A stretch of DNA of 44,592 nucleotides from Treponema sp. (GCA_009780285.1 WRAL01000001.1:1-44592); one strand, 5' to 3'; shown: positions 1 through 44,592, counted from the first letter of the stretch. The notes: generated by a model not told the origin, from the sequence alone. Numbers and translations are program-made.

Positions 1-112
1 ATATGGGCCGGGAGCTTTGGGACGGCGGCGTCTGCAACATCTTTTTCGCGTCGGGAAGGAGGTGGCAGTTTGAGCCGGCTTCCCCGGCGGATCGCGTTTT
101 AGGATAGACGCA

Positions 113-445
113 ATGGAAAAAACTCTTGCGATTTGCGGCGTTTCGGAAAAGTTCCGATACCAGGGGCCGCGCTATAAAAGGCTTGGCGGCACTTCCGGGG
201 AAGAGTTCCGCGACGAGCATCTTGTTCCCTGGCTGCGCGGAATCAGGCCCGGCGTCCGGGCCGCGATAGACTTTGCCGGAACGAAGGTCTATGGAGCGGG
301 CTTTTTGGAGGAGTGCTTCGGCGGGGCGGCGCGCGCAAGCGGCCAAAACAAGGAAAAGCTCGCCGCCGCGCGCTTCCTTAACATCGATCCGTTTTGGGAG
401 GGGAAGATACGGGCCTTTATTCGGGAAGCCGAGCCTTCCGCATGA
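113..445 (+). CDS. STAS-like domain protein (DUF4325 family)
   Basis: Motifs SGEEFRDEHL and IDFAGTKVYGAGFLEECFGG match the DUF4325 pattern. Confidence 0.7.
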   Translation: MEKTLAICGVSEKFRYQGPRYKRLGGTSGEEFRDEHLVPWLRGIRPGVRAAIDFAGTKVYGAGFLEECFGGAARASGQNKEKLAAARFLNIDPFWEGKIRAFIREAEPSA

Positions 446-660
446 CCTATTATCCCTTCGAAAGGCCGTCCGCGCTCGAAAGCGTCGGGTGCGGCATGGA
501 CTTTTGGGGCGCGCTAAGCCCGCGCAGGCTGCTCCCGGCGGGGGAGGACGCGGATAGGGACGCGCTCGCGTCGGACGGCCGGGCGATAATGGACGACTTC
601 CGCAAGGCGTTCATCGTCGCGACGGGCGGGCCGGAAGCCGAAAACGCTGCCGGCGCCTAA
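442..660 (+). CDS. Small hypothetical protein
   Basis: ATG at 442 overlaps the upstream stop (ATGA); reads MTYYPFERPSALES... Confidence 0.5.
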   Translation: MTYYPFERPSALESVGCGMDFWGALSPRRLLPAGEDADRDALASDGRAIMDDFRKAFIVATGGPEAENAAGA

Positions 661-937
661 AAGGCCGCGATGGCCAAAATCCCCGATGCAAACGTCATTT
701 TAGGGTTCCTAAAACGCGGAGCCCGGCGCGTTCCGTCAACCGAATCAGGGCGGGAAAAGCGGCCTACTCGAAGGGACGCTCGCGCGTTTGATATGGGCCC
801 TTCTTTCGGCCAGTATTGCAAATTCCGGAGGCTTACCCTCTTCGCCGAGCGTACTGTATAATGAGGGCGCTGACAACGGGCGCGTTAGCCCGCGACTTGA
901 CGGCATGGCGCTCAAGCGATGTTTCGGGGAGACGATT

Positions 938-1198
938 ATGGGCGATTTTTGGACGGAAAAACAGAAAAAGGACATCGCCTTTTTCAATGAGAACCTCGAT
1001 AGCTGGGCCGAAAACTCGCTTTACAGGCGGAAATACGTCGTTATTTCCGGGATGGAGCTGAAGGCCCTGCATGATACCTTCGAGGCGGCGCTGGAGGCCG
1101 CCGCGCCCGCCTACGGCAACGGGAATTACATCATTCAGCAGATACTGCCTGAAGACGATACGGTCAATTTTTTGTCCCCCGCCCTGGCATTGGCTTAG
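938..1198 (+). CDS. DUF5678-like small protein
   Basis: ATG 938 after GGGGAG; FFNEN...KYVVI...TFEAAL...GNYIIQQI pattern. Confidence 0.55.
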   Translation: MGDFWTEKQKKDIAFFNENLDSWAENSLYRRKYVVISGMELKALHDTFEAALEAAAPAYGNGNYIIQQILPEDDTVNFLSPALALA

Positions 1199-1305
1199 AT
1201 GCCGACAGAGCGCTACTGGCCGTTGAAGGGGTTTTCATCTTTGGGCCTTATGCGGCTAGGCTTCAACCTGTACGCGGAGGCATCCACGGCAAACGCATTG
1301 CGGAT

Positions 1306-1575
1306 TCACGCGAAGGCCACCTGTCTGTTGTGGAAAGTAACCACGTCCGTTCCCGGAGCCTGGCACTTTTTCACGATAAAGGTTTCAAGCTCGCTTCCTT
1401 TCACTGAATCGAACGCGGCGGCTTCCTCGGCGAAGTAGCCGGCCACGGAACGATCCTTTATCACGACGAACTCCCCAAGGCGATTCCCCACGATCTCGCT
1501 TTGGTTTGCCACGTAGTAATCGAAATTTTCCTTTATCATATCCAGCAATGATGGCATGTTTTTTTTGCTTTTCAA
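1306..1575 (-). CDS. DUF5678-like small protein
   Basis: ENFDYY...GEFVVIKD..VAGYF....AAF...ETFIVKKC pattern; convergent with 938..1198. Confidence 0.6.
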   Translation of the reverse strand: MKSKKNMPSLLDMIKENFDYYVANQSEIVGNRLGEFVVIKDRSVAGYFAEEAAAFDSVKGSELETFIVKKCQAPGTDVVTFHNRQVAFA

Positions 1576-1664
1576 TCGGCCCCTGGCCCTTATTCCCCCT
1601 CCGCCCGCTAGTCAAGCCGCCAGTGAAACCTTAACTATGCCAGCAGCAGGCCGATAATAGCTAT

Positions 1665-2981
1665 ATGTTTGGTTTCCTAAAAAAGAAAAAGGCTGAAAAT
1701 ACACCTAAATTTGACATATTGAACGTGGGAACTTGGGATTACGCATCGCCTTTTGAGCCACTAAAATGGGGAAACGATGCCGTTTTCGCAAACAGTGATA
1801 CGGGAAAAGCCCTTACGGAAAAAGAGATGCTGCAGATAATCACGGAGATTTTTCAAGCGCTCAAATTAGACTTTGTCAAAAATGCAAAGACCTTGCAATT
1901 GATGGGATTTGAGCAGAGCACTTGCGTTTCCTTTCTATTGGAGAAATTCGCTAATGGCGTGAGCGCCAACGACGCAATGATACTTCTTGCCAATGAAATG
2001 AGCAAAAATTTGAAGCAAATCCAAAAAACCATCGGTGAGTATGATCGGGAGCAATTTAATATTCTTGACATGGACACATGGAACTTCGCATCGTCTAAGC
2101 GAGGGATGATCTGGAATGGCAAGGAACTGAGGAACGAGGAAACGGGCCGGGTGAATACGGAAAAGGACGTGGTAGGACTAGCGCGAGCGATGTTTGAGGT
2201 TCTCGAAGAAAGCTGCGAGACAATCGCCGCCGAGAAAAAAATCGAGGCCATCAAAAACCTGCTTGACAATATAGCAGACCTGGAGCAAGCCAAGCGGCGG
2301 CGCATTGAAAAAGAGGAAGAGATTGACAGCGGCATACTGGACGGGCTTTTCGACCCGCGCGATCCGGAGACCTTCCAATACGCGAAGCGCCTGAAACCGC
2401 TGGTAATCGACGGCGTTCAGATATATGACGTATATATCGATGAAGAAGGAATGGAAGCGAAGGAGAACGTCACGGAAAAGCGGTTTGCCGACGGTCTTTC
2501 CCTCACGTTCAAAATGAACTCGACGATGCCCGAAATGACAGCGGAGGAAAAGAGGGAACGCGCGGAAAAACACGTCCGGCAAAAAGTCGCCGAATGCACT
2601 CCTGCGGTGCAGCGGAATCTGAGCGTTTTCGGAGGCTACAGCTTTTCCGAGGCGCAGATGGAAATTATGGACGGCCTTTCGCCCGAGAAAAAAACTAAAA
2701 TAGGCGAAATAATGTCCACGGAAAAGAGCGGCAGAAAACGAGAACAGCAAATACGCAATTCCCTTGGCGTGGACGGATTTTGGGTGGTCAAACTGGATGA
2801 CCTGCACGATTTTCCCGATCTGGAAGAGGAGCGGATGCAGGAATACTTTATGACCTACGAATTCGACGAGGAGGACGAGATTCACGAGGTTTTCAACGCG
2901 AGCCCCTATCTGAAAAACCGCCCGCGGATGAAAGCGGAGTTGACAGAAAGGGCCATCGAGTTTTTGCGGGATGAGGAGTAG
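1665..2981 (+). CDS. Hypothetical acidic protein with three internal repeats
   Basis: 438-aa lower-GC ORF; repeated FxxxxxxT[WF]x[YF]A...TEK units. Confidence 0.75.
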   Translation: MFGFLKKKKAENTPKFDILNVGTWDYASPFEPLKWGNDAVFANSDTGKALTEKEMLQIITEIFQALKLDFVKNAKTLQLMGFEQSTCVSFLLEKFANGVSANDAMILLANEMSKNLKQIQKTIGEYDREQFNILDMDTWNFASSKRGMIWNGKELRNEETGRVNTEKDVVGLARAMFEVLEESCETIAAEKKIEAIKNLLDNIADLEQAKRRRIEKEEEIDSGILDGLFDPRDPETFQYAKRLKPLVIDGVQIYDVYIDEEGMEAKENVTEKRFADGLSLTFKMNSTMPEMTAEEKRERAEKHVRQKVAECTPAVQRNLSVFGGYSFSEAQMEIMDGLSPEKKTKIGEIMSTEKSGRKREQQIRNSLGVDGFWVVKLDDLHDFPDLEEERMQEYFMTYEFDEEDEIHEVFNASPYLKNRPRMKAELTERAIEFLRDEE

Positions 2982-2992
2982 GAAGGCAAGGC

Positions 2993-3751
2993 TCAGCGCC
3001 TGGCGTAGATTGCGCTCGTATCTTCGCGGTTTTCGCCGTGACCCCAAAGGCTGTTCTTGTCTCTATGCATATAAATCGTCACAGTACCAAGACTGCCAGC
3101 TGAGGAACTGCCATCTTGGGAATAAGCCCCTTGGGAATAAGTCCCCGTGGCGGTAAAGCCATAAGGATAATCGCCTCTAGTATTGGGATCAATATTATAT
3201 TTCCTTTCCAATTGCGCGATATAGAGGCTGAACATATCCACAAATTCGCCAGTCCGAAAATCTTCCCTTGAATATTTATACTCATCGCGGGTAATGGCCA
3301 TCCTAAAGTGAGTTCCATCTGCCTCTATGAACCAATCGCCGTAGAAATCCTCCCGCGTTATCGAGCTGGCCGGCGCAAGCCTGTCGTAAACCTGCCTCAG
3401 CGTCCCCTCCACTGAAAGCAGCCTTTGCCCGTCGCGGCTTAGGAAGAAGCGCGCCTCGTCCGTTTCCAGGCCCTTGCGGGTGGCCAGAGCGAAACCGCGC
3501 GGAAAGTCGTCGCGGGTAACGGGGTCTTCGTTTTGAAGCTCGCCCCAGGCCCAGACCTCGTAGGTATCGCTCCAATTAAAATCGTCGCTGAAAAAATCGA
3601 AAGACAGCGCATCCGCCGAAATCTCCGCGACAAGAGCCATTCCTTCCGCCTCAAGGAGCCACGCCCCATAGTAATCATCCCGCGAGTGGCCGGAGCAGGC
3701 GGCTAGCGCGAAAGCAAGGGAAAGGATGAGGGCGAGGGACATGCGTTTCAT
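2993..3751 (-). CDS. Putative lipoprotein with duplicated domain
   Basis: Signal peptide and lipobox MKRMSLALILSLAFALAA-C; two related halves. Confidence 0.75.
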   Translation of the reverse strand: MKRMSLALILSLAFALAACSGHSRDDYYGAWLLEAEGMALVAEISADALSFDFFSDDFNWSDTYEVWAWGELQNEDPVTRDDFPRGFALATRKGLETDEARFFLSRDGQRLLSVEGTLRQVYDRLAPASSITREDFYGDWFIEADGTHFRMAITRDEYKYSREDFRTGEFVDMFSLYIAQLERKYNIDPNTRGDYPYGFTATGTYSQGAYSQDGSSSAGSLGTVTIYMHRDKNSLWGHGENREDTSAIYARR

Positions 3752-3808
3752 TTAAGAGTCTCCTTAACGCCAAACAGAGCTATCTGATAAACCTTATTCG
3801 CATTGGAG

Positions 3809-4144
3809 TCATTCATCGGAAGCTTTTTGGGCGCCGGCAATCAACTCTCCCATTTCCTCTCTTAGATACTCAAGAGTATCGCCATTATTCAACAAAATAA
3901 AAGGGATCGCTAGACTGACATTAATTAGAAAGTGCCCAATGATTGCCAGCAACAGTATAATTAGAACGAGACCAAATAAAAAACCGCCTTCAATGCCCGG
4001 CAGCGAAATTATGGCGATAAGCAAAATTCCAGGGCAAACCCAATTAAGCGCAAGCAAAACCTTCCTGTAGGTTTCCATCCGTTTTCTAATTTCCGCGTTG
4101 TTTCTCATTTCCAGCCTCCTTTGGCTACGTTTATTATGGCGCAC
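3809..4144 (-). CDS. Small membrane protein (two TM helices)
   Basis: Two hydrophobic stretches; start may be the internal MRNN. Confidence 0.65.
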   Translation of the reverse strand: MRHNKRSQRRLEMRNNAEIRKRMETYRKVLLALNWVCPGILLIAIISLPGIEGGFLFGLVLIILLLAIIGHFLINVSLAIPFILLNNGDTLEYLREEMGELIAGAQKASDE

Positions 4145-4168
4145 GGGAAGAGGGTTGTCTAGCCCGCA

Positions 4169-6514
4169 CTATTCAACGAATTCCACTTCCATGTTTCTGC
4201 TAAGCCGAACCTCCTCGACAAGCTGGCGAAGCACGGCGAGCATTGCTTGCTCGTGCCCAGCGGCGGCCACGTCGCTCATCCTGCCGCTCGCGTTCAGTTC
4301 CGCGAGCTCCGCCGGCGTGAACCATGCCAGCAGATTCGCGGCCTCGCTGCGCGACTCCGATCTGTCGACCAAATAATTCTGGCTTGTCATTGGAGAGGGC
4401 ATCATTTGATTCGCGAAAGCCTGCTCTATGATCCTGCGATTCGCCATCGCCGCCTCGTCGTCACGGTCGAAAGCGCGATCCAGGGCCATGTCCATGGCCG
4501 CTCTGTTGGCGCTGGAAGCCACGGAAGCGTCGAGGCCGGCAACCGAGGGCGGCAGGTTCGTCAGCCCCTCCACGCTGGCCACGAGCGCTGCGTCGGCGGC
4601 CATCGCCTCGCGCTCCGCCCCGTGAAGCATCTCGTCCCATTCAGCCCAGGCCCCCTGCGGCGTCTCCCGCAGGCTCGGCATGAACTCGTCGAACTTTACC
4701 TGGCCCATCTGCACGTAGATGTTGGCCGTCTCGACGTTCAGCTTCGCCGCCTCAAGCTCCACGCTGGCCGCCGTGGGAAGCGTCCCGGCGGCATCGGACA
4801 TGCGGGAGTCCGCGAGGGACTGCGCCGTAAGGACGCTGCCTCCCTTGTGAAAGGTGTCGGCCTCGGTGTAGTTGAAGCCGAAGGCGTCCATAATGCGGTG
4901 AATCACGCCCAGCCTCTCGCCGCCCTCGGCGATATTGGCCAGCGCCATGAAGTTGTCCAATAGCTGCGCCCCGTGCTCGCCGCTGAAGCCCTGCTCGATC
5001 AGCTTCATCACGTCCACGATGTTCGCGCCGTCGCCGAGTATCTGGCGCGCCGCGCGGTACATGAGCACGTCGGAGGATGACTGAAGCGAGGTGGCGCCGG
5101 CTATCCCCTCGTTCATGCGAGCCAGCCTTTGCGCGCCGGCATCGCCCTTCCAAAGCGAGGAGTCGCCGGCCATTATGGAAAGGGTGGACATGGAGCGCGC
5201 CGCGTCCTCGGCGCTGCGGGAAAAGCCCCGCGCTATGCCGTCCTCCATCACGCGCTGCATCCCGCGCAGGAACTCGCCCATCTGCCCGGCGGCCATGTTC
5301 GAGGCGCCAAGGCCGGCCCAGCCGGCGCCCAGCGCGTCCCCCATTCCATGCCGCTGGGAAAGGTAGGCTATCGAGGAAAGCTCGCCCCGTTCCGCTCCGG
5401 TGGCGCGCTCGTAGCTGAAGACGCGGCCGGCCAGCACTTCCGCCGTGGCCGCGTCCATCCCGGCGCGGGCGGCCTCGCTCATGGCGGCCATGCCCTCCTC
5501 GCCGTTAAAGCCCCACTCCTGGGCGGCGGCGGCGGCGCGCGCGTGGGCGCCCCTGGGGTCGGAAGGATCGCCCTGAAGCGCGGCCAGGCGCATGGCGTTA
5601 GGCGCGAGCTTTTCCCAGTTCTCGGCGTAGGCCGCGTCCGTAAGCGCGACGTTGATGCCGGCCTGATGGCGCGCCCGTACCGCCTGGGATATGGCGCCGC
5701 CGAAAAAGGGAAGCAGGCGAAGCCAGGCGTCCGCCGTGCCGCTGCGAAGGTCGGCCTCCCTTTGCATCTCGGCTATCTGCCCGCCGCGCGCGTCGCCGGA
5801 GCCGTAGCGAGACACTATGGCGGAGCGATCCAGCGAGGCCACGTGCGTGGAGTACAGCGCGGCGGCGGTGTTGGCTGCCTTGCCCAGCATTCCCAGCGCG
5901 GCCAGCGGCCCCAGCGCCTTGGTAAGGGGCCCCAGCGCCTTTCCCAGCGGGCCGTCCTGCGCCTTGGCGCCCTTGGCGAAGTCCGCAGCCCCTCGGCTTA
6001 CCGTCGCGGCGCTTTGGCTTATTTCGGCCACGTCGCCCTTGGCCGTGGCCTCGATAAGGGCCTCGGTATTTCTGTCAAGGGCGGCCAGCAGATCGACGGT
6101 CTGCTCGTATTTCTTTTCCTCGCGGCCGGAAAGCGTCTCGCCGTTCGATCTTTTTTCCAGGATGCGCATGAAGCCCGGATCGCGAAGGATGTTCGACCGG
6201 GCCTTGTCCATCGAGAGCGAGGCGTTCTGGACGTGCTCCTTGGCGAAGCGCAGCTCGCCCTCTTTCTTCGGGTCGGTTTCCTTGGCTATGCGCGCGTCCA
6301 GGCCGGCCGCCGCGTCGCGCAGGCCGTCCTTGTGCCGGCCCGTGGCTATGCCCTGAAGCGCCTCGCGCTCGCGTATCAGCTTGGCCGGGTCGCCGCCGCG
6401 CCGTTCCATCTCGACGATGGCCGCGCTTACCTTGTCGATGGCCCCTTCCATGCTCGAAAAGCCGGAAAGCGCCTGCGACGCGTCCACCCCTATCTTAAAG
6501 CCCAGCGTTGTCAT
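4169..6514 (-). CDS. Tail tape measure protein
   Basis: 781 aa, Ala/Gly-rich, helical; N-terminus LGFKIGVDASQ; downstream of tube and chaperone genes. Confidence 0.8.
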   Translation of the reverse strand: MTTLGFKIGVDASQALSGFSSMEGAIDKVSAAIVEMERRGGDPAKLIREREALQGIATGRHKDGLRDAAAGLDARIAKETDPKKEGELRFAKEHVQNASLSMDKARSNILRDPGFMRILEKRSNGETLSGREEKKYEQTVDLLAALDRNTEALIEATAKGDVAEISQSAATVSRGAADFAKGAKAQDGPLGKALGPLTKALGPLAALGMLGKAANTAAALYSTHVASLDRSAIVSRYGSGDARGGQIAEMQREADLRSGTADAWLRLLPFFGGAISQAVRARHQAGINVALTDAAYAENWEKLAPNAMRLAALQGDPSDPRGAHARAAAAAQEWGFNGEEGMAAMSEAARAGMDAATAEVLAGRVFSYERATGAERGELSSIAYLSQRHGMGDALGAGWAGLGASNMAAGQMGEFLRGMQRVMEDGIARGFSRSAEDAARSMSTLSIMAGDSSLWKGDAGAQRLARMNEGIAGATSLQSSSDVLMYRAARQILGDGANIVDVMKLIEQGFSGEHGAQLLDNFMALANIAEGGERLGVIHRIMDAFGFNYTEADTFHKGGSVLTAQSLADSRMSDAAGTLPTAASVELEAAKLNVETANIYVQMGQVKFDEFMPSLRETPQGAWAEWDEMLHGAEREAMAADAALVASVEGLTNLPPSVAGLDASVASSANRAAMDMALDRAFDRDDEAAMANRRIIEQAFANQMMPSPMTSQNYLVDRSESRSEAANLLAWFTPAELAELNASGRMSDVAAAGHEQAMLAVLRQLVEEVRLSRNMEVEFVE

Positions 6515-6754
6515 ATCGTTCCTCCCTTGCGGGCGCAGCCCGCTTTTCTAACGCCCCCGTCCGGCCATGCCGAGAATTTAGGCATGAATGAAAAGGACGT
6601 TAGGGCCAAGGCCCTTGAGATCGCGATCTCCCTTACTAAAGCGGACGCCGGTTGCCTGTAAATGGGCGATCACGGCTACCTGTCGCTACGGGAGCCGCTC
6701 CTATCCGCCTATAAAAATGTTTGCGCTTTTTTGATGGCGGAGGGAATTCCCGAA

Positions 6755-6979
6755 CTAAACAACCGCCTTTATCGCATCGTGGAAGGGAAGTCCGGGCCAG
6801 CTTCGCCGTAGGCAAAGGACGACGCAGCCCGCCTCCACGTCCCCGCCTTCTCCGAACCTCTCGATCACGAACCCAAGCGGCCTAAGCGCGTCCTGAATCT
6901 CCATCGCCGTTTGCAAGGGGAGCGCCATGCGCTCCGATCCCGGCGCGCCGGCGCCGCTGTCCGGCTTGCTTTCTTCCAT
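6755..6979 (-). CDS. Hypothetical protein
   Basis: 74-aa ORF with GAGG RBS, co-oriented with tail genes. Confidence 0.5.
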   Translation of the reverse strand: MEESKPDSGAGAPGSERMALPLQTAMEIQDALRPLGFVIERFGEGGDVEAGCVVLCLRRSWPGLPFHDAIKAVV

Positions 6980-6991
6980 TAAATTTAGTCC

Positions 6992-7213
6992 TCATTCCTC
7001 GTCGCCCGCGTCGTCGCGAAAGCATCCGACGATTTCGACCTTCCCTTCGGAGTAGCGAATTTCCGCGACGTCGCAGCCTATGGCCTCCATCGCGGTAAGC
7101 GCCTGAATCATCGCGACGTTGCCGCGTTCCGTTAGCGCCCTTCTTTTTACGCCTTTCCTGCGCAGGACCTCGGCAAGATCATTTCTGCCGGTCCTTTTTT
7201 CCCCTTCACTCAT
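6992..7213 (-). CDS. Hypothetical protein
   Basis: 73-aa ORF after AAGGAGG RBS. Confidence 0.55.
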   Translation of the reverse strand: MSEGEKRTGRNDLAEVLRRKGVKRRALTERGNVAMIQALTAMEAIGCDVAEIRYSEGKVEIVGCFRDDAGDEE

Positions 7214-7292
7214 TCCTGCTCCTTTGCCTCTAGGCAGGCCGGCGCGGCGGCGGCAGTATCCGAGGATTCCTCGCTGGCCGCCGCCCGGCGCT

Positions 7293-7402
7293 CTAGCGTT
7301 CCGGAATATTCGGTTCGCTAAATCGCAACGTTCGGTAATTCCTTGCCAGGCAAGGAATTACCTCAACCTGCATACCGTTATTTGAAAATTCCGGAACACT
7401 AG
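7293..7402. mobile_element. MITE-like element with terminal inverted repeats and central palindrome
   Basis: CTAGCGTTCCGGAATATTC (7293-7311) vs GAAAATTCCGGAACACTAG (7384-7402), 17/19 complementary; perfect dyad GGTAATTCCTTGCC-A-GGCAAGGAATTACC at 7334-7362. Confidence 0.6.
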
Positions 7403-7710
7403 CCCTTTCCCTTTATGGCGACGATCTCCTCGCCCGAGTAGCCCATCTCGATCAGGTCCGCGTCGTCGAAGGCCGCCGTCGATCTCTCGCGCTCGGCGAA
7501 GCCCCTGCGCAGGGCCTCTATCGGGTAGCGCATGGCCGTCTCGTAGATAAGGCCCATCTGCCACTCGTCAAGCGCCCGTATCCCCTCGCTGGCCGGAGAG
7601 TCCCCCAAATGCCCCGCCGTCCACAGCGTCAGCAGCGCCCTCCTGGGAAGGTACCGGCCTATCTCCGTTCCCTCCGGCCTCCGCAAGGCGGCGCTCGACC
7701 TCCTCGCGAA
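7399..7710 (-). CDS. Tail assembly chaperone extension (T part), probably reached by +1 frameshift
   Basis: Overlaps 7568..8098 in the +1 frame; LW...HL..SP...I..LDEWQ..LIYE; no good own start. Confidence 0.6.
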   Translation of the reverse strand, partial: FARRSSAALRRPEGTEIGRYLPRRALLTLWTAGHLGDSPASEGIRALDEWQMGLIYETAMRYPIEALRRGFAERERSTAAFDDADLIEMGYSGEEIVAIKGKG

Positions 7711-8098
7711 AGGAGTGCGCCTTGCCGTAGAGCTCCGCAAGGAGTCCGCGACAAGGCAGGTTCAGAAACGAGAACTCGGGATCGGCCTTTCGGGCGCTCT
7801 CGAACCAGGCCGGGCCTTTGACCACCACAACGTCCAGCGTGGAGGCCATGACGTTGATAGCCTCGGAGCCGTCGTCCAGGCTTTCCGGCGGCCTGTGGTT
7901 CCGGCGCGCAGCCGCCAGCCTGCCTATGCGCAGGATGTCCGCTGGCTTGGGGTACTTCACCGTGAAGGCCCCCCTGCTCGTTTTGGCCTCCTCGGTGGCG
8001 TCCTTTCCCATGATCAGCGACGTGAAAAGATCGTCCCTGCGCTCCTCGTCCATTTCCCCGGAGCCGTCCCTCGGCTCTATTTTGTCCACTACCTGCAT
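7568..8098 (-). CDS. Tail assembly chaperone (G part)
   Basis: Lies between tail tube and tape measure; AAGGAGG RBS. Confidence 0.7.
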   Translation of the reverse strand: MQVVDKIEPRDGSGEMDEERRDDLFTSLIMGKDATEEAKTSRGAFTVKYPKPADILRIGRLAAARRNHRPPESLDDGSEAINVMASTLDVVVVKGPAWFESARKADPEFSFLNLPCRGLLAELYGKAHSFREEVERRLAEAGGNGDRPVPSQEGAADAVDGGAFGGLSGQRGDTGA

Positions 8099-8116
8099 GT
8101 TTCCTCCTTCCTCCCT

Positions 8117-8605
8117 TTAGTCCTTGTCCCACGTGAGCGCGCGCATCTCGACGTTGTTCTTGGCGTAGGCGTTGCCGTCCACGCTGACGCCGTTGCTGGT
8201 TATAAGCGCGCCCTTGAAGGACGCGAGAATCTTGCGCTCCCGCTTGTTGTAAAAATCGAGGTACGCGATCTTGGGCATGGAGCCTGACTCCATGTACTGC
8301 GCGCGCGAGGGCACGTAGTCCATGATCGCCTTCTTGCCGCCGTCGGCGTACTGAATCGCCCCGTCCAGCGTCCGTTTGGCCGGCAGGAAGCCGTCCAGCG
8401 AGATAGAGCAGTTGTAGCCCTGCGGGTCTATCGACACCGGGCCGAGGTTGCCTATAACCGTGGCCTCCTGCGCCTGAAAGTCCTCGCTCGCGCGAAAGCT
8501 GGCCACCAGCGCTATGGGCTGCGCGTCCGAGGCGTTGGTTCCCACCCGAACGTGGCAGTTGTAGCCAAGGGCTATTATCGCCCCGGTAACGTTTGGCAAT
8601 GCCAT
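8117..8605 (-). CDS. Tail tube protein
   Basis: 162 aa, beta-rich, directly after the sheath gene. Confidence 0.75.
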   Translation of the reverse strand: MALPNVTGAIIALGYNCHVRVGTNASDAQPIALVASFRASEDFQAQEATVIGNLGPVSIDPQGYNCSISLDGFLPAKRTLDGAIQYADGGKKAIMDYVPSRAQYMESGSMPKIAYLDFYNKRERKILASFKGALITSNGVSVDGNAYAKNNVEMRALTWDKD

Positions 8606-8617
8606 TTTTTCCCCTCC

Positions 8618-10342
8618 TTAGATTGCGACCGTGGCCGCCGATTCGTATACGTGGTTGAACGCCGTGATAAAAAAGAAGTTTCGCGGCGTCGTAAGATTGC
8701 GGTGAAAGGAAATCAGCGTGACGTCCCCGGCGGCCCTGGTTTCTATGTCCCACACGTTGTTTCCCTCGTCGTCCGGGACTATAAGCCCCGCGCCCTTCCA
8801 GTCGCGCGCGGCGTCGCGCAGGGTCTGCTCGTCCGAGTCCCCGCCGGGTTCCACGCCCGGAGTCCCCACGGCCATGCCGTACCTCATGCGCAGGTCGCGG
8901 TTCATGTACAGGTCCTCGCGCACCATCGAGCGCTCGGCAAGCTGAAGCTGCCTGCCCCTGTAGGTCGTCATGGCGCGCATCACCGCGAGCCGGCCGTCGT
9001 CGGTAAGCCCGCCGCAAAGAACGCCGCCCATGATAAGCTTTTCCATCTGCGCCCTCGTCAGCTTCGTCGCGAAGCCAAGGACGCCGACCGTCTTCCATGT
9101 CAGCGGCTCGTTTACGGCCATCGAGCATTCCATGCCAAGGAGCTTGCAGGCGAAGTACGACGCCGGCAGCTTTTCGGTCTCGCCGTCAAGCGGGGACTTC
9201 GCGATTATCCCCGGATGGCAGTACGACACGAGCGAGCTGTCCAGCGCCGCCGCCCGCTGGACGGCCTCGTCCACGGTTTCCCCAAGGGGGCCGCCGAGAA
9301 TCGCCGTCCGTTCCTTTCGGTTCTCGACGCTGCTCATGTTCGCGCAGTGGGCGCCTATAAGCGCGTGGACGGCGGCGTCGGTGGCGTGGGTCGAGATAAC
9401 CTGCACGTCCTCCGCCTCAAGCGCGGCCAGCGCCGCGCCCCAGTCGCCCATCGTGAAGCCGCCGGCGGAGGCCCCCTCGAAAAACGCCGGATCGTCGTCG
9501 TCGTCCGGCATCCTGTTCCCGGCGACTATCTCCACGTTGCCCCTTCCTATCCAGCCGCTGCTTTCAAGGGCCTCCACGAGCGCGCGGAAATCGCTTGCTA
9601 GCGTTACGTCGGCGCTTTTCGCGTTGGCGCCCTCGACCAGATCGAGATCGGCGGAAGGCGCCTCAGGATTGTCCAGCGCCTCGGCGGCGAATTCGCCCGT
9701 GTCGTTCAGCCTCGATGCCAGGGAGCCTATGTTCGGGAAGTCCTCGAAGGAAAAGGCCCGTGTTCCCTCCTCGGTCTCGACCGAAAGCCCGTCGCCTGAC
9801 ACGCTTATCCGGGCGAAGGGCGAATTGCCGGAATACCGAAGTCGCAGCGACTTCCTGCCTATCCCGTCCAGCGTCTCCCGCTCGCCGCCGCAGGCCAGCT
9901 CCAGTTTTTTCGTCCCCGGCCTCGACCCCGCGCAGAGCCTGCGCGAAAGGCCGTTGGCCGGAGACCCGTAGGCCGAGGTTTTAAGCCTCAGGACTTCCTC
10001 GTCGCCCGAAAACATGGCGCTTTTCGCCTGCGAGTTCCCGTTGACGACCATCGCCATAACCCTCTGCGGCCTGTAGTCCCGCGACGCGTCGAAGGCGTGG
10101 CTGACCGCCTCCAAAAGCTCGCCGCCCAAAAGCGTCTCCCGCGCCTCCCCGGCGCTCGTGAAGACGAACAGCTTGCGCGGCTCGCCGCCCCTTGCCCTGC
10201 CGAGTATCGCGCCGTTGTTGGCCGAAACCCCGCCCGTCGCGCCGCCCTTGGCCAGGCTGCGCGAGTACGGGCCCGGCAGGTAGTGCTCGCTGCGCTTTCC
10301 GGCGGTCTCGAATACCGCCGGCCCTATTCCCTTTCCGGACAT
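8618..10342 (-). CDS. Contractile tail sheath protein
   Basis: 574 aa; N-terminal LPGPYS, GRARGGEP; C-terminal NEPLTWK, RAMTTY, ERSMVRE sheath motifs. Confidence 0.88.
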   Translation of the reverse strand: MSGKGIGPAVFETAGKRSEHYLPGPYSRSLAKGGATGGVSANNGAILGRARGGEPRKLFVFTSAGEARETLLGGELLEAVSHAFDASRDYRPQRVMAMVVNGNSQAKSAMFSGDEEVLRLKTSAYGSPANGLSRRLCAGSRPGTKKLELACGGERETLDGIGRKSLRLRYSGNSPFARISVSGDGLSVETEEGTRAFSFEDFPNIGSLASRLNDTGEFAAEALDNPEAPSADLDLVEGANAKSADVTLASDFRALVEALESSGWIGRGNVEIVAGNRMPDDDDDPAFFEGASAGGFTMGDWGAALAALEAEDVQVISTHATDAAVHALIGAHCANMSSVENRKERTAILGGPLGETVDEAVQRAAALDSSLVSYCHPGIIAKSPLDGETEKLPASYFACKLLGMECSMAVNEPLTWKTVGVLGFATKLTRAQMEKLIMGGVLCGGLTDDGRLAVMRAMTTYRGRQLQLAERSMVREDLYMNRDLRMRYGMAVGTPGVEPGGDSDEQTLRDAARDWKGAGLIVPDDEGNNVWDIETRAAGDVTLISFHRNLTTPRNFFFITAFNHVYESAATVAI

Positions 10343-10361
10343 TCCCTATCCCTCCTCGTCC

Positions 10362-10742
10362 TTACCAGACTTGCCTTTTGCCGAGCGTCAGGTACTCCCC
10401 GTCCCACTCGGCGTAGGCCATGATTCTCTTCCCTCCAGTGGCCCGCAGAAGCTCCGCCGTCGGCCCGTTCCTTCCGGCCGCGCGCAGGTACTGCTCGACC
10501 GTCATTGGCCTTGCCTCCGCCGCGCGATCCGGCTTGGGAGAGTCCGGCTTGGGAGAGTCCGTCAAGCTCTGCCCATCGGACTTTCCCGCTCCGTCGTCAG
10601 TCTCCGCTCCGGCCTCCGGCGGCTTCATCGTCCCGTCCATCGCTCCCTCCTCTTCCTTCGATTCCTCCGGGGCCTTGCCCTCGGCCTCCGAAAAGTCCTG
10701 CCGCGACGCGGACTCCTGCCGCGCCTTCGATTCCTTTGACAT
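10362..10742 (-). CDS. Hypothetical virion-module protein, low-complexity N-terminus
   Basis: MSKESK...; 15-bp tandem repeat at 10528-10557 encodes DSPKP twice. Confidence 0.6.
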   Translation of the reverse strand: MSKESKARQESASRQDFSEAEGKAPEESKEEEGAMDGTMKPPEAGAETDDGAGKSDGQSLTDSPKPDSPKPDRAAEARPMTVEQYLRAAGRNGPTAELLRATGGKRIMAYAEWDGEYLTLGKRQVW

Positions 10743-11496
10743 GATTTGTCGCCTCCGCCTCAAAATATTTCGCGCCGGCGATCTCGGTGTCGATCGCCGC
10801 CTGCTCGATTGCGTATTCCGCGTCGAAAAAAATCCGCGCGCCGTGAAGGGGCGCGCCGAAGTCGGCGCAGAAGTTCCCCCCGCGCTGGCCCCCGACCGAG
10901 CCGTCGAAGATCGCCAGCGGGCTTTCCCCCTCCGCCAGTTCCTCGAAATGGCGCCGGTAATGCGCCGCCAGGGCCTCGCCCATGTGTCCCATCACGAACA
11001 GCCTGACGATCTCGTAAATCTCGTTTTTCAGCTGCGGGTTTTCGGCCCATATCTCTATCGAAATCCTGTCCCGCCTGCGGATAAGCCGGCTCGCCCCGTA
11101 AAGCCTGCCTTCCGCGCTGGCGGCCATCGCGGCGCGAAGGGAATCAAGCATCCCCGGCGCGATCATGTCGTAGCGCCGCTCTACGGGAGAGGGCGCGCCG
11201 TCCTTTCCGGGCGCGAGGTCTTCCGGCTCAAGCGCGAAGGCCGCGGCCTCCGAAAGGCCGGAAAGCTGATCCGGCTTGGAGTCCTCCTCGGTCGTTACCA
11301 CCACCACGGGAAAAAGGCTCCGCGCCTCGCTTTCCGGGCTTGCGCTAAGCATGAGCCTGGCGAAGGGATGCTCGCAGGTTACGGAGACGCTGAAGTTCCG
11401 GTACAGGCCGGGAACGTCGATGGCGATAAAATATTCCTTTAGCGCCCTGACGACCTCCTGCTCAAGGATCAGCCCTCGGTTAAGGAAGAAGATCAT
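10597..11496 (-). CDS. Probable tail terminator/completion protein
   Basis: Between neck and sheath genes; FPVVVV and ISIEIWAEN motifs. Confidence 0.55.
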   Translation of the reverse strand: MIFFLNRGLILEQEVVRALKEYFIAIDVPGLYRNFSVSVTCEHPFARLMLSASPESEARSLFPVVVVTTEEDSKPDQLSGLSEAAAFALEPEDLAPGKDGAPSPVERRYDMIAPGMLDSLRAAMAASAEGRLYGASRLIRRRDRISIEIWAENPQLKNEIYEIVRLFVMGHMGEALAAHYRRHFEELAEGESPLAIFDGSVGGQRGGNFCADFGAPLHGARIFFDAEYAIEQAAIDTEIAGAKYFEAEATNHVKGIEGAAGVRVAAGLFGGRGQGPGGIEGRGGSDGRDDEAAGGRSGD

Positions 11497-12335
11497 AGGC
11501 GCAGGTCCTCCATGATCCCGGCCTTGATGACGCCGGCGGCGGCGGCCTCGGTTTCAGATCGCAGGGCGCCGAGCACGTCGCGCGCCGGAACCGCCGGCCT
11601 TACCCAGCCCCGCGCTCCGGGCCTGGACGACACGACGCGGAAGGTGAAGTATCCGCCGGAGCGGTTTTTCCCGGCGGAGTCCGTCGATCTGACCATTCCG
11701 TCCATCATGGATTTTTCCCCGACGGTTCCGGCAAAATCGGCCCCGCTCAGCCTTCCAAAGCCTCTGTTGTACATCGCGCGCCCGACCCTTTTCCCCCGCG
11801 CGTTCGTCGCCCTTATCGGGGCCTTGTCCGCGTCGATGATTGTTCGCATCTTCGCCAGCTTTTTGGCGACGGCGTAGGCGCCTGCGGTCATCACGTTCTT
11901 GCCGAAGCCGACCCTTGGGCCGTTTTTCCCGCCCGGAGTGCCCCATCGGAAAGGCACGATAAGGTAGGGATAGCCGTCCGCCGAAACGCGCGACTTCGGG
12001 CCGAATGGATGCGTCTTTTTCATGTCCAGCTCCGGCTCGCCTTTTTCTATCCGCTCGGCGATCTCCGACCTCGTGAAAACCTCGCGCTCCAGCGGCCCCG
12101 TCCTGCGGTTCTTGATGCTGCCGGCGTATCCCTTGTTGGGGCCGGGAAGGGGCTTTACGCCGGCGAGCGGCGCTCCCAGGGCGAAGCCGCGCCAGGCGCC
12201 GTGAACGAGGCCCGCCGCCGCGTCCACCGCCTGGGAGGTCGCCGGAAACGCGCCGGCGCGCGCGCCCATTTCCCTTAACTGCGCCTGAAGCCTTTCGAGC
12301 GCGGCGCTTCCAAGGTCGGCCTTTATCCTTATCAC
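11493..12335 (-). CDS. Probable neck/head-tail joining protein
   Basis: GTG start after AAGGAG; YLIVPFRWGTP and YFTFRVVSS...GWVRP motifs. Confidence 0.6.
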   Translation of the reverse strand: MIRIKADLGSAALERLQAQLREMGARAGAFPATSQAVDAAAGLVHGAWRGFALGAPLAGVKPLPGPNKGYAGSIKNRRTGPLEREVFTRSEIAERIEKGEPELDMKKTHPFGPKSRVSADGYPYLIVPFRWGTPGGKNGPRVGFGKNVMTAGAYAVAKKLAKMRTIIDADKAPIRATNARGKRVGRAMYNRGFGRLSGADFAGTVGEKSMMDGMVRSTDSAGKNRSGGYFTFRVVSSRPGARGWVRPAVPARDVLGALRSETEAAAAGVIKAGIMEDLRL

Positions 12336-12358
12336 TCGCGCTCTCCTTCGCTTGCCGC

Positions 12359-12410
12359 AAAAAAAAACGGGCCGGGCTTTCCCTCCGAAAAGGAAAAGCC
12401 CGGCCCGTTC
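12359..12410 (-). terminator. Rho-independent terminator
   Basis: Minus strand AACGGGCCGGGCTTTTCC-TTTTCGGA-GGGAAAGCCCGGCCCGTT plus a long T run. Confidence 0.85.
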
Positions 12411-12482
12411 TCGCGACGCCGGCCCCTCGCGCGCTGGAGGCGCAAGGGTTTGATTGTCAGGACGGGAAAGCCCGCCTGCGGT

Positions 12483-12680
12483 CTATGGCAAAGATTGTAC
12501 GCCATCGACGGAATCCGCGCAAGCCCCTTTCCGCGCGATACAGGCCGTCGTGTTTCCCTCGGCGCCTGCCGAAAATAATACAGGCGCGTTCAGCCCCGCG
12601 TCGTTCATGAATCCGTCAACCGTCCGCATAAATTGGCATATCAGGCTCGTCCCGTCCTTTTTGTCGAACAGCGCGATCAT
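12483..12680 (-). CDS. Hypothetical protein
   Basis: 65 aa; ATGA-coupled to the upstream gene. Confidence 0.45.
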   Translation of the reverse strand: MIALFDKKDGTSLICQFMRTVDGFMNDAGLNAPVLFSAGAEGNTTACIARKGACADSVDGVQSLP

Positions 12681-12961
12681 TGGCTTTTCCCCTTGGCGAT
12701 GCGCTCCATGTCTTCCCGATAAAGAATCTCAAGCCGCGTCCAGAACCTGGCCGGCCTTCCCAGGGCGGCTTCAAGAGCGCGCGCGATCCCTTCGGTTATG
12801 GCGGCGCCACCTTCAAGGATCGCGCCGATTTTCTGCGCGCGCAGGCCGGAACGCTCCGCGAGTTCGCAAGCGGAAAGACCCGAGTCCTCCATCGCGCCGG
12901 CCAAAACCTCGCCGGGGGCGACGGCGTAATCGGGAAGGTACTCGTTCGCGCCGGCGCTCAT
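12677..12961 (-). CDS. higA: HigA-like XRE HTH protein (orphan antitoxin)
   Basis: NEYLPDYAVAPGEVL...ELAERSG...AITEGIARALE...FWTRLE; ATG 12961 coupled to upstream stop; no higB adjacent. Confidence 0.7.
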   Translation of the reverse strand: MSAGANEYLPDYAVAPGEVLAGAMEDSGLSACELAERSGLRAQKIGAILEGGAAITEGIARALEAALGRPARFWTRLEILYREDMERIAKGKSQ

Positions 12962-13320
12962 AACCCCATGAGCCGTCCCACTCTTTTCCAATCCACGAAC
13001 GGCCTTTGCGAAAGGGAGAGATCCATCAGCAGAGGGCACCCCAGCGCGGCGTCATCAATGTACAGGTTCGCATATACCTTCGGCGATCTAGTCCACTCCT
13101 TTTGTCCTGGATCTTCGTTCACCCCGTGCAGAGGTATCCCGTTTTCCCTAAACCAGCTCACCGCGTCCTCCAGCTCGGGGCCGCTGCGCATGGTGTTCAA
13201 GATAAGCTCGTCCCCCCTCTGCGCCAACGCCTTCAGCGCCGCCGTCGCGCCTATGTCCTTCCCAACGTTCGGGTATTCGTGGGTTACGCACGTTCCGTCA
13301 AAGTCCACCGCGATCTTCAT
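12958..13320 (-). CDS. HAD-superfamily hydrolase (BT0820-like)
   Basis: IAVDFDGT motif I, LILNTMR, K..ANLYIDD. Confidence 0.8.
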   Translation of the reverse strand: MKIAVDFDGTCVTHEYPNVGKDIGATAALKALAQRGDELILNTMRSGPELEDAVSWFRENGIPLHGVNEDPGQKEWTRSPKVYANLYIDDAALGCPLLMDLSLSQRPFVDWKRVGRLMGL

Positions 13321-13334
13321 CCTTGTCCTCCAAA

Positions 13335-15590
13335 TTATTTATGGCCAGCCCTCGGCGGCTCCCATTCCGCGTCGCCCGTCTTTTCCCTAAAGAGCGCCGT
13401 TATCCGCGCCGCGTAGCCCGGAGTCGCGTCGTCGGGGCTTCGCTCGCCCTTGGCCCGCCATTCCTCGCGCGCCTGCTCCACGGCCTCGTTCCATTTCTCG
13501 CCCCGGCCCTGCGCCGTCGCGACGAAGGCGTCGACGCGCTCGCCGCCCCAGCGCGTCCAGGTTCCCCGACAGTTGGGGTGCATCGTCCCCACGGGAATCC
13601 CCTGCTCGCGCGTCTTGCCCTCCCATATCGCTATTTTCGCATGGGGATCGCTTATCCGCTCGTCGGCCAGCGGCGCCTCGCTCCACAGCGCGATCTTCCC
13701 GTTCGCCGCCGCGCAATGCGGGCAGCAGCCGGGAAACTCCACGCGCATGAAGTACGTCTTTTCGCCGGGCCGCGCGTCGGCGGCGTCCTCCAAAATGCCG
13801 GCCAGGTTGGCCGCGTTGACGATCTCGGTGTCGGCTATGCGCTTCCAGTCGCGGTTAAGGCGGCCCATCGCGTTGAACAGGTCCTGCGACACCTGCGAGC
13901 GCGAGCGCCTTTGCAGAATCCCCTTCAAAACCGTGTCCTTAATCTCGTCGCGTATTTTGCGGTTGGAGCGGGTAACAAGGCTGGCCGCGTAGTCGCTGGC
14001 CGCCTGGTACGTGGCCTTCTCGCGCGCCGAAAGCGGCTTCCCCAGCGCGTCATCGAGCCGCCGAAAATCGGCCCGTATCCAGTCAAGGCTTTTTCCCCGG
14101 TACTTCATGTTTTCCAGGCGCAGCCGCCGTACCTCCTCGACCGTGCCGTATCTGGCAAGGCGGCGAAGGAGCCGCGCGATGGCGGCGGAATCCAGGTGGA
14201 CTCGCTTTCCCCAATCCTTCGTGCCCTCGTTCAGGAAGTCCTGTATGGACTCCACGAGCCTGTCGAAGTCGTCGTTTTCAAGCGGCGCTCCGGTCTCCGG
14301 GTTGTAGACGATCTTCCCCTTGTAGCGAAGAAGGGCGGAGCCGCCGGCCTTGCGCATCGCGGGATTCCATTTTGAGGGCGGGGGGCAAGCCCCCCTCGCT
14401 TCAGCCGCGCCGCGCGCGTCTTCCGCTACCCCCCATACGGGGCGCCGCCCCGTAACGCCCCGCCCGAGCTCGCGAGGCTCGTTCCCGCTCTTGCGCATGG
14501 TCTCCTCGGTCGCCGCCGGAAGGCCCAGCGCCTCGATGACCGCGGCGTAAGCCTTTTCCAAAAGCGCGCGGTACAGCCCGGCCCAATAGCCCGAAAGCTG
14601 GGCCAGCGCCGGATGCGCGTGAGGCTCGCCGGACGCGACGGGGCCTCCGTCCTTGCGAACGACCTCCACGGGAACGCGCAGATGCCCCGCGACGGCCCGT
14701 ATCGCCTTGGCCAGCTTGGCCTTGCGGTTGGCCAAGGATATGCCGGATATGGACAGATCCAGATCGAGGTACTCGCGTATTGACTTTGCGTACACGTGTG
14801 GTATACTTAGATCGTCGGGCGAAGGTGAAAACTCCTCGCCTGATGCCGCCCGGTAGGGAAGGGATTTGTGCAGGCTGGGGCTATATCGCTCCGGCACCGT
14901 CGGCAAAGGGTGGCTGCCACTGCAAATCGCCTTTTTTACCAAATCTTTTCCGATGATGGAAATATACAGGCACCCATCCCCCTTGTCCGCCAAAACCACG
15001 GATACTTTTTTCCTGTTGGCGGTCGATGCTGATATTTCGTGGTAGTTCCCCTTGTAACTAGGGTTCTTCCTTTGTCCGGTCTTTTTCCCCTGTTCGATGA
15101 TTGGAATTATGCACGGCATGAGCGAAACCCGCGCGATAATGTTTTTAAGTCCTCTCCACTTGCCTTGGGGGTAATCCAGATGGCCTTCCTTCGCGCCCAC
15201 GACCTTTTTCCCGCCCAGGGCCGGGCAATAAAGCCCTTCCGCTATTTTCGCCCTTAGCCTCGCGAACTCCGCCTCGGCGACCTGCCTGTAGTTCCCGCCG
15301 TCAACCCGCGCCCTAGCGACTCCGGAAATCACCGGCAGCTCCGCCTCCGTTTTGGGGGCGTTTCCCTTGCCGTCGTCCGGATACTCGTACTCCCAGCGTC
15401 CGTCCTTCCAAACCCTCGACAGATATTTGTGCGTTTTCGCCTTGGCGAGCCAGGGCGCCCGGACGCTCGGACGCAGACCCATGAGGCGCGAAAGCTCGAC
15501 TATGGCCCGCAGGAACTTGGCCCTGCGGTTCCCGTCCGTGATGTTCGTTATGGAAAGCTCTATGTCCTCCGCGAGCAAGGGCGAGCTCAT
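13335..15590 (-). CDS. MuF-like head morphogenesis protein with N-terminal polyvalent/BECR-like domain
   Basis: C-terminal RIADTE...CCPHC...MHPNCRG MuF motifs; follows portal; N-terminal HKYLSRVWKDGRWEYEY and a lower-GC domain. Confidence 0.75.
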   Translation of the reverse strand: MSSPLLAEDIELSITNITDGNRRAKFLRAIVELSRLMGLRPSVRAPWLAKAKTHKYLSRVWKDGRWEYEYPDDGKGNAPKTEAELPVISGVARARVDGGNYRQVAEAEFARLRAKIAEGLYCPALGGKKVVGAKEGHLDYPQGKWRGLKNIIARVSLMPCIIPIIEQGKKTGQRKNPSYKGNYHEISASTANRKKVSVVLADKGDGCLYISIIGKDLVKKAICSGSHPLPTVPERYSPSLHKSLPYRAASGEEFSPSPDDLSIPHVYAKSIREYLDLDLSISGISLANRKAKLAKAIRAVAGHLRVPVEVVRKDGGPVASGEPHAHPALAQLSGYWAGLYRALLEKAYAAVIEALGLPAATEETMRKSGNEPRELGRGVTGRRPVWGVAEDARGAAEARGACPPPSKWNPAMRKAGGSALLRYKGKIVYNPETGAPLENDDFDRLVESIQDFLNEGTKDWGKRVHLDSAAIARLLRRLARYGTVEEVRRLRLENMKYRGKSLDWIRADFRRLDDALGKPLSAREKATYQAASDYAASLVTRSNRKIRDEIKDTVLKGILQRRSRSQVSQDLFNAMGRLNRDWKRIADTEIVNAANLAGILEDAADARPGEKTYFMRVEFPGCCPHCAAANGKIALWSEAPLADERISDPHAKIAIWEGKTREQGIPVGTMHPNCRGTWTRWGGERVDAFVATAQGRGEKWNEAVEQAREEWRAKGERSPDDATPGYAARITALFREKTGDAEWEPPRAGHK
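14378..14464. repeat. GC-rich palindromic dispersed repeat, copy 1 (inside the MuF gene)
   Basis: Aligns with 36602-36690 (shared CAAGCCCCCCTCGCT and GCGCGCGTCTTCCGCTACCCCCC). Confidence 0.85.
14780..14807 (+). promoter_or_regulatory. Antisense sigma70-type promoter inside the MuF gene
   Basis: TTGACT-16 nt-TATACT with extended -10 (TGn). Confidence 0.6.
14812..14937 (+). ncRNA. Candidate structured antisense RNA
   Basis: Follows the promoter; hairpin then multi-branched stem GATTTG(T)GCAG/CTGCAAATC ending in T6. Confidence 0.45.
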
Positions 15591-17245
15591 ATCGCGATCC
15601 TTGTCGGCGCGGGCCTTCCGCCCAGCGACTTTTGAAGGCGGCCCTCCGAGTCCTCAAGGTCGTCCCAGCCCGAGCCTTCGCCGTCGTCGTCGTTATCCTC
15701 GTCGTTGTCCTCGTCGTCGTCGGGCGGGCCGCCGCCGCCCATTCCCTGCCCGGCCTGCCAGAGCTGGGCCGCCTGCGGGCTCATGGGCAAGTCCGCGGGG
15801 TTGGTTGTCTTCGTGAAGTCCAAAGGCTGGGCGCCCTTTTCCGCGCGCTTCTCGTTCAGCGTCTTCCAGCTGTCGATCTCCGCCTTGTCTATCTCGCTCA
15901 TCAGCTTCAGGTCGTCCTTCTCGTAGCCGACGAACTCGAAAACGTAGTCCGGATTCTTGAGGCGCAGTATGTCGTTAAGGTGCTTCCCCATGAAGGCCAG
16001 AAGGCAGCCCAGGCCAAGGCTCTTGCTGGCCTCAATCTTCGGCCTGTTGTCGCCGGCGAACAGCGGCTGGCTCTTGGAGGAGTGAAGGCCAAGCTCCTCC
16101 AGCGACTTTTGGAACAGCGCCGTTATCGCCGAAAGCAGAAGGTCGTACCATGCCTGGTACTGCATCTCCTGGTTGTTCCCCTGAAGCTGCACCCATTCCA
16201 GCATCTTTCCCCCGCCGCCCTCGCCGGGCGTCCTTCCGGAGGGGATTATCGGAATGCGCCATTGCCCGCTGGGATTCCCGCTCATGATCTCGACGATGTA
16301 GTCCTCTATGTCGTCCACCTCGTCCTGATCCGCCGGGCCGTTAAGCAGGAGCATCCCGCGCGGCAGCTTGTTCTCGGTGAAAAAGCCGGAATTGTACATG
16401 AAGGTGTTGATCGACGAGGTAACCAGGTCTATGGCCTGCTCCACCACCGAGTAGCCGTAGCCGGCCTTTTCGATGTCCGTTCGCGGGTTCATGCAGTCGA
16501 ATATAAGCTCGTCCCTGCCGTAGTAGGCGTAAGGGAGGCCGTTTATCACCTGCGCGTATCTTACGCCGGTCTCGCGCTCCACGCCGGGAAGCGCCGCCTC
16601 TATGGTGGCCGCGTCCACTGCCCAGAAGGCGCAAAGCTCGCCGCCGCGCGTCCGCTGCAGCTCGCAGGCTATCTGGTCGAGCTGGTACAGGTCGCGGATC
16701 GTCTTGGAGGCGTACTTGTCCAGATCGTCCGAGCGGCCCGGATCGTCGCAGTCCCCCGTGCGAAGGAAAAAATCCGCGAGGCGCTCGGCTTCCTTCTTTT
16801 CCGCCTCGCTCATGTCCCTGCCTTCCTTTACGGCCTTGCGGGCGCGTATGCGAAAGCCCCGCTCGCCGTCCTTGGCCGCCTCCCTGAAATAGGGCCGCGC
16901 CTGGCTTATCGAGGTCGATATGCAGAGGTTGATGATCCACGCCTTTTCCGCCACGCGCCTAAGAATTCGGTACGAGACCGCGCGCCCGCGCATGGGCGAG
17001 GCCGTGCCCACGCCGCCCGAGTAATAGTTGGTTTCCCCGGCCAGAGGCTCCGTGAAGAAGCTCTTGAGATCGTCGTTCGGCTTGCCGCCGGCCTGCCCGC
17101 CGAAATGCGCTCCCGCCGGCGCCGGCCCGCCTTTCCTCGCCCCCCTTCCGGCACGGGCGATCTCCCTGGCCGCCCGCCTTTTCAGCATGGCGTCAATGTC
17201 CGCGTCCTCGCCGCTTCTTAAATCAATCGTCTGTTTTCTTGCCAT
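15587..17245 (-). CDS. Portal protein
   Basis: 552 aa after terminase; GYGYSVVEQ, FFTENKLPRGML, TLNEKRAEKG motifs. Confidence 0.9.
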   Translation of the reverse strand: MARKQTIDLRSGEDADIDAMLKRRAAREIARAGRGARKGGPAPAGAHFGGQAGGKPNDDLKSFFTEPLAGETNYYSGGVGTASPMRGRAVSYRILRRVAEKAWIINLCISTSISQARPYFREAAKDGERGFRIRARKAVKEGRDMSEAEKKEAERLADFFLRTGDCDDPGRSDDLDKYASKTIRDLYQLDQIACELQRTRGGELCAFWAVDAATIEAALPGVERETGVRYAQVINGLPYAYYGRDELIFDCMNPRTDIEKAGYGYSVVEQAIDLVTSSINTFMYNSGFFTENKLPRGMLLLNGPADQDEVDDIEDYIVEIMSGNPSGQWRIPIIPSGRTPGEGGGGKMLEWVQLQGNNQEMQYQAWYDLLLSAITALFQKSLEELGLHSSKSQPLFAGDNRPKIEASKSLGLGCLLAFMGKHLNDILRLKNPDYVFEFVGYEKDDLKLMSEIDKAEIDSWKTLNEKRAEKGAQPLDFTKTTNPADLPMSPQAAQLWQAGQGMGGGGPPDDDEDNDEDNDDDGEGSGWDDLEDSEGRLQKSLGGRPAPTRIAI

Positions 17246-17246
17246 C

Positions 17247-18836
17247 TTACCTTCCTCCCTTGTCCAGGCCCCAATCCCGCAGCGCGCGACCGAGCGATTT
17301 TCCCCTGCGCCGTTCGGCCTGCGGCGCGCCGCCGTCGCCGGACTCGGCGAGCCGGCTTTCCCTTCTTTGCTGATAGAATCCCTTGCGCGCCCCGGCCCTT
17401 GGTATGGCGCGGTTCGCCAGCGCCCAGGCCCAGAAGCCGTCCGCGTGGCCGTTCTCGTCGCGCTCCGCGTCGTAGCGGAAGCCGCCGCCCGGCAGCGAAT
17501 GGCGCTTTATCGACTGTATCTGCCTGTGGAACTTTCGGTCGCTTTCCAGCAGAAACTCCCGCTGCTCAAGCCCTTCCTTTACGCCTCGCGCGAGCGCGTC
17601 CTTGCTTTGCAGGGTAAAGGCCACGCGCTCGACAAGCGCCGAGCCGAACTCCCGTTCGAGCGTCTCGGCCGTGTCCATCCCCACGCCGGTAGCGTCCACG
17701 CAGAGCCTTACCACCGGAAGCCCGCTGCGAATTATCATGCGAATCTGATCGCGCTGGTATTCGAAGGTTTCACCCCGCATCTCTATGCGCGCCAGTGATT
17801 TCTTTTTTCCCTCGGGGGTAAGCCCGATGGCGTATATCACGGCCATGTCCCGCGTCCGCGCCACGTCGTAGCCCAGGTAGATCGCGCCGTCCCTTTCCTT
17901 GTCGTAGGAGGCGGCCAGATCGGCCACGCTCCTATGCGCGACGATCTCGAGCCCCTCGTCCTCGCCCTCGCCCTCGGCAAGCTCGCCGGCCCTGTCCCCC
18001 TCGCGCAGCCCCGGCGTATTGGCGTGGATAAGGTCAAGTCCGATGTAGCTGCCGGCCGAGTCCAGGAAGGCGCATTCGAACTCCTGCCGAAACGATTCCA
18101 TGTCCATCGCCGCGAATTCCTCGCGCAGCACGTCCTTTCCCCAAAGCCTTACCCTGTCCTCCGTGTCCATTTCCCTTGCGCCCGCGGCCCGCGCGCCGTC
18201 TATGTCCCTGCACAGCGCCGAGGAATGCCACCAGGGAACGGTGAAGCGCGCATAGTTGGGGTAGGTCGCCTTGTCCGCGCAGATGTCGTAGAACAGGCCG
18301 AGCTTCCCAAGCGGCGTGCTTCCTATCGTTATCGAGCCGCCCCGCGTTATCGAGGGCAGGGCGGCGGTGTAGATCAGCCTTTGCCGCGCCGCCCCATAGA
18401 TGGCGAACTCGTCCAGAACCACGTCGCCGGGCTTTCCCCTGGGCGGGCGGCAGGCTATCGAAAGAAGGCGGCTCGTGGTCTTGCCGTTTTTGTCCAGGAA
18501 CTCGATGCCGGTCTTCGTCTCGTAGACGATTTTTTTCCGGCGCCTTTCCGGAATCTCGGCGGCCATGAGCGACACGTAGCGTATCTTGTCGATGGCGTCC
18601 ATAAGGTTGTACGAAACGAACTGCACGGTGCGGTTTACCGCGCCCTCGGACTGCAGCTCGATGAACTTTTTCGCCGCCACCGCGAAGCTGAACCCTTCCT
18701 GCCGGCCCTTTAGAAGTATGCTGAAGCGGCTGCGATCCTTGAGAAAAAGCTCCTGCCAGGGATCAAGCTCCACCGGAAGGCCGTTGTATTTTAGGAAGGC
18801 GTCCGCGTATCTGAGCGTTTCGTCGTGGGCGCTCAT
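17247..18836 (-). CDS. terL: Terminase large subunit
   Basis: Walker A-like KGRQEGFS, Walker B VVLDEFA, STP coupling motif, RNase H-like GYDVA / VDATG / HADGFWA. Confidence 0.93.
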   Translation of the reverse strand: MSAHDETLRYADAFLKYNGLPVELDPWQELFLKDRSRFSILLKGRQEGFSFAVAAKKFIELQSEGAVNRTVQFVSYNLMDAIDKIRYVSLMAAEIPERRRKKIVYETKTGIEFLDKNGKTTSRLLSIACRPPRGKPGDVVLDEFAIYGAARQRLIYTAALPSITRGGSITIGSTPLGKLGLFYDICADKATYPNYARFTVPWWHSSALCRDIDGARAAGAREMDTEDRVRLWGKDVLREEFAAMDMESFRQEFECAFLDSAGSYIGLDLIHANTPGLREGDRAGELAEGEGEDEGLEIVAHRSVADLAASYDKERDGAIYLGYDVARTRDMAVIYAIGLTPEGKKKSLARIEMRGETFEYQRDQIRMIIRSGLPVVRLCVDATGVGMDTAETLEREFGSALVERVAFTLQSKDALARGVKEGLEQREFLLESDRKFHRQIQSIKRHSLPGGGFRYDAERDENGHADGFWAWALANRAIPRAGARKGFYQQRRESRLAESGDGGAPQAERRRGKSLGRALRDWGLDKGGR

Positions 18837-19549
18837 AAGTCCGCCCCTTCCGGCATGTCCAGTATCTCGCTTTCAGCCTGGGCGGCGCGCGCCGCCCGCC
18901 TCGTTTCCCGTATCGTTATCCGTTCCATAATGATCTCCCGCGTTTCTTCCTCGTCTCCGTCTCCGGCGGCCTTGGAAAGCTCGCCGTTTATTTTTATTAT
19001 GTCGTTAAGCTCTTTTTCCCTGTTTGGCAGGACGTATGTGAGCTGCGACGCCTGCCCCTTGTAGTCCACGCCGTCGATGATCTGGCGCTGCTCGGCGGTC
19101 ATCTCGTCCAGCGGCTTGAGCGCCAGGACGGTTTTGGCGTAGCTTCCGTTCTTCCCGCTTACGGCGATTTCCTTTTCCTCGTAGAAGTCCGCCAGGTCGA
19201 AAAAGGCCCTGCGCCGCTTGGCCTCCAGCGCGAGCATCGCCGACTCGCGGATCGCCTCGCGCATGAGCGACTCGTTCGCCCTGATGATTTTTTGTATTTC
19301 CGGGCTTTGAAACAGCGCGTAGATCGTCGATCTCGCCGTGGCCTCCCTGTAGCCGGCCTCCATCGCCGAGCGCAGCGCGTTGTGGAAGCATGGGCCTCCG
19401 GGCGTAACGTAGTTGGCGATCAGGCGGCGCTGCATGTCCGTAAGCCTCGCGCCGCAAAAGTCTATCCCCGAAAGCCCTTTTTCCTCTTGCCTGATTCTTG
19501 CCTTCCCCGCCGCCTTCGCCGGGGCTTTCGTCCTTGCCTTAGCCGCCAT
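18833..19549 (-). CDS. terS: Terminase small subunit
   Basis: LTDMQRR...Y...NA..SAMEAGY HTH pattern directly upstream of terL; ATG at 19549. Confidence 0.8.
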   Translation of the reverse strand: MAAKARTKAPAKAAGKARIRQEEKGLSGIDFCGARLTDMQRRLIANYVTPGGPCFHNALRSAMEAGYREATARSTIYALFQSPEIQKIIRANESLMREAIRESAMLALEAKRRRAFFDLADFYEEKEIAVSGKNGSYAKTVLALKPLDEMTAEQRQIIDGVDYKGQASQLTYVLPNREKELNDIIKINGELSKAAGDGDEEETREIIMERITIRETRRAARAAQAESEILDMPEGADL

Positions 19550-20282
19550 GCCGCCTCGCTCGGCCCCAATCGGCCCCCACGATAAGCAGCCTTGACTTCC
19601 CGCCCTTAGCCTTCGCCAGCACGAATCTTTTCCCGCCGCTTGACTTTTTGACGGGATCGGGCGATACTGAGGGTAGGTCATGGGGCGCGGCGGCGTTGGC
19701 TGCTGCCACCGATTCTTTAGTGGTCGGATTTCCGGATTGCCTCCGGCGCCCCAAGTCCAATACAATCGCGCCGCTCATGTCCATCCCATTGCCCCCAGAG
19801 ACCATCCTTGTAAAACTGTCCGCGCTAGCCATGCTCTTGTGCTTGAACATCGTCTTGCTTCGCAAGGTTTTGTTTCTTTTCCCGGCCAGAGCCTCCTCGA
19901 AGTACAATGTCGTGCCGTCCGCGAGTTTCTTTGCGTAGGCTACAATGTCCCGCCCGCGAGACCTCGCTCCCACGATTGCGTAATCCGGCTTTTCGATTAT
20001 CTCCGGTATTCTCGCGAAGTCGTCGTCCCGTATCGCCACCTGGCCGCTGGCTGCCTCGGCCCTCTCGTTCCCGTGGCGGTTCATTACGTGGCTGACAAAC
20101 TCGCCGGTGATCTCGTGCTCGAAGCCGTCGATGTCCAGCCCCGCTTCCCGCGCCGCCTCCACGAGCCATTTCTCGGCCTTGCCGAGCGAGAGCCTTTCCA
20201 TCGCTCCCTTCCTTCCCGCGCCCCCCCGCGAAAACCGCCCGCTCGCGTCCCTGGGATGCTCGCCCTCATTCCACGCCGGCAT
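19539..20282 (-). CDS. PBECR3-like (phage Barnase-EndoU-ColicinE5/D-RelE) nuclease-domain protein
   Basis: N-terminal WNEGEHPRDASGRF motif; HVMNRHG..E...GQ..I...DF.RIPEII..PD. Confidence 0.72.
   Translation of the reverse strand: MPAWNEGEHPRDASGRFSRGGAGRKGAMERLSLGKAEKWLVEAAREAGLDIDGFEHEITGEFVSHVMNRHGNERAEAASGQVAIRDDDFARIPEIIEKPDYAIVGARSRGRDIVAYAKKLADGTTLYFEEALAGKRNKTLRSKTMFKHKSMASADSFTRMVSGGNGMDMSGAIVLDLGRRRQSGNPTTKESVAAANAAAPHDLPSVSPDPVKKSSGGKRFVLAKAKGGKSRLLIVGADWGRARRHGG
19640..19668 (+). promoter_or_regulatory. Antisense sigma70-type promoter inside the PBECR3 gene
   Basis: TTGACT-17 nt-GATACT. Confidence 0.5.
19681..19753 (+). ncRNA. Candidate cloverleaf-like antisense RNA
   Basis: Closing stem TGGGGCG/CGCCCCA enclosing three hairpins; 73 nt. 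Confidence 0.45.
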
Positions 20283-20463
20283 TCTCGGCCTCCCTCGCCG
20301 GGCGCTCCGGACACTCGTGCCTGCGGTATCCCGCCACCGCGCGTCCCCGCGCCGTTATCACCTCCGTCAGGGCCGCGTCGGTCGTCGCTATCCCGTCCGG
20401 CGATACCGCCGGGGCGCAGGGGATATAGCGCACCTCCGCGCCGCACTTTTCGCAGCGGGTCAT
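20266..20463 (-). CDS. Small zinc-ribbon protein
   Basis: CEKCG...HECP. Confidence 0.55.
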   Translation of the reverse strand: MTRCEKCGAEVRYIPCAPAVSPDGIATTDAALTEVITARGRAVAGYRRHECPERPAREAENAGVE

Positions 20464-20687
20464 CGCGGCGCCCCCTTCGCCGGCCTTACGACCGCGACGG
20501 CTTTCCCGCTCCTCGCCTCCCTGCGCCTGCGCGCCCTTTCCCGCGCCGAGCTTTTGGAAAGCCTTTCGGTAACCTTGCTTTCCTCCGCGACGCCGGCCTG
20601 GAAGTAAAGCGAGAGTTCCCCGTGGAAGCCGCGCTCGGCCAGCTCGTCCAGAAGATCGTGAAATTCCTCGTTCGCCCGCGCTTCCAT
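20460..20687 (-). CDS. Small hypothetical protein
   Basis: GGGAGGGG RBS; GFHGELSLYFQAG motif. Confidence 0.55.
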   Translation of the reverse strand: MEARANEEFHDLLDELAERGFHGELSLYFQAGVAEESKVTERLSKSSARERARRRREARSGKAVAVVRPAKGAPR

Positions 20688-20706
20688 GTCCCCTCCCTTC
20701 GGAAGC

Positions 20707-21357
20707 CTAGGCCGTCAGCCCAAGACGCGCGGACTGCGCCACGTCGTCAAGCAGGCGCGCGGTGTCCCCGATGGACTTCCTGCATCCGCCGAAGCCAAGC
20801 GAGCCCTCGGCGATCTCGGAGAGCTTCCACGCCTCGACCGATTCGAAGGCCGCCAGCTTCAGCGTGTCCTGCCTGTCCATGTCCGACTTCTTTTTGTCCG
20901 GGTCGCCGTACAGCCGCAGGTATTCCTCTTTGGTAAGCATGGCGTACTCGACGGGGGCCTTCACTCCCTGCCTTTGCCATTGCCGCGTTACCATGTTTCG
21001 GTTTTCCTTGGACTTGCCGCGAATGTCCCGCGTGTCGTACTTGCCCGTCCTGCGAATTGAGGGAAGGACTTCGGAGAACACCCATGTCTTGAACGCTTCC
21101 GCCTCGGGCTTTCGGGACTTGAAGACGAGGCGGTACAGCCCCGGCTCGTTTACCACGCTGGCTTCTTGATTGCCGCCGGGGGTATATATAGTAGATATAC
21201 CCTTTTCGCCGTTCGGAAAATCGGCCAGCGCCTGGGACGCGTTCTGGATGTCCAGAATGTCGCAGACGTCCCGCGCGACGAACCATTCCGCGCCGTCGAT
21301 CACGACGACCCTTACCTCGCGCCCGTTGAACGACCTCGCGAGTTCCGTTGTTTTCAT
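20707..21357 (-). CDS. BRO-N domain antirepressor-like protein
   Basis: FNGREVRVV...WFVARDVC...VNEPGLYRLVFKSRKPEAEAFKTWV..EVLPSIRRTGKY. Confidence 0.92.
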   Translation of the reverse strand: MKTTELARSFNGREVRVVVIDGAEWFVARDVCDILDIQNASQALADFPNGEKGISTIYTPGGNQEASVVNEPGLYRLVFKSRKPEAEAFKTWVFSEVLPSIRRTGKYDTRDIRGKSKENRNMVTRQWQRQGVKAPVEYAMLTKEEYLRLYGDPDKKKSDMDRQDTLKLAAFESVEAWKLSEIAEGSLGFGGCRKSIGDTARLLDDVAQSARLGLTA

Positions 21358-21583
21358 GATATGCCTCCCCGAAAATTAACGGGAGGCCGGAAAGACGAAA
21401 AGCCCGCGGACGAAAACGCAACGCGGAGGGACGCGCCTTCGCGTTCCCCGCGCTGCAAATTTTTCGACCGTGGGCTTTGCAAGCTCCCACCCCTGAGCGG
21501 GCCGCCATAGGGCGGCCTCGCCGGCGCGATTATATCAACTGTTCCACCGCGCGGCCTCGCTTTCGCGGGCCCCTTCGATTGCT

Positions 21584-21612
21584 AGTATACGCCGCCTGAG
21601 AGCGTTTGTCAA
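21584..21612 (-). promoter_or_regulatory. Sigma70-type promoter for the BRO gene, with long structured leader
   Basis: TTGACA-17 nt-TATACT. Confidence 0.75.
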
Positions 21613-21637
21613 CGCTTTTTCCAATGGCCCTCTCCGC

Positions 21638-22336
21638 TCATCCGGCCTCCCCGAAGTCGAGCCGCCCCTGCGCCTGCGCGGCCTCGATCCTCTTGCAGGC
21701 TATGTCGAAGTATCTCTCATCGATCTCCACGCCTACGAACTTCCGCCCAAGCTCGGCGCAAGCGACGCCGGTGGTTCCGCTTCCCATGAACGGGTCGAGA
21801 ATCGTTTGCCCGCCGATCAGCGAGATCGCACGCTTCATAAGCGCGGCCGGCTTTTCCGCCTGATGCCCGTGCTTTCTGTTCGAAGGATACCACTCGTGCC
21901 TCCAGACGTCCGGCTCGTCGGTCTTCAGGCGGCGCCATTCTTCCCTGACCAAAACGACGAAATTCTCGTATGTCTTTCTAAGGGCGTAGCCCATCCCGAG
22001 GCCGCCCCTGTCCCACACGCCAACGCCGGCCATGCGGAACTTGCTTTTGACGGCGGCCTGCTCAATCGCATGGCAGCCCCTCCAGTCGATGGTCGCCCAT
22101 ATCGCGGCGGCGGCGGTCGTGGCCTCCTCCAGAAGCGAAAGCATCTCGCAGAACCAAGCTCGATAGAATTGAACGTCGAAGGCGTCCTCCACGGACATTC
22201 CCGCGATGGACGCCCCGCCGCCGTTAATCGAATACGGAGGGTCGGTTATCACCGCGTCCACCTTGCCCAGCGTCGGCAGTATTTCCATGCAGTCGCCCAG
22301 GTACAGCTCGCATCCGCCTATGATCTCCCGCCTCAC
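21638..22336 (-). CDS. DNA N6-adenine/N4-cytosine methyltransferase (beta class)
   Basis: TDPPY before HQAEKP and LDPFMGSGTT. Confidence 0.92.
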   Translation of the reverse strand: MRREIIGGCELYLGDCMEILPTLGKVDAVITDPPYSINGGGASIAGMSVEDAFDVQFYRAWFCEMLSLLEEATTAAAAIWATIDWRGCHAIEQAAVKSKFRMAGVGVWDRGGLGMGYALRKTYENFVVLVREEWRRLKTDEPDVWRHEWYPSNRKHGHQAEKPAALMKRAISLIGGQTILDPFMGSGTTGVACAELGRKFVGVEIDERYFDIACKRIEAAQAQGRLDFGEAG

Positions 22337-22683
22337 GAGCCGGCCCCCCGCGCCATCTTTTTTCTAAGCATGTCCGTCACCTGCCTTAGCCTGAGCATTC
22401 CGGCCTCGCGCTCCTCGTCCGTGATAGGAGGCTCCGTCTCCTGCGGAAGAGCCGGCCTTTCCGGCATCGCGGCGAGAATCTCGTCCATGTGCCTCTCGAA
22501 CTCGGCGTGGCCCGGCGCCTTGCCGTAGGCGCGGGATACCCGCTTGACGATGACGAGCGCCGCCGCCCTGAGAAAGTCCTCGCCGCGACCGTCCAGGTAG
22601 TCGAGCATCGTGTCGAGGAACACGCCTGAATACCTCTCGCCGTAGTACCGCTCCAAAAAATCCAAAAGCGTTCTCGCGTTCAT
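22333..22683 (-). CDS. Hypothetical protein downstream of the replication initiator
   Basis: ATGA-coupled; helicase loader or inhibitor position (inference only). Confidence 0.55.
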   Translation of the reverse strand: MNARTLLDFLERYYGERYSGVFLDTMLDYLDGRGEDFLRAAALVIVKRVSRAYGKAPGHAEFERHMDEILAAMPERPALPQETEPPITDEEREAGMLRLRQVTDMLRKKMARGAGS

Positions 22684-23936
22684 CCGAACAGCCCCCTTAG
22701 CGCCTGCCTAAGCTCCGGCGACTCCTCCCTCGGCATCGTTTCCATCACAATCTCCCAAATCCACCCCGTCATGAGCGAGTTGGGGGTGAACGACCATCTG
22801 CCCTTGTACCTGCCCTCGCACATGGCCCTGAAGTGCTCCAGGACGCCGCGCATGAACTGGGCCGAAAGCCCCGGCGCGATGTTCGAGCAGCGCGTGACGA
22901 GCAGCTTGATGTTGGCCATGTAGCGCGCCGTGCTTTGCCGGTCCTGGTACATAAGGGCCTTCGTCCTTTCGCTGGACTCGAAGCAGGCGACTCCGGCGTG
23001 AAAAAGATCGAGCCGCTCGCCCGAAAGCTCGCTCCCCTTCGCCCTCGCCGGAGGGGAGCGGGGCCGGGCGGGAACGAGGGATGTCTCGGGCGCGAAGCCG
23101 GGCGGGAGGGCCGCGCCGTCCGAAATTTCCGCCGGCCCCGATTCGATCTGCGGCGCGGATTCCGAGGGCGCGGGATCGGCGGCTTTTTCTGGCCTTTCCG
23201 TTTCGGCGATTTCGCGCGAGGAAGGGCAAGGCGGCGACGATTCGGCCTTTGGAGTATCAACGGACGTTTTCGCCTCTTTGGACGCGATGAAGCCGCATTC
23301 TCGCGCATTCTGGGGCGTTTCCTCGACGGCCTCGGGATTCAAGTTTTCTCCGAAACCTGCCGAGGATTCGATGAGGGGCGAAATATCGCCTTTTTCGGGA
23401 TTTTGAGAATCGGCGGCGGGCGGCGTTTCGCTGGAAACGCCGAAATATCCTTTTTCCTGTGATCCTAATATCCGTAGATCCTGTAATCCTTCCGGCTCGG
23501 TATGCGTCTCGGGCTCGTTCCCGGGATGGGTCTCGGGATGGGTCTCGGGCGCGTTGTCGGGCGCGCCCGGGAATGACCTTGGCCGCGCCTGGGGAGGCTC
23601 CGGGTATTTGGCCGGCGCGTTTTTCTCGTTCTTGCTCGGATACTGGTATTTGGCGAAGGCCGGGATATGCCCGTAATCCTTGCCTTCCGCCCGGTACCTG
23701 ACGAAGAAGCCGCCCGATTCGAGAATGTCCAGCGTTTTCTGCATGTCGAAGTCGATGTAGGGCAGAACCTCGTTTTTCACCGCCCGCGCCTTGCACAGAA
23801 AAGCCCCGTTCTTGTCGCACTGAGTCCAAAGCCCCGCGTAGACCAGCATGACGTGCTGGCCCGGGTTCGCCGTCTCCAAGTCCTGAAGCTCCTCGTGCTT
23901 GAAAAATTCCGGCTTTATGCTGCGTATCCTCGACAT
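22680..23936 (-). CDS. Phage replication initiator-like protein
   Basis: N-terminal RIRSIKPEFF...GLWTQCD..G; internal repeat-rich linker. Confidence 0.75.
   Translation of the reverse strand: MSRIRSIKPEFFKHEELQDLETANPGQHVMLVYAGLWTQCDKNGAFLCKARAVKNEVLPYIDFDMQKTLDILESGGFFVRYRAEGKDYGHIPAFAKYQYPSKNEKNAPAKYPEPPQARPRSFPGAPDNAPETHPETHPGNEPETHTEPEGLQDLRILGSQEKGYFGVSSETPPAADSQNPEKGDISPLIESSAGFGENLNPEAVEETPQNARECGFIASKEAKTSVDTPKAESSPPCPSSREIAETERPEKAADPAPSESAPQIESGPAEISDGAALPPGFAPETSLVPARPRSPPARAKGSELSGERLDLFHAGVACFESSERTKALMYQDRQSTARYMANIKLLVTRCSNIAPGLSAQFMRGVLEHFRAMCEGRYKGRWSFTPNSLMTGWIWEIVMETMPREESPELRQALRGLFG
23455..23550. repeat. Putative replication origin repeats inside the initiator gene
   Basis: Five 8-bp-period TCC units at 23455-23493 plus GGGATGGGTCTC x2. 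Confidence 0.5.
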
Positions 23937-23952
23937 GGCGTCCTCCTTTTCC

Positions 23953-24147
23953 TCATTCCCCTAATCCCCAAAATACTTCGTACAGACTGCTTTCCATCGC
24001 GCCGGCCACGCGGTCGCAAAGGCCGTTCGCGCAAAAGTCGCAATCGTCGCATACGGCCTCAGCCGGATCGTCGCTCGTCGCGCTTAGGCGCCTGAAATGC
24101 CCGCAGCCGGAGCAGTCGGCCAGCTCGAAAATATCAGCCCTCGTCAT
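23953..24147 (-). CDS. Small Cys-rich protein
   Basis: MTRADIFELADCSGC...CDDCDFC...C. Confidence 0.45.
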   Translation of the reverse strand: MTRADIFELADCSGCGHFRRLSATSDDPAEAVCDDCDFCANGLCDRVAGAMESSLYEVFWGLGE

Positions 24148-24157
24148 CCTTCCCTCC

Positions 24158-24766
24158 TTACTCGATCCACCGCAGCGCGGTCTCCGCCTCGTGCGGCGGC
24201 CTGAACATCGCCACGCAGTAGTCAACCATGCTGGCCTTCCCGTCCTCGATCCCGTCCTTGAGGCACTTCGCCCGCTTCGAGAAGACGTAGACGAAGGCCG
24301 GCCTCGCCCGCGAGAAAATCCTGCGGCGGCGCTCCGAGCTTAGAAAGCCCAGCCGCGCGACGAAAACGACGTCCGTCCCGTGCGAGAGCGCCCTCAGCAG
24401 GAAGTCCTCCAGCGCATTGAACGGCGGGTTGGTGAGGATGGTCCGGCAGCCCGGCGGAAGCGGCGCCGCGAGAAAGTCCGTTGGCCCGGAAACCTCGACC
24501 TCCCCGTCGCTGTAGGGGAAGGCGTCCGACGACAGCACCTCGTGGCCGCGACGCGCCAGAACCTTGGATATGTCGCCGAGGCCCGCCGCAGGCTCCCATA
24601 TCGGGCCGCGCAGCGCCAGGCCGTCCCTCTCCAGCGCGTCGAGAAAGCGCCCGACGTCCTCCTGCCGCGTCGTGTAGAGATCGCGCCCGGCGAGCGGGGC
24701 GGCGCGCGCGGCCTGCCTTCCCCGCCCGGCCGCCCCGTCCGTGAGGCCGAACATGTCCCGGGTCAT
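24158..24766 (-). CDS. SAM-dependent (amino) DNA methyltransferase-like protein
   Basis: DLYTT, IWEPAAGLG, ILTNPPF; ATG 24766 coupled to upstream stop. Confidence 0.8.
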   Translation of the reverse strand: MTRDMFGLTDGAAGRGRQAARAAPLAGRDLYTTRQEDVGRFLDALERDGLALRGPIWEPAAGLGDISKVLARRGHEVLSSDAFPYSDGEVEVSGPTDFLAAPLPPGCRTILTNPPFNALEDFLLRALSHGTDVVFVARLGFLSSERRRRIFSRARPAFVYVFSKRAKCLKDGIEDGKASMVDYCVAMFRPPHEAETALRWIE

Positions 24767-25926
24767 CGCCCCTCCTCCCTCGCGACCGCCCGCGCGACGT
24801 TTCGCATGACGAAGGCCGCGCAGGGAATCGCCAGGCCGTTTCCTATCGCCCTGTAGCGCGCCGAGTCGGATATTTTCCGCCCGTCCGCGCCGCTCTCCGT
24901 CCAGCCGTCCGGCAGCCCCTGGAGGCGCTCGCACTCAAGCGGCGTAAGCCGTCGGACGAAGAGGCCGGCCGCGATCAAATCGGTGGCGCTCTTGAAGTCC
25001 CGGCTCTTGACGACGGAGGCGCTTTCGGATTCCCTGTAGTCGCCGAGGCCCTGCATGGCGAACACCAGCGTCTCGCTGCCGCCGCCGAGGTCGCCGCCGT
25101 TGGCCTTGAGCGTCCCAACGCCCTCGGCGCGCCGGCCGAAGCCCGACGGCGTGAAGGCGACCGCCGCGTCGCATTTGCCGGCCTTCAGCGCCCCCATTAG
25201 CTCGACGGCGCAGTTTTTTTCCGCGTCGATTCCCATGACAAGGCACGGCACCTGGTTCGTCCCGCTGGCCGCGCCCTTCAGCGTGGGCGCCGTCTCTAGC
25301 CCGTAGCCGATCCCTCCGGCCCCGGCTCCCTGGCCGGCGGAAAACCCGGCGCAGACCACGGGCAGATGCCCCTTGGCCTCGGCGCGGAGCGTGGGGGACA
25401 CCTCGAAGCTCGCGTCGTCGCTCCGGCTCCCGCCCTGCTCGCTCAGAGCGATCGTTCCGAGGCGGCGGCGCTCGGGCCGCCCGGCCTCCGCGCGAAGGGC
25501 CATCCCTTCCGCCGTCCCGCCGCCGTCAAGGAACGCGATCTGCGCCTCCAGCGCGCGCCGCAGGTCAAGGGGCAAGCGCTTCCCCCTCCGTTCCGCCCTG
25601 CGCAGGATCCCAAGGCAGGCGGCCCTCGTCAAAAAGTATCTCGCAAGCGCGCCGGCCTGCAAAATCAGCGACAAGAAAGATTCGGCGGCGACGCTGGGGC
25701 ACTCCCCAGTATTTGGCGTCCAGGACGCGCCAGGCCAGCGAGAAGCCGTTTCCCACGACGGCCCCAGCAGATCCCCACCGTCCAGATCGAGGAACTGAAA
25801 CTCCCGGCCGGGCGATCCCCGCGATCCCCTCGACGACCGCGCGGAAGTCCTCGCCGCCGTTGGAGCTGAACGCTCCCGGCACGTTTTCCCAGACGCAAAA
25901 TCGAGGCCTAACACCATTTGTCGCAT
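24763..25926 (-). CDS. C5 cytosine methyltransferase, second-frame polypeptide (beta-like region, TRD, motifs IX-X)
   Basis: RRLTPLECERLQG..DGWT and RYRAIGNG; N-terminal part overlaps the catalytic ORF in another frame. Confidence 0.75.
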   Translation of the reverse strand: MRQMVLGLDFASGKTCRERSAPTAARTSARSSRGSRGSPGREFQFLDLDGGDLLGPSWETASRWPGASWTPNTGECPSVAAESFLSLILQAGALARYFLTRAACLGILRRAERRGKRLPLDLRRALEAQIAFLDGGGTAEGMALRAEAGRPERRRLGTIALSEQGGSRSDDASFEVSPTLRAEAKGHLPVVCAGFSAGQGAGAGGIGYGLETAPTLKGAASGTNQVPCLVMGIDAEKNCAVELMGALKAGKCDAAVAFTPSGFGRRAEGVGTLKANGGDLGGGSETLVFAMQGLGDYRESESASVVKSRDFKSATDLIAAGLFVRRLTPLECERLQGLPDGWTESGADGRKISDSARYRAIGNGLAIPCAAFVMRNVARAVAREEGR

Positions 25927-26259
25927 CGCGCATCTCCTTTATGATTCTTGTCGCTTCCATGAACAGCCCCGAGCGCTCGCCGGCAAGCCCCGCGCGCCTG
26001 CCCGCGCAGCTTAGGTCCTGGCACGGCGATCCGAAAGTGATTATGTCCACCGGCGCTATTCTCGCGCCGTCTATTTTCGTCACGTCCCCCAGGCTCGCCA
26101 TCTCGGGAAACCATCTTTTCGATACAAGCATTGGCGCAGCCTCTATCTCCGACGCGAACACAGGCGCGATGCCGGCCATGCGCGCCGCAAGGGGAAAGCC
26201 GGCGGTCAAATGCCATCGAATAGGCTTCCGAGCGTTAAATCGGTATTCAATGGTTTCAT
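25565..26259 (-). pseudogene. C5 cytosine methyltransferase catalytic part (motifs I-VIII), motif I frameshifted
   Basis: AAAGGAGGT-ATG 26259 gives MKPLNTDLTLGSLFDGI*; continues in another frame AGFPLA, GSPCQD, WENVPG, PQRRRRIF. Confidence 0.8.
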
Positions 26260-26395
26260 GTCTCACCTCCTTTGGCCCGCCTGCGGATTGCACAATGAAG
26301 TTTCCCGTGCTCCGCGTTGCTCATGACCTGTAGATTTTCCGGACGATTGTCCGCTTTGTTTCCGTTCTTATGGTAGGCGCATGCCCCTTTCTGTA
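26256..26395 (-). pseudogene. HNH endonuclease remnant
   Basis: Frame reads YHKNGNKADNRPENLQVMSNAEHGKLH with no nearby in-frame start. Confidence 0.65.
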
Positions 26396-26409
26396 ACCTT
26401 TGATGCCAA

Positions 26410-26781
26410 TCATACAAACTCTCCCATTTCGTTGTCGTGGACGTTGCCGATGACTCTTATATCGCCTTGGCCCAAAAACGAATGCAATTCCCTGACATAG
26501 AACTCGTCCAGAATATCAGCCATCCAAAAACAGGCATCTTCGAAAACGATTTCGTATTTATCGCCGCTGAAGGTTACAATATCGCCCTCAAAAATCCTTT
26601 CGCTGTCTCTGTAGGAAATGCCGGTGTACTGGCCGACGGTTGCGGGGATAACCCACAGATACGTCTGCGCATTTTCTGACCATATCCCGCAATGCTCGTC
26701 ATCGTTAGGAAAACAAACTAGGCTCCCTTCCATCCATTTGCCCGTGTCTTTCCGCTTCCCCCTGAAAATTATCTCGCGCAT
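26410..26781 (-). CDS. YopX family protein
   Basis: MREIIFRGKRKDTGKW..G...TVGQYTG...IFEGDIV...VIGNVHDN. Confidence 0.9.
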   Translation of the reverse strand: MREIIFRGKRKDTGKWMEGSLVCFPNDDEHCGIWSENAQTYLWVIPATVGQYTGISYRDSERIFEGDIVTFSGDKYEIVFEDACFWMADILDEFYVRELHSFLGQGDIRVIGNVHDNEMGEFV

Positions 26782-27479
26782 TTCGCACCCTCCTTCATTT
26801 CCGGCAAAAGCCTTGCCAGGTTTTTCTTCAGAACCACCTTCGTCCTCGGCTCCAGCCAGGCGATAAGCTCGCGCAGCTTTTCCGCGCTCGGCTCGGGAAG
26901 GCCGTTGCCGCCCGAGTCCGCGCCGATGTTCACCTGCGCCGGCATCATTGTGGACAACTCCCCGCGAAAAATTTCAATGTTGAAATCCAGCACCGGTTCC
27001 ATGGTCAGCATCCACGGTTCGTCGCATGAGATTGCCCACACCTGAAGTGAGGAGAAACGATCCATTGGAGACGGGGCCGCCGACATTTCCGGACGGTGGA
27101 TGTCGCTCTCGATGGTCACGCAGAGCGTGTCGTTCCCTCCGAAGCGATCCTGAAAATCCAATGCGCGGCGGGGGTTCTTGGTGTGCCATAAGTACTTGTT
27201 ACCTGGAAATTCATGCGCGCGCTCCATGCACCTCCATATCCAGTTGCGGGGAACATCGTCGTGGAACAGGTCGCAGCTTGAGCACACGAAAATATTTTTG
27301 CCCGTCCCGAGATTCGCGCCAAGCTCCTTTTCGTCGAGGCGCGGCTCCCCCTGTCCCTTTCCAAACCTGCGCGCTATTTTCTTCACGTAGCAGTACGAGC
27401 AGCCGTACCCGCATTTTCCCTTGACGGGATTCCATGTGTGGGTTACGAAGCCGTACATGTCGCCTGCGGATTTATTCAT
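26769..27479 (-). CDS. DUF5131 (Gp37/Gp68) radical-SAM-like protein
   Basis: TWNPVKGKCGYGCSYCY, IFVCSSCDLFH, TKNP, TMEP, IGADSG. Confidence 0.82.
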   Translation of the reverse strand: MNKSAGDMYGFVTHTWNPVKGKCGYGCSYCYVKKIARRFGKGQGEPRLDEKELGANLGTGKNIFVCSSCDLFHDDVPRNWIWRCMERAHEFPGNKYLWHTKNPRRALDFQDRFGGNDTLCVTIESDIHRPEMSAAPSPMDRFSSLQVWAISCDEPWMLTMEPVLDFNIEIFRGELSTMMPAQVNIGADSGGNGLPEPSAEKLRELIAWLEPRTKVVLKKNLARLLPEMKEGAKCAR

Positions 27480-27853
27480 TGCTCCCTCCTGTTCCACGCG
27501 GCGATTGCTTCCGATTTCTTAAGGCCCCATATCGCCGCGCGGCATAGCGCCCGGTCTAGGCATACAATCTTCCATCCCGGCTCTATCCCGACGACACGTT
27601 CCATACGCGCCTTTCCGCCGCAGAAGGGGCACGGCTTCAAGTCGTCCTCAGGCGCGCTGGGGAAGAATTGCAGGGGGCAGTCAGGCGAACGCCTGACATG
27701 AATGGGTTTGCCCAATGGGTCATACTGAAAGGAAAAATTCATCGTATATTTGCTTACGTCTTTAATACCGCCGGCGAGGCAAACATTTTGTTGGTTTAGC
27801 TCGCATGTATCGCACGATAACGGAGCATGATCGAGCTCAAAAATCGCTTTCAT
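27476..27853 (-). CDS. Lar-family restriction alleviation zinc-ribbon protein
   Basis: LKPCPFCGGKA...C....C...EAIAAWNRR. Confidence 0.75.
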   Translation of the reverse strand: MKAIFELDHAPLSCDTCELNQQNVCLAGGIKDVSKYTMNFSFQYDPLGKPIHVRRSPDCPLQFFPSAPEDDLKPCPFCGGKARMERVVGIEPGWKIVCLDRALCRAAIWGLKKSEAIAAWNRREQ

Positions 27854-28071
27854 TTTTTCCTCCAATATTTTGTTAGAACTGTAACAAGATGAACGAAGGC
27901 ATACATAATCATGGTCGCGAGGAACCAAACCACGAGAAACCGAAACATGTCGCCCGGCTTGACTGAATCCAGCGCGCAAAGCAACAGGGCAATAGGGAGT
28001 AAAGCCAACGCAAAGACAAAAAACGTTCGCAGAAGGAATCGCAGAATTAAGAGCGCAAGTTTTAGTTTCAT
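27850..28071 (-). CDS. Small membrane protein
   Basis: Two hydrophobic helices; ATGA coupling at both ends. Confidence 0.55.
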   Translation of the reverse strand: MKLKLALLILRFLLRTFFVFALALLPIALLLCALDSVKPGDMFRFLVVWFLATMIMYAFVHLVTVLTKYWRKK

Positions 28072-28742
28072 CTTTCCACCCTCCCTAACTCGTACACCCA
28101 AACCCACGGGTTGCTGCCCCAGGAATAGCCGCGCCCGACATAGATGCTGTCCCAGGTCTTCATAAAGCACTGTTCGTCGCAAATGTCTTTTTCGCCGCAG
28201 GGATACGAGCGGCAGCAATCGCAAAACCCTTCAGCGATTTTGTCACTCGCAGTTATGTCCCTCAGCCGCTCCGCCCTTACCGCCTTCACCTCAAGGAACA
28301 GGCGGGCGGCCTCGCGGGGCATGTGGATCGAGGGCCGCCACTTCCAGTTGTTTTCCCTGAACCAGGCAAGATCGCCTTCCGTGGCGCTTGCCCTGTAATG
28401 CAGGTTTCCGGGAGCCGTTTCCGGAATGTCCGCCCACGTCTCCCGCGCGTAGAGAATTTCGCCGGGCAAAAACGGCGGCTTCCAGTGGGCCGCGCCTTTT
28501 ACGTTGCCGCCGCAGTCGAGGCACATTTTGCGCTCCCGCGTCCAAACGGTAAAACGCTCGCGATTGCCGTCGTAAGGATCGACGCGCGCGCCTTCAGGCG
28601 CGTCGCGCGGCTGCGGCTTTATTGCCCGCCGCGTCTGGCTCTTGAACGGCTTGGCCTCGTCGATGGGCTGCGCCGGCCAGACGTCGGGCTTCGTGTTTAA
28701 TAAAGATTGCACCATTTTGGTGCTGAAAAGTATCGGTTTCAT
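28068..28742 (-). CDS. ASCH/PUA-like conserved phage protein
   Basis: MKPILF...QTRR...LYARETW...WRPSIHMPR.AARL.LEV...ERL.DI...AEG...NPWVWV. Confidence 0.75.
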   Translation of the reverse strand: MKPILFSTKMVQSLLNTKPDVWPAQPIDEAKPFKSQTRRAIKPQPRDAPEGARVDPYDGNRERFTVWTRERKMCLDCGGNVKGAAHWKPPFLPGEILYARETWADIPETAPGNLHYRASATEGDLAWFRENNWKWRPSIHMPREAARLFLEVKAVRAERLRDITASDKIAEGFCDCCRSYPCGEKDICDEQCFMKTWDSIYVGRGYSWGSNPWVWVYELGRVER

Positions 28743-28755
28743 TTCGTATCCTCCT

Positions 28756-28980
28756 TCATTTGTCATCCTCCATGAGAATTAAGAACTCTTGCTTAACATC
28801 ATCCCTAATTTCAGAAACGCATCGGCTGGCTGGTTTTCCCAGACAGTACGATACAACGCCGACAGATTTATCATTTCTGATAAACACCTTTTTCTCTCCG
28901 TTAAAGAGAACGGAATAGACACCACAAACCATGCCTTCATTTGTGAACTCAAAAATTGTTTCAACACGGCTAATTCCCAT
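28756..28980 (-). CDS. Hypothetical protein
   Basis: GGAGG RBS; AT-rich. Confidence 0.5.
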   Translation of the reverse strand: MGISRVETIFEFTNEGMVCGVYSVLFNGEKKVFIRNDKSVGVVSYCLGKPASRCVSEIRDDVKQEFLILMEDDK

Positions 28981-29341
28981 TGTTGGCCTCCAACAGCTTC
29001 TTCGCCTGCATTTTGAAAAGAGCGTTGCCGAGCTTCGGCGATCCCGCGCAAAGCTCAATGCAGCTTTCCCGGTTTAGGATATACTTGAACTCGTGTCCCG
29101 CCGGCTTCCCTTTTTTGTCCTTAACGGGAACCGTCATCAGATCGAACTCGTCGGGGTCGGCCTTGAACGCGCGGGCGTTGTCGTTGATCGCGCCGAGAAT
29201 GCCCGTCAGATTTTTCTGGTTTATGCGCATGTCGGACAGAAACTTTTTTCTTTCCAATTCCTTAAACCAGTTCCTCACATGGGTTATCGCGTCGCAGTAA
29301 CCCGCGCTGTAGCAGTTGTCCCGCATCTGTTCCAGCGTCAT
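28970..29341 (-). CDS. Hypothetical protein
   Basis: MTLEQMRD...; ATGA-coupled. Confidence 0.6.
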   Translation of the reverse strand: MTLEQMRDNCYSAGYCDAITHVRNWFKELERKKFLSDMRINQKNLTGILGAINDNARAFKADPDEFDLMTVPVKDKKGKPAGHEFKYILNRESCIELCAGSPKLGNALFKMQAKKLLEANNGN

Positions 29342-29547
29342 TCCGCCTCCTCCTCCGGTTCCGCTGTATGCCTGTCCCACTCCCCGTTGCATTTATCGCA
29401 ATAGAATTTGCGCGGATCGTCGTCGTCCTGCGTCCACCAATCCATGGACATTTGCCAAATCATGTGTTCAAAGTCATCTAAGGAATAGGCGGAGCCGTAG
29501 AATTTCCCGCATTTGTCGCAGGATACGTCGAAGGTCGAGCTAATCAT
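29338..29547 (-). CDS. Small zinc-finger protein, paralog A
   Basis: CDKC...CDKC; near-duplicate of 31540..31767. Confidence 0.7.
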   Translation of the reverse strand: MISSTFDVSCDKCGKFYGSAYSLDDFEHMIWQMSMDWWTQDDDDPRKFYCDKCNGEWDRHTAEPEEEAE

Positions 29548-29571
29548 TGTTCGGCCTCCAGTCGTCGGGCG
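29373..29571. repeat. About 200-bp direct repeat, copy 1
   Basis: Matches 31590-31791; 49-nt identical core 29482-29530 = 31702-31750. Confidence 0.95.
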
Positions 29572-29923
29572 GTCTGCCCCACGGCGTGGAAGCGCAGACA
29601 ACGTAAGGATCGTGAGTGCCACCACCGCTACAGGACTGAACGTTATACGATGTGCGCGCATGTCTGGGGCTACCGTATACCGACCACTGCGAGCACGTAT
29701 AATTCTTCCCGCTTTCGCACGGAGCCCCGCACACAGCGTAAACGGCCCCCGTCCACTCCTCGCCGTGCTCCTCGCGGAATTGCGCGGGCGTGGGCCACTT
29801 GCGATGTTTGCGCGCGCAATGTCCGCGTGCTCCTGCTTCACAACACTCTTTGTAATCTAAGCAATAGACCTCTGCATTGAGGTATCCGGAGCAGTAAAAA
29901 TTCCTGTCAATTTCGCCTTTCAT
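29540..29923 (-). CDS. Cys-rich hypothetical protein
   Basis: FYCSG...HRKWPTPAQF...PPDDWRP. Confidence 0.6.
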   Translation of the reverse strand: MKGEIDRNFYCSGYLNAEVYCLDYKECCEAGARGHCARKHRKWPTPAQFREEHGEEWTGAVYAVCGAPCESGKNYTCSQWSVYGSPRHARTSYNVQSCSGGGTHDPYVVCASTPWGRPPDDWRPNND

Positions 29924-30258
29924 TTTGCTTTCTCCTTCGGCCGGAACAGCCTTGCCCCGCATTCCGGGCAGAACTTAAACGGATCGCCCTTTATGGCATA
30001 TTTGCAGACAGGGCATTTATGCCGGCGCGGATCGCCGTCGGCTCCTTTCAGCCAAAAGCGCGGCTCCCCGAAATCCCGTTCCCATTTTTCGTTCAGGGCA
30101 TTGACAACGAACTTTTTCCAGATCGTGAAGGCTTTTCTCAAGACATAGCTGGGATGGGCGAGCCACATCAAAGACTGATTCATCCGATCGCCGATAAGTC
30201 CTTCCGACGCCTTAAACGGCGGCTTTAGCAGCTCTTTAAGCGTATCGGGTGTTTTCAT
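29920..30258 (-). CDS. Zinc-ribbon protein
   Basis: KCPVC...FCPECGARL. Confidence 0.65.
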   Translation of the reverse strand: MKTPDTLKELLKPPFKASEGLIGDRMNQSLMWLAHPSYVLRKAFTIWKKFVVNALNEKWERDFGEPRFWLKGADGDPRRHKCPVCKYAIKGDPFKFCPECGARLFRPKEKAK

Positions 30259-30878
30259 TCCGCCTCCTCCTCCGCTACCTTCTTGCCGGCATGATCGCCT
30301 TCCAATATCCTTTTCACGATCGCCGCGTCCTTTTCGCTTGTCGCGGGGTACTGCTTGGATATTTCAAATTCTCCATTTTTGTCTATCAAAAGCGCTGTTT
30401 TCCTGGCTCCTTTGACGAAGTAATACATCGGCTTTTTCTCCCATTTGGAGACCGCCCCCGATTCGATGATCGCCCGCGTCCCGGCGGTCATAGTCAGGGC
30501 GTCCTTTTCCGCTTTCGCGATTATGATCTCAAGCTCCTTGGCTCGCTTCCGGTTGTAGCTCCCGCCGCGCGCTTTTATCTCCTCAAGATTGCTCACGGCG
30601 GTCGCGAGCGTCCCGTTTTTGTTCAGCCCGGCGGCAAGATAGATCTCGCGCTCTTCCAGCTTTTTTATTCTTGCTTTTTGGGAGTCGCGTTCCCTTAGCA
30701 GCCTTATTCCCTTGTCCCGTATTTGCGCGGCCCTCTGAAAAAACGCGCCCGCGTTTCCTTTGTCGTTGACCGGCGATCCGTGAGTTTGTCCGTAGTGCGC
30801 GCGCTCCGCCTCAAGCGTGGCATCGATCTCCGCATCTATTCTGTTCAATTTTTTTTGCGCTATCTCCAGCCTGGTCAT
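30255..30878 (-). CDS. Hypothetical phage protein, coiled-coil N-terminus
   Basis: 207 aa; coupled at both ends. Confidence 0.7.
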   Translation of the reverse strand: MTRLEIAQKKLNRIDAEIDATLEAERAHYGQTHGSPVNDKGNAGAFFQRAAQIRDKGIRLLRERDSQKARIKKLEEREIYLAAGLNKNGTLATAVSNLEEIKARGGSYNRKRAKELEIIIAKAEKDALTMTAGTRAIIESGAVSKWEKKPMYYFVKGARKTALLIDKNGEFEISKQYPATSEKDAAIVKRILEGDHAGKKVAEEEAE

Positions 30879-31090
30879 TCCTTATCCTCCGCCATTTGCG
30901 AGCAGTCGTATTCCCACGACCCCGCGCATTCCCCGCAGAGCGGAGCCGCGCACCTTTCGCGCGGGCAAACGCCGGCGGCCATGTAGCACTCGGCCCCTCG
31001 GGAAACGCCGTTCGCGCACTCGGCGCAGGCGGCGCTCTTTTCCGCCGGAGCCGGCGCGCTAGGGCTATTCGCGGCCATCGTTCGCCTCAT
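30875..31090 (-). CDS. Small Cys-rich protein
   Basis: CAEC...C...CP..RC...CGEC. Confidence 0.5.
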   Translation of the reverse strand: MRRTMAANSPSAPAPAEKSAACAECANGVSRGAECYMAAGVCPRERCAAPLCGECAGSWEYDCSQMAEDKE

Positions 31091-31562
31091 CCATTACCTC
31101 CACGTTGGCCATAAGCAACTCAATCGTGTTCGCGTAGGCGCGCCGCAGGATCTCCGAGTCGATCTCCGGCTCGTATACCTTTCCGCCGTTCCTCCCCATC
31201 CCCGCCATCGTTACGTCCGCCGCCATTTCCAGCACGTCGATCAGGCTCACGTCCTGCGGGCATCTTTCGGAAAGGTGATGCCGCTCCTCGCTTACGTGGC
31301 GCCGATACCATTCCCCCGCCTTGAACTCGGGCCCTTTCAGCCCCTTGGCCACGTCCGAGTAAAACTCGTCCATGCCGGAGATTTTCGTGTTGTCGTGGCG
31401 AAGGGTCGCGTCCTTCAGCATATCCGCGAAGAAGCCGAGGGCCTGCCGCACGTCCCCGATATGCTGCAGGGTGGCCTTAAGCAGATCGGCCTTGGAAGGA
31501 ATCTTTCCGGCCGTTCTTGTGTCCGCGTTCGGCGACGGATTAATCCGTATCTTTTTCATCAT
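31065..31562 (-). CDS. DUF5662-like (HD-related) protein
   Basis: T..HI..V...RHDNTK...H...ERHH...LIDVLEM.AD. Confidence 0.65.
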   Translation of the reverse strand: MMKKIRINPSPNADTRTAGKIPSKADLLKATLQHIGDVRQALGFFADMLKDATLRHDNTKISGMDEFYSDVAKGLKGPEFKAGEWYRRHVSEERHHLSERCPQDVSLIDVLEMAADVTMAGMGRNGGKVYEPEIDSEILRRAYANTIELLMANVEVMDEANDGRE

Positions 31563-31767
31563 CGCTTGCCTCCCACTCCGCTACCTTCTTGTCCCATATC
31601 CCGTTGCATTTGTCGCAATACAGTTTGCGCGGATCGTCGTCGTCCTGCGTCCACCAGTCGCCCTCGATGGCATCCATGATCATGTGTCGCAATCCCTCAG
31701 CGGAATAGGCGGAGCCGTAGAATTTCCCGCATTTGTCGCAGGATACGTCGTAGGTCGAGCTAATCAT
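31540..31767 (-). CDS. Small zinc-finger protein, paralog B
   Basis: CDKC...CDKC; near-duplicate of 29338..29547. Confidence 0.7.
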   Translation of the reverse strand: MISSTYDVSCDKCGKFYGSAYSAEGLRHMIMDAIEGDWWTQDDDDPRKLYCDKCNGIWDKKVAEWEASDDEKDTD

Positions 31768-31791
31768 CTTTAGGCCTCCAGTCGTCGGGCG
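31590..31791. repeat. About 200-bp direct repeat, copy 2
   Basis: Matches 29373-29571. Confidence 0.95.
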
Positions 31792-31999
31792 CCTTGCCCT
31801 GCGGAAGGTCGATCAGTTTGAACTGAACGTGTTTGCCATCGGATCGATCCCACTGAGAGCATGGGATGTTCCTTGCTTCTTTGTAGCAATCAAGGTTGCT
31901 GGGATTGCAAAAATAACAATTTCTGCAATCTTCCTTCCACTCGACATCTTCCACAGGCGCAAGCGCCTTTCCGAGCGGAATGTCAAACTTCTTAGCCAT
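31760..31999 (-). CDS. Small Cys-rich protein
   Basis: CRNCYFC...C...CSQWDRSDGK.V.F; ends APDDWRP. Confidence 0.6.
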   Translation of the reverse strand: MAKKFDIPLGKALAPVEDVEWKEDCRNCYFCNPSNLDCYKEARNIPCSQWDRSDGKHVQFKLIDLPQGKAPDDWRPKDD

Positions 32000-32002
32000 C
32001 TT

Positions 32003-32275
32003 TTACCCCTCGCGTCCATCGTCTACGACTCCACACGGAACCCAGCAATTATCATCGCTGCACATTAGATGAAGATCGCTCTCGCGCAGATCGCAGTCGT
32101 CTTTCCTCGCGCATGTGTCGCAGTCATGCACGTATCGAAAGAACGTGCAATGAGGGCTAGGCTCCCCGCAATCAAACAGATCGTCCAGAGCGCAGGAACA
32201 ATCCGTGTCGGGATTACAGAGCGCGGCGAGGTTGTTATCCTCCATGTGCTTGCGCGCCAGTTCATACAGCGTCAT
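32003..32275 (-). CDS. Small Cys-rich protein
   Basis: MTLYELARK...LCNP..DCSC..DDL..C. Confidence 0.6.
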   Translation of the reverse strand: MTLYELARKHMEDNNLAALCNPDTDCSCALDDLFDCGEPSPHCTFFRYVHDCDTCARKDDCDLRESDLHLMCSDDNCWVPCGVVDDGREG

Positions 32276-32627
32276 TGTTCGCCTCCTTTGCCCCGCGCCA
32301 TTTCCAGCTTCGATAGTCGATCCTTCCGCAGGGGTACGCGCATTTATTCCTGTTGGGCCCAGAGGCACATGTGTGGCACGGCTCCTTTTTCAGCTGTGCA
32401 TAATCGGAGCCTTGCTCAAGCGGCGCCATGCTAGTCATAACGCCGTCAAAATCCTCGACAGCCGCGTCGCACTCGATAGTTAGGCGTTCCACCTCCGCAA
32501 GCAAGGCAAGCATGTCATAGGCGCCTTGATAATGTTCATAGTGCCCCCAGTATTCCTGTGCCAATTTTGATTTCTCGTTTGCCTCATTGCTCCGCCCCCT
32601 TATCGCGTCAAGCTCATCCCTGGTCAT
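32262..32627 (-). CDS. Hypothetical phage protein (Ead/Ea22-like start, Cys-rich end)
   Basis: DELDAIR.R...D..ALLAEVERL...C..C...C..C...W.WRG. Confidence 0.6.
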   Translation of the reverse strand: MTRDELDAIRGRSNEANEKSKLAQEYWGHYEHYQGAYDMLALLAEVERLTIECDAAVEDFDGVMTSMAPLEQGSDYAQLKKEPCHTCASGPNRNKCAYPCGRIDYRSWKWRGAKEANNDAV

Positions 32628-32838
32628 CCTTCGCCTCCCTCGCCGCGAGCATCGCGTCCGCAATCCGGTAGCAGTCATGCACATCCTCGCCGCATAAGTT
32701 GGGCCGCGCCATCATCCCCGCCAAAGCCTGCCCCGCGAACCAGTCGCGCAGCTCCATGCCGGGATGGGTACATACACTCTCTGTCCCGAAACTTTCAATT
32801 ACCGGAAACGCCGGCCCGCCGTCTTTCTTTTCGCTCAT
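32614..32838 (-). CDS. Conserved small phage protein
   Basis: GGPAFP...GMELRDWFAGQALAG...Y.IADAMLAAR. Confidence 0.8.
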   Translation of the reverse strand: MSEKKDGGPAFPVIESFGTESVCTHPGMELRDWFAGQALAGMMARPNLCGEDVHDCYRIADAMLAAREAKDDQG

Positions 32839-32849
32839 CCCTTGCCTCC

Positions 32850-33035
32850 TTACGTTGCCCATTCCCCGCTGAGTTTCCGCATCGTGTACCCCCGTAGGTT
32901 GTCCTTGTATTCGCTTTCGACTTTGTAAGATTCGGCGTTGACGAAAAGTTTCACATACACCGCCTCGGGAAAAAGTTCCCTAATTTGTTTGGCGATGTTT
33001 TCCATCGCTTCACTTGTTTCGTTTGCGTTTTCCAT
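32850..33035 (-). CDS. Hypothetical protein
   Basis: 61 aa after CAGGAGG RBS. Confidence 0.55.
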   Translation of the reverse strand: MENANETSEAMENIAKQIRELFPEAVYVKLFVNAESYKVESEYKDNLRGYTMRKLSGEWAT

Positions 33036-33143
33036 AGGTTATGCCTCCTGTAAAAGCTGCCCGTCTTTCCGGGCCGTCATCGGTTTCTTATCTTTTGCGC
33101 CTTGCGCGCAGAGCCTCTAAACCAAAAAATATGGCTCGTCTCT

Positions 33144-33217
33144 TAGGAACGGCGGGGATCGAACCCGCAGTCTCCGCCTTGAAAGGGCGGCGTGTCAGCC
33201 AATTCCACCACGTTCCC
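33144..33217 (-). tRNA. tRNA-Glu (TTC), CCA not encoded
   Basis: Acceptor GGGAACG/CGTTCCT-A; anticodon arm CCGCC-CTTTCAA-GGCGG; T arm GCGGG-TTCGATC-CCCGC. Confidence 0.9.
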
Positions 33218-33282
33218 AAAGTCGCCGGTTTCACGCACCGGCGGTTGCCATCTCCAACGGAGCCAGGCCAGCGGACTCTCTG

Positions 33283-33459
33283 TCATTTTTTCGGGGGCGG
33301 CGCAAGAGCCTCGACGTCGATCCGGATCGTCACGGATCGACTCGCGTTCGGCGCCGTGTTCTCGTCCGCGATGTTGGCGAGGACTTTGCGCATCTCCTCG
33401 TCGAACATCTCGATGATCGCGCCGTTCATGATCGTCCGCAGATCGATTTTTCTCTTCAT
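33283..33459 (-). CDS. Short, possibly truncated phage protein
   Basis: MKRKIDLRTIMNGAIIEMFDEEMRKVLANIADENT...RSVTIRI, 58 aa. Confidence 0.55.
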   Translation of the reverse strand: MKRKIDLRTIMNGAIIEMFDEEMRKVLANIADENTAPNASRSVTIRIDVEALAPPPKK

Positions 33460-33630
33460 TCCTCTTTCCTCCTGCGTTTTTTTTCGCCGTCAGCGACGAC
33501 GCTTTTTTTCCCGATTCCTTCGGCTGGCCGGAAAGCCCGCGCCCTGGCCGCGCCCGCCGCTCCGCTCTCGCGCGGCCAGCGCAATGCCGGCGACGGCGGC
33601 CATGATTATCGCGAATATCGCTAGCGCCAT

Positions 33631-33927
33631 TTATTGCCCCCTTCGCCCGCTCTCTTTCCGTTGCCACTCGTGCGCGGTATTGCCGACCAGGAACTGGATC
33701 AACGCATGTTTAGTGAAGCCCTCCACGGCGCAGCCGCAGCGGCTTAGGTAGTCGATGGCGCCGTAAACCCTGCGCTCAAGCTGCTCGCGCGTCGCCTCCG
33801 CCGGAAGCCCCCCGGTCTCTCCGGCCCGCGCGTCCAGGACGGTCAGTATCCAGGTCTCCGTTCTCGCGCGCTCCGGCGCGCGGGCCTTGCCCAGCCGCGC
33901 GCTTATTTTGTCGATTATTTTTCTCAT
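33631..33927 (-). CDS. Hypothetical protein
   Basis: MRKIIDK...; ATGA-coupled. Confidence 0.55.
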   Translation of the reverse strand: MRKIIDKISARLGKARAPERARTETWILTVLDARAGETGGLPAEATREQLERRVYGAIDYLSRCGCAVEGFTKHALIQFLVGNTAHEWQRKESGRRGQ

Positions 33928-34643
33928 TTTCCCCTCCCTCCGTTTCTTAGTTCGTGAAAGTTTTTTATGAACTCCACGCAAAGCCTGTACTCGGCTATTT
34001 CCGCGTCGCTAAGTCCTTCCTTGAGAGCGAGCGCCGCTCCTTCCTCTCCCAGCCATGCGCCAAAGCCCATTTTCGCGCAGCCTATTTCTACTTTGCCCTC
34101 GGAACAGTAATTGACGGGAAAGGGCCATCCATCGATGCGAATGCTCGCCGGCCTTTCGCCGGGGCCTACCGCGCCGTCAGCTCCAATTAAGGAAAGTGGC
34201 CTTACAAGCGCTTTCTCCCCGATTTTGGCGCAGGCGCCGATAAGAGACTTCGACCCCACAATCGCGCCGTCTCCGATTGAGGCCTCGGCAGTGATAATGG
34301 CGCGATCGCAAACAACCGCATTCCTTCCGACGATTGCGTTTGCGCCTATGTAAGCGCCTAAACAGACGTACGCGCCGCTACCAATGCGCGCGCCGAACGA
34401 TACGCGAGCGCTCTCTTCGACGATAGAACGCGATTCCATCTCGGCTCCCTCGCCGACATGCGCGAAATTGCCTACGAGCGCGCCGTCGCCCAAGATCGCG
34501 CCGTCGCCGATGCGGACTCCCTCGCCTAGTTCCGCGTCCTCGCCAATCTTGATTCCCCGCGCCGCCAGCGCCTCGGCAAAGGCAGCCTTGTCTTGCGGAT
34601 CGCGCGCCTTCCATCCGCCGTCGCCGTCCGTCAAATAAACCAT
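33924..34643 (-). CDS. Hexapeptide-repeat (left-handed beta-helix) protein
   Basis: Many [IV]GxxAx repeats, then IGC C-terminal domain. Confidence 0.85.
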   Translation of the reverse strand: MVYLTDGDGGWKARDPQDKAAFAEALAARGIKIGEDAELGEGVRIGDGAILGDGALVGNFAHVGEGAEMESRSIVEESARVSFGARIGSGAYVCLGAYIGANAIVGRNAVVCDRAIITAEASIGDGAIVGSKSLIGACAKIGEKALVRPLSLIGADGAVGPGERPASIRIDGWPFPVNYCSEGKVEIGCAKMGFGAWLGEEGAALALKEGLSDAEIAEYRLCVEFIKNFHELRNGGRGK

Positions 34644-34655
34644 TCCCTTGCCCCC

Positions 34656-35519
34656 TTACTCCGCCGCCGCGAGCGCGGCCAGCGCCTCGCCCGCCGATTC
34701 CCTCGGGCGTCCAAGCCGCGCGGCAAGCCTCTTGGCCCTTTCGAACCTTCCCCGCAGATGCGGGTACCTTTCCAAAAACCGCTCGTCGCCGCTCCCGTGC
34801 AGCTCCTCATGCTCCTCGCTTGTAAGAGCGAGCCAGTTCCACGCCATGCCCTCGGCGGCCTTATTCCTTCCGCGCGGGACGATGTGATGCAGCGCCACGC
34901 CGCCCCCGCGCCCGCTGGCCTCGGAATAATGGCGAGCCTCGCGCCACTGAGCCTCGGTCAAAAGCTCCTCGCCCTTCGCGTCCGCGTAGTCGCAGGGGTC
35001 GGCTTCCAGCGAGCCTCGCCACGCGGCCCATTCCTGCAAAACCTCCTGCGCCGTGGCCTGGGCGTCCAGCGAAAGCCCGCATTCCTGCGCCAGGTGGCTC
35101 AAAAGCCCGTCGATCAGGCGGGATCCCTCGGCGCTGTTGGACTCCGAAATATGCGCCGGCCGCGTTCCCCCGCTTATTCGGTTCGGCGTTCTGTCCGCGT
35201 AGGCTTCCAGCAGGTCGAGGTACAGGCCGTATTTTTCCTCCTCGTCCGGAAGCCGGCCCTCCATGTTCTCGAAGATCGCCGTTACCAGCTTCCAGACCGT
35301 CGAGTTCTGGCGGAACGTGCGCCTCTGGTAGGGAAGCTCCAGCGTCGCCTGCGCCGCGAACTCCCTTCCGTTCCGTTTTTCCCACTCGTCCTTCTTCTCG
35401 AAGAAGCGCCGCAGCAGATCGGCGTCCTTGGGGCAGGTGGCCCGCAGCTCCGCGCCGCCCGCCCCGCGACCGCCGGAATCCAGCGCCGCTATCCTCACCG
35501 GAAGCCGTATCTTTCTCAT
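34656..35519 (-). CDS. NinB-like/putative HNHc nuclease
   Basis: RTFRQNS..WKL..., C-terminal LHHIVPRG...W..LAL..E.H..LH..G; ATG 35519. Confidence 0.65.
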   Translation of the reverse strand: MRKIRLPVRIAALDSGGRGAGGAELRATCPKDADLLRRFFEKKDEWEKRNGREFAAQATLELPYQRRTFRQNSTVWKLVTAIFENMEGRLPDEEEKYGLYLDLLEAYADRTPNRISGGTRPAHISESNSAEGSRLIDGLLSHLAQECGLSLDAQATAQEVLQEWAAWRGSLEADPCDYADAKGEELLTEAQWREARHYSEASGRGGGVALHHIVPRGRNKAAEGMAWNWLALTSEEHEELHGSGDERFLERYPHLRGRFERAKRLAARLGRPRESAGEALAALAAAE

Positions 35520-35526
35520 GCCCGCC

Positions 35527-36543
35527 TCAGTCCCACTCCGGCCCGGAATTGGCCTCGCGCCGCCTGTACTGCTCCTCCAGCGCGGCTTCCTCATCCGCGT
35601 CGAAAAGGCTTTCCCCCTCGCGCGGCTGCTCGGCCTCGGGAGCGGGCCTCGGCTCCGCGCTCGCGGACGCAGCGGCTTTCGCGGCCAGGTTCTCCCCGTG
35701 GCTTTGGGCCGCCGGCTCCGGCGCGTCCTCTTCCCTTGCATCCGCGGGCATCGCGTCCACGTAGTCCACGTTCTCCGCGTCGATGGGCTTTCGGAAGTCG
35801 CGGAGCACCGCCTGATCAATCGCCACCGCGCTGCGCATCTCCACCGAAAGAATCCCCCATTTTGAAAGAACGTTTTTAAGAACGGTCTTTGAGTACATGG
35901 CGTGGGGATCTTTTTTCCAAAGGCCATTGGAGTTACTGTAAGTCTTGGAAAAGCGCTCGCCGTGCGACTTGATTTTTCCTATTGGCCAGTAGTCCGTGCG
36001 CTCGAATCCGTTGAGCAGGCGAAAGAACGCCGCGTAGCCGACGATCTTTTCCTCGCGCTCCGCGTCCCTGTGCCCGCCTACGACCGGTCGTACCTTCAAG
36101 TCCCCGGTGATTATGTCGTAGGAATCGATCTCGTCCTCGTAGACGGGCGTAACGTTGATCGTCTTGTACTGCCCGGTTCGCAGCGCTAGCTGGATGAAGC
36201 CCTTGTACATAATCTGGAACTGCGCGACGCTGACCCATGCCTCCCCGCTTTTCGTTCTGTAAGGCACGAGCGCCGCGAATCCCAGGTTCGAGTCTATGGG
36301 CAGGTCGAGCGTCGCCGCCATCATAGCCGATGCCAGGATCGACGTCTGGTCGCACTTGGCCAGCTCCGGGTTCCTCTGAGTCGCGCTTAAAATCGACGCG
36401 ATGAAGGCCGGCGCCTTCGCCCCCAGCACCTCGGCGAAGCGCGCGCGCACGTAGTCCGAGTTGAGCGTGTCCTTCAGCCCCGGCGCGAGCGGGCGATCCG
36501 CCGGCCTGCCTTTCGCCGCCGCGTCCCTTCCGTCAGTTTTCAT
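35527..36543 (-). CDS. recT: RecT-family ssDNA annealing recombinase
   Basis: AATLDLPI..NLG.AALVPY, AQFQIMYKGFIQLALRTGQY, AM..KTV. Confidence 0.93.
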   Translation of the reverse strand: MKTDGRDAAAKGRPADRPLAPGLKDTLNSDYVRARFAEVLGAKAPAFIASILSATQRNPELAKCDQTSILASAMMAATLDLPIDSNLGFAALVPYRTKSGEAWVSVAQFQIMYKGFIQLALRTGQYKTINVTPVYEDEIDSYDIITGDLKVRPVVGGHRDAEREEKIVGYAAFFRLLNGFERTDYWPIGKIKSHGERFSKTYSNSNGLWKKDPHAMYSKTVLKNVLSKWGILSVEMRSAVAIDQAVLRDFRKPIDAENVDYVDAMPADAREEDAPEPAAQSHGENLAAKAAASASAEPRPAPEAEQPREGESLFDADEEAALEEQYRRREANSGPEWD

Positions 36544-36601
36544 AATCCTCTCCTTTCAAAGCATTCCTTCCATATGGAAAGAGCGACGCTCTCCCATTCA
36601 T

Positions 36602-36690
36602 GCGGGGGGCCAAGCCCCCCTCGCTCCAGCCGCGCGCGGGCGCGCGTCTTCCGCTACCCCCCGCGCGGGGCGCTGCCCCGCAACCCCGCC
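36602..36690. repeat. GC-rich palindromic dispersed repeat, copy 2 (intergenic)
   Basis: Aligns with 14378-14464. Confidence 0.85.
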
Positions 36691-37265
36691 TAGTCGCGCG
36701 GGGCCTTTTTCTTCCTTTCCGCGCGAAATATCGCCTCGTACAAGAGGCGCGCGGCCCGCGCGTCGTCCAGCGCCGAGTGCGCCTTTTCTTGAGGGATTCC
36801 CAGCGCCTTCGTCATGGTTCCCAATTTGAAGTCCCGCGTTTTTGGCAAAAGCCCTTTCGCGGCGGCCCTTTTCGCCAGCTCCAGCGCGCATATCAGCTTC
36901 CCGCTGAAAAAGTCGTCCATCGACGCGCCGTGCCTGAAAAGCAGCGAGCTTACCTGCGCGTAGTCGAAAGCCGCGTTGTAGCCGGCGAAGGCTATTTTTT
37001 CAGGCGGGCAATGCTTTCGCAAAAAGCCCGCGATCTCGGGCACGGCCTCGGCGGCGGCAGGGTAGGAGCGTATCGTCGCCTCGCTCACGCCGTGAACGAG
37101 CGCCGCGCTTTCGTGGTACAGAACCTCGCCGCCCAGCGGATTTAGCGCGAAGACGCGCTCCTCGGCCAAAGCGCCGTCGGAGTACACGAGAAAGGCGATC
37201 TCGAACGGCCCGGAGTCTCGGGGATCAAGCCCGGTGGTTTCCGTGTCAACGAATGCGACGGTCAT
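36690..37265 (-). CDS. DEDDh 3'-5' exonuclease (DnaQ-like)
   Basis: VDTETTG, GYNAAFD, AHSALDD. Confidence 0.92.
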   Translation of the reverse strand: MTVAFVDTETTGLDPRDSGPFEIAFLVYSDGALAEERVFALNPLGGEVLYHESAALVHGVSEATIRSYPAAAEAVPEIAGFLRKHCPPEKIAFAGYNAAFDYAQVSSLLFRHGASMDDFFSGKLICALELAKRAAAKGLLPKTRDFKLGTMTKALGIPQEKAHSALDDARAARLLYEAIFRAERKKKAPRD

Positions 37266-38548
37266 TTCGTCAGCGCCTCCCCCTCGCGAAGGTAGATAAC
37301 GCCGTCCTCAAGCTCCGCCGGGGACTCGGCCACGCGAAGCAGTATCACCAGAAAGCCGGCCTCCTCCGCCCAGCGCGAGATCGCGTCGGTCGTTTTTTTG
37401 TCCAGGCTTTCGGCGTTGTCCGCCACGAGCACCTTCATCTCGCCCGCGAACCTGGCGCCAAGGTCGAAGAACACGCGCACCGATTCCGCCGTGGACCAGT
37501 TCGACGTCTTGTTGCTCTTGGTAACGCCGCGCAGGATTCCCTTGTGGTAGAGCATCCCGTCGTCGCCGATCTCAAGGCCGGGAACGCCCAGGTCCATTTC
37601 CGACAAAACCTTCTTGCGCTCCCCGCGCAGGCCCTCGATCTCGGCGGTAAGCCCTGCGTACTTTTTGTCCAGCTCGTCGCGCTCCGCCTGCCGCGCCGAG
37701 TGCTCCTCCCAGGCCCGCGCCTTTTCCGCGAGGTCGTGCCGCGCGGCGAGGCGCGCGTCCAGCGCGTCGACGTCCGCCTGCGCGTAGGCTTTCCCGTCGA
37801 GGCCATCCCTTGTGGCGATGCTTTCCGTAACGTACCGAAACGCGTCGTCGCTTGCCTTTCGGAAGGCTTCAAGGCCGGCCATGTCCGCGAAAAAGCAGTC
37901 CTTGCGCAGGCTTTCGCTTGCCTCGGCGAACAGCCTTTGCCTCCACGCCAGATGCGCGCGCGCCTTTTCCCGCTCGGCCTTTATGTCGTCCGCCGGCGCC
38001 GGGCGCTCGGCCTTTTCCGGCGCCGCGCCCGGCTCGCCCAGCTTTTTTCTGTCGCGCCCGATCTCCGTGCGCAGCGTTTCCAGCCCGGAAAGCCGCATGT
38101 CGAGCGTCTTTAGCTTTTCCGTCGCGCCGGAGCGCTCCATGAGCGCCTCGGCGATCTCCGCGTCCGTGGAATCCCGCAGCGACCAGGGCTGCTCAAGCCC
38201 CGAGCAGAGCGAGTCGAGAAAGGCGCGGACGCCGCCGGAGACGTTGATGTGCCTGCGCAGCCCCTCGTCGTACTTCTGCGCCGTCTGCCTTACGGTCTTG
38301 GAAAGAATCGTGCGAACCTTCAGCCCGTCGTCCGTGATCGCGACGATCTCCGCCTCGTCCTCGCCCTTGGAGATCATCCCCGGCGTGAAGGCGCTTGGCC
38401 CGTTCATCGTGAGCGCTATCGCCTGCGCGACGGTGGACTTGCCGCTCATGTTCGCGCCCTCTATAACCTGCGTTCCGGGGCCGTGAAAAAAAACGCTCGC
38501 CTGCCGTATCTTGCGGCAGTTTGAAATGTGAAGCTCCTTTAACAGCAT
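37262..38548 (-). CDS. SMC/Rad50-like AAA ATPase
   Basis: Walker A GANMSGKST, coiled coil, WSTAE signature-like motif, Walker B LVADNAESLD. Confidence 0.85.
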   Translation of the reverse strand: MLLKELHISNCRKIRQASVFFHGPGTQVIEGANMSGKSTVAQAIALTMNGPSAFTPGMISKGEDEAEIVAITDDGLKVRTILSKTVRQTAQKYDEGLRRHINVSGGVRAFLDSLCSGLEQPWSLRDSTDAEIAEALMERSGATEKLKTLDMRLSGLETLRTEIGRDRKKLGEPGAAPEKAERPAPADDIKAEREKARAHLAWRQRLFAEASESLRKDCFFADMAGLEAFRKASDDAFRYVTESIATRDGLDGKAYAQADVDALDARLAARHDLAEKARAWEEHSARQAERDELDKKYAGLTAEIEGLRGERKKVLSEMDLGVPGLEIGDDGMLYHKGILRGVTKSNKTSNWSTAESVRVFFDLGARFAGEMKVLVADNAESLDKKTTDAISRWAEEAGFLVILLRVAESPAELEDGVIYLREGEALTK

Positions 38549-39564
38549 TACGCGGCCCCCTTCTTTTCCGATACCGTCATGCGCGAGCATTCGTCGGTCT
38601 TTGAGTAGCGCTCGTAAAGGCCGTCCTTTTTAAGCGCGTCCAAGTCCGCCGATCTCTTGGCGAAGGTCGTCCACGACACCGAGTACCCGCCGCCGGAGGC
38701 CGAGAGTTTTTTCTCTTTCCCGCCCGACGTCCTGGCGCAGAGCGCCGCTTTCAGGTTCGTGCCGGCCGCGCTCTTTAGCGTTTCCAGTTCCTTTATTCGG
38801 TCGCTTGCGTCCCTGTACTCGCGGCACAGCGCGATCTCTTCCTCGGTCATGATCGCCGGCGCGTCCGCGCCCTCGAAAATGCCGGTTATCATCTCCTCCT
38901 CGCTCTCGATCCCGACGGCGGCCGGCATTGAGTCTTTAAGGATGTTGTTTTCCCAAAAATCCTTTTCGATGGCCGCGAGCCTCGCGATGAATTCGTCGTT
39001 TCGCCTGATCGCGTAGTGGCGCAGGCTGTCGTCCTCTAGCACGTAGACGGAAACGAGGAACCACGGAAGGCCGGCGACGCTCATGTAGTGCTGAACCTGG
39101 CAGTAGTGCGCGTCCGGTATTTCGTCCTCGCCCCATCCGTGGCCGGCCTTCGAGGTTTTGATCTCGTGTCCGCCCAAGCCTTCGATTGTCTCGCCGCGAA
39201 TCTCGACGGGGGCCTTGGCCAGAATCGCGCCGTCAAGGTTGGCCGACATGTGCCGGCGATCCGGATCGTAAAGGATGGCCGGAACCTCGGCGATCTCAAG
39301 GCCGGGGAAGTCCCTGCGCGTTTCCTCGCGGATGATCGGCTCAAGCAGGTTTCCCCTGCGCATGGCGCTGTTTTCTTCTTTTTTCGGGGCGAGGCCCTTC
39401 TTTTCCATGTAGACCGTCAGGGGGCTGGCGAAGTCGTTCATTCCCATCAAGGCACCGGCGTCCGAGCCGCCAATCGAGCCCCTGCGCTTTTCCAGCCACT
39501 CGTCCCTGCCCACGCCGTCCAACAGGACGTGCGGGCAACGTTCTAAAATCCCGTCGTAAATCAT
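38548..39564 (-). CDS. YqaJ-like viral recombinase exonuclease
   Basis: WLEKRRGSIGGSD, G..LEP, ANLDG, EIKT, Y.CQVQHY. Confidence 0.93.
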   Translation of the reverse strand: MIYDGILERCPHVLLDGVGRDEWLEKRRGSIGGSDAGALMGMNDFASPLTVYMEKKGLAPKKEENSAMRRGNLLEPIIREETRRDFPGLEIAEVPAILYDPDRRHMSANLDGAILAKAPVEIRGETIEGLGGHEIKTSKAGHGWGEDEIPDAHYCQVQHYMSVAGLPWFLVSVYVLEDDSLRHYAIRRNDEFIARLAAIEKDFWENNILKDSMPAAVGIESEEEMITGIFEGADAPAIMTEEEIALCREYRDASDRIKELETLKSAAGTNLKAALCARTSGGKEKKLSASGGGYSVSWTTFAKRSADLDALKKDGLYERYSKTDECSRMTVSEKKGAA

Positions 39565-39641
39565 GCGTTCCTCCGTTTGTTTTTTTTCGAATTCTGCAAG
39601 CACACCATCCGCTCCCCCTTGCCGGCCTCGGCCGGAATGAT

Positions 39642-39760
39642 AAAAAAGGAGGCCAAGACTCCGAGTTCCCGAACGTCAGATACAGGGGCCTGACGCCCGG
39701 CTCGAAATCTCAGCCTCCGCTGAAAAGTCACGTTTTCCCTTGCCCCTGTAACAAGGTTTG
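39642..39760 (-). ncRNA. Structured leader/attenuator, copy 1
   Basis: AACCTTG hairpin (TACAGGGGC) and long terminator hairpin whose loop is GCCCCTGTA, then T6. Confidence 0.6.
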
Positions 39761-39823
39761 TATAAATAGTCTCATACAGGACTATTTATATCTAATTATC
39801 ATCTTATACACGACTATTGCCAA
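39761..39823 (-). promoter_or_regulatory. Promoter and operator dyad
   Basis: TTGGCA-17 nt-GATAAT (39823-39795); inverted repeat TATAAATAGTC-8 nt-GACTATTTATA at 39761-39790. Confidence 0.65.
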
Positions 39824-39869
39824 GCCCTTTTCGTCGCAAATAAGATATTTTTTTGCCGATAATGTTCTT

Positions 39870-40154
39870 ATGGGCGACCCGGCCGTTCCGTTTTGGGAAC
39901 GAGTGAACCAACTCATAAAAACCCGAAAAACCACCCAGGAGGACTTGGCAAAAAGCCTCGGCATCCCTTTTGGCACTTACAGGGGGTGGAACGCCTACAG
40001 GCGCCTCCCCGACGTTTTATCCGGCCTCCTCATCGCCCGCGCCCTCGGCACGACCGTCGAGCACCTTGTTACCGGCGAGGAGCCCGGCAAGCCGGACGTG
40101 GCCGACGCCATCAGGCACCTGGATACGGCCAGGGACCTCCTCCAAAAGCTCTGA
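39870..40154 (+). CDS. XRE-family HTH regulator
   Basis: TQEDLAKSLGIPFGTYRGW...P...IARALGTTVEHLVTG. Confidence 0.88.
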   Translation: MGDPAVPFWERVNQLIKTRKTTQEDLAKSLGIPFGTYRGWNAYRRLPDVLSGLLIARALGTTVEHLVTGEEPGKPDVADAIRHLDTARDLLQKL

Positions 40155-40183
40155 CCCGCCTCTTTCTCTTTCCTCCTCAGAAT

Positions 40184-40275
40184 AAAAAGCCGCCAGATGG
40201 CCGTCGGCGAGGTAAGCGCCTTGGGCCGCTTCACGGCTCTTTTTGCCCTTGCCCTCTTACCTAAAGCAAGGTTCG
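40184..40275 (-). ncRNA. Structured leader/sRNA, copy 2
   Basis: AACCTTG hairpin (loop AGGTAAG) and terminator hairpin with loop CTTACCT, then T5. Confidence 0.6.
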
Positions 40276-40281
40276 TTTTCA

Positions 40282-40339
40282 GATTGGCAATATTGCCAAT
40301 CCATATTTTTATAATAGCGCATATATCCAATTATGTCAA
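40282..40339 (-). promoter_or_regulatory. Promoter and perfect palindromic operator
   Basis: TTGACA-17 nt-TATTAT (40339-40311); GATTGGCAATATTGCCAATC at 40282-40301. Confidence 0.75.
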
Positions 40340-40396
40340 TAGCAAATTGGCAATATGCTCAATTTTTTTTCCTGATATCAGCCGACAATTGGGCAT

Positions 40397-40669
40397 ATGG
40401 TCTTTTACGATACCGTCAAGGCTCTGGTAAAGCAAAACACTCATCTAACCCTCCAAGCCTTCGTCCAGTCACTGGGGCTGAATTACGGCACCTATCACGG
40501 CCAGCGGAAATCGGGCAACCTTCCCCGCGCCGACGAGGCCCTCCTCATCGCCCAGGCCCTGGGAACCACCGTCGAGCACCTCGTTACCGGCGCTCCCCCC
40601 GATGCGTCGTCCTCGGACAAGGCCCTGGACGACATGCAGGCCGTCATCGACCGCCACAGGAACCGCTAG
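40397..40669 (+). CDS. XRE-family HTH regulator (paralog of 39870..40154)
   Basis: LPRADEALLIAQALGTTVEHLVTG. Confidence 0.85.
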   Translation: MVFYDTVKALVKQNTHLTLQAFVQSLGLNYGTYHGQRKSGNLPRADEALLIAQALGTTVEHLVTGAPPDASSSDKALDDMQAVIDRHRNR

Positions 40670-40952
40670 CGCCTCCTTCGCCGTAGCCAATCCCTTCATA
40701 CGATTGCGCCGTTTCGGCACCTGCAATCTCAGATTGCAGGTTGGCCAAAGTCCCGCTCGAAACCGATGTTTTCATGCTTTCCAGAACCGCCGTCATCTGC
40801 GCCTCGGTAAGATAGGTGGTAAGGCCGTTTTTCATGAGCTCCGGGAAAAGCTCCCTGACGTGGCCCTTTATCGTCTCGGGATTGCATCCGAGCGCCTCGG
40901 CCGCTTCCCTCACCGTCATCCTCATGTCCCTGATCTTCGCCACGCCGCTCAT
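40644..40952 (-). CDS. HTH protein resembling an antirepressor N-terminus, probably truncated
   Basis: MTVREAAEALG...YLTEAQMTAVLESMK; homologous to 41991..42312. Confidence 0.55.
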   Translation of the reverse strand: MSGVAKIRDMRMTVREAAEALGCNPETIKGHVRELFPELMKNGLTTYLTEAQMTAVLESMKTSVSSGTLANLQSEIAGAETAQSYEGIGYGEGGASGSCGGR

Positions 40953-41109
40953 TCCCACCTCCTTGGCAGCCCGCCGCCCTTCGGCAGCCGCAAAAGGCAC
41001 GGACGTTTCGGCTCGGGCTCTTTGCCCCCCTGCTCCGCCTCTTTTCTTCCTTTAATCCCGCCTTTCGGCTCCGGCCGCCTCGGCTTTCCGGTCGCTTTTC
41101 CTCGTTCCC

Positions 41110-41460
41110 TCATATAATCCCCGCCTCCCTTAGCTGCCGCTCGAGGCTTTCGGTCGAATTCACCACGATCCCCAGGCCGCCCTGCCGGTTCACCGTCTCA
41201 AGAAAGGCCGCCTGCTCCGCCGAGAGCCTTCCGCCCCGCTCGCGCTTGCACTCGACGAAGATCGCCCGGCCCTCCGGGCCAAGCGCTATCACGTCCGCCA
41301 TGCCCTTCGCGCCGAAGCGCACGTGCCGGCCGCCCGGCGTCTCCAGCGCGCCTGAGTTCACCCGCCAGCGCAGGAAGCCGCGAGCCTTGAGCCAGTCCAT
41401 CACGGCCCGCAGCACCTCGCGTTCCGGCGCGCCCTTGCCGGCCCTCATTCCGCTTGCCAT
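41110..41460 (-). CDS. VRR-NUC domain nuclease
   Basis: GMADV...FVECK...GRLSAEQ..F. Confidence 0.9.
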   Translation of the reverse strand: MASGMRAGKGAPEREVLRAVMDWLKARGFLRWRVNSGALETPGGRHVRFGAKGMADVIALGPEGRAIFVECKRERGGRLSAEQAAFLETVNRQGGLGIVVNSTESLERQLREAGII

Positions 41461-41499
41461 TTTCCCCTCCTATGTCCTTTTCGCATTTTCTTTTACATA

Positions 41500-41537
41500 A
41501 ATTGGCTTGTCTAATTGGCTTGTCTAATTGGCTTGTC
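41500..41537. repeat. Three tandem 13-bp repeats
   Basis: AATTGGCTTGTCT x2 plus AATTGGCTTGTC. Confidence 0.95.
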
Positions 41538-41589
41538 GCGGAGGGCAAGGCGGGCAGCCGAGAATCCCTCCGCGTCCTGAAACGGCGAT

Positions 41590-41922
41590 CTATCTCATGG
41601 GCAGCCCCCTTCTTTTCACCGCGCTCTCGACCATCGTCTTTATGTAGGCCATGTCGCTCGCGTGGCGCTCGTCCAGCCGCCTCAGCAGCTCCTCCGCGTC
41701 GGAGGGCCGCAGGCGGACGTTGCCGTCGCCGAACTTGGACAGGAACAGGTAGTCGTCGACGTCGGCGGAATCGAAGCGCACCCCCGAGCGCACCCTGTGG
41801 CTCGGAAGCTCCTGCGCGGACGCCATGTTGTAGACGAGCTTGGCGCTGACTCGCAGCTTCCGGGCCACCTCCGCCGGCTTCAAAAGCTCCCCGCGTATCG
41901 CGGGCGCGGTTTTTCCGGTCAT
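41590..41922 (-). CDS. Excisionase-like HTH_17 DNA-binding protein
   Basis: LLKPAEVARKLRVSAKLVYNM...ELPSHRV...VRF...DVDDYL. Confidence 0.8.
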   Translation of the reverse strand: MTGKTAPAIRGELLKPAEVARKLRVSAKLVYNMASAQELPSHRVRSGVRFDSADVDDYLFLSKFGDGNVRLRPSDAEELLRRLDERHASDMAYIKTMVESAVKRRGLPMR

Positions 41923-41990
41923 TTTTCCCTCCTTCGCCGTTCTCGGCCATAGCTTCGCCCTTCCCTCTTGCGAGGGCTTTTTTTCCCGTC

Positions 41991-42312
41991 CTAAAAGGCA
42001 AGCGCGGGGCGGGCCGCCGAAACTTGCTCCGCCGCGCCTTCTCGCCTAACAAATTGAGCGGTTTCTGTACCTTGCATAACGTTGAGCAAGGTTCCCCCGT
42101 CCTCCTTCTTGTGGAAAGAGCCGCCCGTTTCCCTGGACTTCATAGCCTCCAGGATTACCGTGACCTGCGCTCGGTAAGAAGCGTTTCCTTGCCGTTCTCC
42201 GTCCAGCCCGCTTTCTGGGCATAGGCCGCCACCGTGCGGTACGCCGCGCCCGTCGCCTCGGCCACTTCCTTCAGCGTCATCCGCCTGTCCCCGCTCCTCG
42301 CAACTCGTTCAT
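41991..42312 (-). pseudogene. Frameshifted HTH/antirepressor-like gene
   Basis: AAGGAGG-ATG 42312; adding one G at two places gives MNELARSGDRRMTLKEVAEATG...LLTEAQVTVILEAMK...GTETAQ. Confidence 0.6.
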
Positions 42313-42325
42313 TCGTGCCTCCTTC

Positions 42326-42435
42326 AAAAAAAGGGCATCTAAAGCCTTCCGCGCCACCACGCTTCCGGCTATAGATGCCCTCTTTCTTCCTTCCGGCCCC
42401 GTGGTGGCGGGGTTCGGCTAACGCGGCAAGGTTTC
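42326..42435 (-). ncRNA. Structured leader/attenuator, copy 3
   Basis: AACCTTG, hairpin containing CGCCACCACG, terminator hairpin with CGTGGTGGCG in the loop region, T7, RBS. Confidence 0.6.
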
Positions 42436-42459
42436 CCTTCCCATGTCGAATATACTTTG

Positions 42460-42488
42460 ATTATAGTCTAAGTTATCTTGCGTGTCAA
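42460..42488 (-). promoter_or_regulatory. Consensus sigma70 promoter divergent from the repressor
   Basis: TTGACA-17 nt-TATAAT. Confidence 0.85.
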
Positions 42489-42551
42489 GCCCAAATCAAA
42501 AAAAATTAAATTCTTCTTAGGCCCGCTGGGATCACGCCCGATAATGGAAGC

Positions 42552-43655
42552 ATGAAAGAGAGGCTTAAAGAGTTGCGGAAGCGCCTTGGCCTGACGCAGG
42601 GCGAATTCGGCGAGCGGCTGGGCGTGTCCGACGTCGCCATTTCGTACATGGAATCCGGAAAAACCGCGATCAACAGGAAAAATCTCTACCTTATATGCGC
42701 GACGTTCGACGTAAACGAGGATTGGCTCCGGGACGGGACGGGAGAAATATTTAAGGAAGGCGTAAAAAAGGATGATTTATTAGCTATATTAGGGGAAAAT
42801 ATAGCGGGGATGTCGAAAATTGCCCAAGAAATGCTTGTGGAATACTCTATAAAACTGCTGGCCGACGAGGGCGCTTTGGAAGCCGCGATACTCAGCAGAA
42901 TATGGGGAATGAGGATGAAAGGGGCAGACCCGGCCGAGGAGTACTGGGATCAAGAAAACCGCCGATGGATAACAGAGACGGAGCGGCCAATAGCGGATGC
43001 CAGCCCATCGGGAAGCGATCCGCGCCCTGACTTTGATTTCAAGAGGATACTTGATTCGGATTCCGACCTAAAGCTGAGGGCCATGCAGGAATGGCGCGGG
43101 GTAAGACGCAAGTACGAAAAGCCCCTAAAAACGAAGGCCCCGGACCCGGAAAGCCCCGGACCCGACGCCGCCGAGTCGCCGGCCTCGCACACCGCCGAGG
43201 CCGCGCCGCCCTACGGGGAGAGGCGGCCTGGCGGCGCTATTATCCTTGATTGGGAAATGGCAATGATCCCTCATATAGGAAAAATCGCCGCCGGCGAAAT
43301 GATCGAGCTTTACGGGGAGCCTGACAGTTGGACTCCCTTCCCCAAAAATTTACTTCGAGGCAATCTAATGGACTACTTTACCGCCGAAATCAAAGGCGCG
43401 TCGATGACCGAGGCCGGCATACGCGACGGAGACCGCGTGGTGCTGCGCAAGGCCGAGGCCCCTATCAACGGAAGCATCATGCTCGTAACCCACGCCGACG
43501 AAACCGCGCTTAAACGGATCAAGATCAAGGAAAAAAAGCGCGGGATCGAGGTTCACATCCAATGGGAGGACGGCAGCGGCCGGTCAAAGCTGCTCGACGA
43601 CGAGGAGTACGAAATCCACGGGGAACTGCACTCGATTCTTTCGTTGCCCTCTTGA
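42552..43655 (+). CDS. CI/LexA-like repressor (XRE HTH + S24 peptidase)
   Basis: N-terminal HTH; IAAG cleavage site, GASM catalytic Ser, LKR catalytic Lys. Confidence 0.9.
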   Translation: MKERLKELRKRLGLTQGEFGERLGVSDVAISYMESGKTAINRKNLYLICATFDVNEDWLRDGTGEIFKEGVKKDDLLAILGENIAGMSKIAQEMLVEYSIKLLADEGALEAAILSRIWGMRMKGADPAEEYWDQENRRWITETERPIADASPSGSDPRPDFDFKRILDSDSDLKLRAMQEWRGVRRKYEKPLKTKAPDPESPGPDAAESPASHTAEAAPPYGERRPGGAIILDWEMAMIPHIGKIAAGEMIELYGEPDSWTPFPKNLLRGNLMDYFTAEIKGASMTEAGIRDGDRVVLRKAEAPINGSIMLVTHADETALKRIKIKEKKRGIEVHIQWEDGSGRSKLLDDEEYEIHGELHSILSLPS

Positions 43656-43680
43656 CGCACGTATAAAAAGCACGTATAAT
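43652..43680 (+). promoter_or_regulatory. hicAB promoter
   Basis: TTGACG-17 nt-TATAAT; GCACGTATAA twice. Confidence 0.8.
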
Positions 43681-43686
43681 TAAGAT

Positions 43687-43881
43687 ATGACGGCTAGGGA
43701 AGTTCTGAAGCTCCTCAAAAAAGACGGGTGGTACGTACTGGAGCAGCACGGCTCCCACATTCAAATGAAGCATCGCGCAAAGAAAGGGAAAGTCAGCGTC
43801 CCGAATCACCTGGGCGATATTCCCTTGGGCACCTTGCGGAGCGTTCTTGCCCAGGCCGGCTTAAAGCAGGAGAAAAAATGA
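43687..43881 (+). CDS. hicA: HicA toxin
   Basis: GW....Q.GSH.Q.KH....G.V.VP.H..DIP.GTL.S. Confidence 0.93.
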   Translation: MTAREVLKLLKKDGWYVLEQHGSHIQMKHRAKKGKVSVPNHLGDIPLGTLRSVLAQAGLKQEKK

Positions 43882-44273
43882 AGAAATTTACCTACTTGGC
43901 CGTTTTCGAGAAAAGCGAAACGGGATTCGGCGTCTACTTCCCGGACGTTCCGGGATGCATCTCGTGCGGCGACGATTTCGATCACGCCTTGCGCATGGCG
44001 AAGGAGGCTCTCGGGCTTCATCTTTACGGCATGGAAAGGGACGGCGACTCGATGCCCGAGCGGACGGACGCGATGCCCGAAATCGGGCCGGGCGACCTTG
44101 CCGTCTCGGTATCGGTTTACCCCGATCTGGTAAGGGAAGAGATTCGCAGCCGCCGGGAAAAAACCACGATCACGATCCCCCGCTGGCTCAAGATCGAGGC
44201 CGAGGCGGAGGGGCTGAACTTTTCCCGCCTCTTGGAGGCCGCGCTAAAGGAGCGCCTCGGCATCGCGTCGTGA
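43878..44273 (+). CDS. hicB: HicB antitoxin
   Basis: V.FPDVPGC.SCG...A..MA.EAL; C-terminal TITIPRWL...LNFS..L; ATG 43878. Confidence 0.93.
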   Translation: MKKFTYLAVFEKSETGFGVYFPDVPGCISCGDDFDHALRMAKEALGLHLYGMERDGDSMPERTDAMPEIGPGDLAVSVSVYPDLVREEIRSRREKTTITIPRWLKIEAEAEGLNFSRLLEAALKERLGIAS

Positions 44274-44334
44274 GGGCAGCCGCCGCGCTTTGGCGCTATT
44301 GCCGGACGGCGTTCGCCTTCTTTGGCCGGGGCCG

Positions 44335-44592
44335 ATCGTGCGCTTATCGTGCGCTTATAATTCAGGGATTGACACGATAGGGAAAATATGGACATAATTC
44401 AAAGCACCTAAATCATTGCAGGGTAAGCATTTACATGTGGGGCAAGGAATTAGCGAAATCGGTTCGGTTGACTGAAAATCTGCGTGTCTGGGGTTCAATT
44501 CCCCGAGGTGGCATAGCTAAATCGTTGCCTGGCAATGATTTAGCATCGCAGAAAACCGAAGATTCGTTAAGACGGGCAGCATCGTGCGCTTA
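44335..44592 (+). other. att site (attP-like) with tRNA-Phe 3' fragment core
   Basis: GACTGAAAATC...GGGGTTCAATTCCCCGAGGTGGCA (44470-44513) lacks a tRNA 5' half; ATCGTGCGCTTA at 44335, 44346 and 44581. Confidence 0.7.

Follow-up and report, generated by a model that had tools for sequence, protein, structure and literature searches.

Prophage leaders of Treponema with a predicted, letter-changing loop–loop contact between a first hairpin and an intrinsic terminator

Three short leaders in one control region of a Treponema contig (W1, W2 and W3) each carry a first hairpin (P1) whose loop matches the loop of the terminator-like hairpin that follows, and the matching letters are different each time. 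We asked whether such leaders exist beyond this locus, and what a contact between the two loops (the kiss) would do. The window analysed here is the whole 44.6-kb contig, from a 70%-complete genome. Because its gene set includes a tail sheath, portal, terminase, RecT, YqaJ, HicAB and a CI-type repressor, we regard it as a prophage or phage contig. Over W1 and W2, the main contigs of both termite-gut metagenome runs agree with the window, and one of these runs may be its source. The host is most likely a treponeme of the termite gut.

Three leaders opposite regulator genes

The region is arranged as three minus-strand promoter-like sites opposite three plus-strand regulator genes, with the following genes around them.

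39870–40154, plus strand: XRE1, a 94-aa HTH_3 repressor-like gene
40397–40669, plus strand: XRE2, 90 aa, 44% identical to XRE1, with no Pfam match of its own
42552–43655, plus strand: CI-type repressor of 367 aa, HTH_3 plus S24 peptidase
38548–39603, minus strand: YqaJ-like recombinase, the first long gene after W1
40644–42312, minus strand: genes after W3, comprising a broken HTH gene, an excisionase-like HTH_17 gene, VRR-NUC and an HTH gene

Behind W1, the YqaJ-like gene is followed by genes for an AAA protein, an exonuclease and RecT, while the HTH gene behind W3 resembles antirepressor N-termini from related loci. The leaders themselves consist of these parts.

39795–39823, minus strand: W1 promoter-like site TTGGCA-17-GATAAT, divergent from XRE1 (consensus match only)
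39763–39788, no strand assigned: dyad at the start of W1, seen in the sequence
39738–39758, minus strand: W1 P1 hairpin, with AACCTTG (39758–39752) as its 5′ arm and TTACAGGGG (39751–39743) as its loop
39642–39718, minus strand: W1 terminator hairpin (30 bp) and U run, loop word CCCCTGTA (39688–39681)
40311–40339, minus strand: W2 promoter-like site TTGACA-17-TATTAT (consensus match)
40282–40301, no strand assigned: dyad at the start of W2, seen in the sequence
40247–40273, minus strand: W2 P1 hairpin, with AACCTTG (40273–40267) as its 5′ arm and AGGTAAG (40262–40256) as its loop
40183–40240, minus strand: W2 terminator hairpin and U run, loop CTTACCT (40216–40210)
42460–42488, minus strand: W3 promoter-like site TTGACA-17-TATAAT (consensus match)
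42427–42433, minus strand: AACCTTG of W3, with GGAAGG of the linker as its predicted pairing partner
42397–42412, minus strand: W3 P1 hairpin CCCCG-CCACCA-CGGGG, of the family consensus type
42326–42382, minus strand: W3 terminator hairpin, interrupted by a symmetric GGAA/GGAA internal loop and capped by the loop TGGTGG (42359–42354), and its U run

The promoter-like sites are sigma-70-like with 17-bp spacers and match the consensus at 10/12 (39823), 11/12 (40339) and 12/12 (42488) positions. Each is followed by P1 and a long terminator-like hairpin with a U run, and folding z-scores were −5.8, −2.2 and −4.4 for W1, W2 and W3, respectively. A sequence-only reading of this DNA had described XRE genes facing divergent promoters with 17-bp spacers, AACCTTG in each leader (CAAGGTT at 39752, 40267 and 42427) and long terminator hairpins with a T run, all of which are present. 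Other elements of that description hold for some leaders only. The dyads of W1 and W2 were found and, judging by sequence, are likely the operators of XRE1 and XRE2 (words similar to the W2 dyad also adjoin XRE homologues that have no leader); W3, credited with an imperfect dyad, has no clear one. AACCTTG builds the first hairpin of W1 and W2; in W3, P1 (42412–42397) sits 21 nt downstream of the heptamer, whose predicted pairing with the linker would shorten the latter. An RBS and then an ATG at 42312 follow the W3 terminator; no RBS-preceded start codon follows the RBS-like word of W2, and no gene comes directly after W2. Finally, the third gene, read as an XRE gene, does encode an HTH domain, in what is actually a 367-aa CI-type HTH plus S24 protein. 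The W2 hairpin is also terminator-like on the plus strand, where it lies 3′ of XRE1.

The Watson–Crick match between the two loops spans 8 nt in W1, 7 nt in W2 and 6 nt in W3, against cross-matches of 1–3 nt among the loops of the three leaders. Complementarity in different letters each time had thus been seen correctly; the 9 and 10 nt quoted for W1 and W3 included stem bases, the true lengths being 8 and 6 nt, and the CG pairs flanking the W3 loops belong to its own stems.

A family of leaders with changing loop words

The sequence-only reading had proposed an RNA motif family, to be sought with a covariance model in Rfam and in genomes. The genome searches found relatives, and we compiled a family of 33 leaders from 17 genomes and 2 contigs. 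A first covariance model, built from 7 seeds without a kissing term, matched 14/151 genomes of the taxonomic family (source genome included), and a second matched 3/39 other genomes of the genus; some homologues of XRE1 and of the HTH gene at 40644–41000 are also preceded by leaders, whose kissing words differ from those of the window. Pattern scans added one two-copy viral contig and one metagenome contig, and consensus-pattern scans of collections yielded mostly chance loci among the matches listed. With 29 candidates scored per genome, model R2 recovered leaders in at least 3/36 genomes of the family and in 0/114 genomes of five other families. Among loci with viral relatives of XRE1 (1 locus) or YqaJ (57 loci), 27/58 were searched with model R1, and nothing exceeded 15 bits. 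W3 and W2 score on the covariance models; since W1 does not, it is a member by architecture only. The count of 33 leaves aside reverse-strand shadows, loci repeating a counted leader, R2 matches below 35 bits and two rejected candidates, L147 (a short terminator next to tRNA-like sequence) and window positions 12359–12454 (34.9 bits but without a kiss).

No Rfam family was matched. Against Rfam 15, the window gave only tRNA at the gathering score, the leader region gave four chance matches at E values up to 10, and 16 related loci gave tRNAs and one weak snoRNA. None of the papers listed in our literature searches describes such phage leaders. On sequence evidence, the leaders form an uncatalogued RNA family.

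Its typical core is a P1 hairpin of the form CCCYG-6 nt-CRGGG, a purine-rich linker (median 7 nt, 78% purine), a terminator hairpin and a U run. The terminator has a lower stem of ~15–17 bp, a mostly symmetric internal loop (often of the GAA/GGA kind), an upper stem of 3–5 bp and the partner loop; 21–26 nt of its 5′ arm separate the base from the kiss in 24/30 copies. A hairpin plus U run is predicted in 33/33 leaders, a promoter-like site matching at least 9/12 positions lies within 200 nt upstream of 24/33, and in 19/33 the terminator and an RBS-like word are at most 30 nt apart. Among 23 neighbouring proteins scanned, those on the opposite strand are repressors, and those downstream are antirepressor (in two loci), excisionase-like, recombination, ligase or unknown proteins, with no shared metabolic context. 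Several copies, W2 included, have no gene directly behind them, and cassettes are stacked within elements (four in L121, three in the window). By gene content, the copies sit in prophage or integrative-element control regions.

Neither AACCTTG nor the XRE genes mark this family. Within the window, the heptamer is over-represented (9 copies versus 3.66 expected; 0/100 shuffles as high). Three of the 33 leaders, all from the window, have it inside P1 or at most 45 nt away, so the shared heptamer proposed as a common feature is absent from the 30 copies elsewhere. A fourth AACCTTG hairpin, at 42093, was rejected because it falls within a disrupted coding sequence and shuffled sequences fold just as well (z = −1.4). 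As a signature, promoter plus AACCTTG plus CAAGG was discarded too: it occurred in 37/401 genomes of the order, with its reversed control also frequent, and a looser AACCTTG pattern occurred in at least 153/218 family genomes and looked chance-like among the matches listed. The proposed link to XRE genes does not extend to the family either, with a kissing leader at only 2/28 XRE1-homologue loci (L093–L120) and some leaders facing other small HTH genes.

Most copies share the match between the loops. P1 and terminator loops of the same leader match over at least 6 nt in 30/33 leaders, compared with 34/1,056 non-cognate pairs (3.2%), and the cognate match sum of 196 exceeds the maximum of 131 in 100,000 permutations. 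Fourteen of the leaders had been chosen with the kiss in view and 19 with a model or pattern lacking a kissing term; these 19 comprise 16 perfect matches of 6–7 nt, 1 with one G-U, 1 with one mismatch and 1 broken (16/21 if L147 and window 12359–12454 are included). In all, three copies have an imperfect or lost kiss. In L139, two common codes face each other with one mismatch, which looks like a transition state. In a 26-row alignment (A5), both sides change in 5/6 kissing pairs and one pair is invariant. Kissing covariation in A5 was 0.328 versus 0.140 when shuffled (0/500 shuffles as high) and exceeded all slid controls, in a test inflated by kinship and with some rows misaligned at the loop; the stems of the alignment are 93% paired, with covariation in 19/23 pairs. 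The covarying loop pairing first noticed within one genome therefore extends across independent genomes.

These data bear directly on the view that the matches are chance or relics of local duplication without function. In its favour, the matches are short and the three leaders of the window are in part paralogues. Yet hairpin-plus-terminator-like pairs reach 6 nt in only 28/1,825 cases (1.5%) in 715 kb of the remaining 1.94 Mb of the host genome, and compensated changes occur across 19 sources. The cognate and non-cognate counts refute chance matching, and we regard the view as a whole as very improbable.

A predicted kinetic attenuator and its alternatives

We consider it somewhat more probable than an even chance that each leader is a cis-acting attenuator, in which the kiss would hold the base of the terminator open and let polymerase into the early genes. 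This reading builds on the loop match, its covariation, the geometry and the gene context, from which we infer transcription, termination, folding order and steric exclusion. During transcription, the P1 loop would kiss the terminator loop before the last terminator arm is made; the partner loop precedes the U run by ~25 nt, so by order of synthesis the kiss could form before the terminator is complete. The base would then stay unpaired and polymerase would read into the prophage early genes. Where the kiss is slow or broken, the 15–17 bp lower stem would zip and transcription would stop at the U run. The leader would thus act as a second lock after a repressor-controlled, near-consensus promoter. 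Our best guess for the trigger is none beyond kinetics (polymerase speed, pausing, Mg2+), giving a fixed read-through fraction. In such a folding race, the leaders would likely decide whether phage wake-up genes are transcribed. Past W2, where no gene follows directly, polymerase reading through would transcribe antisense to XRE1 and continue into W1.

Geometry points in the same direction for many copies. Tandem G-A loops stack, and a terminator hairpin that behaved as a stiff rod would be too long for a short linker to bridge. A strict rod model left at least 3 basal nt unpaired in 25/30 copies (median 6); under a lenient geometry the median was 2.4, with at least 3 nt open in 13/30 copies and none in 8/30. 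When the predicted folds of the long linkers of W1 and W3 were counted, 9.7 and 6.2 basal nt were open (5.6 and 2.4 under the lenient geometry). Three long-linker copies (G227a, G352c and G266) escape the steric argument, because the kiss and the full terminator fit together even in the strict model. Over the P1-to-terminator stretch of all 33 leaders, opening the basal 7 nt costs 9–23 kcal/mol, and no secondary-structure antiterminator there offsets it. With ~ −7 to −16 kcal/mol, the loop duplex mostly falls short of the stability of the stem base that it opposes, and any effect must therefore be kinetic.

Two other readings keep the kiss and assign it a different task. In one, which we judge unlikely, it is a scaffold stabilized by a phage or host protein, an ion or a metabolite, making the leader a factor-gated switch. 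A factor could read the invariant C at the first kissing position, the conserved CC-G arm of P1 and the recurrent GAA/GGA-type internal loops, and the topology matches that of the guanidine-IV riboswitch. However, only 1/6 kissing pairs is invariant, no metabolic gene context is shared, and no known antiterminator family was found among 37 window proteins compared with PHROGs, most of which had no match there. In the other, judged slightly less likely still, the terminator always forms, the kiss gives a stable small RNA of ~100 nt, itself the product, its tertiary fold, and a separate processive antitermination provides read-through. Copies and stacked cassettes without a gene directly behind, such as the four in L121, would suit a stable RNA, as would the long-linker copies, which permit both structures. 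The RBS-like words close behind the terminator in over half of the copies argue against it, as do linkers of 2–5 nt in 13/33 copies, since those scored cannot span the hairpin in either geometry.

The sequence-only reading had inferred orthogonal, sequence-coded attenuation or immunity. In an immunity layer placed atop the cis switch, accumulated terminated leader RNA would capture the nascent P1 loop or the terminator loop of a matching leader, block its cis kiss and so cause termination, an outcome that the P4 CI RNA achieves through other pairings. This follows logically from the cis model, and action in trans is possible because terminated RNA would expose both loops. Kisses differ in 14/15 within-element pairs, a viral contig (L160) holds two copies with identical terminator arms and different kisses, and the antirepressor genes downstream in two loci would suit an immunity role. 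Among pairs with arms at least 80% alike, kisses differ in 17/22, suggestive of fast kiss turnover, in a sample biased by its selection on arm identity. Set against this, the one identical within-element pair (1/15, in G352) compares with ~0.5 expected at the 3.2% rate, so identity is no rarer than chance. CCACCA, CCGACA and CGGCAC each occur three times, and loops are shared across genomes. Kiss identity (0.56) lies between those of the terminator arm (0.60) and the arm middle (0.43) in 20 well-aligned rows, 6/26 being left out. A third target site is not enriched: of 30 leaders, 1, 1, 1 and 4 hold a third copy of a kiss word within 600 nt, compared with 7–15% in controls. A trans RNA would have to beat the tethered partner within an estimated ~1 second. 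The recurring loops, the chance-level rate of identical kisses and the lack of a third site thus weigh against orthogonal immunity, and we think this extra layer improbable. A fuller version seems slightly less probable again: protein-free immunity switches in which the cis kiss passes polymerase, terminated RNA poisons leaders of the same 6–9-letter code, and stacked, differently coded cassettes form a relay through read-through antisense over the next repressor gene. Two within-element cross-pairs reach 6–8 nt with G-U. If the codes do act in trans, they would offer a compact, programmable parts set for gene regulation.

Relation to known leader RNAs

The c4 RNA of P1/P7 provides antisense-type immunity for a temperate element, and it had been named with the P4 CI RNA as an analogue of these leaders. 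Our leaders resemble both in being predicted leader RNAs of a temperate element's early operon, with premature termination and antirepressor-type genes downstream, and the early and antirepressor gene context, judged by gene positions, fits this type. Unlike them, they hold only two complementary words, both of them hairpin loops of one short leader. Immunity by the P4 CI RNA is described as using the target sites seqA and seqC (PMC4825925), an arrangement that does not apply here because no third site is enriched.

On our best reading, the guanidine-IV riboswitch (GGAM-1) is the closer mechanistic analogue. Its 5′ hairpin loop kisses the loop of an intrinsic terminator and was proposed to block the outer terminator pairs (PMC7736828); completion of the terminator is described as hindered by the kiss, and P2 elongation as straining it (PMC11611296, PMC7736828), in a model that these reports proposed and partly tested. 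The leaders share the pairing of a first-hairpin loop with a terminator loop, here predicted from covariation, and a predicted intrinsic terminator as the expression platform in all copies. In contrast to guanidine-IV, they lack highly conserved pocket nucleotides, all kissing pairs except the invariant one changing; they precede prophage regulators and recombinases rather than guanidine exporters, with no sugE/emrE-type or guanidine-related genes among the scanned neighbours; and several copies are stacked in one element. Loop variability and gene context would thus set them apart.

Apart from this ligand-gated riboswitch, we found no close precedent for a kiss with the loop of the terminator itself. 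If our reading of the leaders as cis attenuators is true, a ligand-free kiss with freely changeable letters would show that folding order and sterics alone can gate intrinsic termination, and would add an RNA layer to the lysis–lysogeny decision in spirochaete prophages. The 33 natural variants, of ~100 nt each, are a resource in this respect.

A zipper-type attenuator of pLS20 is described as a leader terminator behind a repressor-controlled promoter, and its antiterminator as ligand-independent in vitro (PMC13401043). That antiterminator is portrayed there as an extended secondary-structure stem, unlike the 6–8 bp loop–loop contact of the leaders, and no alternative fold of this type that sequesters a terminator arm at similar energy was found from P1 to the terminator in 33/33 copies. 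The one trait that the two have in common is a second lock on the promoter of a mobile element.

Apparent module exchange near the heptamer and a probable transcript end of XRE1

Contigs of X1 and X2, the two termite-gut metagenome runs that contain the window sequence, were compared over window 39752-40279, where all variants are low-depth, single contigs. One carries a leader like W2 (W1, W2 and W3 are minus-strand leaders composed of a first hairpin, P1, and a terminator hairpin with matching, or kissing, loops) preceded by a different dyad. Another P1 is paired with a W2-like terminator in one such contig, while in one the promoter of XRE1, the HTH_3 repressor-like gene facing W1, occurs as a variant whose likeness stops at AACCTTG, the heptamer common to W1-W3. 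Judged from these single contigs, promoter-repressor and leader modules seem to have been shuffled near the heptamer.

The W2 terminator (window 40183-40245) has terminator-like features in the + orientation as well and lies 30 nt past the XRE1 stop, so the XRE1 mRNA probably ends in the antisense copy of this hairpin.

The 8-nt kiss word of W1 occurs a second time within XRE1 (window 39978-39985, +), and that of W2 recurs between the RBS and the start of the portal gene (window 17246-17252, -). Third sites for kiss words are not enriched over the leader family, so these extra occurrences are probably due to chance.

Genes behind the leaders and in related elements

The first gene behind W3 encodes an HTH protein (window 42312-41991, -) resembled by the antirepressor N-termini of related loci. 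It is broken by a frame shift near 42167, where both runs match the window sequence, and comparison with homologues points to a second break near 42300. Decay of the W3 operon may be under way.

In several related elements, a small gene has its 3' end overlapped by a convergent small gene, which starts roughly 'EQELRAKALEIA':

L129, 353-705
L178, 1616-1940
L142, 57-426
L146, 2025-2563

In L179 (1507-2473), an ATP-dependent DNA ligase gene lies directly behind a leader copy.

Additional hairpins and a tRNA gene

Several leaders are followed or preceded by an additional hairpin with the recurrent word GTGTTTC/TGTTATC, and upstream of some other copies there is a hairpin containing TGGTTC/TGTGTTC; Rfam returned no match for these leader-associated hairpins, which lie as follows:

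L121, 6400-6460, 8275-8330, 8750-8800 and 9290-9340
L146, L148, L154 and L155, downstream
L129, upstream of 267

Before a virion-module gene stands a promoter-proximal leader of two hairpins, which has a loop of the UUCG type and whose terminator is strong. It scored 34.9 bits on model R1, the covariance model of the leader family built without a kissing term, and a search for a kiss in it found none. This leader and a tRNA gene are located in the window as follows:

12355-12456, -, two-hairpin leader
33144-33217, -, tRNA gene within the early-middle operon

In L075, from a same-genus genome, an AACCTTG hairpin (about 1570-1610) has a loop complementary to the sequence directly 3' of it, an arrangement different from that of the window leaders.
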